Virus record (IMG/VR): IMGVR_UViG_3300010403_000025
Coordinates: 2,746 to 66,745 of that record
Length of the DNA stretch: 64,000 nucleotides
Source: a virus
Reading direction: 5' to 3' (one strand)
Shown one piece after another: positions 1-64,000 of this stretch. Under the pieces are notes generated by a model. That model was not told the origin of the DNA. It saw only the letters and a program-made list of their open reading frames with translations, and did no database searches. The translations under genes were made by a program, and so were the position numbers. Each line of letters opens with the position of its first letter. The first letter of the stretch is position 1.

Positions 1-1
1 T

Positions 2-1363
2 GAACAGATTACCGAGTTAGAAGGGACTGTACTGGTCAATGAGAAGCGCATCGACGAACTCATTGCGGCTGCGGATGGACGCAGTTTTGAAGAGCACGAA
101 GATGCGGAGATCAAAGACAAGCAAGCTGAGAACAAGCGCTGGCTAGATAAGATCACGCTGCTCAAGTCGCGCAATGCAACGCTGCTGCAGAAAGCCGCAG
201 AAGTCACGCCGGAAAACACCGACACTCCCGCAAAGGCGGCGGCAACACGAGGTGGCCCTCAGGAGCAGGCACGCGTGATCAGCGTTCGATCGAATCTTCC
301 GAAGGGAACGACGTTCTCGCGGTGGGTCATGGCGACGGTAGAAGCGAAGAACGACATGCACCGCGCTGCCGATCTGTCGAAAACCTACTGGCCCGACCAG
401 CCGGAACTGGAGCAGATTTTCCGCACCAATGTCGGATCGCGTGCTCAGGTGCTTGTCGGAACAACGACCCATGCGACATGGGCATCCCCGTTGATTCCTG
501 CAGCGCAGACGATGTTCAGTGAGTTTTTGGAATTGTTGCGGCCCCTGTCGATCATCGGACGCATCCCGAATCTCACGCGCGTTCCGCCGAATGTGGTCGT
601 TCCCATACAGACCGGTGGCGGTACGGGGAACTGGGTTGGGGAAACTCAGGCGAAACCGGTCAGCGCGTTGGCGTTCACGTCGGCGACTCTACGCTGGGCG
701 AAAGCCGTCGTCATGACGGTATTAAGCGAGGAACTGATTCGCTATTCCAGTCCAAGCGCCGAAGCGGTCGTGCGATCCTCAATTGCGAAAGACATTGCAC
801 AGTATCTCGATACACAGTTCATCTCAACGACGATTGAAAGCGTGAACGTTTCGCCGGCGGGCCTCTTGTGGAATGCGCCGACTTCAGCCGCGACAGGCGT
901 CACTGCGGCAACGTTCTTGACCGACTTCAAGACGGCGCTCGCGACATTCATTGCGGCCAATTACGATTTGTCGCAGTTGGTGATTTTGATGTCGAGCACG
1001 GTCGCGTTGAACGTCAGCACATTGAAAGATTCACTCGGCAACTTCCTCTATCCGACATTGGGACTCACCGGTGGAACCGTTCTGAATATCCCCGTGGTCG
1101 TAAGTGAAGCGGTCGGCAACAAGATCATCTTCATGAACGCGAGCGAAATTCTGTTGGCGGATGATGGCGGGATCATGATCGACGCGAGCAATCAGGCATC
1201 GATTCTGATGGACGACGCCCCGAACGCATCTCCCGCAACCACGTCGTTGGTGTCGCTGTATCAACGGAATCTCGTAGCAATAAAATGTGAGCAGTACATA
1301 ACCTGGAAGAAGGCGCGCTCGACCAGTGTGTACTACCTCTCCAATGCGAGCTACACAGGCTAA
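2..1363 (+). CDS. Major capsid protein, HK97 fold (5'-truncated by the window; coiled-coil scaffold region, possibly fused to a prohead protease upstream)
   Basis: Frame is open from base 2 (EQITELEGTV...) into ORF 275..1363. Motifs WVGETQAKPVS, LSEELIRYSSPSAEAVVR, SLYQRNLVAIKCE are typical of HK97-family capsids. Confidence 0.92.
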   Translation, partial: EQITELEGTVLVNEKRIDELIAAADGRSFEEHEDAEIKDKQAENKRWLDKITLLKSRNATLLQKAAEVTPENTDTPAKAAATRGGPQEQARVISVRSNLPKGTTFSRWVMATVEAKNDMHRAADLSKTYWPDQPELEQIFRTNVGSRAQVLVGTTTHATWASPLIPAAQTMFSEFLELLRPLSIIGRIPNLTRVPPNVVVPIQTGGGTGNWVGETQAKPVSALAFTSATLRWAKAVVMTVLSEELIRYSSPSAEAVVRSSIAKDIAQYLDTQFISTTIESVNVSPAGLLWNAPTSAATGVTAATFLTDFKTALATFIAANYDLSQLVILMSSTVALNVSTLKDSLGNFLYPTLGLTGGTVLNIPVVVSEAVGNKIIFMNASEILLADDGGIMIDASNQASILMDDAPNASPATTSLVSLYQRNLVAIKCEQYITWKKARSTSVYYLSNASYTG

Positions 1364-1368
1364 CTGAG

Positions 1369-1620
1369 TTAGTCTTCGCCACGGGCCCGTTTCTCTCCCT
1401 CTCTTTTCGGGCCCGTTTTTATTTTCTTTGATGGTGGAATGATGCCCCATCTGTCTTTTGCTTCACGAGCGCGCTGTTCTCGTTTACGTTCAGGTTCTTT
1501 CTCGCATTCGGTGCAGATAGCGGCCTCGCGTGTCGGCTCTAGCGGAATCTTATGCTTCGGGCAATAGAAATTGCGGAAACACCACCAGCGAAACCGGAGC
1601 CGATCAATGAAAGTTTTCAT
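1369..1620 (-). CDS. Small Cys-containing hypothetical protein (antisense moron operon)
   Basis: CPKH...CTEC pairs; its ATG overlaps the stop of the upstream KGG gene (ATGA). Confidence 0.5.
   Translation of the reverse strand: MKTFIDRLRFRWWCFRNFYCPKHKIPLEPTREAAICTECEKEPERKREQRAREAKDRWGIIPPSKKIKTGPKREGEKRARGED
1381..1426 (+). terminator. Intrinsic terminator after capsid gene
   Basis: Stem ACGGGCCCG...CGGGCCCGT followed by TTTTATTTT. Confidence 0.65.
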
Positions 1621-1757
1621 TTCTTTTTGATGTGCCCTTTCCAGCGCGCCTTTGCGCCTTTCTTGGCTATGGCTTTCTTTTCTTCTTTGGTTAATCGGGC
1701 GGCTCTGGCTTCACCGCCCTTGCGGCCGAGTTGTTGTGCAGCTTTATTCTTTGGCAT
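1617..1757 (-). CDS. 46-aa basic KGG-motif protein (not in ORF track)
   Basis: Manual translation MPKNKAAQQLGRKGGEARAARLTKEEKKAIAKKGAKARWKGHIKKK; matches the GRKGG...AxxRW small-protein pattern common in phages and mobile elements. Confidence 0.75.
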   Translation of the reverse strand: MPKNKAAQQLGRKGGEARAARLTKEEKKAIAKKGAKARWKGHIKKK

Positions 1758-1759
1758 AG

Positions 1760-1936
1760 TCAAAAGACTTCGCCTTCTTCTGCAAAATCAATCCAACCAC
1801 GATCATTGGTCTGGTCGTCGGTCAATGTGAGATTTCCTACGATGTTGGGGTACACGCGCCATTCTAACGGACATTGCTCTAATGCGGCTTTTAGTTGAGC
1901 CACTGTTAGGTATTTGATGTTGTTCTCGTCGCGCAT
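1760..1936 (-). CDS. 58-aa hypothetical protein (not in ORF track)
   Basis: Manual translation MRDENNIKYLTVAQLKAALEQCPLEWRVYPNIVG...; fills the gap between neighbouring minus-strand ORFs. Confidence 0.55.
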   Translation of the reverse strand: MRDENNIKYLTVAQLKAALEQCPLEWRVYPNIVGNLTLTDDQTNDRGWIDFAEEGEVF

Positions 1937-1943
1937 ATTCTTC

Positions 1944-2219
1944 TTAGCCGTTAAATTGAAAGTCGAAGCTGGCCGGATTGGTCATGCGTTCAATGTCAAT
2001 CTCGCCGCCGCGTACCATCGTCAGATGGTTAACTTTCGCAATCGTACGAATCGTCCGCTGCTGCTCATCCGTAAAGCGAGCATCAAACGTCGGTGCGTTA
2101 ACTTGAATGTATTTGCTACCGCAGGACTCAATCATGCGAACGCGAGCATTGATGCCAGCAGCCTTAATGCGTCCGCGAATGTGAGCAGCCATTTCTTTCT
2201 GCGTCATTGTGTTACTCAT
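1944..2219 (-). CDS. Hypothetical protein, first gene of leaderless antisense operon
   Basis: ATG (MSNTMTQKE) lies 7 nt after a TAATAT -10 box. Confidence 0.65.
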   Translation of the reverse strand: MSNTMTQKEMAAHIRGRIKAAGINARVRMIESCGSKYIQVNAPTFDARFTDEQQRTIRTIAKVNHLTMVRGGEIDIERMTNPASFDFQFNG

Positions 2220-2226
2220 GAGTACA

Positions 2227-2255
2227 ATATTACTGCTTAGCGCTAAGCATGTCAA
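2227..2255 (-). promoter_or_regulatory. Sigma70 promoter with 16-bp perfect palindrome in the spacer
   Basis: Minus strand reads TTGACA-TGCTTAGCGCTAAGCAG (17 nt)-TAATAT-7 nt-ATG; palindrome TGCTTAGCGCTAAGCA at 2234-2249. Confidence 0.85.
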
Positions 2256-2342
2256 TAGAAATCAGTCGGCCTTTCAAGCGCTATTTGAAAAGCTGTTTGG
2301 ACCACCTAAGCCGTGGCCTGCACCGCCGCCGCCTAAGTCAGT

Positions 2343-2564
2343 ATGAAACTCGTCAAAGTCATTGCCTTGAAAGATCACGAGTGGGCCAAGGTCGCACGCC
2401 ATACAGGTGAAGTCTACGAAGCCGACACCGAAGACATTCGGTTTGATGCACTGTTGGTGACGGGATTAGCGAAGCGTGTGACAGAGCCGACGCCAGCAGT
2501 GGATGAACGTCATGTCAGTCTGCCGGGGCGTTACAAGCGTCGAGATATGCGGCCGGTTAAATGA
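2343..2564 (+). CDS. Small head-module protein preceding portal
   Basis: C-terminal YKRRDMRP motif; overlaps portal start; position between capsid and portal. Confidence 0.6.
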   Translation: MKLVKVIALKDHEWAKVARHTGEVYEADTEDIRFDALLVTGLAKRVTEPTPAVDERHVSLPGRYKRRDMRPVK

Positions 2565-3961
2565 ACATCCTCGGCTTTGAAATCGTCCGCAAGCGCGCGG
2601 CGCAAAACCTTCAATCGGTCAACTCGAACTCGTGGTGGAATTGGTGGGGCCCGATTCGCGAACCGTTCACCGGAGCGTGGCAGAGGAACATCACGATTGA
2701 TCCGCAACAAACGCTACTAGCGTTCAGCGCGCTCTATGCGTGCGTTACTGGGATTGCGAGCGACATTGCGAAGATGCGGATTAAACTCGATGAGAACTCC
2801 GGTGGAATCTGGGAAGAAATCACCGAACCTCACGGCAATTCGAAGGCATCGGAAGTCATCCCGGTCCTAAACAAACCGAATCACTATCAAAACCGCATTC
2901 AATTTTTAACGCAGTGGATTGTTTCAAAACTACTGAGCGGGAACACCTACGTCCTCAAAGAACGTAATCGTGAAAGAGTTGTCGTCGCGTTGTATGTGCT
3001 CGACCCGCTGCGCGTGAAGGTACTCGTCGCTGAAGATGGAAGCGTCTGGTACGAACTGAGTCCGGATTATCTGTCCGACGTTCAAGACTCGATTACCGTT
3101 CCCGCTTCCGAAATCATCCACGATCGGATGTGCCCGCTGTGGCATCCTCTCGTCGGAGTCTCGCCGATTTACGCCTGTGGAACATCCGTCACGATGGGGA
3201 ATCGGATCCAGTCGAGTTCGACGAACTTCTATCAAAACGCCGCACGGCCAAGCGGCATTCTGACAGCACCGGGAATGATTACGGATGAAGCGGCAGCACG
3301 GGTGAAGGCACGTTTTGAAGCGGGCTATACAGGCGTGAATGCCGGAAAGATTGCGGTCGTTGGGGATGGACTGAAGTTTGAACAGATGACCCTGACGGCC
3401 GAGGCATCGCAGACGATTCAGCAATTGCAATGGACGGTCTCGGATGTCGCTCGTGCGTTTCATTATCCCGAGTGGAAACTCGGTGGAGCGTTGCCTCCGT
3501 ATTCAAATGGGCCAGAAGCCTTGACGCTCATGTACTACACCGACTGCCTCCAGCCTTTACTCGAATGCTTAGAGCTTTGCCTAGATGAAGGATTCGCGCT
3601 GCCAGAAGGCATCGGGACCGAAATGGATCTCGACAATCTGTTGCGCATGGATACCGCCGGCTTGTACGCGGCTAATAATCTCGGCGTTGGTGGTGGATGG
3701 CTCGCACCGAATGAAGCGCGGTTCCGCGCCAATTACTCCGATGTTAAGGGCGGTGAATCGCCCATGGTCCAGCAGCAGAACTACAGCCTCGCGGCCCTTG
3801 CCAAACGTGATGCGCAAGAGGATCCATTCGCATCGAAGACTCCTCTGCCTCAATTAGCGGCAGCACCGCCGCCTGAAGAGAAAACACCAACCCCAACCCG
3901 AGCCATGATGGAGCACGCCATGGAATCCTTCGAAGCCCAGTTACGAGAAGCGCTCGTCTGA
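2561..3961 (+). CDS. Portal protein (HK97 family)
   Basis: LYACVTGIASDIAK, PNHYQNR, LLSGNTY, EIIHDR, GVSPI, PSGILT, DVARAFH, WLAPNEAR motifs. Confidence 0.95.
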   Translation: MNILGFEIVRKRAAQNLQSVNSNSWWNWWGPIREPFTGAWQRNITIDPQQTLLAFSALYACVTGIASDIAKMRIKLDENSGGIWEEITEPHGNSKASEVIPVLNKPNHYQNRIQFLTQWIVSKLLSGNTYVLKERNRERVVVALYVLDPLRVKVLVAEDGSVWYELSPDYLSDVQDSITVPASEIIHDRMCPLWHPLVGVSPIYACGTSVTMGNRIQSSSTNFYQNAARPSGILTAPGMITDEAAARVKARFEAGYTGVNAGKIAVVGDGLKFEQMTLTAEASQTIQQLQWTVSDVARAFHYPEWKLGGALPPYSNGPEALTLMYYTDCLQPLLECLELCLDEGFALPEGIGTEMDLDNLLRMDTAGLYAANNLGVGGGWLAPNEARFRANYSDVKGGESPMVQQQNYSLAALAKRDAQEDPFASKTPLPQLAAAPPPEEKTPTPTRAMMEHAMESFEAQLREALV

Positions 3962-5082
3962 TGGAACCGTGGGAAATCTCAGGGCTTGCGATATCGGTAG
4001 CCCGAGTGGTTCGCGAGCATGCCAGTAGAACTGAAGAAAAACTCATCAAGTGGGCGACACTTGAATTAAAAGCACTCACCGATTTATTCGAAGAACGACT
4101 CCGGCAGATACCGGAACCGAAAGAAGGTCCGCGTGGCGAAAAAGGTGAGACCGGCGAGCGTGGAGCTATTGGAGAACGAGGCGAGCGCGGTGAGCAGGGC
4201 CCTCAAGGTCCTAGCGGTGAACGCGGAGAGAAGGGTGAGCCTGGAGGGACTGGACCTGAAGGCATTCGCGGAGAGCGTGGTGAAAAAGGCGAACGCGGTG
4301 AGCAGGGCCCGAGCGGCGAGCGTGGCGAAAAGGGTGAGATCGGGCCGATAGGTCCACGCGGTGAGATTGGCGAACGAGGCTTGCCTGGAGAAAAAGGGGA
4401 ACCTGGAGTTTCGGGCGAGCGTGGCATACAAGGCGAGCGCGGAGAGATTGGGGAACGTGGCGAAAAAGGGATTGATGGAAAGGACGGCCGTGAAGGGAAG
4501 GACGGCCGAGACGGTATGGCTGGCAAAGATGGTCGCGATGGTGAACATGGCCGAGACGCTTTACAGATCGACATTCTGCCGACGATCGACACTGCCAAAT
4601 CTTATCCACGGGGGACGTTTGCAGCGCACCGGGGCGGGCTATGGTGGGCTTCAAAAAACACAGCGCCATCGATTGATTTGCTGAATGCCGGATGGCAAGT
4701 GCTGATGAATGGAAACGCCGAGGAACAGCCTATTCATTCGGACGATCCCCGCGAATTCGGCTACATCCGGACCTCGACGGATGGCCAGCAACTGATCGTG
4801 AATCGCCGTGTGGACGTCCCGTTATTCCGAGGAATATGGGAGTCAACCAAGGAATACGTCAAGGGCGATATCGTTCGCCGAGGCGGAGATACTTGGATTT
4901 GCAATATCGCTGGCACGAAAGTCGGTCCCGGCGCTTCCAATATTCCAGACTGGACGCTCTTTACGAAGCAAGGTTCACAGGGCGCTGTAGGCAGCAAAGG
5001 CGATCCAGGTAAAGACGGAAAAGACGGCCGGCCGGGACGAGATCTCACGCAGGTGGACTACTCCACGGGAAGCAAGCATTGA
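3961..5082 (+). CDS. Collagen-like (48 Gly-X-Y triplets) portal-associated protein
   Basis: Uninterrupted Gly-X-Y run at 4126-4557, then DALQIDILP...SYPRGTFAAHRGGLW and FRGIW...YVKGDIV domains; TGATG-coupled to portal. Confidence 0.85.
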   Translation: MEPWEISGLAISVARVVREHASRTEEKLIKWATLELKALTDLFEERLRQIPEPKEGPRGEKGETGERGAIGERGERGEQGPQGPSGERGEKGEPGGTGPEGIRGERGEKGERGEQGPSGERGEKGEIGPIGPRGEIGERGLPGEKGEPGVSGERGIQGERGEIGERGEKGIDGKDGREGKDGRDGMAGKDGRDGEHGRDALQIDILPTIDTAKSYPRGTFAAHRGGLWWASKNTAPSIDLLNAGWQVLMNGNAEEQPIHSDDPREFGYIRTSTDGQQLIVNRRVDVPLFRGIWESTKEYVKGDIVRRGGDTWICNIAGTKVGPGASNIPDWTLFTKQGSQGAVGSKGDPGKDGKDGRPGRDLTQVDYSTGSKH

Positions 5083-5390
5083 GTGGGCTGATTTCGTTAA
5101 AAGAAGCGAAGGCGCATCTACGCGTCACGCACTCCGATGCGGATGAAGATATTGTGGCCAAGATTGAAGTCGCATCCGCCCTAGTTCTGGACTTCTTCAA
5201 ACTCTCAGCAATACCGGATGCGTGGTACATCAACAGCCCTCAAGAGATCAACGCGCCGGATTATTACAAGAACGTCACGAGTCTCGTGTTGGGTGAACTC
5301 TACTTCAACCGTGAAGCCAGTATTAGCAACATCCTCTCTCAGGGAATGCTCGACTTGATCCGCTTGAAACGCGATCCCACTGTTGCATGA
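5079..5390 (+). CDS. Head-tail connector (gp6/gp15-like adaptor)
   Basis: LISLKEAKAHLRV...DEDI...LYFNRE signature. Confidence 0.9.
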   Translation: MSGLISLKEAKAHLRVTHSDADEDIVAKIEVASALVLDFFKLSAIPDAWYINSPQEINAPDYYKNVTSLVLGELYFNREASISNILSQGMLDLIRLKRDPTVA

Positions 5391-6115
5391 CTAAACCACT
5401 ATTGAGTCTCGTTACCGGCAAAGTCGAACGCGATCCATCCTTCGCACGATTGGTGCGCTCGATTGTGCTGCATACGAAGGTGAACTGGGAGCTCGTGGTT
5501 AGTGACGCTAGCGAGATTCCATACGTATCCGAGTGGCGGAATGTGCGCGTGATTCACGAGAAACCACGCTTAGGCCACGTTCGCGGATACAACCGAGCAT
5601 TCGGTGAAGCGAAAGGAAAATGGATACTGTTCCTGAATGACGATGCTGAAGTTTTGCCGAACTACGATTTAGAAGCCATCGCCTTTATGGAAGCGCATCC
5701 CGATATTGGACTTGGCGCGCTGCACTATTCCGAAAATGGCGGGCCGTTTCATGTGAATTCCGCATGGGGCTGTGTGTACGCTAACTTTGGAATCTTCCCG
5801 CGCTTGCTCGGTGAGGACGTTGGGTTTTTCGATGAAGACATCCGGATGTACGGTGGCGACAACAGTTTCGCTTTCCGGATCTTGCTCGCGGACTACGGTA
5901 TTGCCGATATCCCCACAGCCCGCGTGTTGCATCACGTCCAGAAAGACGAGATCCGTTGTGCTAACGAACTGACGCAACGCAACGATAACGACATTCTGTG
6001 TAAAAAATACATGCCGTTGCAATCCGAGTGGACGGCGACTTATCAAAAATATCGCGTGGACACGAGCGGCGGTGAAACGTGGAGTCACGGTGTGAGGCCG
6101 GAAGCGGTTCGGTAA
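5387..6115 (+). CDS. Glycosyltransferase family 2
   Basis: WELVVSDAS, GYNRAF, ILFLNDD (DxD), GFFDE..MYGGD. Confidence 0.88.
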   Translation: MTKPLLSLVTGKVERDPSFARLVRSIVLHTKVNWELVVSDASEIPYVSEWRNVRVIHEKPRLGHVRGYNRAFGEAKGKWILFLNDDAEVLPNYDLEAIAFMEAHPDIGLGALHYSENGGPFHVNSAWGCVYANFGIFPRLLGEDVGFFDEDIRMYGGDNSFAFRILLADYGIADIPTARVLHHVQKDEIRCANELTQRNDNDILCKKYMPLQSEWTATYQKYRVDTSGGETWSHGVRPEAVR

Positions 6116-7303
6116 ATGCGTCTGCACCTGGGTTGCGGCAGTGTGTACTTGGACGGATGGACGAATATCGATGTCCGATCGCCCAATACCTTCCTTGCTG
6201 CGGATCGGCCGGACCTCGTCGATAAATGGAAGACGACGGACGACAACTACTACGGGCGGCATCAGGATAAAACGCTCGAGGTGTTACGCGCCGGCCCGTT
6301 GGATCAGGAATACGTCTGCGATGCGTATGGCTCATTCGACAACATCCCGGCGCCGTATTGGGATTGTGAAGAATTGCTCGCGAGGCATTCCTTTGAGCAT
6401 TTGAGCATGAGTGAAGCGCATAAAGCGCTCGATCAAATCGACGCGATCATGAAGTTGAACGGTATTTTGCGCCTAGACGTGCCCGACCACGAAGGGACAT
6501 TGCAGAAGTTCAGGGAGACGGGAGACGAATTCTACATCCGGCATCTTCTGGGACCACGCCGGAATGAATACGGTTTTCACATGATGTCTTACGATCGGGA
6601 ACGGCTACGTGCTCTTGTTGAAAGTCACGGATTTGTCTATGAAGGCGAGGAGCCGAATATTCATTTCTTCCCGGCGTTCACGTTACGCTTCGTCAAACCC
6701 GGACCACGCGCACCGCGAGATTACGTGAAGCTTCCCGATATTCCCGATAACTGGAGCGTTTTGGATGTTGGGCCGGGGCAATATCCGCATCCTCGTGCGA
6801 CTGCCTACCTCGATTGCAATGTCGATAATATTCGGCGGTTGCAAGCCGAAGGGAAGAAAGTCATTATCGGCAATCTAATGGAAGGTTTATCGGACATCCC
6901 GGACAAAGCATTCGATTATGTCTGGGTGTCCCATGTGCTAGAGCACATTCCATCACCTGAACGTGCGGCGGCGGCTCTCAGTCGTATTGCGAAACGTGGA
7001 ACCGTCGTCTTACCGTCCACATTCAAGGAAATGATGTTCTGTGGCGAGGAGGAAGATCATCGCTGGCAAACACTGCCGAATCCTGCGAATGGTGGACCGC
7101 CCATATTCATCCGCAATAACAGCGACTACATGAAGACGCTACGAGATTCCACGGTGCAAAAGATCACATCGCGGCTGTATCGGACGGGACCGAACCGGCA
7201 TGAAGAAGCGCGATATCTGCGAAAGTGGTTCTATGAAAACGAAGAAGCGCTCGACGTGGTGCACCATTGGAGCGGAGAGTTGACACTACAGGTGATCGGA
7301 TGA
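6116..7303 (+). CDS. Tandem class I SAM-dependent methyltransferase
   Basis: Two MTase units: RLHLGCG...HSFEH...GILRLDVPD and VLDVGPG...FDYVWVSHVLEH. Confidence 0.85.
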   Translation: MRLHLGCGSVYLDGWTNIDVRSPNTFLAADRPDLVDKWKTTDDNYYGRHQDKTLEVLRAGPLDQEYVCDAYGSFDNIPAPYWDCEELLARHSFEHLSMSEAHKALDQIDAIMKLNGILRLDVPDHEGTLQKFRETGDEFYIRHLLGPRRNEYGFHMMSYDRERLRALVESHGFVYEGEEPNIHFFPAFTLRFVKPGPRAPRDYVKLPDIPDNWSVLDVGPGQYPHPRATAYLDCNVDNIRRLQAEGKKVIIGNLMEGLSDIPDKAFDYVWVSHVLEHIPSPERAAAALSRIAKRGTVVLPSTFKEMMFCGEEEDHRWQTLPNPANGGPPIFIRNNSDYMKTLRDSTVQKITSRLYRTGPNRHEEARYLRKWFYENEEALDVVHHWSGELTLQVIG

Positions 7304-7503
7304 TCGCCTTACCCGCAAATCCAGAGTACAGGGAACTATTCATTAAGCGGCCTAGTTGGAAGCGGTTTATTTATGCGTCAGCGCTTTATGAAGCAGGCAG
7401 AGTTAAGATTCGTGGCCGTGAAATCCTGTTTGCTGGGTACAGTATCGATGGAAGCGGCAAGCGCTTGAAAGATCTCCACGTTTACTACGTCGTTCTCAAA
7501 TAA
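7300..7503 (+). CDS. Hypothetical protein
   Basis: ATGA-coupled to upstream gene and TAATG-coupled to downstream gene (MIALPANPEY...). Confidence 0.45.
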   Translation: MIALPANPEYRELFIKRPSWKRFIYASALYEAGRVKIRGREILFAGYSIDGSGKRLKDLHVYYVVLK

Positions 7504-8597
7504 TGAAAATCGCCGTCCTCGATACCTACTATCCTGATTTTCTGAAATCCGTTGAAATCGGCGACGATGGTTATGAGACGCTCTTGCAGCGATTGCTCGC
7601 GAAACAGTTCGGTACCGCTGATTTCTACAGTCGAAATCTGCGTGCGTTGGGTTGGGAAGCGATCGATATCATCGCGAACTGCTACCTGATTCAGCAGCAC
7701 TGGGCAATGGAAAACAACGAGCCGTCGCGTGAATTGGAAGACATCGCTCTCGCGCAAATCAAAGCCTTCGCACCGGACGTTGTGTTTGTGCAGGACCTCT
7801 CGTTCTTTAGCGTGTCCACGCTGCATCGGTTACGCGGATCGTATCTGTTGGTAGCGCAGCATTCGTGTCCGTGGGCGGGCGATGAGCGCGTGCGCGAGTT
7901 TCATTTGATCTTCACGAGTTTTCCGCATTACGTTCCACGCATCGAAGCCCTCGGTGTGCGTGCCGTCTACAATCCTCTGGCGTTTGAGTTTGAGGCGATA
8001 CGCAAGCTAGTAAGCAAGCAGTGGGAACGGCGGTATACCGGCTATCCTGACGCATTAAAACGCATTCACGACTGCGTCTTTATCGGTGGCGTCGGCAATC
8101 CGTCCCACTGGACGTATGGAATGCAAGTGCTCGAAACTGTCGCGCGCGAAATACCGACATTCAAATGGTGGGGCTATGGCGTGGAGACACTGCCAGCGGA
8201 TTCGCTTCTTCGGCAGAAGTATCAGGGGCAAGCGTTTGGAATAGACATGTATTCCATCCTGTTGCAGAGCAAAATTGCGCTGTGCCGTCATGGAGAGGTC
8301 GCCGAGGGTTACACAAATGCGATGCGCGTTTTTGAAAGTACGGGTTGCGGCGCGCTTATGTTGACCGAAGAAAGTAAAAACATATGGGATCTATTTTCCG
8401 CTAACGAAATTGCTACGTATTTAACACCGGTACAGGCTGTACAGAAAATACAATATTACCTAGCAAATGAAGGCGAGAGAGCGTACATCGCAGCCAAGGG
8501 TCAAGCTAGGTGTTTGCGCGACCATACATATACTCAGAGGATGCAAGTAGTCTCGGAGGTCTTAAGGGAATGCCTCGTAAGCGCTATCCAAAACTAA
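7503..8597 (+). CDS. GT-B glycosyltransferase (CgeB/Glyco_trans_1_2-like)
   Basis: FAPDVVFVQD, SKIAL..H, MRVFESTGCGALMLT, IAAKGQARCLRDHTY.QR. Confidence 0.88.
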   Translation: MKIAVLDTYYPDFLKSVEIGDDGYETLLQRLLAKQFGTADFYSRNLRALGWEAIDIIANCYLIQQHWAMENNEPSRELEDIALAQIKAFAPDVVFVQDLSFFSVSTLHRLRGSYLLVAQHSCPWAGDERVREFHLIFTSFPHYVPRIEALGVRAVYNPLAFEFEAIRKLVSKQWERRYTGYPDALKRIHDCVFIGGVGNPSHWTYGMQVLETVAREIPTFKWWGYGVETLPADSLLRQKYQGQAFGIDMYSILLQSKIALCRHGEVAEGYTNAMRVFESTGCGALMLTEESKNIWDLFSANEIATYLTPVQAVQKIQYYLANEGERAYIAAKGQARCLRDHTYTQRMQVVSEVLRECLVSAIQN

Positions 8598-9400
8598 TGG
8601 ACCGGCACATCGTCGTCTGCGCATGTGGGTGTGGCCAGACGTTTATGGATTATGACTCTGAGGGACGATTGCGGCGGTTTGTGTCTGGACATAACACCAC
8701 GCGCGAATTTGCACAAACGATCAGGGCCAGACTGACGGCGCGACCAGATGCGCGGCAGATATTTAGCGCAGCGGGCAAGAAGGCATGGATGGATGCGGAT
8801 TACCGTAAGCGGATGCTTGAGTCTGGGCAGAGACAGTGGGCAGATCCTAGATTTAGAGAAAAGACCCTGTCGGCCGCGCATGCTGCAGCAAAAGAAAAAT
8901 GGAGAGATCCAGAATTCAGGCAACGGATGGTTGAGGCGGGCCGACGGCTGAGTCATCATTTGCAAAGGCCAGATGTTAAATCCAATAATCGGCGCGCTGT
9001 ATCGAATCGATTAAAGCAGCTGTGGAGGACGCCTGAATGGATCGCCAAACTTAAGGTGACACATGCGAGCCAATGCGGGACGACGAGAACGAGCAAGCCA
9101 GAGAAACGCCTGCACCGCTTCATTTCAAATATCGGCCATGCATTCGAAACAGATAAACGTTTCGTCTTGAATCACGGCTACACGGTGCCGGATGCATATA
9201 TCCCCTCTGTCAATCTGGCAATATTTACAGATGGAACCTATTGGCATGGTAAGCCCGAGAAACGGCGGCGTGATTCAGAGCAGAGAGAAGCCTTGCGGCA
9301 AATGGGCGTCAATGTGTTCGTTATCGATCAGGGGCAACCAGAGCAACCTCAATTCGAAATATTGCAGCGCACGCTCCAGGAGATGCTGTGTCCCGCATAA
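8570..9400 (+). CDS. Vsr/DUF559-like (homing-type) endonuclease with helical DNA-binding repeats
   Basis: N-terminal CACGCG...RFVSGHN, repeated W.D..FR motifs, C-terminal TSKPE...PD....FTDGTYWH...RD; GGAGG SD before ATG 8570. Confidence 0.8.
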   Translation: MPRKRYPKLMDRHIVVCACGCGQTFMDYDSEGRLRRFVSGHNTTREFAQTIRARLTARPDARQIFSAAGKKAWMDADYRKRMLESGQRQWADPRFREKTLSAAHAAAKEKWRDPEFRQRMVEAGRRLSHHLQRPDVKSNNRRAVSNRLKQLWRTPEWIAKLKVTHASQCGTTRTSKPEKRLHRFISNIGHAFETDKRFVLNHGYTVPDAYIPSVNLAIFTDGTYWHGKPEKRRRDSEQREALRQMGVNVFVIDQGQPEQPQFEILQRTLQEMLCPA

Positions 9401-10107
9401 TGGACTACCGCAGGATCGATCAGTTAGAGGCGGTCATCGTTGCGGCAGAACACGCGAACGCCTGGAAGGATCCGGACATTCCGAAACTGCAATATGAAAT
9501 CGCAAGCCGTGAACTCGACAATTATCGTAAGGGGATATCGGTCCCGCCGTTCAATGCGCTGATCCGCTGCTTGCGTCAGATCTCGTTCGGGCCGAAGGTA
9601 TCGATACTCGATGTCGGAGCGAGTGCAGGGTATTACAGCGAAGTCTTAAAGATTGCGGGATACGATTTCGACTATACGGCGCTGGACTTCTCGCCGACAT
9701 TCAAGGAATTGGCCGAGGAACTCTATCCCGGCATTCGATTCGATCTGGGAGACGCCCGACAGTTGCCCTACGCGCATGATGCTTTCGATATCGTTTTGAG
9801 CGGCTGTTGCATGTTGCACATTCTCGACTATGGGCAGGTAATCCGCGAGACGGCTCGAGTCACTTCACGCTATGCGATCTTCAGTAAGACTCCGATTAGG
9901 TTTGACGCAACGACGTATTTTGAAAAGACAGCCTATGGCAAGCCGTGTCTGGAAATCCATTTCAGCGAAGCGGAGTTGCTGCAATTATTCTTGGATGCTG
10001 GCTTACGGCTGATTTACTCGACGGATGTGTATTCCGCCGTGACCGAACTCGGCGGGTATCGCACGTACCTGTTAGAGAAAAAACACCTCATGCACCATCC
10101 GGTCTGA
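9388..10107 (+). CDS. Class I SAM-dependent methyltransferase
   Basis: ILDVGASAGYY, GDARQLPY...FDIVLS. Confidence 0.88.
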   Translation: MSRIMDYRRIDQLEAVIVAAEHANAWKDPDIPKLQYEIASRELDNYRKGISVPPFNALIRCLRQISFGPKVSILDVGASAGYYSEVLKIAGYDFDYTALDFSPTFKELAEELYPGIRFDLGDARQLPYAHDAFDIVLSGCCMLHILDYGQVIRETARVTSRYAIFSKTPIRFDATTYFEKTAYGKPCLEIHFSEAELLQLFLDAGLRLIYSTDVYSAVTELGGYRTYLLEKKHLMHHPV

Positions 10108-10110
10108 TGA

Positions 10111-11124
10111 GTGTCGAGATTACGAATCGGAATCGTCGGGGCTGGTTTTGGAAGCTATGGACTACTGCCAGCCTTTCGGCGCGATGATCGATGCGAAGTT
10201 ACCGCCATTGCCACAACATCTCCAGAAACTGCCGTGCGTGCAGCTTCACGGTTGGGTATCGCTCGTCCGTTTGCGTGTTGGGAAAAGCTGGTTAGCTGTG
10301 ACGAGGTCGATGCAGTTGCCATTGCCACACCGCCAGTCTTTCAACCGGATATCGCTGTGGCAGCACTCTCCATCGGAAAGCCTGTGTTTGCCGAAAAGCC
10401 ATTGGCCGCGAATCTTGCCGAGGCCGAAACGCTCGTGACCGTGGCCGAGACATGCGGAGTGGCGAATGTCGTGGATTTCCTATTCCCCGAATTGACTGTG
10501 TTCGCAAAGGCAAAAGAATTCATGAGCCAAGGTTGTATTGGAACGCCTCTGCACATTGCGGCCGAATGGATATTCTGGAGTTCTGATCATCGGCATAACG
10601 CGACGACGTGGAGGACGGATACTCGTTCAGGTGGTGGAGCGCTCTCGCACTACGGCTCGCACATGATTTACTACCTGCAATCGTTCTTTGGCCCGATCGC
10701 ATCTGTTACTGCTCGAGTCACCAAGCCATTCGACTATCGGCATTCGGGAGACACGATTGCGACACTGATTCTTTCTTTTAAGAAAGGAACTACTGGCACG
10801 CTCACGGTCAGTTCCGGCAGTCCTACAGCGGCGCGACATTCCGTTGAGATTTTGGGAACTGCCGGAACCCTGGTGTTATCCAATGCCACGGAGAATCCGG
10901 TATATGGCTTTACGCTACAGCATCACAAAGGCCACGACGCCGCAGGCGAACCAATCGGCGAACCGGAAGAAACGGGCGTGGATTGCCGGGTGCGTCCAGC
11001 ATCTCAGATTGTGCAGCGTTTTATCGACTGGATTCTCACGGGGCAGCAAGCACGGCCATCGTTCCGTGACGGCCTGGATGTGCAGCGGGTCCTTGAATCG
11101 GCCCTTCAATCGAGGACCGCGTGA
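10111..11124 (+). CDS. Gfo/Idh/MocA NAD(P)-dependent oxidoreductase
   Basis: IGIVGAGFG, DAVAIATPP, GKPVFAEKPLA, GGGAL...GSH. Confidence 0.92.
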   Translation: MSRLRIGIVGAGFGSYGLLPAFRRDDRCEVTAIATTSPETAVRAASRLGIARPFACWEKLVSCDEVDAVAIATPPVFQPDIAVAALSIGKPVFAEKPLAANLAEAETLVTVAETCGVANVVDFLFPELTVFAKAKEFMSQGCIGTPLHIAAEWIFWSSDHRHNATTWRTDTRSGGGALSHYGSHMIYYLQSFFGPIASVTARVTKPFDYRHSGDTIATLILSFKKGTTGTLTVSSGSPTAARHSVEILGTAGTLVLSNATENPVYGFTLQHHKGHDAAGEPIGEPEETGVDCRVRPASQIVQRFIDWILTGQQARPSFRDGLDVQRVLESALQSRTA

Positions 11125-11390
11125 AGAAGCTCGGCATGATCCGCGACCCACGGTTAAGACTGCGCCGCCCGATCCCTGTGATGGAGAAACGATTCGACGA
11201 TGAGATCTTCCTATGGTCTCGGCCGCTTTCTCTTTTCGGAACAGGTCGGTCTTTCGGTGAAGCCGCGGAGGATTTCACAAGATCCGTAGTGGAGCTGTAT
11301 TGGCTGTTGAAAGAATCCGAACTGGGACCGGGATTGATGCGTGAGTGGAAATTCGCGCAGCAATATATCGAGGAACGTGAAGCTGCGTGA
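11121..11390 (+). CDS. HicB-like fold protein (no HicA partner seen)
   Basis: LFGTGRSFGEAAEDF...ELY pattern resembles the HicB partial RNase H fold. Confidence 0.45.
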   Translation: MKKLGMIRDPRLRLRRPIPVMEKRFDDEIFLWSRPLSLFGTGRSFGEAAEDFTRSVVELYWLLKESELGPGLMREWKFAQQYIEEREAA

Positions 11391-11403
11391 GAATCGCAAT
11401 GTG

Positions 11404-11517
11404 CTACAGGTCTGACAGGAACATCCAGCCGAGAAAAAGCGCCCATACCACATACAGTGCGGTACAAGTCAGAATCGCACCGATCATGCGCAGCCAAGTC
11501 ATCTCTTCCTGTTCCAT
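11404..11517 (-). CDS. 37-aa single-pass membrane peptide, leaderless (not in ORF track)
   Basis: MEQEEMTWLRMIGAILTCTALYVVWALFLGWMFLSDL; consensus TATAAT 6 nt before ATG. Confidence 0.6.
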   Translation of the reverse strand: MEQEEMTWLRMIGAILTCTALYVVWALFLGWMFLSDL

Positions 11518-11543
11518 AGGTTAATTATAATGCGGGCGATAGC

Positions 11544-12245
11544 GTGAGAATCTCCCTTCTCTCAACAGACGGACGCGATGATATCGTTGAAGGATTCATC
11601 AAGTTTGCTGAGCGCTTCTGGCCCGACAGGCGGTGGCCTATCGACGTTATCGCTGGTGATCCTGAAGGCTCGTACAGTAAAAGAATCACTTCGTATTTGA
11701 AATCGATACCGGACGAAGTTTTGATGATGGCCATCGATGATTTCTGGCCACTCGGCGTGGATCAGAAGGCGATCGATCGTGCCTATGAGCACATCTTGAA
11801 CAACAAATCCGTCGGAGCGATTCATTTACTTCCCTGTGTCAGTACTGGCGCGGACTGTCCCGAACTTCCAGGCTTCCGGCATATCGACATTCGTGATTCG
11901 GACCGAAGTTCCGAAGGAGCATTCCTGACACGTCGGCAGTATATGTTGGAGATCACCGAGAATATCGGTTCCCGGCTAACCGAAGAGCAGGATGCAGGAA
12001 TCATCGGCATGACCTATTGGGAACTGAACGCCAATCAGATTGGCTCGCACTGGGATGTGTTATGCCCATACGCGACGGTTCACGTCTTCTCACGCATCAA
12101 CGCTGCAGCCGAAGCGCAATGGCGGGAAGAGACAGTGGCGTTGGTGGCCAAGATGGGAATCGATCTGGATATGACGCGACGGCCGTTATGGGACGGCAAG
12201 TTCCCACACTGGGATGCGTGGAGCCGCTTACCTTCGCAGGTTTAG
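11544..12245 (+). CDS. Putative GT-A glycosyltransferase (paralog 1)
   Basis: ERFWPD, LMMAIDDFW, late WE motif; similar to 15088 and 20230 ORFs. Confidence 0.6.
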   Translation: MRISLLSTDGRDDIVEGFIKFAERFWPDRRWPIDVIAGDPEGSYSKRITSYLKSIPDEVLMMAIDDFWPLGVDQKAIDRAYEHILNNKSVGAIHLLPCVSTGADCPELPGFRHIDIRDSDRSSEGAFLTRRQYMLEITENIGSRLTEEQDAGIIGMTYWELNANQIGSHWDVLCPYATVHVFSRINAAAEAQWREETVALVAKMGIDLDMTRRPLWDGKFPHWDAWSRLPSQV

Positions 12246-12258
12246 GATGAGACGGCGA

Positions 12259-12492
12259 TTAAAATAATGTGATCTTGATGAAATCGTCGTCACTCTCACG
12301 CTTTAATATAAAGCAGTCATGCGGCCACCAATCCGCGGCGTCATCGCCCTTACATAGATAATGCTTGCCAAAAAACTCATTCAGCTGATCCGGAGAACGA
12401 CGGGTAGTGAACCACGGCCCGCCGTAATGCTTTGCAATGCCGAAGCCTTGATTGCAGAACTTGCAAACGATATATAGCCGATCATTGGCCAT
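12259..12492 (-). CDS. Small Cys/His-containing hypothetical protein (antisense)
   Basis: CKFC...HYLC; fills the gap between plus-strand GT genes; its start shares CATG with the divergent gene. Confidence 0.55.
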   Translation of the reverse strand: MANDRLYIVCKFCNQGFGIAKHYGGPWFTTRRSPDQLNEFFGKHYLCKGDDAADWWPHDCFILKRESDDDFIKITLF

Positions 12493-13339
12493 GCGTCATT
12501 ATTGCACCTTATTCGATTCAAAATATCTCCCGCAAGGCCTCGCTCTATATGATTCGCTGGTGAAGCATTCCAGTGAGCGATTTGCGTTATGGGTACTGGC
12601 GATGGACGCGGAGTGTTCTACGGCATTGCGTCAACTGGCCTTGCCTTATGTTCGCGTCGTCGATCGCTATTGGTTTGAACAGCAAGCCTCGTTTGGTATC
12701 AAGCTGGGGCAGACGCATCAAGAATACTGCTGGGCCTGCGCTTCGGTGTTCACGAGTTATCTGATGACAATCTGTGAAGACGATGACTACGACACATTCG
12801 ACGCATTCACGTATTTAGACGCTGACTGTTACTTTTACAGCAATCCGAAAGTGATCTTCGATGAAATTGCTGATCGCTCTATCGCGGTGATTCCCCATCG
12901 GCTCATTCCTTCAAAGAAGCATCTAGAAGTGAACGGCATGTTCAACGTATCGCTCGTTTATTTCAAGAACACGCCGACTGGTCGAAAGTGTTTATCGACT
13001 TGGTCATTGCAATGTCGAGAGCGGTGCTCGGCGAAAGTCGGTTGCGGCGATCAGAAATACCTCGACGAATGGCCCGCGAAGTATGGCGATGAACTCTGCG
13101 TGATTCAAAACATCGGTGCCGGTCTAGCGCCGTGGAATTTCGCGCACTACAGAATCACTGAAGGACCGAAGGCGGATGGGAACGACGTGGTGTTTGTGCA
13201 CTATCATGAGTACGTGCACGGCCAACGTCTGACGAATTACGAACTGCGCGACGAAGACGTGAAATACATTTACGCGCCTTACTTCGCCGCAGTCTCGCGC
13301 GCTCAAGACACTATTGCTTCAATACAGATACAGGCTTAA
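12491..13339 (+). CDS. Putative GT-A glycosyltransferase (GT8-like)
   Basis: YCTLFDSKYL..GLALY.SL, YLDAD.YFY, FN, DQKYLDEW, GLAPWN, FVHYH. Confidence 0.8.
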   Translation: MRHYCTLFDSKYLPQGLALYDSLVKHSSERFALWVLAMDAECSTALRQLALPYVRVVDRYWFEQQASFGIKLGQTHQEYCWACASVFTSYLMTICEDDDYDTFDAFTYLDADCYFYSNPKVIFDEIADRSIAVIPHRLIPSKKHLEVNGMFNVSLVYFKNTPTGRKCLSTWSLQCRERCSAKVGCGDQKYLDEWPAKYGDELCVIQNIGAGLAPWNFAHYRITEGPKADGNDVVFVHYHEYVHGQRLTNYELRDEDVKYIYAPYFAAVSRAQDTIASIQIQA

Positions 13340-13578
13340 GGCAGTTTATCGAGCGCTAATCCTTCAAGATACGCATATTCAATGACGGTGATATCGTCGC
13401 GCGTTTGCAGGCTACAGCAGGAGCAGGTGCCGAGCACCTCGTTCATTGTCCCTATCAGGAATGTGCCTTTATCTGTTCGGATGATTGTCCCGGCGATAGA
13501 AAGCCTATTTCCGCCTAGTTCATCTTCGTTGATGAAGAGTTGAATTGATTGACCATACGGAATCCACTGTAAATTCAT
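13336..13578 (-). CDS. Hypothetical protein (antisense, leaderless)
   Basis: TAGAAT 6 nt upstream of ATG; CSCC motif. Confidence 0.55.
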   Translation of the reverse strand: MNLQWIPYGQSIQLFINEDELGGNRLSIAGTIIRTDKGTFLIGTMNEVLGTCSCCSLQTRDDITVIEYAYLEGLALDKLP

Positions 13579-13591
13579 CCCGTTATTCTAG

Positions 13592-14512
13592 ATGAAGCAA
13601 TACATTTACAAGCCTGAACATATTGGGCTAAGTCAGTGGCCATCCGGTGAACTAAGACTGGAAGGCATCGAGATCACGGATGATCCGCACTCTGCGGACA
13701 TTTTTGTGTGCCCGGGAAATATCCGGCTCTTTGAAGCCACGCAGGGCACCGGCATCTTGGATCACGCGAGACTCTACGGACTGCCGTACTTCGCTGGCAA
13801 TGAATCGCGCCACGTCTTCTTCGATTGCTCGGACAATTTTAAAGCGGCGATTCGTCTGCCGATTCTATTTATCAAATGCGATGCCCGAACGTGGATGCTG
13901 CCGCATGATCCCGGTACTGTGCCTATCGCGTGGCCCGTCGAAGACTATGCCGAATGTATGGAACTGCCGGATCGTGGTTTCATTCATGACATTAGTTTCC
14001 ATGGATGGTTGTCCACGGATACGCGCACGGCATCCTCGAATGCGTGCCTGGATAATCCCAAGCTTAAATCAGACGTTGCGCAGTACTCAGACTTCTTTGG
14101 ATACCGTAAACCGGAGGATCCCGAATACACACGGCGCCGTGCAGCGTTTCGCCGGAGCATGAGAGACAGCCGACTCGCACTGTGCCCCGAGTCGATTCCC
14201 GGCGTGCTGCCGTACCGATTCTTTGAAGCGATGAGTGCGGGCCGGATTCCATTACTCGTATCCAGTGACTACGTGCTGCCGTTCAGCCACGAGATACCCT
14301 ACGATGATTTCATCATCCGCGTTGAAAGCCGAGATGCTTCTCAGGCGGATGCTGCTGCTCTGGCCTATCTTGACGGGAAAGCCGACCACGAACTGATCGA
14401 TCGCGGATTAGAAGCGCGGCACTACTGGTTGAAATTTCTGGATGCTCGACGGTGGCCTGAAATCATGGCCTATGCGGTGACGCAGAAGTTGAAAACGTTG
14501 GTCACGTCATGA
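13592..14512 (+). CDS. Exostosin-like (GT47) glycosyltransferase
   Basis: MRDSRLALCP....YRFFEAMSAGRIPLLVSSDYVLPF...IPYDDF is the exostosin C-terminal signature. Confidence 0.85.
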   Translation: MKQYIYKPEHIGLSQWPSGELRLEGIEITDDPHSADIFVCPGNIRLFEATQGTGILDHARLYGLPYFAGNESRHVFFDCSDNFKAAIRLPILFIKCDARTWMLPHDPGTVPIAWPVEDYAECMELPDRGFIHDISFHGWLSTDTRTASSNACLDNPKLKSDVAQYSDFFGYRKPEDPEYTRRRAAFRRSMRDSRLALCPESIPGVLPYRFFEAMSAGRIPLLVSSDYVLPFSHEIPYDDFIIRVESRDASQADAAALAYLDGKADHELIDRGLEARHYWLKFLDARRWPEIMAYAVTQKLKTLVTS

Positions 14513-14681
14513 CTCCCGATCAAATCTCCGACTATGACGCCTTCGCCGATCTTCAAGAGCAAGCCGAAGCGTATGAAGCCGACGCTGCGGACTTGCAGGC
14601 TCAATATCTCGTCGCCGTCGAACTCGCGCGCCGGTTGCGATCGGAAGCGAAAGTGATTGCCGAGCGATTAGGGCTGACGTG

Positions 14682-14903
14682 CTAGTCGTAATCGATAAGA
14701 CCCATCTTGTTCATGACAATCAACGCTGAGCCGACATATCGCCTGATCTCGACATACGGGCCGGAGCCGAAGCCGCGCTCCTTTTCTTGGGCTATCAGTT
14801 GCTCCCAACGTGCATCTGCCTCCTCTGGAGGAATGAAGCCGTCAGCCATCTCGATACGGTAGACGCCCTTAGCAATAGTATTGGTTAGTTCATCCCATTT
14901 CAT
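14682..14903 (-). CDS. Hypothetical protein (antisense, leaderless)
   Basis: TATACT 7 nt upstream of ATG (MKWDELTNT...). Confidence 0.5.
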   Translation of the reverse strand: MKWDELTNTIAKGVYRIEMADGFIPPEEADARWEQLIAQEKERGFGSGPYVEIRRYVGSALIVMNKMGLIDYD

Positions 14904-15087
14904 TTTATGAAGTATAGCGAATGACCGCCGAGCGGAAATACGCATTGCTTCAGGCAAGTGCATTGATCTTCGCCGAGACCCTAGACCACATGGACCCGAA
15001 TAACCATCTGTCGGAAGAGGATCTCATCGAGTCCGCTGTGGCACGCGCCGAGTTGCTACTTGCTGAGATTGAACGGCGCGAAAAGGA

Positions 15088-15807
15088 ATGAGTCTCGACA
15101 CTCGCCTCGTTGTCGTTTCCTGTCCTCGTCGCGCACCGATTCAGCAAATATGGTGGGACTGCTTTAAGAGAAGCTGGCCGGATTGTCCGCTTCCCGTTAC
15201 GGTGCTGTCGCCTGAAATAGACTTCGGATGGAATGCGAACTTAAGGCAATGCCTCGACACGCTCACGGAAGAATTGATCCTGCTCATGCTCGACGACAAT
15301 TTTCTCGAGCCGCTACCGTCTGGTGAAATGACCGCAGGGATTTTTCGCGTGGCCGAACTGATGACAACGCATCCCGATATCGCGATGGTGAAACTTCAAG
15401 CCGGCGCGGCGCATGCTCCCGAGCTTGAATTTCCCGACTGGGACCGTATCCGCGAATACGATCGCGCGCACCATCCATTCAAGAGAACGAACTTAGTCCC
15501 GACGCTCTATCGGCGAACGTGGCTGCATCGCTTATCGAGTGCAGTGCTGTCCGAGATTGGCCCTGCGCGGGATGTTGGCCGAAACGGTGCGATTGAATTT
15601 GAAATGACAGGAACGCTACTGACGATGAATACCGAGAACTGGCCCGAGCGCATGATGGGCGTGCATCGGCCGCTCCCTGGAGGTAACGGCGGCGATTCGT
15701 TTCTGACGTGCCTCGCGAATGATGCGGTACTGGAAGGAAGAATGCGGCCGATTGACGTTTTGCAGAATCTTTGTGTCGGCGTTCCTGGGATTGAGGCGTT
15801 TTTATGA
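15088..15807 (+). CDS. Putative GT-A glycosyltransferase (paralog 2)
   Basis: KRSWPDCP, ILLMLDDNFL, LYRR, EFE..GT. Confidence 0.65.
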   Translation: MSLDTRLVVVSCPRRAPIQQIWWDCFKRSWPDCPLPVTVLSPEIDFGWNANLRQCLDTLTEELILLMLDDNFLEPLPSGEMTAGIFRVAELMTTHPDIAMVKLQAGAAHAPELEFPDWDRIREYDRAHHPFKRTNLVPTLYRRTWLHRLSSAVLSEIGPARDVGRNGAIEFEMTGTLLTMNTENWPERMMGVHRPLPGGNGGDSFLTCLANDAVLEGRMRPIDVLQNLCVGVPGIEAFL

Positions 15808-16086
15808 TTTATAGGATATTGAGCCAATGATTACCTGGGTGGGACCGTCGAGAGATGGTAGCTGCCAGGTATATGATCCGTTGACGAACGATACGTGTGT
15901 GCCAACGTTCTTCCATTGCCCGTTTATGAACAGCTGTAATTGGACATCATGGCTGTATTGAGCGACGGACACGACCTTCGGAATAAAAATGGTTTTCGCT
16001 TCTGGGCGCCAGAGCAGTTGTTCGGGATCTACGGCAAGGGACGCGGCCACTGCCATCGCTCTCTGAAGAAATCCACGTCTATCCAT
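15802..16086 (-). CDS. Small protein with twin-arginine-like N-terminus
   Basis: MDRRGFLQRAMAVAASLAVDPEQLLWRPEAKTIFIP. Confidence 0.6.
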   Translation of the reverse strand: MDRRGFLQRAMAVAASLAVDPEQLLWRPEAKTIFIPKVVSVAQYSHDVQLQLFINGQWKNVGTHVSFVNGSYTWQLPSLDGPTQVIIGSISYKS

Positions 16087-16282
16087 AGCTATGAAGAACC
16101 TGTGAAAGCTAGCCGCTCCATCAAGGTTAGCCACTGGGACAGCGTTGGGCTGCACGTCCACTTGGGCGTCAAGCGGTGAACGCTGAGCTACGCTTGACTT
16201 ATCCGAAACGGATTCGCAGTTCACGACCTCCGCTTTCCTTACATACGGCGCTCTGGTCGCTAGCTTTAAAGAGAATCATACA

Positions 16283-17557
16283 TTGATCTACGCTCAAGCG
16301 CATCCCGTAGCACTGCGAGAGATGATTGAAGAACGTCTCGCTCAAGCACCGGCACCAACCTATCCCTACCCTCTCGGCTATGTCACTTGGACGGCGGATG
16401 AAATCTTAGCGGCGCTGGATTGTCTCTGCGATCGCATGACGACGATGTGGACGAAGGTCGAGGACTTCGAGAGGCAATTCGGCGACTATCTTGGATCTCA
16501 ACGGGCCGTGATGGTGAACTCCGGATCGAGCGCGGACCTCGTCATGATGCTGGTTTCACGCGAACTGGGAATGCTCCAGCGCGGCGATGAGATCCTGATG
16601 CCGGCCGTTACTTGGCCGACACAGGCATGGGCGGCAATCGAGGCGGGATTCTCGGTGAGGTTCGTTGACGTCGAAGTCGCCACGCTGAATACCTCGCCGG
16701 CGATTCTCGAAGCGGCGATTACACCAAAGACGAAAGCGATCTTCCTCGTCCACCTGATGGGCAATCCCTGCGAGATGGATGCGATTCAAGAACTGGCCGA
16801 GCGCCACAAGCTATTGATCTTTGAGGACTGCTGCGAAGCCCTCGGTGCGGAGTTCGATGGTCACAAGGTCGGAACGTTCGGAGTAGCAAGCGCCTTCTCA
16901 TTCTTCGCGTCTCATCACATTTCGACGATGGAAGGCGGCATGATCACGACAGAGAGCGCGGAGTTTGCGGAAGGTTGCCGATTGATGCGCGCTCATGGTT
17001 GGGCTCGCGATATGCGCTATCGGCTGAATGATGTGGAGTGCCTGACGCGGTATGGTTGCGTGGATGATCCGCATTATTTATTCCTTGCGATGGGTTTTAA
17101 CTTCCGGCCTACCGAACTGCAAGGCGCTATGGGGCAGGTGCAGCTCGAGAAACTCGACACCATGAACCGATGGCGCGAGACGAATGCGACGGCAATTGCG
17201 AATCAGTTTCGAACAACGAACGAGCACACCGTAGAAGCCTTGATGCCGACGAGCTACAAAGCCACGCCTGCGTGGTTTGGTCTGCCATTCGTGATTAAAG
17301 ACAAGATGCCGTACACGCGAAGCGATGCGGCGCGATATTTGAAACAGTACGGAGTCGATACCCGGCCGATCGTGGGCGGAAACCTTATGAGACATCCAGC
17401 GTTTTGGAAGTATGCCGCGATGGCCGCAGATGCCCTGCCCGGTGCGAACGCGATTCACGATCGCGGCTTCTATGTGGGCCTACCACCCTTTGAAGCATCG
17501 ATGAATGGATTAGTGGGACTGCTCAGCAATATGGATTCTTATCTACGATGCGCTTAA
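16283..17557 (+). CDS. DegT/DnrJ-family PLP enzyme, ColD-like NDP-4-keto-6-deoxyhexose 3-dehydratase
   Basis: MVNSGSSADL, VHLMGNP, EDCCEALG, SFFASHHISTMEGG (His at the usual Lys position), HGWAR, TRPIVGGN. Confidence 0.88.
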   Translation: MIYAQAHPVALREMIEERLAQAPAPTYPYPLGYVTWTADEILAALDCLCDRMTTMWTKVEDFERQFGDYLGSQRAVMVNSGSSADLVMMLVSRELGMLQRGDEILMPAVTWPTQAWAAIEAGFSVRFVDVEVATLNTSPAILEAAITPKTKAIFLVHLMGNPCEMDAIQELAERHKLLIFEDCCEALGAEFDGHKVGTFGVASAFSFFASHHISTMEGGMITTESAEFAEGCRLMRAHGWARDMRYRLNDVECLTRYGCVDDPHYLFLAMGFNFRPTELQGAMGQVQLEKLDTMNRWRETNATAIANQFRTTNEHTVEALMPTSYKATPAWFGLPFVIKDKMPYTRSDAARYLKQYGVDTRPIVGGNLMRHPAFWKYAAMAADALPGANAIHDRGFYVGLPPFEASMNGLVGLLSNMDSYLRCA

Positions 17558-18019
17558 TGACGGTGATTCATGAGGCAACGCTGATTCGATGTCATCGGCC
17601 AGCTTACGGAGTGCATTCATAATGCTAGATAAGCCATCGCTAAACGAACCGTCCTCTCGACACTGCGCGATGTCGTCTTCGAGCGCAGCGCGTAGGTTGA
17701 ACGAGTACTCTGGATCTCGATCGTCAATGTCGCCAAGTGCAATACTGAGATAGATTGTGAGCGGATCAACTGGCTCGGTCTTTTTCCGTCCGTCGCCATC
17801 GCCCCATATGGCTGGCCAGTCTATGCGCGTATTCTCATCCTTTAGGGCTAATACGAGCGCCTCTTCCGCCGCGCGGGTAATAAGTTGTTTTAGTCCACCT
17901 ATGGCTTCATCTAGCGAGGTCAAGGCCCAGTCAGTTAGGTCCGGCCTGTTGTATTCGTGGGTAAGGTTTATCACGCCTCGCGGCGGTTGGACATCTTTGT
18001 TAGATTTCTTTTTAGCCAT
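17543..18019 (-). CDS. Hypothetical acidic protein (antisense)
   Basis: 158-aa ORF with GGAGG SD upstream. Confidence 0.6.
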   Translation of the reverse strand: MAKKKSNKDVQPPRGVINLTHEYNRPDLTDWALTSLDEAIGGLKQLITRAAEEALVLALKDENTRIDWPAIWGDGDGRKKTEPVDPLTIYLSIALGDIDDRDPEYSFNLRAALEDDIAQCREDGSFSDGLSSIMNALRKLADDIESALPHESPSLSAS

Positions 18020-18114
18020 GAGCGGGATTCCTCCGTTTGTGGTCAGAACCCGTCAAGGAGTTAGGGCAATAATATACTTGACTGACATACCCTTTGTAAC
18101 ATATAGTTCTTTAT

Positions 18115-19104
18115 ATGGATAAGAACTCTTTGCCGCAGACCTTACAAGAAGCCGTCATTTACTTCGCGGACTATCAGCATTGCCACGACTTCATGATATC
18201 GCTTCGTTGGCCTGATGGCGTCGTGAAGTGCCCGCATTGCGGCTCTGACAACGTGAAGTATTTGCCAAATGCTCGCGTGTTCAAATGCTTCGAAAAACAT
18301 CCGCTCGCGAAATTCTCATTGAAGGTCGGAACGATTTTTGAAGACTCACCAATCAGCCTGGATAAATGGATTATCGCAATGTGGCTTGTGGTGAACTGCA
18401 AAAACGGCGTCTCGTCCTACGAGATTGCGCGCGATTTGAAAGTCACACAGAAAACCGCATGGTTCATGGACCATCGCATTCGATTTGCGCTTCACGCTGG
18501 ATCATTCGAAAAGATGGGCGGCGAAGGAACGGAAGTCGAAGCCGATGAAACGTATATCGGCGGACTCGCACGCAACATGCACAAAGATGTTAGGGCCCGC
18601 AAGATCCAGGGGCGCACTGGCTATGCTGGTAAGACTGCCGTGTTCGGTTTATTGGAACGCGGCAAGAATGGAAAGTCTCGCGTCAAAGCTCAGGTTCTAC
18701 CGAATCAGTGGAACACCAAAGAAGCCCGCGCCATCATTCGCGAAACGGTTGAGCAAGGAACAAACCTCTACACCGACGAACACGGCGCATATCACGCGAT
18801 TGGTTCCGAAGGTTTCAACCATGCGTTCGTTCGGCACGCGGAGTCTTACGTTGATGGCGCGGTTCACACCAATGGAATTGAAAACTTCTGGTCACTCTTG
18901 AAGCGCGGCATCAAGGGCACATACGTTAGCGTGGAGCCGTTTCATATGTTTCGCTATCTGGACGAACAGGCTTTCCGCTTCAACGAGCGCTTTGGAAACG
19001 ACCAAGACAGGTTCTTGGCTGCAATGCAAGGTGCAGTAGACAAGCGACTCACATATAAATTGCTCACGGGAAAACTGGAGGATGCTAGTTCGGTATCTAA
19101 CTAA
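18115..19104 (+). CDS. IS1595-family DDE transposase
   Basis: RWPDGVVKCPHCGS zinc ribbon, GTIFEDS, VEADETYIGG, YTDE, VHTNGIENFWSLLKR, RYLDEQAFRFN. Confidence 0.96.
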   Translation: MDKNSLPQTLQEAVIYFADYQHCHDFMISLRWPDGVVKCPHCGSDNVKYLPNARVFKCFEKHPLAKFSLKVGTIFEDSPISLDKWIIAMWLVVNCKNGVSSYEIARDLKVTQKTAWFMDHRIRFALHAGSFEKMGGEGTEVEADETYIGGLARNMHKDVRARKIQGRTGYAGKTAVFGLLERGKNGKSRVKAQVLPNQWNTKEARAIIRETVEQGTNLYTDEHGAYHAIGSEGFNHAFVRHAESYVDGAVHTNGIENFWSLLKRGIKGTYVSVEPFHMFRYLDEQAFRFNERFGNDQDRFLAAMQGAVDKRLTYKLLTGKLEDASSVSN

Positions 19105-19143
19105 AACTGAGAAGAGGCGACAGAAACGAGGAAAGCGGAAGTC

Positions 19144-19284
19144 TTAACGCGGCTTCCGCTTCGTTTGTTTCTTTCGTTTCGGTAGTGCCGATTTTGGCAC
19201 AGTCAGAACGGCTTTCATGGCATCGCGCAAACGCTTGAATGCTTCCGGGCCTTCGATCATTTCACGATGTTTCGTGCTACCCAT
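19144..19284 (-). CDS. 46-aa basic IS1595 accessory protein (not in ORF track)
   Basis: MGSTKHREMIEGPEAFKRLRDAMKAVLTVPKSALPKRKKQTKRKPR, with SD AGGAAAGGA; convergent on the transposase. Confidence 0.65.
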   Translation of the reverse strand: MGSTKHREMIEGPEAFKRLRDAMKAVLTVPKSALPKRKKQTKRKPR

Positions 19285-19318
19285 GCGCTTCCTTTCCTAA
19301 TGGTTCATAGTAGCACGG

Positions 19319-20140
19319 TCACGGAAATAGGCCGCTACTGACGAACTGTGGCAATAAATGAACTCGGATATAGGAATGAATTCCCGCAAGGGTTTTGACA
19401 ACCAATTCATCTTTGGCCACGCCACTGGCGAACGCAATACTCATCAGTGGTCTGATCAACATTGCCATTTCAGGGTGATCGATCCAAAAGGAAAATGGCC
19501 GGAGTTCGGCAATTACTGTGTCTGTCGTTATCATCCGACCGCCGAAGTACGTGTTCTGTTGCTGCAAGAATGGGTGAAGCTCGGGTACATCGAACGTGTC
19601 AACGGTAGCGCCGCTGGTATGCAAGACCCTGTGCTTATCCGCATTGGACAATTCGGCCAAAAGCCCAAGGTGTGTTTTGAGTGGGAATGGGTCGTGGTGC
19701 GGCTGCAAACTCTTGATCAGTGTCTTGGCCGCTGGGTCCATTCCATCGATTCTCCGTTCTTGACTCTTGGGGAATCCGTCTTTCGTGTTGGGGTCGCTCT
19801 TGACGACGATCGGGAATTGGGAGCTCTTTGCGATCTCATCGCTAATTGCCGACCCGATCTTTCGATGATGGGCTTCAATCAGTGCGAAGTTAATGTGATC
19901 GAGAGAGCCACGCAGATTATGAAGTATATCCCCGATGATCAACGAGAACGGGTCGTCAGGTGGTTGGACTCCAATGCTGATTCTGTATTCGATATAGTGA
20001 CTGGGGTCTTGAATTGGCTGGAGTCGAAACGTCGCTTTACTTTCGGATTGGACCCAATTGGTGATCTCCGACCGCAATTGCTTCAAGTGATACTGCGCCC
20101 TGTCGAGTTTAAGAATAAAGCTGTGATCTGGGGAGGCCAC
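19319..20140 (-). CDS. IS passenger protein of unknown function
   Basis: KLDRAQYHL...IGDILHNLRGSLDH...FP...LSNADKHR; lies within the TIRs. Confidence 0.75.
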   Translation of the reverse strand: MASPDHSFILKLDRAQYHLKQLRSEITNWVQSESKATFRLQPIQDPSHYIEYRISIGVQPPDDPFSLIIGDILHNLRGSLDHINFALIEAHHRKIGSAISDEIAKSSQFPIVVKSDPNTKDGFPKSQERRIDGMDPAAKTLIKSLQPHHDPFPLKTHLGLLAELSNADKHRVLHTSGATVDTFDVPELHPFLQQQNTYFGGRMITTDTVIAELRPFSFWIDHPEMAMLIRPLMSIAFASGVAKDELVVKTLAGIHSYIRVHLLPQFVSSGLFP

Positions 20141-20229
20141 GACCGTCTATTCTTACGTACTCTGGGGCTGTCAGCCAAGTATGTTATTGCCGGAGTTAGC
20201 AGCTCCTTAGCGGGTTCGCTTATTTTAGC

Positions 20230-20913
20230 ATGAAACTTGCTGTCGCCACCTGCTGGGCCTATCGGGATGCGCTTTTACCGTTCTTCTATCTGCTCGATAA
20301 GTTTTGGCCGACGCATCCGGAAGTGACGATCGTAACGGATGAATGGTGCGGTGATAGCTACGGTGCCGACGTGTATCAAGGTGGACGAAAGACATGGTGT
20401 CAGATTCTCGCGGGATATGCGAAGGAAGCGGAAGAGACGATACTCCTCCTTCAGGACGATTTCTTCCTGACAGTGCCAGTTCAGAACGACCTCGTGATTC
20501 ACGGACTGAAGGAAATGTACACGTATGACGCGGGTTGCGTTCGACTCTATCCGTGTCCCGGTGGAGTGGAACGTTACGGCGATCCGTACTTTCAAGTCGT
20601 CCCGAATGGCGAACGGTACAGGGTAAGTTGTCAGGCCAGTCTATGGAAGCCGAGCTATCTCTATAAGATTGTGAGCAAATGCCACGACCACGGAGAACCG
20701 AGCGACTTTGAAACCAACGGCACCGTGTATAGCTATCAACTACCGGAGCCGGTCCTAGCATTCAAGGCCGATATACGACCGTTGCCGCTGGACTATCTGT
20801 GCAGCGCCATTTCGAGAGGACTATGGGAACCGGCTGCTATTGAGCTGTGTGAGAAGTATCACATCCCGATGGATCGATCGATGCGTGAGGTCGCAACGCC
20901 GTGCTTAACGTAA
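20230..20913 (+). CDS. Putative GT-A glycosyltransferase (paralog 3)
   Basis: DKFWPTHP, ILLLQDDFFL, QASLWK, DFETNGT, AISRGLW. Confidence 0.7.
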   Translation: MKLAVATCWAYRDALLPFFYLLDKFWPTHPEVTIVTDEWCGDSYGADVYQGGRKTWCQILAGYAKEAEETILLLQDDFFLTVPVQNDLVIHGLKEMYTYDAGCVRLYPCPGGVERYGDPYFQVVPNGERYRVSCQASLWKPSYLYKIVSKCHDHGEPSDFETNGTVYSYQLPEPVLAFKADIRPLPLDYLCSAISRGLWEPAAIELCEKYHIPMDRSMREVATPCLT

Positions 20914-21578
20914 CGGCGATCATGCCGACGCGCGGAAGGCGCGTCTGGGCGAATCAAGCCTTGAAGTGTTTTCTCGCGCAGACCTACGAACACAAAGATT
21001 TGATCATTCTGGATGACGAGGACAATCCATCCTTTCCAATACCGCCGAAGTATCCCAACGTGGCGCACATTCTCTTAAAAGAGAGAATGTCGATAGCCGC
21101 TAAACGCAACATGGCGGTGCGATTGGCGACGGGTGAAATCATTTGTCATGTCGATAGTGACGACTACAGCGCACCGAATAGATTTCAAGACCAAGTCGCG
21201 CTCCTCGAAGAACATCACAAATCCGTCACCGGATACCATTCGATGATTTTCCACGATGCGGAACGCGGCCTTTGGTATTTCAAAGGCCTTCAGGGGTTTC
21301 CGATGGGAACGAGTCTCATGTATCGGAAATTGTTCTGGAGTGGATGTCAATTCGTACCGGACCCGATTCATGTGGCGCTCGGTGAATTGAACGTCGGCGA
21401 AGACAATATGTTTGCCAGGGCGGCGCGAAACGCTAACGAAGTCATCACGACAGATGCAGGCTTCACGATGGTCGCGCGAAGTCATTCGGATAACGTCTCG
21501 AAACGCGATGTTCTAAATCGCGAGCATCAAGAGTGGCATCGCTGGACGGGTGGATTGCCGACAGGGTTTACGCCGTGA
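20901..21578 (+). CDS. Glycosyltransferase family 2
   Basis: VTAIMPT, FLAQTY, LIILDD, AKRN, ICHVDSDDY, GED. Confidence 0.9.
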   Translation: MLNVTAIMPTRGRRVWANQALKCFLAQTYEHKDLIILDDEDNPSFPIPPKYPNVAHILLKERMSIAAKRNMAVRLATGEIICHVDSDDYSAPNRFQDQVALLEEHHKSVTGYHSMIFHDAERGLWYFKGLQGFPMGTSLMYRKLFWSGCQFVPDPIHVALGELNVGEDNMFARAARNANEVITTDAGFTMVARSHSDNVSKRDVLNREHQEWHRWTGGLPTGFTP

Positions 21579-21729
21579 AGATATTAGCGATTCTTACTTT
21601 ATTGTTGAATATGGCGCTCTTCGGTTATTGGTTCTACGTCGGCAATGCGGTCCTGGTCGCCGTATGCGCTTCTGCCGTGTGCGCATCTGCAGGTATGGCA
21701 TTGGTCCGCATGTTCAAGGGTTACTGAGA

Positions 21730-22101
21730 TTGAACGCCGGCCGCCGCACGGATCTTATTACGTTCCAGGGACGAGTCTTAACCAATCTGCCGAATGGTGG
21801 CATCCAGACAACCTGGAGCCCGCTTGCCGTCGATGGTGGATTCACGGAATGGGCCGAGCCGCTACGGCAAAGTGAAACGGTGGTGCAGTTCACGATTCCT
21901 TACCGATCGGGAATCACGCCGGCCTCGCATCGAATCATCTGGGAAGATGCGATCTGGAATATTGCGAGCGCCATCCGTGATCCAAAGAATATTGATCTCC
22001 GGATTTCGTGCGATTTTTCGATGATGGTCGAAGTCACGACCATCCAAAGCACCGAACGCGAATTCATCGATGGAATCCCTATCGTCGCGCGGCCGGAATA
22101 A
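21730..22101 (+). CDS. Head-tail adaptor / head closure (gp7/gp16-like)
   Basis: TTG start: LNAGRRTDLITFQ...FTIPYRSGITPASHRIIW...WNI. Confidence 0.75.
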   Translation: MNAGRRTDLITFQGRVLTNLPNGGIQTTWSPLAVDGGFTEWAEPLRQSETVVQFTIPYRSGITPASHRIIWEDAIWNIASAIRDPKNIDLRISCDFSMMVEVTTIQSTEREFIDGIPIVARPE

Positions 22102-22110
22102 TGCATCTCC

Positions 22111-22203
22111 GTGACTCCCGTCACACGCAAACTCCACGAGCAATTAATCCGCTTAGTGAAAGGGATTATCAAAGCGTGGGAAGAATGGCTCACTAACAGT
22201 TAA
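22111..22203 (+). CDS. 30-aa peptide upstream of tail tube gene (not in ORF track)
   Basis: VTPVTRKLHEQLIRLVKGIIKAWEEWLTNS, amphipathic helix. Confidence 0.5.
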   Translation: MTPVTRKLHEQLIRLVKGIIKAWEEWLTNS

Positions 22204-22308
22204 CAGGTTCCTACCAAGTTCGTTGAACGGCCTCGCGACTTCGCGTCGTCTCGTCGTTGCTCCTGACCTCCTTGGGATTTTCAAACAAATCCTTTCGGAG
22301 GTTTATCC

Positions 22309-22737
22309 ATGGCAACGTCAGCCTTTTTAGGGTCGCAAACCCTACTCAAAATAGGCAACGCGGCTTCACCAGAAGTCTTCACGACGATCGGTGAAGTCAC
22401 GAGCATCGGGGCAATCGGGCAACGGAACGACTTAGTCGAGGTAACTCACATGTTATCAACGGCTAAGGAGTACATAGGGGGCCTCCCGGACGGCCTCGAA
22501 ATGGACATCGTCTGTAATTATTTGCCGACGAACGTCCAGCAACAGACGGCGTATTTTAAAGTCGCGGCTGGAACTGTGGCTAACTTCCGAATGGTTATGC
22601 CTACAGGTGGTTCGAGTTTAACGTTCTCGTTCTCTGCACTCGTGATCGGATGGACTGTGGGGCCCTTAACTCCGAACGAAGCGTATAAGGTAACTTTTAC
22701 CCTAAAAATTTCTGGCGCGATTTCTGGCCCGAACTAG
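22309..22737 (+). CDS. Major tail tube protein
   Basis: FTTIGEVTSI...VEVTH..STAKEYIGGLPDG...TLKISG; strong GGAGG SD. Confidence 0.92.
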   Translation: MATSAFLGSQTLLKIGNAASPEVFTTIGEVTSIGAIGQRNDLVEVTHMLSTAKEYIGGLPDGLEMDIVCNYLPTNVQQQTAYFKVAAGTVANFRMVMPTGGSSLTFSFSALVIGWTVGPLTPNEAYKVTFTLKISGAISGPN

Positions 22738-22779
22738 AACTAGCGTTAGAGTTCTGGTTCTGGTGATATTGGCGACAGT

Positions 22780-23808
22780 TCATGATTTGTTCATGAACTG
22801 TCGCCTTCCACGACTCGGCACCGTTAGGGTATCTACGACATCCCATCCAGCATCAATGCGGTTTATCAGCGTGCTTGATCTGATGCCTGTCAGTTCAGAC
22901 CACTCCGATACACATAGAGTTTGACTCTGAAAGGTGATCATCCTAGACACTTCCCTATTTCGTGATTGTTGCTTTGGAGTGGCCCATCGGCAATTAGTTT
23001 TGCAGTAAGGTCCTGAGGGGTTTGGATATCGATCAAGCGAATATGTTGGCGACGGTGGGTCTCCCATATCGAGATAAAACTGCTCAAAGGATTCGCGCCA
23101 TGCGGCGCAGACCTCGATACCGCGCCCTCCATACCGATCGTAATTGGATGCATTCGGGTTATGGCATCTCTGCATCATTCCTTGATAGATCGAATATATT
23201 CGCGTCCGCGACTTCCCGTGCGTAGTTGTATAACGACTAATAGAATTGCTAACACTTTCTCGCGCAAGACATCCGCATGATTGGGTACGGCCAGCAGTAA
23301 TATTACTGACGAATGCCCTGATATGATTGCCGCAATCGCAGGCACACACAAACTCTGCAGGCTTCCTGTGTTTATGGTTGCTAGGAATTCTTAGCAATAC
23401 TTCAAGACGGCCAAATCGACGACCAATATAGTTGGTTGTTCGCTCGATGCATCCGCACGATCGCGTCGAGCCTGACAGCAAATTAGAACTTTGATGTTCC
23501 ATTAGTGTTCCGCAACTACAGAGACATTTATACAATGGTGACCCGTGTGCGTTGTTACCAACACACTCTAATGCTGTCCATTCACCAAATGTCTGCCCGG
23601 TCAAATCCTGATGTGCTCTGAGGCAACCACACGACAGAGTCTCTGCTCTAATAAGATGATCGATGCGTATAGACAACGTGGTGCCGCAATCGCACTCGCA
23701 TTGCCAATGCCGCTTGCCAATGTAGTTAATTGCCGTGATTTTACCGAAACGTTCTCCGGCTATATCTTTGAAGTTATGCGGGTGTTTGCTAGATTCCAGA
23801 TTAGCCAT
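22780..23808 (-). CDS. HNH-like free-standing endonuclease with CxCxCG/SCGC repeats
   Basis: Three G.RFG...C.CDCG...SCGC units, then RC.NPN...YGGRGI.VC..W...F..DMG...SLDR......Y...NCRWAT. Confidence 0.85.
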   Translation of the reverse strand: MANLESSKHPHNFKDIAGERFGKITAINYIGKRHWQCECDCGTTLSIRIDHLIRAETLSCGCLRAHQDLTGQTFGEWTALECVGNNAHGSPLYKCLCSCGTLMEHQSSNLLSGSTRSCGCIERTTNYIGRRFGRLEVLLRIPSNHKHRKPAEFVCACDCGNHIRAFVSNITAGRTQSCGCLARESVSNSISRYTTTHGKSRTRIYSIYQGMMQRCHNPNASNYDRYGGRGIEVCAAWRESFEQFYLDMGDPPSPTYSLDRYPNPSGPYCKTNCRWATPKQQSRNREVSRMITFQSQTLCVSEWSELTGIRSSTLINRIDAGWDVVDTLTVPSRGRRQFMNKS

Positions 23809-23906
23809 GTGGATCACTCCTTGTTAGTGACTATGTGGTTAGGCCCGCAGCGAGGTGACAACTCACTGTCGGGCCGCTTGTATTTTAACACGATAGGAAG
23901 AGGGAA

Positions 23907-24275
23907 ATGAGCAATAACGGTAACGGAACCGGCCGTATTAATTGGGCGGCGAAACGAAAAACAAAAGACATCTACATCGATGAGATCGAAGATACCGTCA
24001 AGATCCGGGCGTTATCCGCAAGTCAATTGGATGGTCTCAGTGACGAAGATCGAAGCAAGACCGTCACGCTGATGGCGTTGTCGATTGTGGATAAAGATCT
24101 GCAACGGATCTATACCACCGACGAAGATATGGCGGAACTCAAGGAAATGAGCATCGCCGTACGAAAGCAGATCAGTGATGAGATTGGTTTGCTCAACGGC
24201 TTCAGCAAGGAGGCGATTGATGAAGCCGCAAAAAAATCCGTAGCCAGCCAGAGTACCGATTCCGTTTCCGTCTAG
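23907..24275 (+). CDS. Tail assembly chaperone (G)
   Basis: Position after tail tube; ends ...LNG...EAAKK with slippery A AAA AAA at 24230-24236. Confidence 0.85.
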   Translation: MSNNGNGTGRINWAAKRKTKDIYIDEIEDTVKIRALSASQLDGLSDEDRSKTVTLMALSIVDKDLQRIYTTDEDMAELKEMSIAVRKQISDEIGLLNGFSKEAIDEAAKKSVASQSTDSVSV

Positions 24276-24589
24276 CTGGCTACCTTGGAAAGTCGTTGCG
24301 TGAAATCGATGCGATGCCTGCCTATGAATTGTTTGAGTGGATGGTTTACGAGTCCATCGAACCCTTTGGGGATCGGCGACGGGATTTTCAATTCGCACAA
24401 GTGATGTCGTTGATGCTCAATCTCAATCGCACGAAGAAGAGTGACAAGATGTGGAGTCCCGCAGACGTCATGCCGAAGTGGGATGCACCGCCACCGAAGC
24501 CGCAAACCCGCGAGGAGCAATTTCAAATGATGAAATTGTTCCAGGGATTTCAGGAAGCACAAGGGAATCCAGAAGCGAAGCCGAGTTAA
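23907..24589 (+). CDS. Tail assembly chaperone GT (programmed -1 frameshift product)
   Basis: The -1 frame after A7 reads IRSQPEYRFRFRLAGYLGKSLREIDAMPAYELFEW..Y..IEPFGD and joins ORF 24296..24589. Confidence 0.85.
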
Positions 24590-24849
24590 GGCTCGCAGGT
24601 GTTATCCAGTTCACACAGGGGCTGTCTATTACGTTCGGCAATGCGGCGAGCTGCATCATAGCGACGTGCTTCGGCTTGCCGTGCTAGTTCGACGTATTGT
24701 CGATTGAGATCTAATTGATGAGCGTATGCCGCTTTCGCCTCGTCATCCCAGCCCACAATCTTATCGGTGACGTGACTGATATTGAGCAGTAGCAGGACGA
24801 TCAAGAATCCAAGAGCAACCCCACCAGCAGTGATGAACATTTGTCTCAT
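24586..24849 (-). CDS. Antisense membrane protein resembling a tape-measure segment (candidate exclusion protein)
   Basis: N-terminal TM helix then GWDDEAKAAYAHQLDLNRQYVELARQAEA, 21/29 identical to TMP residues 208-236; TCGAAA-17-TATGCT-6-ATG leaderless promoter. Confidence 0.8.
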   Translation of the reverse strand: MRQMFITAGGVALGFLIVLLLLNISHVTDKIVGWDDEAKAAYAHQLDLNRQYVELARQAEARRYDAARRIAERNRQPLCELDNTCEP

Positions 24850-24869
24850 GTGCAGAGCATACGCTTAAT

Positions 24870-25307
24870 ATGGCGACTTTTCGATTAATCGGCTGGTCTG
24901 AGTTCGAAGCGCAATTGCAGGAACTCGACGCGAGTCTGCAACGTAAAGGACTCATTGAAGTTGCGGACGCTGCTGCCGATATTCTCGTGGATGCGGCCCG
25001 AGCCATAGCGCCGCGCAGTAAAGACGGTAGCCATATGGCAGACCGTATCAAGAAGAGAGTATCCAGCAAAGACAACGGCATTCATAGAGTGACAGTGGAT
25101 GTCGGGCCGGATGCGAAAGATTTTCACGCACTGTTTGTGGAGAAGGGCACGAGGGAACGGTTCTACAAAAAGGGACGTAAGGGAAGCTCATCAGGAGTAA
25201 TGCCGGCGCATCCCTTCATGGCACCGGCGTTTGACGCCAACGTGGACCGGATGACTCAGGCGATTCAAGAGAAGATGCAGGACATTATCGATCGGGTGAC
25301 GGCATAA
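24870..25307 (+). CDS. HK97 gp10-like tail/neck component
   Basis: ARAIAP...FHALFVEKGT...MPAHPFMAPAFD. Confidence 0.9.
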   Translation: MATFRLIGWSEFEAQLQELDASLQRKGLIEVADAAADILVDAARAIAPRSKDGSHMADRIKKRVSSKDNGIHRVTVDVGPDAKDFHALFVEKGTRERFYKKGRKGSSSGVMPAHPFMAPAFDANVDRMTQAIQEKMQDIIDRVTA

Positions 25308-28300
25308 ATGGCTGACGCAGTTCTGAAGAGTTTAGCGGTCCCGATAAGCCTATCGACGGATCAGTGGAGCGCGGGTTTACAGCGAATCCAACGGGACGCG
25401 AAGAGTCTAGAGAATGATCTGAAACCGCTGGCGGATCCTCTCAAATCGGCAGGCGTTGAGGCGAAGAAGACAGGCGAGTCGATGTCGAACTCCTTCCGCA
25501 ACGCCAGTACTGCCGCTAAAGATCAAGTCCGATGGCTCAATGAAGTTGAGGAGGCGACGAAAAGACTCGACGCTAAATTCGATGCTGCTGACAGATCCGT
25601 CCGCGCGTTCGTTAGAAGCACAGATGAGTTTTCTACTCTCGGCGATCCTCTCTCTGAGTTCGGCGATGATTTCTCTCAACTGGGTGCTGCCGTTGAGAGC
25701 AGCACGGCAAAAATAACGCACTCGTTCGGCGATGCCCATGCTGCTGCTTCTGGATTAGAGCAAATGCTGGGCGTTCATTTGCCGCGATCGGTGACGCGAT
25801 TTCTGGCGGAATCCGAAAGCATTGGCCCGATATTAGCCGGGGCGTTTAGCGCCGTTGCTGTCATTGGAATGATTCAGGTTTTAGAGCAACTGCCCGCCAT
25901 TTATAAAAAACTGGAAAGCGCGGTTACGGGATGGGACGACACAGCGAAGAAAGCCTATGACCACCAACTCGAGTTGAACAGACAACTTGTTGAGATCCTG
26001 CGTGATGCTGAGGCGGCCTACATCAAGTTGGACGAAGCAGCGGGACGCATTTCCGGAGTCGAGTCCACGAAACGTCAGATCGATCTATTAGAAACAGAAA
26101 AAGCCCGTCAGTTAGACATCATCAACGGTATCCAGGAAGAGATCAATGCGCGCACGAAGTTAGAAGAAACATCTAAGGCGCTCGGTGGTGTAGCTGCGCT
26201 AGGAGCGATGGCAGCGAATATTCTGACAAGCCGAGTGAGCATGTCGGAATTGACCGAGCAGATGAAGGTGGCTCAAGGGGAAGTTGATAAGTTAGAAAAA
26301 GCCATGCAGAAATTAGGCGCCGCGGATATGGCGGCGGCTAAAGCTCGGGATGAAGCCAAGGCTAGACGGGAAGTATCGGGCCTACTTAGCGAAATCAACT
26401 CACAGCAAGAAACAGCGCGGAAGGGAGCAGAAAAATATGCGGAGGCTCTAGCCAAAGCTGCTGACGCTGCCGCGAGATTAACTAATTTCCTTCGTGGCGC
26501 TGAGGGTGTTTTTGAGGCACCTATTGCGCGATTTGCTGACTTAAGTAGAGTGCTTCTTGCACTTGGACCGAAAGTGACAGCCATTCAGGGCGCGCTAGGA
26601 ACAACGCTCGACCCGCTTCTGACCGATGCTGAAGTCCTAGCTAATGCTTTAAAGGGCATTCAGGCGATGAAGGATAAAGATGCGGCAGATGCAGCGGCGC
26701 TTGCGGCCGCACGGGCTAAAGGTGATGCCGAGCGCCTAGCCGCAGCTAAGCAATTTCAAGCTCAAGGGCAGGCGGTCATTGATCACTTCATCGACGACAT
26801 TTCGCGCATGTTCACTTCGATGATTGCGCATGGGCAGAGCTTCTGGGAAGCCTTCAAGAATCTGGGTAAGTCTGCGGTCGCGGCAATAGCGGATACGTTC
26901 TTGAGCATCATGCTCCACAGCTTTTTAGATCCCTTTGCGAAGCAATTCGGGGAATGGCTCTCTAACATGAAGGACAGACTGTCATCCCTCATGAAGGGTG
27001 TCGATAAAGAAGGAAATCCCTTGAAGGGTTTTTTTGGGGGCCTCAACAAGGAGGGTGCTCCATTAACGGGTCTTAAAGGAACCGCATCGAAGGTTGCCAC
27101 CACAGCCGTGCAACATCTTCCCGAAATCGGTGCAGCGGTTGCCGGATTTGTTGTCCTGAACAAGCTCATCGGCAATTTCGCGCGCGAGCACAAGGCCTTG
27201 ACCATCGCCCTCACTGGCGGTGTCGGCGCCGTCATTGTTCTACTCAACGGTCTGCATAAATTGGCGAATGAATTTGTGCAGAAGATTCAGAATCCCTTCG
27301 CAAAGTCGGTTGACAGTTTATTCGAGAGTCTTTCCGAAGCGCAGCAAATGGGCTCTCTCACGGCGGATCAAGTGAAGCAGTCGCGTTTCTCGTTAGAGAA
27401 GATGTGGAAAGACTTCCAGGCGGAAGCCGCGAAGGCGAACAGCACGATCGGTGCGCAAGCGCTGGCCACCATGACACCGTTCATGAAGACGTGGCGTGAG
27501 TGGCTGGACGGACTCGATAAAGCAGCAATCGAATTGGAACGGATGGCCAAGGTTCAGGAGTTCATGGCGAAGGTTGGCGATGCGGCGAAAGATAGCGAAG
27601 CGCTGAATGAAGCAATTTCCAATCTGCGGGCGGCGGGAGTCGATGCGTCCGTCATTGTGAAATTCCTTGGCGGCGATGTGTTGACGATGGTGGATGCCAT
27701 GATGGCCTTGCATCAAGAAATCCCTGATGCCACGAAAGCGATTTACGGCTTGGCGAAAGCGACGGGCTTTATGTCGCGCGTAACGGATGCGGCGCAGGAT
27801 AGTGAAGCGTTGAATAACGCCATCGCCACATTACAGGGCGCGGGCGTTGAAGCCTCAGCCATCGTGAAGTTCTTGGGCGGCGATATTCTCTCGATGGTCG
27901 ATTCGATGAAGGCGTTACACATGGAGATTCCGGCTGGCATTGCGGGAATCTATGACCTCATCAGAGCCATCGAACGCATCGGTGAGATTGATAACGAACT
28001 CGAGAGCGTCTTTGAGCAACTATCGTCCGCGATTATTCAGAAACTCGACATTCTGGACGCGGGCATTGCAGAGGCTACGAAGAATATCGAGGACTGGTCG
28101 CGGGAACTCGACGATCTGACGAAGACGTTAGATGATGCCGCGCACTGGCAGAAGGTCTACGACGATGCGGTACGCGAGTCGGCGGCGAATTATGAAAAGC
28201 TGACCAACGAGCGGGTCTCGATTGAGAAGCGCATTCAAGATATCACTCAGGATATCGAGCGCGAGAAGTTGGTTGAGGCGGTCAAGAATGCGAAAGCCGT

Positions 28301-29291
28301 CGGTGCGGTCACCGAGACGCTGGTTAAAACCTTCGCGGGAATCACGAAGGGTGGCCATGCCTTTACCGCGGTAGCCACGACGATTGGCGAGTTGGGCGGC
28401 AATGCCTCAGCCGTCACGAAAGCCCAGAAAGAACTCGACGATTTCGACGCGGCGATTCGCGCACAACAACAAGCGGCGCGGCTTACTGAACTTGAAACAT
28501 TAAAGACCCGCTTGCCTGAAGTCATCGGGCTGCAGCGGCAGGCCTCCGAAGCTTGGGCAAATGCGTCCGTAACGGCGCAAGAGTCGATCGAAAAGCAGAA
28601 AGAAGAAACGCGGGCGCGCATCGCTTGGCTGAAGGGCGCGATAGGCGCAACCAAAGCGCACCTGGTCGAACTCAACAACGACAAGGAAGCTACGGAAGCT
28701 CTCGCCAAGGCGCTAGGGATTTCGCGTCGAAGTGAATGGGAGAAGATCAACGATACGATCCTTTCCCTTGAGGGACGAGTCGGAAAGCTCATTGAAGAAC
28801 GCGAGCAATTGGAACTGCTATTCCCGGCCGCTAAGGATGCGAACGAGAGTATTAAAGATCTCATCGCCACATTGAAGTCGGCGCTTATGACTCCAGCGGA
28901 AATCAAGCCGCCAGAAATCAAACTGCCGGAAGTAGCCGCAGTGCCGCCGACACCGGAGTTACCTACAATACCCGCCGCCACGTCTTTTCCTGGAGGATAC
29001 GAAGGCGGGACGGGCGATATCTTCGGTGGAATGTTCTGGAATGGAATCCCGAAGTTTCAGATGGGAACGGATTACGTCCCGTACACCGGACTGTTCCACC
29101 TCGAGAAGGGTGAGGCGGTAACGCCGGCAGATCAGAAGGGAAGCCAAGTAGAGGCACTGCTGCGGCGCCTCATCAGCGCAGTTGAAGCAGGGCACACGAT
29201 CACGATTGATGGAACGAAAATCGGCCGGGCGCAGAATCGGGCCGCACAGTCGGGCGGGTCCAGGTTATTGGCGACCGAGGTACGCCGATGA
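25308..29291 (+). CDS. Tape measure protein
   Basis: 1327 aa, Ala-rich helical/coiled coil with hydrophobic segments and C-terminal PKFQMGTDYVP.TGL..L.KGEAV.P; follows chaperones. Confidence 0.93.
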   Translation: MADAVLKSLAVPISLSTDQWSAGLQRIQRDAKSLENDLKPLADPLKSAGVEAKKTGESMSNSFRNASTAAKDQVRWLNEVEEATKRLDAKFDAADRSVRAFVRSTDEFSTLGDPLSEFGDDFSQLGAAVESSTAKITHSFGDAHAAASGLEQMLGVHLPRSVTRFLAESESIGPILAGAFSAVAVIGMIQVLEQLPAIYKKLESAVTGWDDTAKKAYDHQLELNRQLVEILRDAEAAYIKLDEAAGRISGVESTKRQIDLLETEKARQLDIINGIQEEINARTKLEETSKALGGVAALGAMAANILTSRVSMSELTEQMKVAQGEVDKLEKAMQKLGAADMAAAKARDEAKARREVSGLLSEINSQQETARKGAEKYAEALAKAADAAARLTNFLRGAEGVFEAPIARFADLSRVLLALGPKVTAIQGALGTTLDPLLTDAEVLANALKGIQAMKDKDAADAAALAAARAKGDAERLAAAKQFQAQGQAVIDHFIDDISRMFTSMIAHGQSFWEAFKNLGKSAVAAIADTFLSIMLHSFLDPFAKQFGEWLSNMKDRLSSLMKGVDKEGNPLKGFFGGLNKEGAPLTGLKGTASKVATTAVQHLPEIGAAVAGFVVLNKLIGNFAREHKALTIALTGGVGAVIVLLNGLHKLANEFVQKIQNPFAKSVDSLFESLSEAQQMGSLTADQVKQSRFSLEKMWKDFQAEAAKANSTIGAQALATMTPFMKTWREWLDGLDKAAIELERMAKVQEFMAKVGDAAKDSEALNEAISNLRAAGVDASVIVKFLGGDVLTMVDAMMALHQEIPDATKAIYGLAKATGFMSRVTDAAQDSEALNNAIATLQGAGVEASAIVKFLGGDILSMVDSMKALHMEIPAGIAGIYDLIRAIERIGEIDNELESVFEQLSSAIIQKLDILDAGIAEATKNIEDWSRELDDLTKTLDDAAHWQKVYDDAVRESAANYEKLTNERVSIEKRIQDITQDIEREKLVEAVKNAKAVGAVTETLVKTFAGITKGGHAFTAVATTIGELGGNASAVTKAQKELDDFDAAIRAQQQAARLTELETLKTRLPEVIGLQRQASEAWANASVTAQESIEKQKEETRARIAWLKGAIGATKAHLVELNNDKEATEALAKALGISRRSEWEKINDTILSLEGRVGKLIEEREQLELLFPAAKDANESIKDLIATLKSALMTPAEIKPPEIKLPEVAAVPPTPELPTIPAATSFPGGYEGGTGDIFGGMFWNGIPKFQMGTDYVPYTGLFHLEKGEAVTPADQKGSQVEALLRRLISAVEAGHTITIDGTKIGRAQNRAAQSGGSRLLATEVRR
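27561..27974 (+). repeat. 69-aa tandem duplication inside TMP
   Basis: FMAKVGDAAKDSEALNEAISNLRAAGVDASVIVKFLGGDVL... vs FMSRVTDAAQDSEALNNAIATLQGAGVEASAIVKFLGGDIL...; period 207 nt. Confidence 0.9.
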
Positions 29292-29683
29292 AGCGATGGG
29301 CATTGATTCTGTTCATCCTGCCGTACCCCGGTCAAATCACCGTGATCTCACCAACGTTGCCTGCTATCGCTCAAACATCCGGCGACACCATCGCGCCGAC
29401 AATCACATGGGCGACACCCAACAATGCGAGCTTTATTTCGAATGATGTGACAGTACGAGTTGCGGCGCGGGATAACGTCGCGGTCGTGCGTGTGGAACTC
29501 TTTCGCGCGGGGTATCCGAATCCCATTGTCGTCAACGGGGAAACACAGTTACCCCGAGCGACAACGTTTTTGCGCTGGCAAGCTGCCGCTATTCCCATAG
29601 GCACCTATGTGTTGACGGTATTCGCCTATGACGCTGCGGGTAATCGAAGCCTTCCTGCCATGGTCACCGTGATTCGAAAATGA
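29288..29683 (+). CDS. Exported Ig-like (Big) domain protein
   Basis: Hydrophobic N-terminus; DTIAPTI...ARDNVAVVRVE...GTYVLTVFAYDAAGN. Confidence 0.75.
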   Translation: MKRWALILFILPYPGQITVISPTLPAIAQTSGDTIAPTITWATPNNASFISNDVTVRVAARDNVAVVRVELFRAGYPNPIVVNGETQLPRATTFLRWQAAAIPIGTYVLTVFAYDAAGNRSLPAMVTVIRK

Positions 29684-29688
29684 TGCCC

Positions 29689-29704
29689 TGTGCACTCAAA
29701 GACA
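29689..29704 (+). promoter_or_regulatory. Repeated 16-bp motif, copy 1 (TGTGCACTCAAAGACA)
   Basis: Same motif at 36460 and 48633, always intergenic. Confidence 0.7.
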
Positions 29705-29740
29705 ACCTGCTCCGTTTTCTTCAGTAATAGTGATTCGCAT

Positions 29741-31333
29741 ATGAAACTCTTGGCCTTTCTCATCTTCTTGTTGCTGTTCGCTACGCCCGCCTGGGCTGCG
29801 GTGTATTACGTCTCGCCTTCTGGATTTGGTTCCACCTGTTCCAGTCCGCTGCCCTGCACGATTGCGACAGCCTACGCGAAGCCCGTTGTCGCCGGCGACA
29901 CCATCCGCTTGCAAGACGGCGTGTACCAAGGCGCGACTCAAATGCTCTCGTGCTCCGGGGTGAATGGAACCTCAGGAAATCCGATCACGGTGGAAGCGAT
30001 CAACGATGGGGAGGCGACGATTGACGGTCAGGATGCGCGGCAGCCGCTCTTTTTCACGAACTGCGATTACTGGGTCATCACGGGAATCAATTTCAAACGC
30101 TCGAATGAAGAAGTCGCTGTCCTGACGACGGGCGCAGACAACAACACGTTTCAACGCGTCATCTTCTACAACGGGAATTCCAGCGGGAACTACGTCACGG
30201 TCAGTGTGCGCAATGGGGCGACGGGGAATCTGTTTGAAGATTTCGCGAGCTTCGGCACCGGGCGGGAAGCGCTTCAGTATTACAACGGGTCGGGAACGCT
30301 GAACCTCCGGCGGGGTTTCATGCAGTATTCATACTCGACGAACTCGAATCCCAAATCGACCTTCTTCCCCAGCTACGATGCGAAAAACCTTGTTGCCGAC
30401 AATCTAATACTCACTCAGAACCAGCAGCCCGGGGCGAATACGTCGCAGTGTGAAGGCATGATCTCGCACCGCTACACGGACGACGGCGGCACGGGTGAGG
30501 CGATCCGAAAAGTCAACGTGGAGATGTACGGAACTATTGCCTATCTCCCGACAGGGGAAAGTTATTGCTCGACCTTGTTTGTCGGGCTGTCCAAAATCGG
30601 CGATTTCCACTTCACCGATTTGGCGGTTGTTGTCCCAGCCGGTCAGACGAAGCAAGCCGTTCAACTGCAAAACTGCAAAACGGCCGAAACGGGCGGGTCC
30701 GACTGTGCGGCGCCGGACCTATCCATCACGAACGCTTCGCTGATCGGTGGAACCGGGGATTCGATTTCCGCACACTGGACCCAGACGAATGTCGATTCGG
30801 CCTCGTCCGTAACGGGTATCTACAGTGGTGGAAACTCGCTCTACATCAACGACGGAACGACTGGCGCGACGATCTGCTATCGGTATCAAAACGGCACGCT
30901 CACGGCGACTCCTTTGTGGCCGTGGCCGATGAATCAACGGATCATCGATGCGATGACGGATGCGGGATTGACGTCCGTCAGTGTGGACGCGGCGATTGGG
31001 GCCATCTTCGGCGATGCGCCGGGGCAATGCGGCGGGGGTGCTGTCGAGATTTTCCCGACGAGCTTGACGGGAACCGTTCAGGCAACAAAATACGGTCTAT
31101 CGATCGGCTGGCAGGGCGGGAGCGGGGCCATGACGTTGTCCTATACCGCCAACGGGACCTCGAGCACCTGCGGCACAACCTACACGCCGATTACGACCGT
31201 GGCGGCTTCAGCCAATTCCTACTCGTGGACGACCTACATTCCCGCAACACGGTCGATGTGTATCCAATTCAGTTCATCGGGCAGTACGGCCACGACCGGC
31301 CCGTTTGTGATGAAAGGGCGGCTGGGCAAGTGA
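29741..31333 (+). CDS. Exported right-handed beta-helix (pectin-lyase-like) protein
   Basis: Signal peptide MKLLAFLIFLLLFATPAWA; YYVSPSG...GDTIRLQDGVY...GTSGNPITV; LWPWPMNQRI. Confidence 0.8.
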   Translation: MKLLAFLIFLLLFATPAWAAVYYVSPSGFGSTCSSPLPCTIATAYAKPVVAGDTIRLQDGVYQGATQMLSCSGVNGTSGNPITVEAINDGEATIDGQDARQPLFFTNCDYWVITGINFKRSNEEVAVLTTGADNNTFQRVIFYNGNSSGNYVTVSVRNGATGNLFEDFASFGTGREALQYYNGSGTLNLRRGFMQYSYSTNSNPKSTFFPSYDAKNLVADNLILTQNQQPGANTSQCEGMISHRYTDDGGTGEAIRKVNVEMYGTIAYLPTGESYCSTLFVGLSKIGDFHFTDLAVVVPAGQTKQAVQLQNCKTAETGGSDCAAPDLSITNASLIGGTGDSISAHWTQTNVDSASSVTGIYSGGNSLYINDGTTGATICYRYQNGTLTATPLWPWPMNQRIIDAMTDAGLTSVSVDAAIGAIFGDAPGQCGGGAVEIFPTSLTGTVQATKYGLSIGWQGGSGAMTLSYTANGTSSTCGTTYTPITTVAASANSYSWTTYIPATRSMCIQFSSSGSTATTGPFVMKGRLGK

Positions 31334-32040
31334 AACTCGTATTGATCCTTCTTCTCTGTGCGTGTCCGTTGTTCGCAGATACACCCGTGTTCGACAACAA
31401 CTCCACGGGAAACGGCACCGACGACTTCTCGTTCAGTCACACGAACAACTGTACCGTCAACTGCGGGATGGTCGTGGTGACCTGCACCTCGACGGGCGGC
31501 GGAACAAGCGTTTCCAGCGTGACCTACAACAGCGTGGCCATGACGGAGTTGGGCGGCGTGGGCGGCGTCTTTCAAGTCGGGGTCCGCACGCAGCTTTGGC
31601 AACTGAACTCGCCCACCAGCGGAACCAATTCCGTGGCCGTCGCCGTGACCAACTCGAATGAAGCGTCGGCCGCTGCCATCACCTACTCGAACGTGAATCA
31701 GTCCACTGCGGTCGGGACACCGACGACGGGCGGCGGCTCCGGCTCCGCGCCATCGATTGCCGTGACCTCGGCTGTGGGCGAAGTCGTCGTCGATGGGGTG
31801 TGCAGCACGGACAACGTCACGTTTACGGCTGGAGCGGGACAAACGAAACGTGCCGGACTGGCCGTCAACAATGTCTCGAACGGCGCGTCGGAAGAAGCCG
31901 GGGCGGCGAGCGTCACCATGTCCTGGACCAATAGCGTTACCGACTGGGCGGCGATCGGCGTCAGCCTGAAACCCTCCGCCGCACCTCCCGTGGGCGGCTC
32001 CGGGGCCGCACCGCGTATGGCAGAAAGGCTTTATCAATGA
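31330..32040 (+). CDS. Exported Ser/Thr-rich beta-sandwich protein
   Basis: GTG start coupled to upstream stop; signal-like VKLVLILLLCACPLFA; SVTYNSVAMT motif of phage accessory tail proteins. Confidence 0.7.
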   Translation: MKLVLILLLCACPLFADTPVFDNNSTGNGTDDFSFSHTNNCTVNCGMVVVTCTSTGGGTSVSSVTYNSVAMTELGGVGGVFQVGVRTQLWQLNSPTSGTNSVAVAVTNSNEASAAAITYSNVNQSTAVGTPTTGGGSGSAPSIAVTSAVGEVVVDGVCSTDNVTFTAGAGQTKRAGLAVNNVSNGASEEAGAASVTMSWTNSVTDWAAIGVSLKPSAAPPVGGSGAAPRMAERLYQ

Positions 32041-33011
32041 AATACCGCATCGTGGCCCTATTGGCCTTCCTCTCGTTTCCCTTGTCGCTATTCGCGCAAA
32101 TGCCGCTACGGCAATCGACGGCTACCCAGGTTGAAATTCTGGCCATGTCGAGCGCTGGACTGCTCTGGACGAATACGGGAAGCAACGCGAACATCACGAT
32201 CAGTTTAACCAAGGCTGCCGACACGGCGATTCCGGCCTACAGCGAATGGGTGCCGACGACGAGAGGTGGCGGGACGCACGACGCCGACGTGACGGCGGTT
32301 GGTAAAAGCACATGGACGGTGGAGTTGACCGCCACCGACGTGAACACCCTCGGACGCACGGAAGTCTGTTTCCGCCAGCCCGTGCAGTCCGTGAACTTCT
32401 GTCAGGCGTTCATCGTTCAAGCGGCGAACAGCTACGACGCCAACCATATTGGCGACTTGGCCGTGGATGTGTTGACGGCCTCCGCGACGGGCACCGCCGA
32501 CAGCGGCACGACGACCACGATGGTCGATGCGGGCCGGACCGAGGCGGATACGGATTACTTCGCGGGAAGCATCATCCGGTTTGTCAGCGGCAATATTTCG
32601 GGCCAGTCGCGACTGATCACCGCCTTCAATGCAGCGACCGATACGATCACCTTCACGCCGGCCACGACGCAAGCCGTCACGACGCAGAATTATGAAATCC
32701 TTCCGGCGTCTGCCCAGCCCTTATCGACGATCATCAAAAACGTCGCGTCTCAACAGCTCGGGATTTGGTTTAAGACCTCGGCAGGAGCGAATGCTACTGG
32801 AATAAGCACAGCGAATATCACCTGCACGATTTCCAAAGATTTCGGCGCACCCGCAACGACGAACGACACGACCGAAGCCGAGGTGGGGAACGGCGTTTAC
32901 TATATCGATATCACGCAGACGGAATCGAATGCGAACTGGATTGCCCTGAACTGCAATGATGCCAGCGGTGTCGGCTTGCCATATAGCGCCTTGATCACCA
33001 CACAGCACTAG
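32037..33011 (+). CDS. Thr-rich accessory tail-region protein with signal peptide
   Basis: MKYRIVALLAFLSFPLSLFA|Q; PLRQST, ELTATDVNTLG, GTADSGTTTT...DYF.G..I.F.SG...GQSR.I, EVGNGVY. Confidence 0.7.
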   Translation: MKYRIVALLAFLSFPLSLFAQMPLRQSTATQVEILAMSSAGLLWTNTGSNANITISLTKAADTAIPAYSEWVPTTRGGGTHDADVTAVGKSTWTVELTATDVNTLGRTEVCFRQPVQSVNFCQAFIVQAANSYDANHIGDLAVDVLTASATGTADSGTTTTMVDAGRTEADTDYFAGSIIRFVSGNISGQSRLITAFNAATDTITFTPATTQAVTTQNYEILPASAQPLSTIIKNVASQQLGIWFKTSAGANATGISTANITCTISKDFGAPATTNDTTEAEVGNGVYYIDITQTESNANWIALNCNDASGVGLPYSALITTQH

Positions 33012-33018
33012 CGGTCTG

Positions 33019-34137
33019 ATGGCCAATCCCCGAATCAGCTACAACTCGCGGACCATCGATCTACCCTCGCCGCAGAAGGCGATCAGTGCGCCGCCGCGGC
33101 CTCCGGTCACGATCAATACAACGATTACCGGGGTCAGTGAGTTTATCCGCACGCCGTATGTGTCCTGTGAAGTTCAAGTCGAATGGCCAGTCATGGATTC
33201 CTTATCGACCCTGCTGTCCTTGCAGAACTTCCTGCAGTGGGTCTTTCGGGGGGAACCGTGGTCCTTAGCCCTCGACTCGTCGAAGGTGGTCGATACCCTG
33301 ACCGCTGTCGATGCGCTCGCCGGAGCAACAACCATCTATGTCGAGAACGCGGCAGGCATCACGGTAGGGCAGGTCTATAAGATAGTCGATGGGCCGAATT
33401 ATCAACTCGTCACCGTCTCAACGGTTGTCGGGGATCTCATCACGCTGGCGTCTTCGCTAGATACGGATATGGCCGCAGGGGCGATCTTCCGCGATCAATT
33501 CTTTTTTCCGGGAACCATCCGTGATCCGAATGTCGCTTACCCGATTCAGTATGTGCCTGTCGGGGATAAGCCATCCTTTCCGCCGACGCGATTTCTTTTC
33601 GCGCTGAGTTTTTTTGAGGTCTTCAATCAGGAGTCCACGATGCTTGTCAAAATATTAAGCGCTGATGCGACCGGAACCAATACGGCGAGTGCGCAACCTT
33701 GGTTCCCAGCGTCGGGTGCCGTGTCGGTGGCGGGAAACACGACATATTTGATTGAAGGGTACTTACGCACATCGCGCAGCGCAGGAACCACATCGCACAC
33801 GACCAGCCTTATCTTTAATACTGGCACCTGCACGTTCTTTGGCTTTGTGTATAAGGTGCAATGCAACGAGGGCGATGCGGTGGCGAATATCTTTGAGCAT
33901 CAGATGGCCCAAGAAGTCGCCACGGCGAACGTCGTCAAGTCAGCATCCACCAGCGCCACGGAACAAATTGCACTCCTCGTGCACGGCATATTGCGCGTCA
34001 ATGCGGCGGGAACCTTTATTCCAGGCTTTCAATATTCCGCAGCACCGGGAGGCGCGCCGACGATTCTAGCGGGCACGTATTTCAAGCTGACTCCTGTCGG
34101 CTCGGGAAGCTTCGTCAGTCAAGGAACGTGGGCGTAG
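33019..34137 (+). CDS. Probable distal tail-type protein
   Basis: First gene without a signal peptide after TMP; beta-rich; assigned by position only. Confidence 0.5.
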   Translation: MANPRISYNSRTIDLPSPQKAISAPPRPPVTINTTITGVSEFIRTPYVSCEVQVEWPVMDSLSTLLSLQNFLQWVFRGEPWSLALDSSKVVDTLTAVDALAGATTIYVENAAGITVGQVYKIVDGPNYQLVTVSTVVGDLITLASSLDTDMAAGAIFRDQFFFPGTIRDPNVAYPIQYVPVGDKPSFPPTRFLFALSFFEVFNQESTMLVKILSADATGTNTASAQPWFPASGAVSVAGNTTYLIEGYLRTSRSAGTTSHTTSLIFNTGTCTFFGFVYKVQCNEGDAVANIFEHQMAQEVATANVVKSASTSATEQIALLVHGILRVNAAGTFIPGFQYSAAPGGAPTILAGTYFKLTPVGSGSFVSQGTWA

Positions 34138-36450
34138 ATGCCTGAATTCACGATCATCCGTCCTGGCGGCGTTGCGACTCCCGGCAGCACGCCAGTCACG
34201 ATACCCACGGTGTTGCCCAGCGGGGCGGTTCCACCTCCTGCCCTGCCCGATGCGCCGGGGCATTTCACCAGCACCAACTATGCCGCGACATTAGCCGAGA
34301 CGACACGGACCCCGATTTATCAGTGCGTGATCAGCAAGCCCTTGGCGGGTCCGAGCGCATACTGGACCCTCGATGAAGGTACTGGAGCGACCCGCGTCGA
34401 TTCGGTGGGGCTCAACAATCTCACGTCCATCAATACGGTAGGGCAGGCCACGGGACACATTTCGACCGCTGCGCAATTCAACAAAGCAAGTCTTCGCTAT
34501 CTGACATGCACGCCGAAAGCGTCACTGCTGCACAATCAGCATTCGTTCACGATCACCGCCAGGGTCTACATGGATTCAAAGACGGCCTACATGGCGATCT
34601 GTGGGCAGTACGGGCCGAATAATGATCAACGTTCGTATCTGCTCTACTACGATCAAGGGTCCGACCGTTTCGGCTTTGTTATCAATAACGGGTCAGGCAG
34701 TCAGCAGATTCTTCTGGCAAATAGCTTTGGCGCACCCTCGACCGGAGTCGATTACTTCCTCGAAGCGCAATACAACGACGAAGACGGAATGATTTACATA
34801 TCGGTCAACAATATTCGAGACTCCGTAGCCCGATCGTTCGTCTTGAGCGATATCACCTACGCCTTCAATGTGGGCGTTCAGAACACGACGGGGGCGTATT
34901 ACTGGGACGGCTGGATTGACGAACTCCGGTTTTATAAGTTTGCCTTATCCGATACCGAGCGCACGGCCCTCTATCAGGATCGAAGCTATACCGGGATTCC
35001 GTTTGAAGTCTCGAGCGCGCATCCGTCGAATCGCGATCCGATTGGTTTGGAATGCTTGATCCCCATCACGCTTGAAAGTCGCGCCGATATTGAGCAGTCG
35101 CGTTTCCCGCTCTCGACACTCGTCTTTGCCCTAGTCTCGGACGAGCCAGGACAGGTGCGTGCGGCGGTGACGGCGGGACTTGCCGGAAATACGATTGATT
35201 TCTATCTCGGCTTCTGGGAACTCGAATGGGAAGCGAACAAGCGGTTACGGTTTCACGGGGTGATTACGGAGATTGAACAGCACGCGGGAATCTATCAAAT
35301 CACCGCACGATCGCCCATGGCGGTTGCGAACGATGTTCAGGTCTTTGATGGTGCGCAGACACGTTTAGCGGTGGCAATCACCTCAACGGATACCACGTTT
35401 CAAGTGGACAACACCGACGCCTTTGCGGAGCCGAATTCCGATATCAATCTGACCTATTCGATGTTGATTGAAAACGAGTTCGTCTTTCCTCGTGGCCGTA
35501 CACAGACGGCATTCAACAGTGTTCAACGGGTGGGCGCAAACCTCTATGCGATTCCTCCCATCATGGCGAATAGTCAAGCCGCTGCACACACGGTGGGGCA
35601 GGTGGTTCGAGAAATGGTGGAGTTGGGTCAGTTGACGGGAACCAATTCGGACGCGGGTACGAACGATCTGCATCCGATGGATCACCTGAAGAACTTCATT
35701 GAGGGAAATAAAGAAAAAGCGTCCCTTGGAAGTTCATTAGTCACCGTGAATGATGCTGAGCTCGGCACGGCGAAAGGTACGCTCGGTGCGGGACTGAAGT
35801 ACAAATTCAGTCTCGATGAAGCGATCAACGCGAAGGCATTTGCGGAAAAAGAAATCTACGGGACGGTCGGGGGCTACCCTCGCGAAAGTGCTTCTGGCGA
35901 ATTGGGAATCAAACTCTATCAAGATGCCGCCGACGCCACGATTGTCGGAACGATCACGGATAAAGACATCATCGAGTGGCCGCATTTTTTAAGAAACGCC
36001 GAGAAGATCGTCAACCTCGTGCGGGTGCGGTACGACTACAACCCCATCAGCCGAGAATTCACGACGGATTTCGTCTATCGCGATGAGACCTCGATCGGCC
36101 TGTATGGCGAACGGCCACTGATTATCGAATCAAAAGGCATCCGCTCGGAGTATGCCTCTACGGTTCCTGTAGCCTTGACATGGTTTGGCGACACGCTCGA
36201 TTTCCTGCTCGATATGTGTCAACGCCAGGTGGCTCGATTTGGCAGCAAGGCGCCAGTCTACTCATTCACGACCGTTCTCACCAAGCAACTCCTCTCGGTA
36301 GGTGATGACTTGGAAGTAAGTTTCAGTCAAATGCCGGACATCGACACGGGCGAAATCAGTCTGGTGAATAAGCGTGTCGAGGTGCAAGCCATGCGCCACG
36401 ATTTCAGGGCAAATTTAATTGAGTTTGAAGTGATGGCATTTCCCGAATAA
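34138..36450 (+). CDS. Tail hub/tip protein with inserted LamG domain
   Basis: AYWTLDEGTG...WDGWIDELRFY (LamG); C-terminal IVNLVRVRY...SIGLYG...LSVGD hub-like region. Confidence 0.7.
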   Translation: MPEFTIIRPGGVATPGSTPVTIPTVLPSGAVPPPALPDAPGHFTSTNYAATLAETTRTPIYQCVISKPLAGPSAYWTLDEGTGATRVDSVGLNNLTSINTVGQATGHISTAAQFNKASLRYLTCTPKASLLHNQHSFTITARVYMDSKTAYMAICGQYGPNNDQRSYLLYYDQGSDRFGFVINNGSGSQQILLANSFGAPSTGVDYFLEAQYNDEDGMIYISVNNIRDSVARSFVLSDITYAFNVGVQNTTGAYYWDGWIDELRFYKFALSDTERTALYQDRSYTGIPFEVSSAHPSNRDPIGLECLIPITLESRADIEQSRFPLSTLVFALVSDEPGQVRAAVTAGLAGNTIDFYLGFWELEWEANKRLRFHGVITEIEQHAGIYQITARSPMAVANDVQVFDGAQTRLAVAITSTDTTFQVDNTDAFAEPNSDINLTYSMLIENEFVFPRGRTQTAFNSVQRVGANLYAIPPIMANSQAAAHTVGQVVREMVELGQLTGTNSDAGTNDLHPMDHLKNFIEGNKEKASLGSSLVTVNDAELGTAKGTLGAGLKYKFSLDEAINAKAFAEKEIYGTVGGYPRESASGELGIKLYQDAADATIVGTITDKDIIEWPHFLRNAEKIVNLVRVRYDYNPISREFTTDFVYRDETSIGLYGERPLIIESKGIRSEYASTVPVALTWFGDTLDFLLDMCQRQVARFGSKAPVYSFTTVLTKQLLSVGDDLEVSFSQMPDIDTGEISLVNKRVEVQAMRHDFRANLIEFEVMAFPE

Positions 36451-36459
36451 ACCGCTGCT

Positions 36460-36475
36460 TGTGCACTCAAAGACA
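36460..36475 (+). promoter_or_regulatory. Repeated 16-bp motif, copy 2 (TGTGCACTCAAAGACA)
   Basis: Identical to copy 1; 35 nt before the ATG at 36511. Confidence 0.7.
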
Positions 36476-36510
36476 GTCGCTATCTCTGGCCTGATTTAGT
36501 CTCCTTTATC

Positions 36511-39500
36511 ATGAAGAACATTATTAGGCTGGCGCTCGCCTTCGTGTGTCTGACGGTCACCGCGCAGGCGCAGATTCCGTCAACGACGGGCTGGTATCCA
36601 ATACCAAATACACATTTACGGGATGTGTGTCCACCGAACGGATTTGGCGGTAGCGGCTACGACTTTACCGGATTCTGCTCGACCGTCATCGATGCGTGGA
36701 ACGGCGGCGTCATGGATACGACCCGCAATCGGCTCATCATCTGGGGTGGCGGCCATACGGATTATTATGGCAATGAACTTTATGCGCTGAACCTGAATAC
36801 GCTCGTTCTCAGTCGCATTACCGACCCAGGCTTACCGCTTGCATCTCCGTCGCCTTGTCAAGAATCCATTGTGAATGGGACGCAACCAAATAGCCGCCAT
36901 ACCTATGGCGGGCTCACCTACCTGCCGACGCTGGACAAGATGTTTGTCTTTGGCGGGGCAATGGCCTGCTCGATCGGAGTATTTAGCGACGGGACATGGC
37001 TGTTCAACTTTGGCACGAACCAATGGGAGGCGAAAAATCCAACGGGTACTATCCCGCAACCCCAACCGGGCATCGTTACGGCATACGATCCGAATACCGG
37101 CAAAGTGTTCCTCCATGACTTGGCCGATCTGTACACCTATACGCCGAGCACCAATACCTATGTTCGGCTGACGAATAACGGCAACTACAGTATCGATTAC
37201 AACATGACGGCCGCGATTGACCCTGTCCGCAAGAAGTTTGTCATTCTCGGCGGTGGTCAGGCATGGGTTTACAACATCGGCGGAAGCACGTTTACCAAGC
37301 AGCCGCTATCGACAACCGGCGGCTCGGCGATCATCAATGCGGGCTATCCGGGCGTTGCTTACGATTCGACCCGAGACCGGATTGTGGCCTGGAGTGGGGG
37401 AAACGCGGTCTACGAACTCAACCTCGATACAAATACATGGTCGTCCACATCGTTTAGCGGTGGCCCGGGCACGTCGGAACACGGCGTTCTGGGGCGCTGG
37501 CAATATTCGCCCGCCACTGGCGTCTTCGTCACGATTAACGATGTGGATTTGAACGCAACGACTGTGCGCCTCAATGCAGGCGCGCCCCCACCGCCGGACA
37601 CCACGCCACCAACGGTCAGCATGACAGCACCGGCGAACGGGACTACCGTATCGGGCTCTGTCCCTGTCTCTGCGAATGCGTCGGACAATGTGGGCGTTGT
37701 CGGCGTGCAGTTCAAGCTTGACGGGAACAATCTCGGCAATGAAGATACCAGTTCACCGTATTCGCTCTCGTGGGATACGACGACAGCATCCAATGCGAAT
37801 CACAGCCTGACTGCCGTAGCGCGTGATCTGGCAGGCAATCCAACCACAGCAACGGCCATCACGGTCACCGTGAGCAATACCGCTCCACCTCCACCGCCGC
37901 CGACAACGGCGCGGGCGACCTATCCTTTCAGTGAGGGTGCGGGGCTTGCCACTGCCGACACGTCTGGGAATGCCAACAACGGAACGCTCGTGAATGGTCC
38001 TCTATGGACGACGGGCGGCAAATACGGCAACGCCATCTCGTTTGATGGCGTGAACGATTACGTGTCCGCGCCTGACAGTTCAACATTGGACCTAGGTGCG
38101 ACGGGAACGATTGAAGCGTGGGTAAAGTTCGATACCCTCAACCGCTGGCACGGGATCATGGCCAAAGGAAATGCCAATAATGATGCGGTCCATAACTACG
38201 CGCTGGAAATCAACAGCAGCAATAAACCGCTTTGTATTTTTGGGAATGGCTCATCGGCGCGACAAGTGACCAGTGGAACGTCCATCACGGCAGGTGCTTT
38301 CATTCACTTCGCCTGCACATGGGACGGTTCAACGATCCGGCTGTATATCAATGGCGTCCTGAATACGTCGGGTTCACAGACGTTTGTTCCGGGCGCGAAT
38401 GCGTCTTTGCTCTATATCGGGCAGTACGGCGGCAATGCGGACAGATTAGATGGAATCATCGATGAAGTCCGTATCTATGATCGCGCCCGCAGTGCGACTG
38501 AAATCCAGTCGGACATGAATACCGCGCTTGCATCAGGTGGGCCTCCACCGGCACCGGATACGACTGCACCCGTCGTTGCCATCACATTTCCCGTTGGAGG
38601 GTCCACTGTCTTTAACACCATTACCATTTCAACAAACGCTTCCGATAATGTCGGCGTGGTTGGTGTGCAATTCAAAGTGGACAGCACCAATCTCGGAGCA
38701 GAGGACGCGACCGCTCCCTATTCGGTGTCCTGGGATACCACGCAGACCATGAACGCAACTCATTCACTCGCTGCCGTTGGACGGGATGCGGCGGGTAACA
38801 CCGGAGTCTCTGGAATTACGGTCACCGTCAATAACACGGCACCGCCCCCGCCACCTCCACCGCCGATGAGCGGGACCATGCCGTCGCTTGCGGATGAGAA
38901 GGCGACCTATACCCGTTGGGGATGGACATGGAGCACTTCGCAGGAACCGAGCTACAGCAGTGCCGGAAATTACAGCGTCAGCAACCCGGACATCCACGGT
39001 GACACGGAAGGCGACGATCTTTGGTCTTATCTGAATATGTACCGGCGCACGAATCAACAGGGTTACTTGCAGCGTGCAAACGCCTGGGCATCCTATTTCA
39101 AGAGCGGTTATCGAACGTGTGCGGGCAGTTCTGATCAAACCTTTTGTTATGACCTCAACGGTTTTGGCGCAGATCATATGTACGGATGGGGGTTGATGGA
39201 CCTCTACCGTTACAACAACGACACGGCGGCACTGGCCGAGGCGCAGAATCTAGGCGCGGTTGTCGAGGCGCTGTATGGACCCAGTTCCACCTATGGTTGT
39301 TATCCCTCGGGCGCGTGCATGTGGTACAACGTCCGCGCCGTGGGACGGCACTTGAATTTAGTCAGCCGGCTTGCGGGAGCGACAAGCAGCCAGCGCTGGA
39401 TTGCGCTGCGCGACAAGATCCTGAATCTAGTGATGATGAGCGGCCAGTGGAATTCTCAGTATGGCTTCTATTTCTGGGGCGACTGGCAGACGGACTCAGC

Positions 39501-40014
39501 GGTAGGCTCCGGCACTTACGCCTCCGGTATACGGGTTGCTTCTCCTTTTGAAATCGGTAATCTCGCGGAGGGTATGTGGCAAGCGTACAAAACCACAGGC
39601 CGTGCCGACATTCGGGCACGCTTAGTGGCCATGGCGCGATTCGTTCAAGCGCATGGGCTGGATAATCCGGCTCAGTACACAGGCTATCGTTTTGGAGTCA
39701 ATGCCAGCGGCGCCTCCGTCCATTACGGGACGAGCAACCCAGTTTATACGACCGACCTCGTGAACCTGCTGGTCATGGGTTATAAGCTCAGCGGCGATAC
39801 GACATTGCTGGCGCGGGCCAAGACGCATTTCAATCGCGGGACAAAAGGTGAATACGGGACGGGGAACCGTCTCGCCTCCGATACCCAAGTGCACCATTTC
39901 GTTGACACGAAATTTGATACATCCAGCGGCAGTTTCTATCTGGATTACAACAAGGGCGAACTGTATTACACCTATCTCATTTTTGAGAATGGTGGATTGC
40001 CGACAGTGGAATAA
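36511..40014 (+). CDS. Large exported multidomain protein (Kelch-like propeller, Ig, LamG, Ig, helical domain)
   Basis: Signal peptide ...VTAQA|Q; WGGGH.DY.GNE; two DTT.P.V...ASDNVGVVGVQFK Ig units; DGIIDEVRIY; poly-Pro linkers. Confidence 0.85.
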   Translation: MKNIIRLALAFVCLTVTAQAQIPSTTGWYPIPNTHLRDVCPPNGFGGSGYDFTGFCSTVIDAWNGGVMDTTRNRLIIWGGGHTDYYGNELYALNLNTLVLSRITDPGLPLASPSPCQESIVNGTQPNSRHTYGGLTYLPTLDKMFVFGGAMACSIGVFSDGTWLFNFGTNQWEAKNPTGTIPQPQPGIVTAYDPNTGKVFLHDLADLYTYTPSTNTYVRLTNNGNYSIDYNMTAAIDPVRKKFVILGGGQAWVYNIGGSTFTKQPLSTTGGSAIINAGYPGVAYDSTRDRIVAWSGGNAVYELNLDTNTWSSTSFSGGPGTSEHGVLGRWQYSPATGVFVTINDVDLNATTVRLNAGAPPPPDTTPPTVSMTAPANGTTVSGSVPVSANASDNVGVVGVQFKLDGNNLGNEDTSSPYSLSWDTTTASNANHSLTAVARDLAGNPTTATAITVTVSNTAPPPPPPTTARATYPFSEGAGLATADTSGNANNGTLVNGPLWTTGGKYGNAISFDGVNDYVSAPDSSTLDLGATGTIEAWVKFDTLNRWHGIMAKGNANNDAVHNYALEINSSNKPLCIFGNGSSARQVTSGTSITAGAFIHFACTWDGSTIRLYINGVLNTSGSQTFVPGANASLLYIGQYGGNADRLDGIIDEVRIYDRARSATEIQSDMNTALASGGPPPAPDTTAPVVAITFPVGGSTVFNTITISTNASDNVGVVGVQFKVDSTNLGAEDATAPYSVSWDTTQTMNATHSLAAVGRDAAGNTGVSGITVTVNNTAPPPPPPPPMSGTMPSLADEKATYTRWGWTWSTSQEPSYSSAGNYSVSNPDIHGDTEGDDLWSYLNMYRRTNQQGYLQRANAWASYFKSGYRTCAGSSDQTFCYDLNGFGADHMYGWGLMDLYRYNNDTAALAEAQNLGAVVEALYGPSSTYGCYPSGACMWYNVRAVGRHLNLVSRLAGATSSQRWIALRDKILNLVMMSGQWNSQYGFYFWGDWQTDSAVGSGTYASGIRVASPFEIGNLAEGMWQAYKTTGRADIRARLVAMARFVQAHGLDNPAQYTGYRFGVNASGASVHYGTSNPVYTTDLVNLLVMGYKLSGDTTLLARAKTHFNRGTKGEYGTGNRLASDTQVHHFVDTKFDTSSGSFYLDYNKGELYYTYLIFENGGLPTVE

Positions 40015-40056
40015 ACGTTTCGAACGATTGGACCGAACCCCTAAGACGGCCGAGAC

Positions 40057-40392
40057 ATGGTCTATTGTGCGCAAGCCCTGCTGATGTACAACACCGTTAA
40101 CCGGCGCGACACCATTATGGGCAACATTCAGACCCAGGTGGCGAATAAGCCCCGCTATCACGGATTGGCGGCAGACATTAACGGCATTACTTCGAAAAGT
40201 GGGAGTCCTGCGATTTTGATCGAGATTCGATTCTTGAACGCACAGGACATGCTCGACCTGCAAGCCTTCATCGAAACGGGGGCCGTCGGGGCGAATCAAC
40301 CGTTACCGGGAAGCTTCGCCAAAATCCATAATTGCAACCATGACGAGTCGAACATTCAACTGTGTTCGGTATCCACGATAAGGACATGGTGA
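40057..40392 (+). CDS. Hypothetical protein
   Basis: ORF abutting next gene. Confidence 0.5.
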   Translation: MVYCAQALLMYNTVNRRDTIMGNIQTQVANKPRYHGLAADINGITSKSGSPAILIEIRFLNAQDMLDLQAFIETGAVGANQPLPGSFAKIHNCNHDESNIQLCSVSTIRTW

Positions 40393-41139
40393 ATGGGCTG
40401 TTTGTCTTTTGACGAAATTGACGACCGTCTGAAGTTCACCACCGTCACGACGGCTGCCGCCGACATTGGCGATGGCGCATGGACGATCTGCTGGGTAGGC
40501 AAGCGGGCCTCGACCGGGACGAACTTCAACGCCGTCTGTTATGGTCTGTCCGGTTCTGGAAACGGCACCACCGAACTGGGGATGTCGTTCAAGACAGGCA
40601 ATCAACTCGTCATCGATGTCAGCGCCGGTACAGAAACATTCAGCACCTTCACCTCGACGGCATCGCCGTACATGCTGGCGCTGTCGAAGGGGGCGGGAAC
40701 CGTCACGCCTCGGCTCGGCTGGAAGCTCGGCAGCGGCGGGGCCTGGTCGCATGAAAACTTGGACGCCACGTTAGCCGATCAGATCGATCTCACGATGTTT
40801 GAAATCGGGGCGTGGCAGGGCACCGGCGATTTCTTCCATGGATGGATGGCAGTCATCGGTTTGTGGGAAGGGGCGATGTCGGATGCGAATAAAGAAGCGC
40901 TCGATAACAATTGGCGCACGTCCGACTTATATAGCTCCGCCCATGGAACGCCGGTCGCGTTGTTTGAGTTGAATGTGGCGGGCGCTTCCGTCATCGACAT
41001 CCTCGGAAATATTTCAGGGGTATCGGCGACCGGCACCACGCTCGATGCTGCCGAGACGTGTGATTCCTGGAACTTCAACGGCAATGGGGGGCCGCCACCA
41101 CCGGCACCGACCAGCTACATGCTGAACTACCATCGATAA
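40393..41139 (+). CDS. LamG/concanavalin-like accessory tail protein
   Basis: SFDEIDD...WTICW...EIGA...FHGWM pattern. Confidence 0.55.
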   Translation: MGCLSFDEIDDRLKFTTVTTAAADIGDGAWTICWVGKRASTGTNFNAVCYGLSGSGNGTTELGMSFKTGNQLVIDVSAGTETFSTFTSTASPYMLALSKGAGTVTPRLGWKLGSGGAWSHENLDATLADQIDLTMFEIGAWQGTGDFFHGWMAVIGLWEGAMSDANKEALDNNWRTSDLYSSAHGTPVALFELNVAGASVIDILGNISGVSATGTTLDAAETCDSWNFNGNGGPPPPAPTSYMLNYHR

Positions 41140-41844
41140 ATGCTCATCAACTATTTTGGGAGCGCCTCAAATCCCGCAGATAACGGCACGGGCGGAGAAC
41201 CCGTCACCCTAGCCGTTACACCGCCGGCCAGCATGAAGGCGGGCGCCCTTGTCGTTATGATTGGTGGACATCGGCTCGCGGCCGATACGATCACGCTCTC
41301 TGCAACAGGTGGTCAGACGTGGAACGATACCTTGAATCTCAATGGTACGGGTGTTTCGACGCATCTGTGGTGGTGTGTCTATAACGGTGTCTGGGCGGCG
41401 GATCCATCGCTCGCGTTTGCTGCTGAAAGCGGCACGATACCCGTCAGCGCAATCATGCACGTCTTCGACTCCGATCTTCCCGTGCGCTGGTCGCTCGATA
41501 CGGCGATTGCGGGTGGAGCGGAGGCCTCAGCATCGCCCGTCGTGATCACGGGGATCACGCCGATTGCACGCGACACGGTCACGCTGGCTTGCTGGCTTGT
41601 TCCGAATATCAGCACATGGGGAACGCTGAGCGGTGCAGGCTGGGTCGTTACGGGAACGGCTCAATATCGAAACTCGATCGGCAGCGACATTTCTTTCGCC
41701 TTCGCCCACAACATTCAGGGTGTGCCTGCCGCGACGGGCGATGTCTCGCTGATACCGTCCATCGCGGCAGCTGGCGGATCCTTCACGATTTGCTGGTGTG
41801 CGAATCCTGTGGATACGGGTTATCAAGTCAATCATCGACGCTAA
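41140..41844 (+). CDS. Beta-rich accessory tail protein
   Basis: TLAVTPPASMKAG.LVV pattern; C-terminus (YQVNHRR) resembles that of the preceding gene (YMLNYHR). Confidence 0.55.
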   Translation: MLINYFGSASNPADNGTGGEPVTLAVTPPASMKAGALVVMIGGHRLAADTITLSATGGQTWNDTLNLNGTGVSTHLWWCVYNGVWAADPSLAFAAESGTIPVSAIMHVFDSDLPVRWSLDTAIAGGAEASASPVVITGITPIARDTVTLACWLVPNISTWGTLSGAGWVVTGTAQYRNSIGSDISFAFAHNIQGVPAATGDVSLIPSIAAAGGSFTICWCANPVDTGYQVNHRR

Positions 41845-41861
41845 TCATTTAGGAGCACGGC

Positions 41862-42650
41862 ATGAGTCTGCACAAAATCACAAAACAGACACCGGACGGC
41901 ATTGTCACTGCAGCCGAATGGAGTAATGAAGATCTGCGACCGACGACATTACGCCGGCTGCGCACGGTCTTTGACAAGCTAAAGGCGGAAGGTTTCAACG
42001 CAGTGAACGTGCCCGCGCGAACGCTCATGCAGGCGTTCGATCCCAGCGTTGATATTTTGATGCTGCCGGACTTCAAGGGCGGCGGCTTGCAGACGTTTCA
42101 GGAAACACTCGTCGCTCAGTCGGTTGCGGGCTCATCCTTCGCCACGTACACAACGGCGAAGACCGTCATCCCGGCAACGAACTTAATCACCCTTCCGGCC
42201 AATTGGTGGTACATCGGACGGTCGATGAAGATCGATGTGTGCGGCGCGATTTCCAATATCGTGACAACTCCCGGCTTGATGAACTTTCAGGTCAAGATCG
42301 GTAGCGTGGCCGCGTTCGATACGGGCAACATCCAACTCAACGCGACAGCGCATACCTTGTTGCCGTTCTGGCTGGAAATCTTACTGACCTGCCGTGCTGT
42401 GGGTGTCACGACTTCGGCGAACCTGATGGGATTGTCGAAAGCGAACGGCAAAATGTTTACTGTCACCGCTGCGCAGACGGACGGCGCAAATACGAATACG
42501 ATGATCATGGCACCAGCAACGGCACCCGTTGTCGGTACAGGGTTTGACAGCACCATCGCCAACATTCTCGACTTATGGGTGGGTTTCACAATCTCCGACG
42601 CGGCTAATCTCATCCGTATTGATCAAATGATCGTGTCAGCGCTTAATTAA
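41862..42650 (+). CDS. Putative virion structural protein
   Basis: AGGAG SD; beta-rich C-terminal domain (TLPANWW.IG...GFDST). Confidence 0.5.
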   Translation: MSLHKITKQTPDGIVTAAEWSNEDLRPTTLRRLRTVFDKLKAEGFNAVNVPARTLMQAFDPSVDILMLPDFKGGGLQTFQETLVAQSVAGSSFATYTTAKTVIPATNLITLPANWWYIGRSMKIDVCGAISNIVTTPGLMNFQVKIGSVAAFDTGNIQLNATAHTLLPFWLEILLTCRAVGVTTSANLMGLSKANGKMFTVTAAQTDGANTNTMIMAPATAPVVGTGFDSTIANILDLWVGFTISDAANLIRIDQMIVSALN

Positions 42651-42673
42651 CTTCAGTTGATTCATAGACGTAA

Positions 42674-44395
42674 ATGCCATTCGGTGGTTTCGGCAATCAT
42701 CCCGGTATTGGGACGCTCAACTTCAGCGTTACTGCTCCGCCGGATACGTTCGCACGGCCTCGGGTTGAAGAAGCCACCGTTGCGGCGGGCGGGGTCAATG
42801 CAACCGTCAATGCTGTCGGCGCAGAGATCCTCGTTGAAGTCGGCTCCGCTTCCGTTACCGCAGCCGCCAATGTTACGGCCGTCGGCGCTGAGATTCTCGT
42901 TGAGCAGGGAAGCGTCACTGTATCGCTCGCTGCTTCCGCAACTGTCAATGCAACCGGAAACTTCGCTACATTCGAGCAAGGCACCGCGACCGTTACTGCC
43001 GACGCCAATGTTAATGCAAGCGGTGCGCAAGTCCTCGTTGAACAAGGCACCCCAACTGTCACTGCCAATGCCACCGTCAATGTTTCTGGTTCTGAAATTC
43101 TCACCGAGAAAGGGACCGTCGCTCTCGATATCGGTCAAACGGTCACGGCGAGTGGTTCAGAGATCCTCGTTCAGCAAGGATCCGTTACCGAAAGCGGCGA
43201 TGCGAACGTCACTGTTACGGGTCAACAAATCCTCGTTGAGCAAGGGACAGCTCAAGCGGGCAGCCTCGTATCCATCAATGCTATCGGTCAAGAAGTCCTC
43301 GTTGAACAAGGCGCTGCAACGGAGACCGGCGATGCGAATGCCACCGCGGTCGGTCAGGCAATTACCGCCGAGCAAGGCACCGTTACCCTTACGGCAGATG
43401 CCAATGTCACCGTTTCAGGCGCTCAGATCCTTGTCGAGCAAGGCGCGGCCACTGTTACTGCTGGCGCAGGCGTATCGGCGGTCGGAGCGCAGATCAATGC
43501 GGAGCAAGGCGTTGTTACCGAGAGTGGCGATGCCAATGTTACCGCGGTTGGCGCACAAGTTCTCGTCGAACAAGGAACGGCGCAGGCTGGAAGTCTTGCG
43601 TCCATCAATGCAACGGGCCAGGAAGTCCTTGTTGAATCTGGCACTACAACTCAGTCGGGTGCAGCGAATGTCACGGCTGTTGGTAACGAAGTCCTCGTCC
43701 AATCTGGAACAGCCACCGTCACCGTCGATCAGAGCGTTGCCGTTACAGGCGCCGCAATCACGGCGGAAATCGGCACGGTTACCGAAAGCGGCACCGATCA
43801 GACTTCTGCTGTTGGCCAGGAAGTCCTCGTTGAATTCGGTACTATCTCGGTTACCGCGGGTGGCAGCGTCAGTGTTGGCGCAATTGGCAATGAAGTCCTC
43901 GTCCAGGCTGGGACGGTATCCGTTCAAGCCGATGCGACGGTCAATGTTACTGGACTCGAAATCGCGGTTCAGATCGGGACGAGCACGCAAAGCGGGACAG
44001 CCGTTGTCTCGCTCTCAGGAAATGAGATATCGGCTGAACTTGGCGTCGTCTCCGTCTCGGGTGCTGCCAATGTCACCGTCAGCGGCTCGCAGGTTTTGGT
44101 TCAGGTCGGGACCGTTACCGTTGATCTCGGTGCCACGGTTCAGATTACCGGGATTGCGATCAATGTCGAGACGGGTACGGTTCTTGTTAGCGGAACCGCA
44201 ATCGTCACGCTTTCCGGGAATTCCATCACCGCGGAATTTGGCTCTACCGGAATCCAGATCCAGACCGGTTTCACCTACCAACTGGTCATCTCCGATGCGG
44301 CCGTTACCAATGTGACGCTGTCGGATGAATCAGTGACGCGGTTAGAAATCAGCGATGAAGCCGTAACACGAGTTCTCGTTAGCGAGCTGGTCTGA
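42674..44395 (+). CDS. Fibre-like protein built of ~22-aa repeats
   Basis: More than 20 copies of roughly A.ANVT..G..ILVEQGT.TV; acidic, V/T/G/A-rich. Confidence 0.8.
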   Translation: MPFGGFGNHPGIGTLNFSVTAPPDTFARPRVEEATVAAGGVNATVNAVGAEILVEVGSASVTAAANVTAVGAEILVEQGSVTVSLAASATVNATGNFATFEQGTATVTADANVNASGAQVLVEQGTPTVTANATVNVSGSEILTEKGTVALDIGQTVTASGSEILVQQGSVTESGDANVTVTGQQILVEQGTAQAGSLVSINAIGQEVLVEQGAATETGDANATAVGQAITAEQGTVTLTADANVTVSGAQILVEQGAATVTAGAGVSAVGAQINAEQGVVTESGDANVTAVGAQVLVEQGTAQAGSLASINATGQEVLVESGTTTQSGAANVTAVGNEVLVQSGTATVTVDQSVAVTGAAITAEIGTVTESGTDQTSAVGQEVLVEFGTISVTAGGSVSVGAIGNEVLVQAGTVSVQADATVNVTGLEIAVQIGTSTQSGTAVVSLSGNEISAELGVVSVSGAANVTVSGSQVLVQVGTVTVDLGATVQITGIAINVETGTVLVSGTAIVTLSGNSITAEFGSTGIQIQTGFTYQLVISDAAVTNVTLSDESVTRLEISDEAVTRVLVSELV

Positions 44396-44592
44396 TGCTC
44401 ATCAATACACTGCTCGGAGAATTGGACGATTCATTGCTCGAGAAAGAAGTCCAGCGTAGCAAAGTCGATTGTGGCCACGCGGTGGTCACCCGGTATTTCT
44501 ATAAAGGTGAACTGGTGCGTCAGGACACCATTATCGAAGTCGAAAAAGTTCCCGCCATCGGCTCGAAGGGCGGACTCTTCACGAAAGGATAA
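44395..44592 (+). CDS. Small hypothetical protein
   Basis: TGATG-coupled; LDDSLLEK...Y..KGELVR.D. Confidence 0.6.
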   Translation: MLINTLLGELDDSLLEKEVQRSKVDCGHAVVTRYFYKGELVRQDTIIEVEKVPAIGSKGGLFTKG

Positions 44593-44595
44593 ACC

Positions 44596-45111
44596 ATGAA
44601 TCACGTTCTTGCCTTACCGTCTGCCCTCGCGCCGCGCGAATCCTTCTGGGATAAGATCCGGCGGCATTGGGCGATTACTGCGGCCGTCTGCGAAAGTTTC
44701 AAAAAAGAACTCCTTCAAGCCCTGCACGATTTCACGATAACGACGGGGCACGTCTTCAAGATCGCGCTCTATACCTCATCCGCCACACTGAATGCCTCGA
44801 CAACGAATTACAGTACAACCAATGAAGTGGTGGGCGCGGGCTATAGCGCGGGCGGTACGGTCATTACGTCATCCACCCCGGTGTTGAGTACGGGTGGCGT
44901 GGGAGCGGTCGCCCTCTGCGACTTCACGGATGCAGTGTGGACGACAGCCACCATTACAGCCAGAGGCGCGCTGATCTACAACGATACCTCGGCGAATGAT
45001 AAGGGTGTGCAGGTGCTCGATTTCTCGACCGATCAAACGTCAACAGCGGGAACCTTCACGATCGTCTTCCCGGCACCGGCCAAGACGACAGCGATTCTGA
45101 GACTCAACTAG
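44596..45111 (+). CDS. Putative virion structural protein
   Basis: AITAAVCESFKKELL...FKIALYTSSATL.ASTT.YS..NEV...ITARGALIYN; family commonly found beside fibre genes. Confidence 0.7.
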   Translation: MNHVLALPSALAPRESFWDKIRRHWAITAAVCESFKKELLQALHDFTITTGHVFKIALYTSSATLNASTTNYSTTNEVVGAGYSAGGTVITSSTPVLSTGGVGAVALCDFTDAVWTTATITARGALIYNDTSANDKGVQVLDFSTDQTSTAGTFTIVFPAPAKTTAILRLN

Positions 45112-45112
45112 A

Positions 45113-45889
45113 ATGCACGTCCGCTTTCGTGGCGACCGCTTGAGTGTGATCGAGAATGGATGGCTGGATCGGGCCTCGATGATCCTCTGCTATTTCATTC
45201 TCGGTCCACTGTTCGGTGTGCGCCAACAAATTGAACCGGATATCAAGCCGAATAAGCGACTGGCCTTTATTCTGGTTCTCAATCTGGCGTTCCTGTTTTG
45301 GGCCGCGCCGATGCTGTTGCGGCTCGGGTTGGCGTGGACTCTCGTGACGCCGGCGGTGCTGTACGTGTGCTACTCGATGCCGGAAGTCGTGTACGAGCAT
45401 CGGAACTATGTCGCGTTGTTAGGCATTGCTACTCTCGCGGCATGGTCGGCGGAACGCGCGCCGCTTCTGGTTGCGGGACTCGCGGCTCTTTATGTCGGAC
45501 GGACGATTCTGCGGAATCGACGGCTGAGCACAGCCTTTGGTTACTGGAAGTTGGCCTACGAAGAAAGTCCGCATCATTGGCGCGTGCGGTTCAACTACGC
45601 GCAACAGCTTCAAATCAACGGTAAAGAACTGGATGCCTTACCGTTACTGCATAGCCTGTTCGATGCACCTCGGCCTTGCGGCGAAACGGCGGCGCAGCAC
45701 GCGAGCGTAATTTATCTGAAGCACCAACGTCTTGAGGATGCCGAGAAACTTCTTGGGTCGCGCGGTGAAGCTATCTTGAAATTCCCGAATAACCGTGTCC
45801 TGCGAATCTTGCGGTCGGATATGTTGCGCAGCCAGGGAAAAGCGGAACAGGCCGACTTGGCGTTACAAGCCGCGAAGGCGTTAGCATGA
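45113..45889 (+). CDS. TMTC-like GT-C glycosyltransferase, C-terminal part with TPR
   Basis: Several TM helices, VYEHRNY..LLG, RN..L.....W.....SP...R...NY, then TPR-like helices. Confidence 0.7.
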   Translation: MHVRFRGDRLSVIENGWLDRASMILCYFILGPLFGVRQQIEPDIKPNKRLAFILVLNLAFLFWAAPMLLRLGLAWTLVTPAVLYVCYSMPEVVYEHRNYVALLGIATLAAWSAERAPLLVAGLAALYVGRTILRNRRLSTAFGYWKLAYEESPHHWRVRFNYAQQLQINGKELDALPLLHSLFDAPRPCGETAAQHASVIYLKHQRLEDAEKLLGSRGEAILKFPNNRVLRILRSDMLRSQGKAEQADLALQAAKALA

Positions 45890-46176
45890 ACAACTACGAT
45901 AAAGGCGACGTCGTCCGATGTTACGGACACTTCACCAATAACCTGGACGCGGATATTGATCCGACCAGCGTCTTCTTTTCGGTCATCGATCCCACCCAAG
46001 CGCAGACCAATTATCAATACGGCGTGGGTATCCAGATCATCAAAGATTCGGTGGGTCACTATCACGCCGACGTTGATGCAGACCTCGAAGGCTACTATCG
46101 TTATAGGTGGTACTCGACGGGAACCGGCAAGGCTGCCGATGATGCGTGGTTTGTCGTGGATCCCACACCCTTCTAA
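45886..46176 (+). CDS. Small Ig-like phage protein
   Basis: YDKGD.V....F.....DPT......DP...KDSVGHY.AD....G.Y.YRW.STG. Confidence 0.65.
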   Translation: MNNYDKGDVVRCYGHFTNNLDADIDPTSVFFSVIDPTQAQTNYQYGVGIQIIKDSVGHYHADVDADLEGYYRYRWYSTGTGKAADDAWFVVDPTPF

Positions 46177-46307
46177 TGGACCTCATTCTCTTGATTACTA
46201 TCGGCCTTGCGTGTCTCGTCGCGTACTGGCCGAGCCTCACTGCTGAACTGACTTTCGACGATCATTCCGTCATGGACGCCCTGGATGATCATTTGAGGCC
46301 GCTATGA
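46176..46307 (+). CDS. TMTC-like GT-C, N-terminal fragment with DD motif (not in ORF track)
   Basis: MDLILLITIGLACLVAYWPSLTAELTFDDHSVMDALDDHLRPL; TAATG and ATGA coupled on both sides. Confidence 0.65.
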   Translation: MDLILLITIGLACLVAYWPSLTAELTFDDHSVMDALDDHLRPL

Positions 46308-46852
46308 GTTTGGCTCAACTCTGCAATCGTCTCAGCGCGTTTCGGCATCATGTGCTGGGCCGAACGTATTTCTATGGTGCCCTTCAGTCGCATCGGGCAC
46401 CGCACATGAAAAGGCTGGCTCGTGCCGAGTTTTACCGTCTGGGCCGGCGGCTGAATATTCTCGAGGTTGGTTCATTTCGGGGAGAATCCGCCGCGCTGTG
46501 GGGGGAGTTTGGTCACGTAACCTGCGTGGATCTATGGCCGGACGGAACTGGTATTTTCGCGCGCAACATGAAACTGCTCGGCGTGGACTATACGAGTTAT
46601 CGCGGAGACAGTGCCAAGCTGTTGAAGCAGTTCATTGAAGCGGGCCACTTGTACGATATCGTCTACATTGATGGCGCTCACGATTATCACGGCTGCCGAT
46701 CGGATTTGGAACTCGGCCGTCAATTGGTTAAACCGGGCGGCATCCTGTGCGGCGACGATTTCGACGAGGAGCATCCGGGAGTCATCAACGCGGTTGGGGA
46801 TATTTTGGGAAACGTTCAGGACCGTGAAGGCTTTTACTGGATGAATCCATGA
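46304..46852 (+). CDS. Class I SAM-dependent methyltransferase (Methyltransf_24-like)
   Basis: LEVGSFRGES, YDIVYIDGAHDY, LVKPGGILCGDD, PGV..AV. Confidence 0.9.
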   Translation: MSLAQLCNRLSAFRHHVLGRTYFYGALQSHRAPHMKRLARAEFYRLGRRLNILEVGSFRGESAALWGEFGHVTCVDLWPDGTGIFARNMKLLGVDYTSYRGDSAKLLKQFIEAGHLYDIVYIDGAHDYHGCRSDLELGRQLVKPGGILCGDDFDEEHPGVINAVGDILGNVQDREGFYWMNP

Positions 46853-47298
46853 GGCTCTATCGTGCGATCGATTGGCTATTGCGCCGGCACCGCCACTTGG
46901 TTTACGCGACCTACCATCGCGATCTAAGAATCCACGGCAAGCAGGATCTCAAGAAGAACAAGCATATGGAAGGCTGGCACGCGACGAATATCGCGCTGCA
47001 CATCCTAGCCGCCAGTCTGGTCTACGCGATCCTGCGTGGCTTCTTTGCGCCATTGTCGGCCAGTCTCGGCGCTTTAGTCTTCGCCGTTCATCCGATGGGT
47101 ACCTCATCCGTGAGCACCCTTTCCGGCCGCTCGTCGCTACTCTGCGGGGTCCTGTATCTCGCCGGGATTCTCGGTGCACTGATCGGTGGATGGTGGTGGG
47201 TGGTGGTTCCGGTCTGCTTCGCTTTGGGCTGGGTCTCGAAGCAGGAAATCATCATGCTGCCTGTAGTGATCGTGTTGACGTTGTGGATCATCCGGTGA
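46849..47298 (+). CDS. TMTC-like GT-C, central membrane fragment
   Basis: GWHATNIALH...LVFAVHP....V..LSGRS.LL...SKQE...LP. Confidence 0.75.
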   Translation: MRLYRAIDWLLRRHRHLVYATYHRDLRIHGKQDLKKNKHMEGWHATNIALHILAASLVYAILRGFFAPLSASLGALVFAVHPMGTSSVSTLSGRSSLLCGVLYLAGILGALIGGWWWVVVPVCFALGWVSKQEIIMLPVVIVLTLWIIR

Positions 47299-47693
47299 AG
47301 CATCTCGTCCTGTCGCTGATCCATTGGTCTCAACAGCACCGCCTCTTCGATACGTTTCTTTGGTACGACATTTTTGTCGGAACGGGCCGAACGTTTCTTT
47401 CCGGTGTGGGAATTGGTATCGGCGTGAGTGCGACGTTTGCTGCATCCAGTCTGATGATTAGTCTTCAAGAGCGCGCGACCTTCCCGATGATAATGGCTGA
47501 GATTGAGAGTTACCGGGCACTACCGGAATCCGTCAAGTGTTCGCCGCAGATCAGCAACACCATTGCCAATCTCAACGCACGGGTGGCGCATGAGAAAGAA
47601 TCGAATCGGCATGGATTTTCTGATTTGTTCTCCACGGATCGTTGGAACAACGTTCAGCCTATTACTGTGACCTGTGCGTCTCAAGATCCGTGA
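47295..47693 (+). CDS. Membrane protein
   Basis: GTGA-coupled; one TM segment. Confidence 0.5.
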   Translation: MKHLVLSLIHWSQQHRLFDTFLWYDIFVGTGRTFLSGVGIGIGVSATFAASSLMISLQERATFPMIMAEIESYRALPESVKCSPQISNTIANLNARVAHEKESNRHGFSDLFSTDRWNNVQPITVTCASQDP

Positions 47694-48238
47694 TGACGGG
47701 CGGCGACAAGATTTCACTTAAAGAATACTTTGAGGTGCTGCTCAAAGAACGAGATTTGTACTACATCGAAAAGATAAAACATCTGGAAGCGCTAATGAGT
47801 GGCATCGATGTAAAACATACGGCAGCCGTCCAAGCCGTCAAAGAATTGCAGGCGAGCATTTATACCGCTTCGGAGAAAGCCATCCTGAAAGCGGAAGAGC
47901 AACAGAAAGAACTGAATATCAAAAATAATGAATTCAGGGCGCAGCTCAAAGACCAAGCCGAAGTCCTCATGCCTCGGAATGAGTCTCAAACCTTGCATAA
48001 AAATTCCGACGAAAAAATATCGGGGTTAAAAAAAGATTTCGACGCGCAGCTGGAACTCATCCGCAGACATTTTGACGAGAAAACAGAATTCAATCGTAAA
48101 AGCATTCAAGAGCTGAGGGAAGCAAAGTCCATGGGCGAAGGCAAATCGACTGGAGTCCGCGATTTTCGAGACTTTGCCGGATGGGGCGTTGCTATCCTCT
48201 TGGGACTGTTAGCCCTCGCTCAATATCTCCGACCTTAA
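47690..48238 (+). CDS. Coiled-coil protein with C-terminal TM helix (lysis region)
   Basis: SEKAILKAE...NEFRAQLKDQ...MPR.E; C-terminal hydrophobic helix. Confidence 0.65.
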   Translation: MMTGGDKISLKEYFEVLLKERDLYYIEKIKHLEALMSGIDVKHTAAVQAVKELQASIYTASEKAILKAEEQQKELNIKNNEFRAQLKDQAEVLMPRNESQTLHKNSDEKISGLKKDFDAQLELIRRHFDEKTEFNRKSIQELREAKSMGEGKSTGVRDFRDFAGWGVAILLGLLALAQYLRP

Positions 48239-48253
48239 AAGGACAAATCCAAA

Positions 48254-48628
48254 ATGGAAATGGGACTGCTCGGCAGCCAGCTTGCTCTGGCGTATCTCTT
48301 CTCTTCACTGATGAAGATTTTTAAATACACGCCATGGTTTCCGTTCATGCAGAAGGAAGCTGCGGTACTGAACCGCATTTTCGCGGCGATCATGGCGCTC
48401 ATTGCGGCTGTGGGTATCCAGTACACCTATGATTCGGTAACGGGCGTCATGACGATTACCGGATTGACGGCAGCGGGTATTGCTACGGGGCTCTGGAGTT
48501 GGTTCGTTCAATTCGCCTTGCAGCAGGGTGCCTTCAAGCTGATTGTTCAGCCGGAAGAACGACGCCAACAGCTCTCGGGAGAGTTACCGAAAACCTCGCT
48601 AACTACTGGTACCGGCGACGGTAAATGA
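48254..48628 (+). CDS. Holin-like membrane protein
   Basis: 124 aa, about 3 TM segments, located in the lysis region. Confidence 0.5.
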   Translation: MEMGLLGSQLALAYLFSSLMKIFKYTPWFPFMQKEAAVLNRIFAAIMALIAAVGIQYTYDSVTGVMTITGLTAAGIATGLWSWFVQFALQQGAFKLIVQPEERRQQLSGELPKTSLTTGTGDGK

Positions 48629-48632
48629 CCCC

Positions 48633-48648
48633 TGTGCACTCAAATACA
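48633..48648 (+). promoter_or_regulatory. Repeated 16-bp motif, copy 3 (TGTGCACTCAAATACA)
   Basis: 15/16 match to copies 1 and 2. Confidence 0.7.
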
Positions 48649-48695
48649 GTTTAGTTTTCCCGCCTCGTAGATACTGATTCCAGAAGGGATTCCGC

Positions 48696-49001
48696 ATGTT
48701 CTTTCGCCAATTACTCAAACAACTCAAACAGGTCAATACGGTGCTGGACCACATCCAGCAGAAAATGGAGACAATGATGGCAACGTTACAGAATTTCAAA
48801 GATCTCTTGGCTGCTGTGGATGCGGAGACCAACCGCATTGCGGCAAAAATTCAGGCATTAGTGGATCAGTTATCGGCGGGCGGAATGTCCGACGCTGAGG
48901 AAGCTGAAGCTTTAGCGGGCCTGAGCGCGGTTGCCGATCGGTTGAAGACGATTGGTGCCGATCCGACAAACCCTGTTCCGACAGAACCGCCAACCATCTA
49001 G
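48696..49001 (+). CDS. Helical hypothetical protein
   Basis: Coiled-coil, Pro-rich tail. Confidence 0.6.
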   Translation: MFFRQLLKQLKQVNTVLDHIQQKMETMMATLQNFKDLLAAVDAETNRIAAKIQALVDQLSAGGMSDAEEAEALAGLSAVADRLKTIGADPTNPVPTEPPTI

Positions 49002-49057
49002 CCGTTCACGGGGGATCGGTGAGTCACTGGTCCCTCGCCTACTCACTGGAGACATTC

Positions 49058-49225
49058 ATGACAACGCTTACCTTGGTCCTCGTCATCATCGTGCTGGCTA
49101 TCGTGATGTGGCTTGTGCCGATGGCTGAGTTTTTCAAGAAACTCATCTATGTCGTGGCACTCGTCTGTCTACTGGTATGGCTGCTTGGGATATTCGGCGT
49201 CGTCGCGCCAGTCGGTCTTCGATAG
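49058..49225 (+). CDS. Small two-TM membrane protein
   Basis: GGAG SD; LVLVIIVLAIVMWLVPM...IYVVALVCLLVWLLGIFG. Confidence 0.65.
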   Translation: MTTLTLVLVIIVLAIVMWLVPMAEFFKKLIYVVALVCLLVWLLGIFGVVAPVGLR

Positions 49226-49475
49226 TGCGCTTCCTGATCTACGTGTGGGCGTGGGTATTCTTGCTTGTCCTCATCCGGCTTGCCGTTAAGGTGTTGGGCT
49301 ACGGTTGATCTACGTTCCTACCATCCGCGCGAAGGCTGTGTCGAGTTAGGTAAGTACGAACTCAGCGCGAAATGTCTGCGTTGTGGTCAATCCATTGCGT
49401 ATCGCGAACTCACCCGACTGGCGCTGTGGAAAGAAATTCTACGCGCGTTCATTAAAAAACATAGAAGGTGCGAGT

Positions 49476-49838
49476 ATGCCACGTCTCAAGATTAACGCTG
49501 CTGTCCTAGCGGTACTGCTCTTAACATCGTGCGCGATGCCGCGATTGCACCCAGGAGCGGTATCGAAGCTCGACAGCCAGGTCTACGACACGCTTCTGAT
49601 TGCTCAAGCCGTCATCGATCAAGCCCGCGTTGAACTCACCGCAGGGACGCTTCCAGAGGCCTTAAAACCCGCACTCATGCGACTCATCGACTCGTACAAC
49701 GTCGCTAGAACGTCGTGGCTGACTTACCGGAACGCGGTCAAGGCCGGGCAGACAGCGGATGCCTCAGGAATGAATCGGACAATTGCGATTCTCAGCGCGG
49801 CACTGGATAGCTTTCAGAGTTCAAGGAGTATTCCATGA
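49476..49838 (+). CDS. Lipoprotein (possible spanin-like role)
   Basis: Lipobox LLLTS|C after a basic N-terminus. Confidence 0.65.
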   Translation: MPRLKINAAVLAVLLLTSCAMPRLHPGAVSKLDSQVYDTLLIAQAVIDQARVELTAGTLPEALKPALMRLIDSYNVARTSWLTYRNAVKAGQTADASGMNRTIAILSAALDSFQSSRSIP

Positions 49839-50032
49839 ATCCCGCCATTTGGAGCATCATCCAACTCGCCATTGCGATCGCGAAAAGCCAGGTATCGTTC
49901 ACGGCGGCAGATAAAATCGACGAAGCCACAGCCTTAGGACGTATCGCGATACTGGCCAGACAAGCTTATAAGGATCAAGTCGGTAAACCGCTGGACGAGG
50001 CACTGATTAAACCGGAAGCGCCGATACAATGA
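49835..50032 (+). CDS. Small hypothetical protein
   Basis: Coupled to both neighbours. Confidence 0.55.
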   Translation: MNPAIWSIIQLAIAIAKSQVSFTAADKIDEATALGRIAILARQAYKDQVGKPLDEALIKPEAPIQ

Positions 50033-50562
50033 GAGGAGTCCAATTGAAATTAATCTCTGGCCTCGTTTTGTTTTTGTGCATTACCGCTACCGCATTCGCT
50101 CAAGGCCAACCCAGCATCCAACAGCGAATCGAACGTCAAGCCGAGCGCTATCAGGCTGGTGTACGGACGGGAGTCGCGCTCGATCCGGAATTGATATTGG
50201 TCGGCGTGCAGGCGCAGCTCGGCCCGATATTCAAGTCCGGCATCACCTTCCGTCCCAGCGTGGAGTTTGCCTACGGTGAAGTCACATCAATGTTCGGCTT
50301 CAATGGGGAATTGCTGTATCACTTTAAGCAAGCGGAAGAACGCTGGACGCCATACGCCGGTGCTGGTATCGGCATCAACCTGCTTCACGAAAACTTTCAA
50401 CGCAAGGCGAAGCGTATTGACTTCGGGGACTTTCACAGCGACACGGCGCTAAGCATCGTTGGTGGCATGCAGAACCGTAATGGGCTTTTCGCAGAGCTGC
50501 GGACGTCGATTTACTCCGATCCGTCGCCGACGTTACGTGTGGTAATTGGATACAACTTCTAA
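50029..50562 (+). CDS. Outer-membrane beta-barrel protein (8-stranded OmpA/Lom-like)
   Basis: Signal peptide ..TAFA|Q, PYAGAGIG, C-terminal VVIGYNF. Confidence 0.8.
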   Translation: MRGVQLKLISGLVLFLCITATAFAQGQPSIQQRIERQAERYQAGVRTGVALDPELILVGVQAQLGPIFKSGITFRPSVEFAYGEVTSMFGFNGELLYHFKQAEERWTPYAGAGIGINLLHENFQRKAKRIDFGDFHSDTALSIVGGMQNRNGLFAELRTSIYSDPSPTLRVVIGYNF

Positions 50563-50565
50563 CCT

Positions 50566-51024
50566 GTGATTAGCTCACGCCTCATTTCTGACCTCGATCC
50601 GGACGCGGCAACCATCTGCAACGCGCAGGTCTTCAAGTGTCATCGGGCTGGAATTGAATTGCTCATCACGTCCACCTATCGAGACTATTTGGCGCAAGAT
50701 CAACTCTACGCGATCGGGCGTACGATTCAGCCCGACCGCCGTCCCGTGACAAATGCTCGCGCCGGACAGTCGTGGCACAATTTCCGCGCGGCCTGGGATG
50801 CCGTCCCGCTCATTGGTGGCAAATGTGTATGGGACGAGCGCGACCCGTTATGGAAAGAAGTCGTCAGGATCGGGAAAGAATGCGGCGCCGAAGCTGGTGC
50901 CGATTGGCCATTGTTCCGCGATCTACCCCACTTCCAATTTCTGCCAAAACTACGGCAAGGTGTGCTGAGTCTCGCTGAAGCACGCACCCGTTTCGATGAA
51001 CACGGCACGATCTTTACCGCTTAG
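50566..51024 (+). CDS. Endolysin, M15 family peptidase (L-Ala-D-Glu type)
   Basis: STYR....QD.LYA.GRT...VTNARAGQSWHNF..AWD...DLPHFQ. Confidence 0.92.
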   Translation: MISSRLISDLDPDAATICNAQVFKCHRAGIELLITSTYRDYLAQDQLYAIGRTIQPDRRPVTNARAGQSWHNFRAAWDAVPLIGGKCVWDERDPLWKEVVRIGKECGAEAGADWPLFRDLPHFQFLPKLRQGVLSLAEARTRFDEHGTIFTA

Positions 51025-51467
51025 CGGTCAATCACCAATAACCGTGTATAGGTCTGCAGCGGTGTTTCCAACCCTCCATGATTCGGGCTCACTGCGATAT
51101 TCAACCGGTTGGGATGCTTAATCACGATCGGCATCGACTGTCCCTGTAAGCCTTCCCCATACCCTCCCACGATTGGAAAGAATGTGCGCGTAGCTGTCGC
51201 CTGGATTAGATCCACGCACCGAGGACAGCCAAGCATTGCACCCGTAACCGGATCGCGATACGGGGCATACGGTGCGAAATCCAGCCAGACGGCAATATGC
51301 AACTCCGGGCGCGATGCCTCAATTGAAAAGCTTGCTTGAAGGATCACCCACGTCTTGTCTTGTGGTGGTTGAACGTCAATCATTTTGTCCGTACCGCTCA
51401 AGAGCTTGTCTACATTGATCGGGCAGGCAAGAGACATCTCATCCCAGAAAGTGCTTCCCAGACTCAA
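51021..51467 (-). CDS. Hypothetical protein
   Basis: Convergent with endolysin; start uncertain. Confidence 0.5.
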   Translation of the reverse strand: MSLGSTFWDEMSLACPINVDKLLSGTDKMIDVQPPQDKTWVILQASFSIEASRPELHIAVWLDFAPYAPYRDPVTGAMLGCPRCVDLIQATATRTFFPIVGGYGEGLQGQSMPIVIKHPNRLNIAVSPNHGGLETPLQTYTRLLVIDR

Positions 51468-51679
51468 TTAAAAGTCACCCACTGAATTCTTAATCACACA
51501 CTAATGTAAATAGTCTTTTAATTCCTCGCGCACCTGTTTCAGATACGCTTCGTACTTCTGACATTCCTTGCAACCCACCATCTTCTTCGTAAGACCATGC
51601 TCTTTTTGCAGATGCTTTATAAATTTAAGATTTCGCGCTCTTATCTCTGGCATCGTCTCCAGTGAAAATTTACGGGCTT

Positions 51680-52123
51680 TCATTGGAAAGTCACCCATTG
51701 ATTCTTGACTACACACTGAAACCGCCGTGCGACCATCTGCGTTTTATCGATCGGAATTTCATGGTCCTGCTTACACGCTTCGCAATGAAACACATGCAAC
51801 TTCACGCGCATGGCTTTCTTGTACTCGCCTCTCGGCTTGGCACGCAAATATAAAGCGTTGTATTTCCGAATCTCCTGCTCGTAGTCGATCCCATAGCACT
51901 TCGCAAACGCTTTCTTCCCGATCGTGTGGTACAGCCGGTGCAGCCAATCGGCAAAGGGTAGAGCTCGGGAATCATCCGGCTTCGTTCCCATACCTCCATG
52001 TCCGTCTTCTCGGATATGGTTCGCTTCGATTTGAGTGGAGACGTTCGTTATGCAGCAGGGCTGTGTTCTTATAAATTTAAGGTAAGCTTCGTCGCGGTGC
52101 CGAATGGGTTTACTCAGGTTCAC
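51680..52123 (-). CDS. DUF968/HNH-like putative nuclease
   Basis: YLKFIRTQPCC...EANH.....GGMGTKPDD..ALP. Confidence 0.75.
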   Translation of the reverse strand: MNLSKPIRHRDEAYLKFIRTQPCCITNVSTQIEANHIREDGHGGMGTKPDDSRALPFADWLHRLYHTIGKKAFAKCYGIDYEQEIRKYNALYLRAKPRGEYKKAMRVKLHVFHCEACKQDHEIPIDKTQMVARRFQCVVKNQWVTFQ

Positions 52124-52730
52124 TTGCGGCCTCGGCCTTAAGTTCTTGCAATACCCGATACCAATTGAGAGCACGTTTCCAGCACGCTGCAGCCTTGATT
52201 GGGTCGAATTCCCGCCACATATACCCATCGCTATATTTCGGGTTGATGTGCAGAATCGCCAATCCATCAACGGACTCGGTCAGCATCGAATAATAAGCTC
52301 CGAGTTGTAGAATCCATGTCTTTTCCGCCTGACTCGTCGCCTTCAAGTCCACGATATATTTCTTGCCATTCATCCATAACAGCCAGTCGAGCGTGCCTGC
52401 CGTGCGTTCTACGTCGCACCACACGATTCTCTGAGCATCAATTAACTGCGGTCTTGCATAGAGCCACCATCGCTCTAAGCATTCCAGGCGGTCTAACACA
52501 TCTTGGCGTTCGTCTGGATCGGTCGTCACGGTTCCATGCTTGAGCAATTCCGTACCGTAGGCTTCCAGCCGCATTCCCCGATCCGCAGCACTCTTTAAAA
52601 TCGCCTCATTTACACCGTCAAACGATTTCTTGATTAGTGCATAAATCACCTTCGACACAGACACCAGCGGCTTCCCTTCGAGCGTGTACGAATGCTGAGA
52701 ATGATCCAGGATTGGCTGTACGGCGCTCAT
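52110..52730 (-). CDS. PD-(D/E)XK exonuclease-like protein
   Basis: H.Y...G....SVS, AGTLD......IVDLKAT, QLGAY; adjacent to ERF. Confidence 0.8.
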   Translation of the reverse strand: MSAVQPILDHSQHSYTLEGKPLVSVSKVIYALIKKSFDGVNEAILKSAADRGMRLEAYGTELLKHGTVTTDPDERQDVLDRLECLERWWLYARPQLIDAQRIVWCDVERTAGTLDWLLWMNGKKYIVDLKATSQAEKTWILQLGAYYSMLTESVDGLAILHINPKYSDGYMWREFDPIKAAACWKRALNWYRVLQELKAEAASEPE

Positions 52731-53509
52731 GCCAATTTCAAGGTCTTCGCGTAGGCTAATGCTTCGTCGCGTATCTTGAACCATCCTGACGCGGGAATTC
52801 GGCTAGCGGAGCCTCGCTTCCCATCTTTGTCCACGTAGCCTCGAGACTTGAGCCAATCGTAGAGTTTGTCGTCCGCTTCCAGCGCTTTTTCAGGATGGTA
52901 TTGCTCGATTTCTTTACGAAATTGCTTATGCAGATTCGCTGCTTGGCCGGCCGTGATGTACTCGATGGAGACTTTCAGATCCTCAATTAATCCCGAGTCC
53001 GCGACCTTGCCAAGGTCAGCACTATTGCTTGGCGGTTCCTTTACAAGAGGTAAGCCAACGGACTCGGAAACTTTATTGCCGAAGGTCCTTGGCTCAGCCG
53101 CACGCTTCGGCTCTGCATTCCCTGAAGCGGCGTTTCCATCATCGTCTTCGGTAGCAATTCCCGTAATCGCAGCGAGTTGGTAGCGGCGGGCGTAGGTTAT
53201 GGCTGAACCGATGCCTTGAGGATCCGCCTTTACTGGATTCATCGTGAGCGTTCCGGCAATCCATTCACCGCTGGAATGCAGAAGGACGCTGGTGACGCAC
53301 GGCTTACCTTCACTGTCAGTTTCCGGTAGTTGAATGACGGCTAACCCGTGATCCGAAAGCGGTCCTTGGCACGCCTCACGCACGCTCGCCAGATCCGCAT
53401 AGTTGCTTTTGAAAAACGGATTGGATGAATCCTTAATCGCGTTCTTCATTTCCTTCTGAGCTTTGCTTAAGGCATCCGCAAGTTTGGCAATCGACTCGGA
53501 CTTAATCAC
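52727..53509 (-). CDS. erf: ERF-family single-strand annealing protein
   Basis: NPFFKSNYADL, H.SGEW, PQGIGSAITYARRY, EDDDGN. Confidence 0.93.
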   Translation of the reverse strand: MIKSESIAKLADALSKAQKEMKNAIKDSSNPFFKSNYADLASVREACQGPLSDHGLAVIQLPETDSEGKPCVTSVLLHSSGEWIAGTLTMNPVKADPQGIGSAITYARRYQLAAITGIATEDDDGNAASGNAEPKRAAEPRTFGNKVSESVGLPLVKEPPSNSADLGKVADSGLIEDLKVSIEYITAGQAANLHKQFRKEIEQYHPEKALEADDKLYDWLKSRGYVDKDGKRGSASRIPASGWFKIRDEALAYAKTLKLA

Positions 53510-53669
53510 GCTGTCTCCTTCTCCTGCACCGCCTTCGGCTTTCGAATTCTTGGTCGCTTCTGCGATAACGTCGCCTTGGCAAAACGAATGAGTTGCTCCA
53601 ATTGTTCAGGCGAACTGTTGGCGATCGTCAGCATCAACTGTTCGTGAGGGGTCAATAATGTTTTTCGGC

Positions 53670-54161
53670 TCATTCTGTTCCTTTCCCTTTTTCACCTACT
53701 GAATCCAGCATGTCGAAGATTGAATAGTCTTCCGCTTCGGGATCACGATTGAGTAATTCCTTGATCTGTGCCTGCGCCGCCTTGTTGTTCCATGTGTCTT
53801 TTACTGATGCGTGCAAGCCGTTTTCATAAGTCGCGGGGTCGCATCCTAAGGCTTCGCGACATTCCTTAGGCTTGACTGCATGGATAGAGCATTCTCCTTT
53901 TTTATAAAACACACATCGTCCGCGTGGATTGCCTGGAAATTCCGACCCCGGCGTATAGCCTTTGATTGCTGGCGAGAGAAGAAATACGTTAGGCTCGTCA
54001 ACCCACCAGTCCACCATGAGGTATTTGGTGAACAGATCCTTGAGCGACATTTCAAGATGTTTCGCCACCAGCTCCGCTTCACCAAAGGCAAACCATCCCG
54101 GCTTCTGCTCGCACGCGGCACGGCAGTCAGTACATTTACAATCACGCGCCTTTTTCTTCAT
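53670..54161 (-). CDS. YkgJ-like Cys-cluster (Zn/Fe-S) protein
   Basis: CKCTDCRAAC...CVF....CSIH..KP.ECR. Confidence 0.75.
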   Translation of the reverse strand: MKKKARDCKCTDCRAACEQKPGWFAFGEAELVAKHLEMSLKDLFTKYLMVDWWVDEPNVFLLSPAIKGYTPGSEFPGNPRGRCVFYKKGECSIHAVKPKECREALGCDPATYENGLHASVKDTWNNKAAQAQIKELLNRDPEAEDYSIFDMLDSVGEKGKGTE

Positions 54162-56183
54162 GTTGTTGTCCTTTCAACTTGCTCGCAGCGCCTTGCGGCT
54201 TCTGGCGATGTGTTCACTAATTCAGAAGCGTACTGGCAATATTGGCAGCCACACACCGGCAGATCCTCGACGCCAGCGAGTTTCAGCACTGCATAATGTT
54301 CGTGGCTCATCGCTGCAAAATGCCGCGCCCGTTCCCGCAACTGGATCTTCTGCACCGTCACCGCCAGTCCTTCAAATCCTAACGCTTCGATGTCTTTTAA
54401 ATCTTTCACGGCAAGTTCGTGTTCTGCTAGCCAGGCATTGAAATAATGCCGCGACTGAAACACGATCTCGTCGAGTCGGCGTCGGGCTTCACGGTCGCTG
54501 ATGTCGCTTGCCCGACGTAATTTCACTCGCTGGCTTAACTCTTCCGACACTTCAATGATTTTGCTGTCATCACTCATGCGCGTTTCCTCTGCTGTCCTTT
54601 ACAGTCTTCACAGAAAAACCGATGCGCTCCTCGGCCAGGATAGACGGCCGCTGTATCCGCTGATCCCTTGCGAGCCGCTTTCGCTCGGCGTTGTGACCGT
54701 CGCATCGCTGCCGTGCAGCCATCGCATTCAAAGATCACCAAGCAATCCTCGCAGCGGTGATACCGGACATTCGGAGCGAAGATGGTGGGTTCGTGGTTCA
54801 ACGTGTGCTCCTTCCTGAAAAAGCGGGCGATTGGCGGTCTCGCCCTTCCCTGTTTGGACAAAACTGCTTTCCCTGCTGGATTATTACGTCCTGAGTCGCG
54901 CTTTGCTTTCGCAGGTTGGCACCCATTCGCGTACCAGCAGGGAAACTTAAAAGTCGGTGCTGAACGGGAATGTCGTGTAACCGGCGTAAATCTACGCAAA
55001 CGGATGCCCGTTCGGTCTTATACGAACCATTCCTGCCCGCAGTGCGGGCACTTCACGCTCGATTGTTCTTCATCCATCACTGGCATAAGGGACCCGCATA
55101 TAAGACAGCGCGGCTGACTGCACAAATAATCCAACGGGCAATGTCTTCCCGATTTCGCTGGCTCTCCGTCTCGGATCTGCGGGCACAGCAACCAATTGCA
55201 ATCCCCATCTTTTGCGGCGTGACAGATGCTCAATGTGTACCTATCTGACGCCGACTCCTTTATCGGTTTCTCTTGTCTCGGCTCTCGCTCTTTCGCTGCG
55301 AGACGGACTGCGCGACTGTTCGACAAAGTTCGATAGCTCATTCTTCATCTCCAGATGGATCAAACGGATTCGGATGTACCTGGTTTGTGAACCACTCTTC
55401 ATCGCCACTTCCACCGCAATATGGGCACCAGATCCGCTGTTCTTCCGGTGTCGGATCGTGATCCGCCTCGTCGACAGATAATGCTTCTCGATACCTGAGG
55501 CTTTTCATTGGCCATCCACTTCCGCGATTACTTTTGCCGCTTCCCTACGTGCCGCTTCAAGTCTTGTCTGAAACTCCGCCGTGGTGGCACATCCCGCCGT
55601 GTGAATGTCGTAAAATTCCTTACAGATATCGAGTAATGTCGGCGCATTGGCGATGAGGCGAGCGTCCGCGCTAGGTGGCTTATCCCACCAAAAGCGACAC
55701 AGTACATCGGGACCATTCAATGTAAATTCGGTGACCTTGCCGTCGCCTACTACCTTCTCCCACGTCCACGGTGCCGGTGTGTGGCGACTCTTCATTGCTT
55801 CAGCTTCCCGATAAGGTCTTCGATGATTTCCTTATGCGACTGCGTATTGATTTGCTGGCTGGCGAGCGCGCCCTTGATGAATGCGATCTGAATGTGAGTG
55901 CGTAGTGGCTCGGGGTACATGGCAGCACATTCCTCAGATGCCGCGATAATCGCATCCGCGTCACGAGCGCCCAGGTTGAAACAGAACTGGCTGTTCATTT
56001 AAATTCACTCAGCCACCAAGCTATTACGAAAACAATGCCGCCGAGCACCATGCAGACGTACATCACGATTTCAAGAACGCGGTCCCAGCGATCCAGCCGC
56101 CGCCTGCAATAAGGGCAATTCTCGCCAACATGCGGAATGCTGATAAATGATTCCTTGCAATGAGGACACGTCTGATTGTTCAC
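54158..56183 (-). other. Run of small early-left hypothetical genes
   Basis: Tightly packed minus-strand ORFs (54158, 54574, 55018, 55505, 55792, 55995), several with CxxC pairs; exact starts uncertain. Confidence 0.55.
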
Positions 56184-56325
56184 TCGATTTCCTTCCTCAA
56201 CTTCTCAATCACGCTCAACACCCGTTCCCGATTACCGCCGCGTTCATCCCGCAGGCCGTCGCCCTGTTCGCAGACCCCACGTCTGTTACTCGGACCTGAG
56301 TTGGAGTGTTTAAGCATACTGCGGA

Positions 56326-56354
56326 ATCATGCCATAGCTGGCAGGATCGTGCAA
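56326..56354 (-). promoter_or_regulatory. Leftward early promoter with operator TGCCA-N4-TGGCA
   Basis: Minus strand TTGCAC-17-CATGAT; dyad at 56330-56343. Confidence 0.75.
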
Positions 56355-56388
56355 GCACTTTTAATTGCCTAACATTTATATTTAGTGT

Positions 56389-56766
56389 ATGAGTGATGAG
56401 CGAAAGACGAAAATGCCTCTCTCGGTCAAACAATTAAAAGCTGAGACCGCCAAGCGCCTCAGGGATTTGAGACGCACGGCAGCCCACGATCTCAGTCACG
56501 CGGCTGTTGCCAAACAGGCCAGACAAGAAAAAAATATTAAGATCGCGCCGAGGACCATTTACGACTTAGAACGGGAAAGCCACAATCCACGGCTCAGCTC
56601 ACTTCACCAGCTGTTGCTCATCTACAATACAAGCCTAGGGGATTTCTTTCATTTCACGAGGACTTCCGAGGAAGGCCGGATCGTTGGTGAGTTCCTTGAA
56701 CTCTATCGACGCCCTGGCAAAGAGAAGCAATTCAGGGCACTGTTCGATATCATGAAAGAACAGTAA
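56389..56766 (+). CDS. XRE-family HTH repressor
   Basis: RLRDLR....LS...VA...IYDLERESHNPRLSSL; leaderless (TATATT-6-ATG). Confidence 0.8.
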   Translation: MSDERKTKMPLSVKQLKAETAKRLRDLRRTAAHDLSHAAVAKQARQEKNIKIAPRTIYDLERESHNPRLSSLHQLLLIYNTSLGDFFHFTRTSEEGRIVGEFLELYRRPGKEKQFRALFDIMKEQ

Positions 56767-56978
56767 GCGTTTGCTCTCGACATTTAAAATACGGTAGAAA
56801 CGTTCCGCTCACATTCAAACACAGTTCAACGAGAAGGAATTTTCGTTATGCCTGAGCGCGATTTGCAGTTCATCCTCGCACACGCCTCCGAATACCCCGC
56901 TGTGGCCACATTAGTTAAGGACATTCTTGCGGCAGCCGCCAAATTTATCAGGGCAAGAAAAAAAATGAAAGCACATGA

Positions 56979-57007
56979 TTGCATGATCGTGCCAGATGTG
57001 GCAGAAT
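56979..57007 (+). promoter_or_regulatory. Rightward early promoter with operator TGCCA-N4-TGGCA
   Basis: TTGCAT-17-CAGAAT; dyad at 56990-57003. Confidence 0.75.
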
Positions 57008-57016
57008 GCCGCAAGC

Positions 57017-57253
57017 ATGGGCGGACCGACTATATCTCCACAACTAAGACGACGGTGGGCAAGCATCATCCAAGGCCGAAGAAATGAACTCGGCTGGACC
57101 CAGGAAGATTTAGCCCGCAAAGCCGAACTTACACTGTCCTATATCCAGAAAATCGAAAACGCCGTAAGTGGCAGCCAGCATGTCATCGATAAGCTGTTGA
57201 CGTTGCTGGCGGCAGAGACTCGTCCGAATGGCAAGGGGCGGAGGTCAGCCTGA
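57017..57253 (+). CDS. Cro-like XRE HTH protein
   Basis: RRNELGWTQEDLARKAELTLSYIQKIEN. Confidence 0.85.
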   Translation: MGGPTISPQLRRRWASIIQGRRNELGWTQEDLARKAELTLSYIQKIENAVSGSQHVIDKLLTLLAAETRPNGKGRRSA

Positions 57254-57630
57254 TGTTCTATGTCTATTTTGCCCAGAAGCATCTAACGGATCACTTCAAG
57301 GTAGGACGAACGTACTGCCTGTATGACCGGCTTGAACAATTACGGATCAGTACGAAAGCGCGAGTCCATTTGCATTCTGTATTGCGGACACATAACCGCT
57401 GGGCCGAGAAGGTATTCCATAAAATTCTAGCCCCGCGTCAGATTGTCGGTGAATGGTTCCGCCTTGAATATCGGGAGTCGGAGCGCGTGATTGACTATTT
57501 CTTGGAGCACGAAGAATTGCTGACGAATACCTATCAGCAATGGTCAACGACTCCAGTGTGGCAACGTGAAGGAATGACATTCACGTTTTCGCCGAAATGG
57601 ATTGTCCTTAATCAACGAAAGACTGCCTAA
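57253..57630 (+). CDS. GIY-YIG (T5orf172-like) protein
   Basis: YVYF......FKVGRT....RL.QL...E..FH......GEWF. Confidence 0.85.
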   Translation: MFYVYFAQKHLTDHFKVGRTYCLYDRLEQLRISTKARVHLHSVLRTHNRWAEKVFHKILAPRQIVGEWFRLEYRESERVIDYFLEHEELLTNTYQQWSTTPVWQREGMTFTFSPKWIVLNQRKTA

Positions 57631-57645
57631 AAGGAAAGCCGGGGC

Positions 57646-57900
57646 GTGAGCGAACTCCTTGCCGTTTCCGATGCTGCCAAAGAATCGAAGATGTCGGAAG
57701 GGTGGATCAAAAAAGAGATCCGCGAAGGCCGGCTGATCGCTCGAAAGTTCGGGCGGAAAACGCGCATCGAGCGTGAAGAATTTGAACGCTGGATCAAGCG
57801 CCAGCCGATGAAATTTGTAGTGACTGCTTCGGTAAAGGCGGGGTCGCATGTGGTATCGGGCAGTTTTCAAGTCATTGAAAAGTCCGTGAGGGTCGGGTGA
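57646..57900 (+). CDS. Excisionase-like HTH protein
   Basis: LLAVSDAA......IKKEIREGRL.ARKFGRKTRI...E..RW. Confidence 0.8.
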   Translation: MSELLAVSDAAKESKMSEGWIKKEIREGRLIARKFGRKTRIEREEFERWIKRQPMKFVVTASVKAGSHVVSGSFQVIEKSVRVG

Positions 57901-57968
57901 CGATCGATAACAAACGGCAAGGTGACTGTACAATCCGGACGCTCCTACCTGCGCAAAATGCCAATGAT

Positions 57969-59141
57969 TTAGCTGGTCGTTCCTTTCGGTGTAGTGATTT
58001 CGGTAGCGACTCCACCGGCTTCGCCTCTCAGGGTTTTCCCGTAGAGCTCGAATTGCTTCATCGCGAGAGACAAGTAATCCCGCGACGTGTGGATGTATTT
58101 GGCACACATCTTCGGATTGGAGTGGCCCAAGGCTTTCATCAAGACAAAGACATCGCCGTTGGTGGACTCGGCCAGACGAGTGGCGAAGGTGTGACGGAGC
58201 GAGTGCAGGACAAATTCGCGGGGGAATTTAATTTCGGGCTGAAGCACGTTCGCGTGAGGGCGACGTTGACCCCGTGTATAACCGGTAGAATTCCTCTGCC
58301 GCTGTGGTGCGGCCAGCCCATTCCTCAGTTTCGTGTGGAGATTGCCCAATGCCGTCCTTGTGTAGTGCCCACCCTTCAATCCCGGAAATACCCACGTGGA
58401 ATCGTGGTGGACGGCAAAGCACAATTCGAATACTTGCTTCGTTCTTTCAGTTTGCGGAAGGGATCGTTGGGCATTGGGCGTTTTGCCACTCCTGATGGTG
58501 ACGACGTATCGGTCTATGTCGCCCTTCCGCAAAGATACCGCCTCCTCGGGCCTCAGTCCCAAGTCGAGCATCAAGATCGCCGCCTGCTTCAAGGGATACG
58601 GTGCCAAGGCCAAGTACGCCTTCTCCATTTCGCCGGTCAACACAAAGTCGCGTTGATGCTCACCGGGCAAGGAACTGACTTTCACGTCGTCCATCAGCTT
58701 GCAGCGTTTGGCAAAAATCAACGCCTTTCGCAACACACGGAGCTCGGCATTGATCGACGCAATGGCCATTTTCTTCTGAAGCCGCGCGTCCTTGTAGGCC
58801 TGGATCGACAACTCGGTGAGTTTATCCAGCGTCAACGTGCTGAACGGTTCATGGGTACACAAACAGCGGACCCGTTCGGTGTAGAAGCGCAGCGTGGTGG
58901 GTTTCTTGATGTCTTGCTTCTGTTTGTCGAGAAACGGGCCCTTGAGAAAGGCCACGAGCGTGGGCGTAGGTTCTTTCTGGATCAGGCCGACGCCGGTGAG
59001 CGCCAGGTTGGTGCGGTATGCGGCGAGCCAAGCCTTCGCTTGTTCATGGTTAGTGAGATGCGTGGATTGTTGATGGCGAGTCTTCTTGTACCAAAAATCT
59101 GCGTGCCACACACGGCCGCGTTTGACGAGTCCAGCGCTCAT
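57969..59141 (-). CDS. int: Tyrosine integrase
   Basis: N-terminal arm-binding KRGRVW; LGLRPEE, GKT, HSLRHTFAT, LGHS.....KY.H. Confidence 0.95.
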   Translation of the reverse strand: MSAGLVKRGRVWHADFWYKKTRHQQSTHLTNHEQAKAWLAAYRTNLALTGVGLIQKEPTPTLVAFLKGPFLDKQKQDIKKPTTLRFYTERVRCLCTHEPFSTLTLDKLTELSIQAYKDARLQKKMAIASINAELRVLRKALIFAKRCKLMDDVKVSSLPGEHQRDFVLTGEMEKAYLALAPYPLKQAAILMLDLGLRPEEAVSLRKGDIDRYVVTIRSGKTPNAQRSLPQTERTKQVFELCFAVHHDSTWVFPGLKGGHYTRTALGNLHTKLRNGLAAPQRQRNSTGYTRGQRRPHANVLQPEIKFPREFVLHSLRHTFATRLAESTNGDVFVLMKALGHSNPKMCAKYIHTSRDYLSLAMKQFELYGKTLRGEAGGVATEITTPKGTTS

Positions 59142-59251
59142 GGTTTCCGCTCCAAACTCCGCGATGTCTGTTCAGCTTGCCAAGGCCTCGGACAGGCGTC
59201 GCAGGAGCGGAAGTTTATTCCTGTTGGAACAGAGTTGGAAGGAATTGCGGC

Positions 59252-59590
59252 ATGAGCCTTAAATTCGGTGATCCGGAGTCGATCAAATTGCGCGATCAAG
59301 GCGTAGTGCTCGACCGATTGATTGCGTTAAACGAGCAACTGTCAACAGGGCCGTGGCAAGCCGACGTGATCGACAACATTGGTGATAACTGGAACGTGGC
59401 CACGCTCGGACGCAGCAGCATTGATGATCAGGACTACATCCTGACAACAAGGCACGTTCGCGCCTCTGAATTAAACGGCGATTCTAAAACGGACGCCGAA
59501 GGAATCGCGGAACTACGGAATTTGTTGCCGCGAATTATCGAAGTATTGGACAAGGGAAGCCGGGAACGAAGTACTTCGGGTAGTAAGTGA
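59252..59590 (+). CDS. Hypothetical (Ead/Ea22-like TGPW...DAE.IA motif)
   Basis: GGAAGGA SD before ATG 59252; STGPW...DAEGIAELRN. Confidence 0.55.
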   Translation: MSLKFGDPESIKLRDQGVVLDRLIALNEQLSTGPWQADVIDNIGDNWNVATLGRSSIDDQDYILTTRHVRASELNGDSKTDAEGIAELRNLLPRIIEVLDKGSRERSTSGSK

Positions 59591-59600
59591 CTCCATTCGA

Positions 59601-59635
59601 CCGGGCCGGGAGACAGGGAACGGCCCGGATTTTTT
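59601..59635 (+). terminator. Intrinsic terminator
   Basis: CCGGGCCG...CGGCCCGG then ATTTTTT. Confidence 0.65.
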
Positions 59636-59643
59636 GAACAATA

Positions 59644-60093
59644 ATGAGCGATTATTCTGAAAAATTAAAAGACCCGCGATGGCAACGCAAGCGCCTAGAA
59701 ATCCTCAATCGCGACAATTTTACGTGCGTCTGTTGCGATGACACTACCAAGACGCTTCACGTTCACCACATCAAATACATTTACGGTCGTGAGCCCTGGG
59801 AATACGAGAACGAACTTCTGGAAACTCTCTGCGTTGATTGCCACGAAGCGCAAACTCTCCTCGATCAAGACTTGAAAGCGGCTGAAGTATCCGCATTGAG
59901 CGAGATTCGCAAGATGCGGTTTCCCGCCAGGCTACTAATTGGTGACGTATTCGCCGACGAACTCGAGGCCCTTGTCGAGATTAGGTCTGCCGGAAAACGT
60001 GAAGAATTGTTTGCGCTTGCAGGTTGGACGGAGCCTAACCCGCACTATAAAAGTCCGTGGTTACGAGGCAATCCCGACGTTGCTTGTCCGTGA
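59644..60093 (+). CDS. HNH endonuclease-like protein
   Basis: LKDPRWQRKRLEILNRDNFTC..C...LHVHH..Y.....WEY...L.TLC..CH. Confidence 0.9.
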   Translation: MSDYSEKLKDPRWQRKRLEILNRDNFTCVCCDDTTKTLHVHHIKYIYGREPWEYENELLETLCVDCHEAQTLLDQDLKAAEVSALSEIRKMRFPARLLIGDVFADELEALVEIRSAGKREELFALAGWTEPNPHYKSPWLRGNPDVACP

Positions 60094-60396
60094 ACGCCGG
60101 TCGGGGCTCCACTTGAGAGAGCCCCGAAAAAAGAAACGCGGCATTTTTTACTTAACACTGTTTCTAGCAGTATTAGGAAAACTTATCTCATGCGAAGCAG
60201 TAAGTCAAGATGCGTGAAAGGGCCCTGCCCCAGACAGGGAGCGTACCGGCGCGAGTTCTAAGTCTCGGCTGTTGCGTCTTGCTGCGGCGGTATCTGGACA
60301 TGCCGCAAGAATCGATCGCGCGATTTTTTCTTACGAACATCGTTCGCCTTCACTGGTTCTCGAAAAAGGGGAATCCAGAAGAGAGGGAACTGTCTG

Positions 60397-60801
60397 ATGG
60401 AATTCGATGTCTTTTGGCTTTCGGGTTTCTGGCGAAAAATAGGCAAAGAGACTGCACGAGAGCGATTTAAAAAAAGTGTGCGAACCGAACGCGATCGGAG
60501 GGACATTCAATCTGCACGGGATTCTTATAACGCATATTGCATAGCGAACAAAAAATGGTATCACCCAATGTTAGGTTCAGTCTGGTTTGGAACGCGCAAA
60601 GGTTGGCGCGAGTGGATACCTGATGAAATGGAGGTCCATGTGAAAGCAGAGCAGACGATACCGGTACTGGGAGCGGAGCACCACCACGTTTGTGAGTTTT
60701 GTGAAGTGGATCACGAATGGTTGTGCCAGGACGAATTATGCACGTTAGGTCCGAAAGTGGCCTGTCCCATCATTCGTGGAAAGTATAAAGCGTCGAAATG
60801 A
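60397..60801 (+). CDS. Replication-protein-like C-terminal domain
   Basis: FDVFW....RKIGK..A...F...HP...W pattern. Confidence 0.5.
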   Translation: MEFDVFWLSGFWRKIGKETARERFKKSVRTERDRRDIQSARDSYNAYCIANKKWYHPMLGSVWFGTRKGWREWIPDEMEVHVKAEQTIPVLGAEHHHVCEFCEVDHEWLCQDELCTLGPKVACPIIRGKYKASK

Positions 60802-61439
60802 CAAAAGAACAGAATCGGCGGCGGTACGGATTGATCGTGAAACGGAATCGTCACGGCTTGACGAATGACGAGGCGAGCGAATTGGCTCAGTTAAAGAAAA
60901 TCGCTCGCGTTCACGCGGACCGTATCGCGCCATTACCGAAAATACCAGCGAAGTTAAAGCTGTCGAAATGAACTGTTGTGAAGAGTGCGAAAATCCGCAG
61001 CCGAAAATTTACTGTGAAGACTGTGAAGGCTGCGAGCAGTGCTGTATATGCGAAGAGTGAAAGCGGTGCGTCAGGCGATCGACAAAACTCGCGCGAAGGC
61101 GGGCCTTCCGGTGTTTGTGGGGCCGTTGGTTGGCTACAAGTGCGAGAAATGCCAGCGTATTTATTATTGGCGCGTTAAACCGAAACATTGCCCTTGGCCC
61201 GAATGCCGCTATGAGGCGCTGTCGTTGGTGCAATAAGCCGCTCGGCTGGCGACTCAAGCGCGTCAAGTTTTGTGATGCGAAATGCCGTCAGCAGTGGCAC
61301 GACGTTTACGGGAAAACGAAATGAAACGCTTTCTTAAGCAACTCTTCTGCCGTCATGAGTTCTCGCGCGTGTTTGTCGACGCCGTCAATTTTGAACGGTG
61401 GAAGCATTGCGAGAAGTGCCAACTGACGGTGCCGGCGGA

Positions 61440-61796
61440 ATGAGACGGCGCAGCAAATACGGAGTAGCGATCGATGCGAAAGGGAAAGAAGATCGCACGA
61501 TTGACAACATCGTGTTCGACAGTAAACGAGAAGCCGAGGTGTATCGCTACCTGAAGGCGCTTGAGCGCACGGGAACGATTCGGGCGCTGGAACGCCAGGT
61601 CAAGTTTCCGTTGAACGCGCTACGGGCATCCTCGCTTGAACAAGAGCGTGTCTGTCACTACATCGCAGACTTCGTTTGTCAGGATTTAGAGGGACGCACC
61701 TGCGTGTATGACGCGAAAGGCGTGAAGACGGCGATGTACCGACTCAAGAAAAAATGGTTTGAGTTGCAGTATGGACTGCGGATTATCGAATTATGA
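61440..61796 (+). CDS. DUF1064-family endonuclease-like protein
   Basis: SKY......DNIVFDSKREA...LERQVKF...YIADF......DAKG.KT..Y.LKKK. Confidence 0.88.
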   Translation: MRRRSKYGVAIDAKGKEDRTIDNIVFDSKREAEVYRYLKALERTGTIRALERQVKFPLNALRASSLEQERVCHYIADFVCQDLEGRTCVYDAKGVKTAMYRLKKKWFELQYGLRIIEL

Positions 61797-62361
61797 AAAC
61801 GGATGTCGTGGATAAGGTTCAGTTACGGAACGGCGACTGGGTGAGTCTTCGCTGGGACGATCGTCTCGGAGTAAGACGCCTTTGGTTGACGACGGTGTGT
61901 CTGCATGATGGTCGGCCACGCATTACCGGACATCGAGAAGTGTCGTTAGTCGAAGGACAAAAGGAAATGGCGAGATTGAGAACGATGAAAGTTGGAGGGT
62001 TGACGGAATGAACACCGCCACCGACACGTTCAATCGACCAGAAGACACGATTGCTTATCTCGAAGCGCGTGTAGAAGCACTGACGAAAGCTTTAGAAGAG
62101 TCGAAACGAGAATATACGGAACTACTCCGTCGGTATCAGTTAACCGTGCGGTTGATGAATGCGAATGTGAAATCGGACGATCATCTTGCTGGACTCGATG
62201 TAGGAGGATGAACATGAGCAAACGCAAACTGAAGCAACAATTCGCAATTTCTCTCTTGTGGGCTGGCAATCCGTTATCGGTGTCGTATTTACGGTTTATG
62301 GATTTATTTACGCCGATTGTCAAAGTCAAGCGGCTCAAGAGACTGCTGTGATGGATAACGA

Positions 62362-62556
62362 ATGAAACCTAAATACAAACTCACCTTCGTTAAAAGTACA
62401 AAGAACAAAGAATACTTCTGGCGCCTGAAGCATCGGAACGGGGAACAGATCTGTCGCTCGAGCGAGACGTACAAAAACAAAGGCGACTGCTATCGTGCGT
62501 TTGAACGAATGCGTGTGGCTCTCGCGGCGGATGATTTTGAAGTGGATGAACGATGA
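62362..62556 (+). CDS. YegP/DUF1508-like protein
   Basis: YFWRLK..NGE.I..SE.Y.NK..C. Confidence 0.8.
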   Translation: MKPKYKLTFVKSTKNKEYFWRLKHRNGEQICRSSETYKNKGDCYRAFERMRVALAADDFEVDER

Positions 62557-62865
62557 AGAAATACTGGCAATTCGGTGAAGCCTTGGTGATCGTGGCGCTG
62601 GTCCTGGTGGCTGTCGTTTATTTTCGGGAAGCGCAACGGCAGGACCGCGAGGACATTTTTCGCAGGTTGGGATGATGAGCGTGGACGTACTCAGTGACAG
62701 ACTGAATCGCAAGTATGAGGTATGTCACCAATGCGGCCATATCCGCAAATTGCACTTCGACGATGAGGACGGTTGTACAGGAATGGTCTATGTTGCACGA
62801 GAGGAAAAACAGCGTTGTTATTGTTGGGGAATCTTTGACGACGAAGATCGGGAGAACGTTGAGAG

Positions 62866-63033
62866 TTGAAGCTGACGGACCGACAAAAAGAGATCCTCGC
62901 TTTCATCATCAAGCATCAACGCCAGCGCAATCCTACTGTGCGGACCATTGCCAAACACTTCCACATTGCCGTGTCTACGGTGCACGAACACCTTCAGGCT
63001 ATTCGCAAAAAGGGATATCTGGCTGAAAAATAA
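62866..63033 (+). CDS. LexA-type winged-HTH protein lacking peptidase domain (not in ORF track)
   Basis: LKLTDRQKEILAFI......PTVRTIAKHFHI..STVHEHLQAIRKKGYL. Confidence 0.85.
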   Translation: MKLTDRQKEILAFIIKHQRQRNPTVRTIAKHFHIAVSTVHEHLQAIRKKGYLAEK

Positions 63034-63629
63034 AAGCGATTTACGTTGCTTTTACTTCCCGAACACATGAGATAACCCTACCTGTGCACCGTGGTCGGAA
63101 CTCGCTCAAGTGAAAAACATAACGCCGTTGTTTAATCTCTGAATCGGGACGCTGACCGTAACCCTACAGTAGACCGCTAATATAGCTTTGCCAACCCACT
63201 CCCAATTAAGACGACTCAAACGTGCGGATAAATTCAAGATGATCGGTGCGGCTATTACTGCACTGAAACCCTACTATGATGATCGCGATTACCACACAGG
63301 TAAAGAGTCCGAATTCAAGATGAGTCTGTACGATGCGATGCAGCGCGCCGACATTGTCGATTCACTTGGCGTCCCCTACTGCCCGTGGCCTCAAGCCAAA
63401 TGTGAAGTACCGCTAGGCCCGCGCTTCATAACACCGCAGTGGGATCGGACTGTGAGCAAGAAGTGAACCTCAGTGTGGAACAAGTCGATATCCGTATCTG
63501 CATCGATGAGGATGGCACTACCTTGACCTGCTTCAATGTACGCACAGGCCAACTCATCACCACCTTCCTCTGGCCAATCTGTGTACCTACCGAGTGTGTG
63601 AAAGCCATAAAGGCTGAGCCTTGGGATGA

Positions 63630-63971
63630 ATGATTGTTAAGCGTTGCCACCACACCGGATGCTTCAATCCTGCACCCTGTCCTGTCCATGGGTTACCCAA
63701 GAAGAACCAGCAGAAGACCGATGAGGAACGCCGGTTCTACCAGTCGCGCAAGTGGACGGAAGCCAGCAAGAGACACCGTCAACATGAACCCCTATGTCGA
63801 GAGTGCTTGAAGAATGGAATCACCCGTTTAGCCCAGATGGTGGATCACATCATCCCAATATCGGAAGGTGGATCCAAGTTCGACGAATCGAACCTTCAAA
63901 GTCTTGATCATGAGTGTCATAACAAGAAGCGCGGGGGCGAGCGCAAGTCGCTCATTCGACGGGGGGCCTGA
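63630..63971 (+). CDS. Terminase-associated HNH endonuclease (HK97 gp74-like)
   Basis: FYQSRKW.......PLCREC......VDHIIPI..GG.....NLQSL...CHN.K. Confidence 0.9.
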   Translation: MIVKRCHHTGCFNPAPCPVHGLPKKNQQKTDEERRFYQSRKWTEASKRHRQHEPLCRECLKNGITRLAQMVDHIIPISEGGSKFDESNLQSLDHECHNKKRGGERKSLIRRGA

Positions 63972-64000
63972 AAAAACTTTTAAGTCGTTTGCCTGCAGAC
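63955..64000 (+). other. Probable cos/packaging region
   Basis: G7 run followed by A/T tracts directly after the gp74-like HNH gene, where cos sites lie in HK97-like phages; inferred by position. Confidence 0.45.

What the first reader, a model, noticed from the sequence alone, without database searches (positions are those of the whole stretch)
24586..26015. Antisense membrane gene that mimics a segment of the phage's own tape measure protein
Seen: the 87-aa minus-strand ORF 24586..24849 has a TM helix followed by GWDDEAKAAYAHQLDLNRQYVELARQAEA (24667-24753). TMP residues 208-236 (25929-26015) read GWDDTAKKAYDHQLELNRQLVEILRDAEA and also follow a hydrophobic helix. Identity is 21/29 with no gaps, yet 16 of the 20 degenerate codons at identical residues differ, so the match looks maintained at protein level rather than being a fresh DNA duplication. 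The gene has its own leaderless promoter (TCGAAA-17-TATGCT-6-ATG) opposite to the late operon, as expected for lysogen expression. Established: HK97 gp15 lies between the chaperone and TMP genes and is an inner-membrane superinfection-exclusion protein acting on TMP-dependent DNA entry. Inference: this protein is a dominant-negative TMP decoy that joins or blocks the TMP injection channel, or its host receptor, and co-evolves with the cognate TMP. I know of no described exclusion protein that is a sequence mimic of its TMP.
Basis: partly seen in the sequence, partly recalled or inferred. Interest (0 to 1): 0.9.

Follow-up and report, generated by a model that had tools for sequence, protein, structure and literature searches.

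The report
Membrane mini-protein copying tape-measure module
A temperate soil-type phage carries, on the opposite strand of its tail operon, a real gene for a small membrane protein that is an old stand-alone copy of the membrane-helix module of tail tape measure proteins, which suggests, without proof, that it blocks DNA entry by rival phages through mimicry.

Summary
ORF 24586-24849(-) (87 aa) matches the phage's tape measure protein (TMP) at BLASTP E 2e-12; 21/29 ungapped identities, and 16 of 20 degenerate identical codons differ.

The gene is real. Against the one related contig, 15 of 18 differences are third-position (dN/dS 0.03). Five distant small homologues exist among 1.84 billion representatives.

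New here: the five other small proteins alone align with the TMP family's most conserved core (hydrophobic helix, linker, GWD helix) at hhalign 97.5%, E 7.7e-12, 57 ungapped columns. So this is a rare stand-alone paralogue family of a TMP module, not a mimic private to this phage.

Co-evolution with the cognate TMP is not shown. The small proteins form one clade (100/99), and a cognate clade is rejected on the whole module (p 0.0007). The helix alone is unresolved. Contexts of the other homologues could not be fetched.

The promoter is weak (8/12). Expression, topology and function are untested; exclusion by mimicry is inference.

The scan's unchecked notes report similar TMP-copying mini-proteins on other, sequence-unrelated phage DNA. 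Five literature searches found no published case.

The parts
24586..24849 (-). Gene for the 87-aa small membrane protein (P0001); its stop overlaps the stop of tail chaperone gene T, and its start lies 20 nt from the start of the divergent gp10-like gene
   Evidence: ORF and translation. Against L003 there are 18 nt differences, 15 at third codon positions, dN/dS 0.03. Five distant small homologues.
24772..24840 (-). Predicted transmembrane helix (about residues 4-26)
   Evidence: Kyte-Doolittle 19-residue mean up to 2.6. AlphaFold2 helix 2-31. Family-invariant A8, G14, N23, D29.
24667..24753 (-). GWD helix segment (residues 33-61) matching TMP 208-236
   Evidence: 21/29 identical, 16/20 degenerate identical codons differ. 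BLASTP E 2e-12. Invariant G33 W34 D35 K39 L48 N49 Y52 in the small family.
24856..24861 (-). -10-like hexamer TATGCT, 6 nt before the ATG (candidate leaderless promoter, not shown to work)
   Evidence: Sequence. Not called by the promoter scan. The same geometry occurs at 4 of 9 antisense small genes against 3.5% background. Identical in L003.
24879..24884 (-). -35-like hexamer TCGAAA (4/6), inside the gp10-like coding sequence
   Evidence: Sequence. 8/12 in all, below the scan threshold.
25308..29291 (+). Tape measure protein gene (1327 aa)
   Evidence: phrog_167, E 3.9e-11. Relatives P0009-P0011 and 27 viral loci.
25830..26000 (+). TMP membrane module (residues 175-231: hydrophobic helix, linker, GWD helix) homologous to the small-protein family
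   Evidence: hhalign of A5 against A4: 97.5%, E 7.7e-12, 57 ungapped columns. Invariant TMP-family columns cluster at residues 139-224. Helix, GWD break, helix in the AlphaFold2 model; the GWD helix has pLDDT 72-84, the hydrophobic helix only 44-60.
23907..24589 (+). Tail assembly chaperone genes G (23907-24275) and T (24296-24589), upstream context
   Evidence: phrog_344. Pfam Phage_tail_T, E 4.6e-19.
24870..25307 (+). HK97-gp10-like tail completion gene, divergent neighbour of the small gene, displaced to just before the TMP gene
   Evidence: PF04883, E 1.4e-8. phrog_5, E 8.6e-23. In L011 the gp10-like ORF lies before the major tail gene.
57972..59141 (-). Tyrosine integrase (indicates a temperate phage)
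   Evidence: PF00589, E 9.4e-16.

Best explanation
SHOWN. ORF 24586-24849(-) is a real gene for a small protein made of an N-terminal hydrophobic helix, a short linker and a long helix that starts at G-W-D. It belongs to a very rare family of small proteins with one origin. That family is a stand-alone paralogue of the most conserved core of a tape-measure-protein family (hydrophobic helix, linker, GWD helix). The same key positions (G, W, K, Y, N) are conserved in both families. The phage has an integrase, and the gene lies antisense between the tail chaperone genes and the TMP gene.

INFERRED. The protein is made from the prophage, independently of the late operon, and sits in the cytoplasmic membrane. 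Its N-terminus probably faces inward, because basic residues precede the helix in all family members. There it presents a copy of the TMP module to incoming tails of kin phages. It either joins the TMP assembly that should form the DNA conduit or occupies whatever the TMP module binds, so DNA entry fails. That would be superinfection exclusion by self-derived mimicry, working like HK97 gp15 but with a different origin.
For: - Gene reality: 15 of 18 differences from L003 are at third codon positions, dN/dS 0.03, as low as the neighbouring structural genes at 0.02-0.10.
- Family: 5 small homologues (61-146 aa, E 2e-8 to 3e-4) among 1.84 billion representatives. They share the helix and the motif.
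- Homology independent of this phage: the 5 other small proteins against 11 TMP modules give hhalign 97.5%, E 7.7e-12, 57 ungapped columns.
- One origin: the small proteins form one clade at 100/99 support.
- Same constrained positions: G33/W34/K39/N49 are invariant in the small family (Y42 is H in P0008). G208/W209 are invariant and K214/Y217/N224 nearly invariant in TMPs.
- Protein-level maintenance: 4 of 20 same codons against 7.8 expected by chance.
- Own TMP is the best match of the 13 TMP types compared: 21/29 against 19 for L003 and 15 or fewer for the rest.
- Fold: helix 2-31, break at GWD, helix 36-75. The TMP model has the same break.
- Setting: integrase; the slot between chaperone and TMP genes, as for HK97 gp15, an inner-membrane exclusion protein that tail/TMP swaps escape (passages read).
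- Codon usage: GC3 is 0.477 against 0.575-0.593 in the late genes.
- A -10-like hexamer lies 6 nt before the ATG, a geometry recurring at 4 of 9 antisense small genes against 3.5% background.
Against: - No evidence of expression, membrane location, topology or any effect on infection.
- The promoter match is weak (8/12) and no promoter or terminator was called. The gene is wedged with 0 and 20 nt of spacing, unlike a classic moron with its own terminator.
- Of 29 sources with a related TMP (window, L003, 27 others), only the window and L003 carry the small gene within the fetched flanks. Most phages with this TMP module therefore do without it.
- No sign of tracking of the cognate TMP.
- The family is tiny: 6 clusters in 5.8 billion proteins.
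- The host is unknown, so even the envelope type is unknown.
- The GC3 difference rests on 87 codons.
- The antisense genes counted were pre-selected by the first-stage reader, partly for that feature.
Confidence: 0.4

Rival explanations
1. Allele-specific decoy: the small protein co-evolves residue by residue with its own phage's TMP, so that it excludes only phages carrying the cognate TMP type.
For: P0001 matches its own TMP (21/29) better than any other TMP compared (19 for L003, 15 or fewer for the rest). It also matches its own TMP better than it matches any other small-family member (17 or fewer). The two motif sites where the window TMP differs from L003 (E229, A236) are sites where L003 equals the outgroup P0009 and the window TMP equals the small protein. 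On the GWD helix alone a cognate clade is not rejected (p 0.17).
Against: On the whole module (64 columns) the cognate clade is rejected (p-AU 0.0007), and all 7 small proteins form one clade at 100/99. All the other small proteins also match the window-type TMP best among those available (13-15 of 29, and 14 of 25 for the shorter P0008), so that TMP may simply lie near the family's root. In L003 the small protein changed at L55R while the TMP did not change there, and the TMP's two motif differences have no counterpart in the small protein. Only one pair plus one close relative has genomic context, so the test has almost no power.
Confidence: 0.15
2. A TMP-module paralogue that serves the phage's own cycle rather than exclusion. 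Possible roles are a small hole-forming or lysis-timing membrane protein (holin- or antiholin-like), or a membrane factor that handles the hydrophobic TMP module during tail assembly or genome entry.
For: It is small, has a single hydrophobic helix and a highly charged C-terminal part (9 K+R and 11 D+E in 55 residues), which is the general build of holins. The TMP module it copies is thought to insert into membranes. The tight wedging with neighbouring late genes and the absence of a called promoter or terminator fit a long-resident gene.
Against: It lies on the strand opposite to the whole late operon. The endolysin-like gene (Peptidase_M15_4, 50566-51021) is 25 kb away. Most phages with this TMP family lack the gene (27 of 29 sources), so it is not needed for assembly or entry. 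It matches no PHROG or Pfam holin family.
Confidence: 0.2
3. Counter-defence decoy: the membrane-anchored TMP module titrates a host or prophage defence that recognises a conserved TMP feature at the membrane.
For: Defences that recognise TMPs exist. SNIPE associates with the lambda TMP during injection, and its DUF4041 domain probably binds a conserved siphovirus TMP feature (PMC13190303, passages). Tab recognises the TMP of invading phages (PMC10884400, passages). The copied module is the most conserved part of this TMP family.
Against: A decoy must be present before injection, which an incoming phage cannot arrange. Expressed from a prophage, it would protect rival phages. No defence gene was found beside it (for the protein itself; neighbours are tail genes).
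Confidence: 0.07
4. Non-functional relic: an inverted fragment of a TMP gene left by recombination that happens to keep an open frame.
For: It lies next to a displaced gp10-like gene and near a mobile HNH endonuclease gene that is absent from L003, so the region has been rearranged.
Against: dN/dS is 0.03, with 15 of 18 changes at third positions. Five distant homologues of similar size and build have a conserved start just before the helix. Synonymous sites against the TMP are saturated while the protein motif is kept.
Confidence: 0.03

Closest known systems
HK97 gp15 moron (superinfection exclusion; Cumby et al. 2012, reviewed in PMC3594210, passages read; also passages of PMC10883804)
   Same: [quoted passage not shown] For gp15, exclusion acts after adsorption, and swapping tail tube and TMP genes escapes it.
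   Different: By those passages, gp15 derives from the bacterial YebO family, not from a TMP. P0001 has no Pfam hit at E <= 0.01 and is instead homologous to a TMP module. It lies on the opposite strand, with no called promoter or terminator. Its function is untested.
Ltp of Streptococcus thermophilus phage TP-J34 (exclusion lipoprotein whose block is overcome by TMP changes; abstract of PMC3952083 in the listing, and a passage of PMC10883804)
   Same: A prophage protein at the cell surface or membrane that is thought to act on the incoming TMP.
   Different: Ltp is a lipoprotein. P0001 has no Cys before residue 78, hence no lipobox. Ltp is not described as a copy of a TMP segment.
P22 SieA (PMC10883804, abstract and passages)
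   Same: An inner-membrane prophage protein that blocks DNA transport across the inner membrane by acting on the proteins that build the injection conduit.
   Different: SieA acts on podophage ejection proteins gp16 and gp20. No sequence likeness of SieA to its targets is reported in the passages read.
SNIPE N-terminal regions (PMC13190303, passages)
   Same: A membrane-located defence that exploits the site of TMP-mediated injection. By those passages, some homologues carry N-terminal regions homologous to a phage protein (the P22 tail needle), which is a precedent for phage-derived targeting parts.
   Different: SNIPE is a host nuclease with GIY-YIG and DUF4041 domains. P0001 has no enzymatic domain and no PADLOC hit. 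The copied protein there is not a TMP.
Earlier unchecked notes of this scan on TMP-copying mini-proteins and lipoproteins in Bacteroidota/Prevotella phages and an E. coli prophage
   Same: The same theme: a small membrane-anchored protein copies the stretch next to the membrane helix of the phage's own TMP.
   Different: No sequence relation to the present family was found: look-ups by sequence and by place returned nothing. Those notes claim variants that change with the TMP allele, which I could not show here.

Membership tests
Stand-alone paralogue family of the TMP membrane module (defined here) | Profile-level homology to the TMP-family core over helix, linker and GWD helix | tested here: met
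   hhalign of A5 (small proteins without P0001/P0003) against A4 (11 TMP modules): 97.5%, E 7.7e-12, 57 ungapped columns. The A1 profile hits the TMPs of 12 further loci at E < 0.01.
Stand-alone paralogue family of the TMP membrane module (defined here) | Small proteins form one group apart from TMPs | tested here: met
   7 small proteins form one side of a branch at 100/99 on 64 columns. On the 31-column helix alone this is unresolved.
Tape measure protein | A long protein (hundreds of residues) encoded after the G/T chaperones, on the late strand | tested here: not met
   87 aa, minus strand. The true TMP is the 1327-aa gene at 25308.
HK97 gp15 / YebO family | Sequence membership in the YebO family | tested here: not met
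   No Pfam, PHROG or NCBIfam family for P0001. That a YebO model is in Pfam is recalled, not checked.
HK97 gp15 / YebO family | Small membrane protein encoded between the tail chaperone and TMP genes of a temperate phage | tested here: met
   Gene order G, T, small ORF, gp10-like, TMP. Integrase. Hydrophobic helix.
HK97 gp15 / YebO family | Expressed from the prophage and blocks DNA entry after adsorption | not testable with these tools
   No RNA run was listed.
Moron (an independent transcription unit added to a late operon) | Own promoter and terminator, and composition unlike its neighbours | tested here: inconclusive
   0 promoters and 0 terminators called in 23800-25500. A weak -10-like hexamer 6 nt before the ATG, with recurring geometry. 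GC3 0.477 against 0.575-0.593, on 87 codons only.
Ltp-type exclusion lipoproteins | Signal peptide with a lipobox cysteine | tested here: not met
   No Cys in residues 1-77.
Holin | Small membrane protein with a charged C-terminus, encoded next to the endolysin on the late strand | tested here: not met
   The build fits. However, the gene is antisense, lies 25 kb from the Peptidase_M15_4 gene at 50566-51021, and matches no holin family.
Known anti-phage defence families (PADLOC-DB 2.0) | Match to a defence-protein model | tested here: not met
   0 families for P0001, P0005, P0006 and P0008. P0004 has only chance-level hits at E 0.006 and 0.03.

The most novel reading that the evidence does not exclude
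Phages repeatedly turn a piece of their own injection machinery into a weapon against kin. A membrane-anchored, stand-alone copy of the TMP's membrane module acts as a dominant-negative subunit or competitor that jams the DNA conduit of incoming phages with a related TMP. The family found here would be one of several independent origins of this self-mimicry type of superinfection exclusion, alongside the sequence-unrelated cases noted elsewhere in this scan. The copied module would mark the part of the TMP that does the membrane step.
Probability: 0.3. Interest if true: 0.85.

Novelty: new variant of a known kind. Interest (0 to 1): 0.62.

Why it matters
How siphophage DNA crosses the cytoplasmic membrane, and which part of the TMP does it, is still poorly understood. 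Known injection-stage exclusion proteins (HK97 gp15, Ltp, SieA) have no known molecular mechanism.

A small protein that is a recognisable paralogue of the most conserved TMP module gives a concrete, testable mechanism: competition or poisoning by a self-derived copy. It also points to residues (G, W, K, Y, N of the GWD helix) that are constrained in the same way in both proteins.

If true, it would be a bacterial-virus counterpart of captured viral genes that block entry of related viruses in animals (that analogy is recalled, not checked). It would also offer a way to predict exclusion specificity from sequence.

Limits are that the family is rare, the host is uncultured and unknown, and nothing functional has been shown.

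Tried and rejected
Genomic context of the distant small homologues P0004-P0008:
- Scans with the family alignment found only the one contig already known in viral contigs and metagenome contigs, and nothing in genome contigs.
- Their contigs are short, 629-6090 nt.
- The cognate-TMP test therefore could not be made.

Degenerate DNA motif scan of viral contigs: 6 stretches. Only L011 (a TMP) and the known contig were real. The other 4 were chance matches with stops.

Complex prediction, TMP module (A4) with the small protein (A1): no verdict, score 0.01 against a mark of 0.32, controls not run. This is no evidence either way.

The look-up of sequencing runs, kind rna, for 22300-29300: no RNA holder was listed.

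Other searches that gave nothing:
- tblastn of P0001 and of the TMP module against 50,697 phage records: no match.
- ESM Atlas: best score 0.77, below any useful level.
- PDB sequence search: only chance-level hits. The TMP module hit a TatB homologue at E 0.14, and the small family hit a TMP chain at E 0.67.
- Pfam, PHROGs, PADLOC and NCBIfam: no family for P0001.
- Profile search of 5.8 billion proteins with A1: the same 6 clusters.

Self-BLAST of small ORFs against long ORFs in 33 sources: only the window and L003 show a small ORF copying a TMP segment of this kind.

Rejected ideas:
- A recent duplication or gene conversion, because synonymous sites are saturated.
- A relic fragment, because dN/dS is 0.03.
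- A holin next to the lysin.

Literature: five full-text searches listed no paper describing an exclusion protein that copies a TMP segment. Subscription-only papers and supplements were not searchable.


Full report
WHAT THE WINDOW IS. The window lies in a 66.7-kb IMG/VR virus record that CheckV rates 100% complete. It encodes a capsid protein, a portal, a head completion protein and a tail module on the plus strand. It also encodes a tyrosine integrase at 57972-59141(-) (PF00589, E 9.4e-16), so the phage is temperate. The host is unknown. No cultured phage in a 50,697-record collection matches the small protein or the TMP module.

LOCAL GENE ORDER.
- Major tail protein, 22309-22737(+).
- HNH endonuclease, 22780-23817(-).
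- Tail chaperone G, 23907-24275(+).
- Chaperone T, 24296-24589(+) (Pfam Phage_tail_T).
- The flagged ORF, 24586-24849(-).
- An HK97-gp10-like tail completion gene, 24870-25307(+).
- The TMP gene, 25308-29291(+).

The flagged ORF is wedged in tightly. Its stop overlaps the stop of T, and its ATG lies 20 nt from the ATG of the divergent gp10-like gene.

P0001 (87 aa) against the 1327-aa TMP gives BLASTP E 2e-12 with 25/44 identical. The ungapped 29-residue segment has 21 identities. Of the 20 identical residues with degenerate codons, only 4 share the codon. That is no more than the 7.8 expected from independent draws, and nucleotide identity is 50/87. The likeness is therefore old and is kept at the protein level.

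THE ORF IS A REAL GENE.
- One related contig (L003, 26.9 kb, about 89% nucleotide identity across this region) carries the same arrangement but lacks the HNH gene.
- The two copies of the ORF differ at 18 of 261 nucleotides. Fifteen are third codon positions and two are synonymous first positions, leaving 2 amino-acid changes.
- dN/dS is 0.03, against 0.02-0.10 for the neighbouring structural genes.
- A full HMMER search of 1.84 billion representative proteins found five further small proteins (61-146 aa, 40-50% identical, E 2e-8 to 3e-4).
- These share the N-terminal hydrophobic helix (invariant A8, G14, N23, D29) and the motif G-W-D..K..Y......L-N..Y.
- A profile search of 5.8 billion proteins added none, so the family is very rare.
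- It matches no family in Pfam, PHROGs, PADLOC or NCBIfam.
- AlphaFold2 models it as two helices, 2-31 and 36-75, broken at V-G-W-D (pLDDT 74).

WHAT IT COPIES.
- TMP relatives were collected: three proteins, 27 viral loci and one genome locus from a Limnocylindrales MAG.
- In their alignment the invariant columns cluster at TMP residues 139-224. The GWD motif closes this core: G208 and W209 are invariant, and K214, Y217 and N224 nearly so.
- The copied segment therefore belongs to the most conserved part of a whole TMP family. It is not a peculiarity of this phage.
- The decisive test left out the window's own small protein and its close relative. The other five small proteins, as a profile, align with a profile of 11 TMP modules at 97.5% probability, E 7.7e-12, over 57 ungapped columns.
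- Those columns run from the start of the hydrophobic helix through the linker into the GWD helix, TMP residues 175-231.
- The AlphaFold2 model of the TMP segment shows the same helix, GWD break and helix. Only the GWD helix is confident (pLDDT 72-84), and the hydrophobic helix is at 44-60.
- The small proteins are therefore stand-alone paralogues of the TMP membrane module, constrained at the same positions.

DOES IT TRACK ITS OWN TMP?

For:
- P0001 matches its own TMP (21/29) better than the L003 TMP (19) or any of 11 other TMP types (15 or fewer). It also matches its own TMP better than any other small-family member (17 or fewer).
- The window and L003 TMPs differ at just two sites in the conserved block. 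At both, L003 equals the next relative P0009, and the window TMP equals the small protein.

Against:
- On 64 columns the seven small proteins form one clade (100/99). A tree holding the window and L003 small proteins together with their TMPs is rejected (p-AU 0.0007).
- All the other small proteins also match the window-type TMP best among those available (13-15 of 29, and 14 of 25 for the shorter P0008), so that TMP may simply sit near the root of the family.
- The L003 small protein has L55R in the motif with no matching TMP change.

On the GWD helix alone (31 columns) neither arrangement is rejected (p 0.31 and 0.17). With one pair and one close relative in context, co-evolution is neither shown nor excluded.

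Of 29 sources with a related TMP, only the window and L003 have the small gene within the fetched flanks.

EXPRESSION SIGNALS.
- The stated promoter matches 8 of 12 consensus positions, and the scan called no promoter or terminator in 23800-25500.
- Absence of a Shine-Dalgarno motif is not special. Only 15 of 38 genes checked have even a loose one.
- However, a TAnnnT hexamer ending 6-7 nt before the ATG occurs at 4 of 9 antisense small genes of this phage, this one included. The background is 74 of 2088 ATGs, or 3.5%. Those genes were pre-selected by the first-stage reader, so the contrast is inflated.
- GC3 of the gene (0.477) is below that of the late genes (0.575-0.593) and close to that of the mobile HNH gene (0.454).
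- No RNA data could be had.

MECHANISM. The shown facts are that this is a selected small membrane-type protein, a paralogue of the conserved TMP module, antisense in the tail operon of a temperate phage. Basic residues precede the helix in every family member (read). By the positive-inside rule this suggests N-in, with the GWD helix on the outer face, where an incoming TMP arrives.

The inference is that it interferes with TMP-dependent DNA entry by joining or competing with the TMP module. HK97 gp15 occupies the same genomic slot, is an inner-membrane exclusion protein, and is escaped by swapping tail and TMP genes (passages in PMC3594210 and PMC10883804). But gp15 derives from bacterial YebO, so P0001 may work like gp15 without being a member of that family.

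I give this reading about 0.4. Rivals are:
- a role in the phage's own cycle, 0.2;
- the allele-specific form of the decoy, 0.15, which overlaps the best reading;
- a counter-defence decoy against TMP-sensing defences such as SNIPE or Tab (passages), 0.07;
- a relic, 0.03.

NOVELTY. Five full-text searches listed no paper on an exclusion protein that copies a TMP segment. Supplements and subscription journals were not covered.

This scan's own earlier notes, unchecked, describe similar TMP-copying mini-proteins or lipoproteins in Bacteroidota and Prevotella phages and in an E. coli prophage. Look-ups by sequence and by place found no relation to the present family. This looks like a further, independent instance in a different phage lineage.

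I class it as a new variant of a known kind, namely a small membrane protein in the tail-operon slot that is a candidate for injection-stage exclusion. The new element is its demonstrable descent from the TMP's own conserved membrane module.

Noticed in passing
window 22780-23817 (-): An HNH endonuclease gene (phrog_374, E 4.7e-92) sits between the major tail and chaperone G genes. It is absent from the otherwise collinear relative L003, where those two genes are 78 nt apart. This is a presence/absence pattern typical of a mobile homing-type gene. Its GC3 is 0.454, against about 0.58 for the late genes.
   Followed up: partly
window 24870-25307 (+): The HK97-gp10-like tail completion gene lies between chaperone T and the TMP gene, divergent from the small ORF. 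In L011, a phage with a related TMP, a gp10-like ORF lies in the usual place before the major tail gene. The pair (small ORF plus gp10-like gene) may have moved together.
   Followed up: partly
window 27579-27712 and 27786-27919 (+): There is an internal tandem duplication in the TMP of about 69 residues, seen as two near-repeats in the translation. It also shows as cross-matches of 73-75% nucleotide identity between the window and L003.
   Followed up: no
window 11517, 13578, 14903, 24849 (minus-strand ATGs): A TAnnnT hexamer (TATAAT, TAGAAT, TATACT, TATGCT) ends 6-7 nt before the ATG of 4 of 9 antisense small genes, against 3.5% of all ATGs in the window. This hints at leaderless transcripts for the antisense genes of this phage.
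   Followed up: partly
window, 38 gene starts across 2561-60397: Only 15 of 38 gene starts have even a loose Shine-Dalgarno-like 4-mer upstream, so the unknown host probably relies little on SD-led initiation.
   Followed up: no
window 25992-25994 and 26013-26015 (TMP codons 229 and 236): These are the only two differences between the window and L003 TMPs within the conserved block. At both, L003 equals the next relative P0009 (Q, I) and the window TMP equals the small protein (E, A). This is suggestive of adaptation towards the small protein, but it rests on two sites.
   Followed up: partly
L014 10312-10713 (+): A 134-aa ORF downstream of the TMP gene shares 16 of 31 residues with the last 30 residues of that TMP (E 3.7e-6). 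This is a different kind of TMP-segment copy, on the same strand.
   Followed up: no
window 50566-51021 (+): An endolysin-like Peptidase_M15_4 / VanY gene marks the lysis region, 25 kb from the finding.
   Followed up: no
window 25659-26114 (TMP module profile A4): The best, non-significant PDB sequence hit of the TMP module profile is a TatB homologue (E 0.14). TatB is another membrane helix followed by an amphipathic helix. This is a likeness of build only.
   Followed up: no
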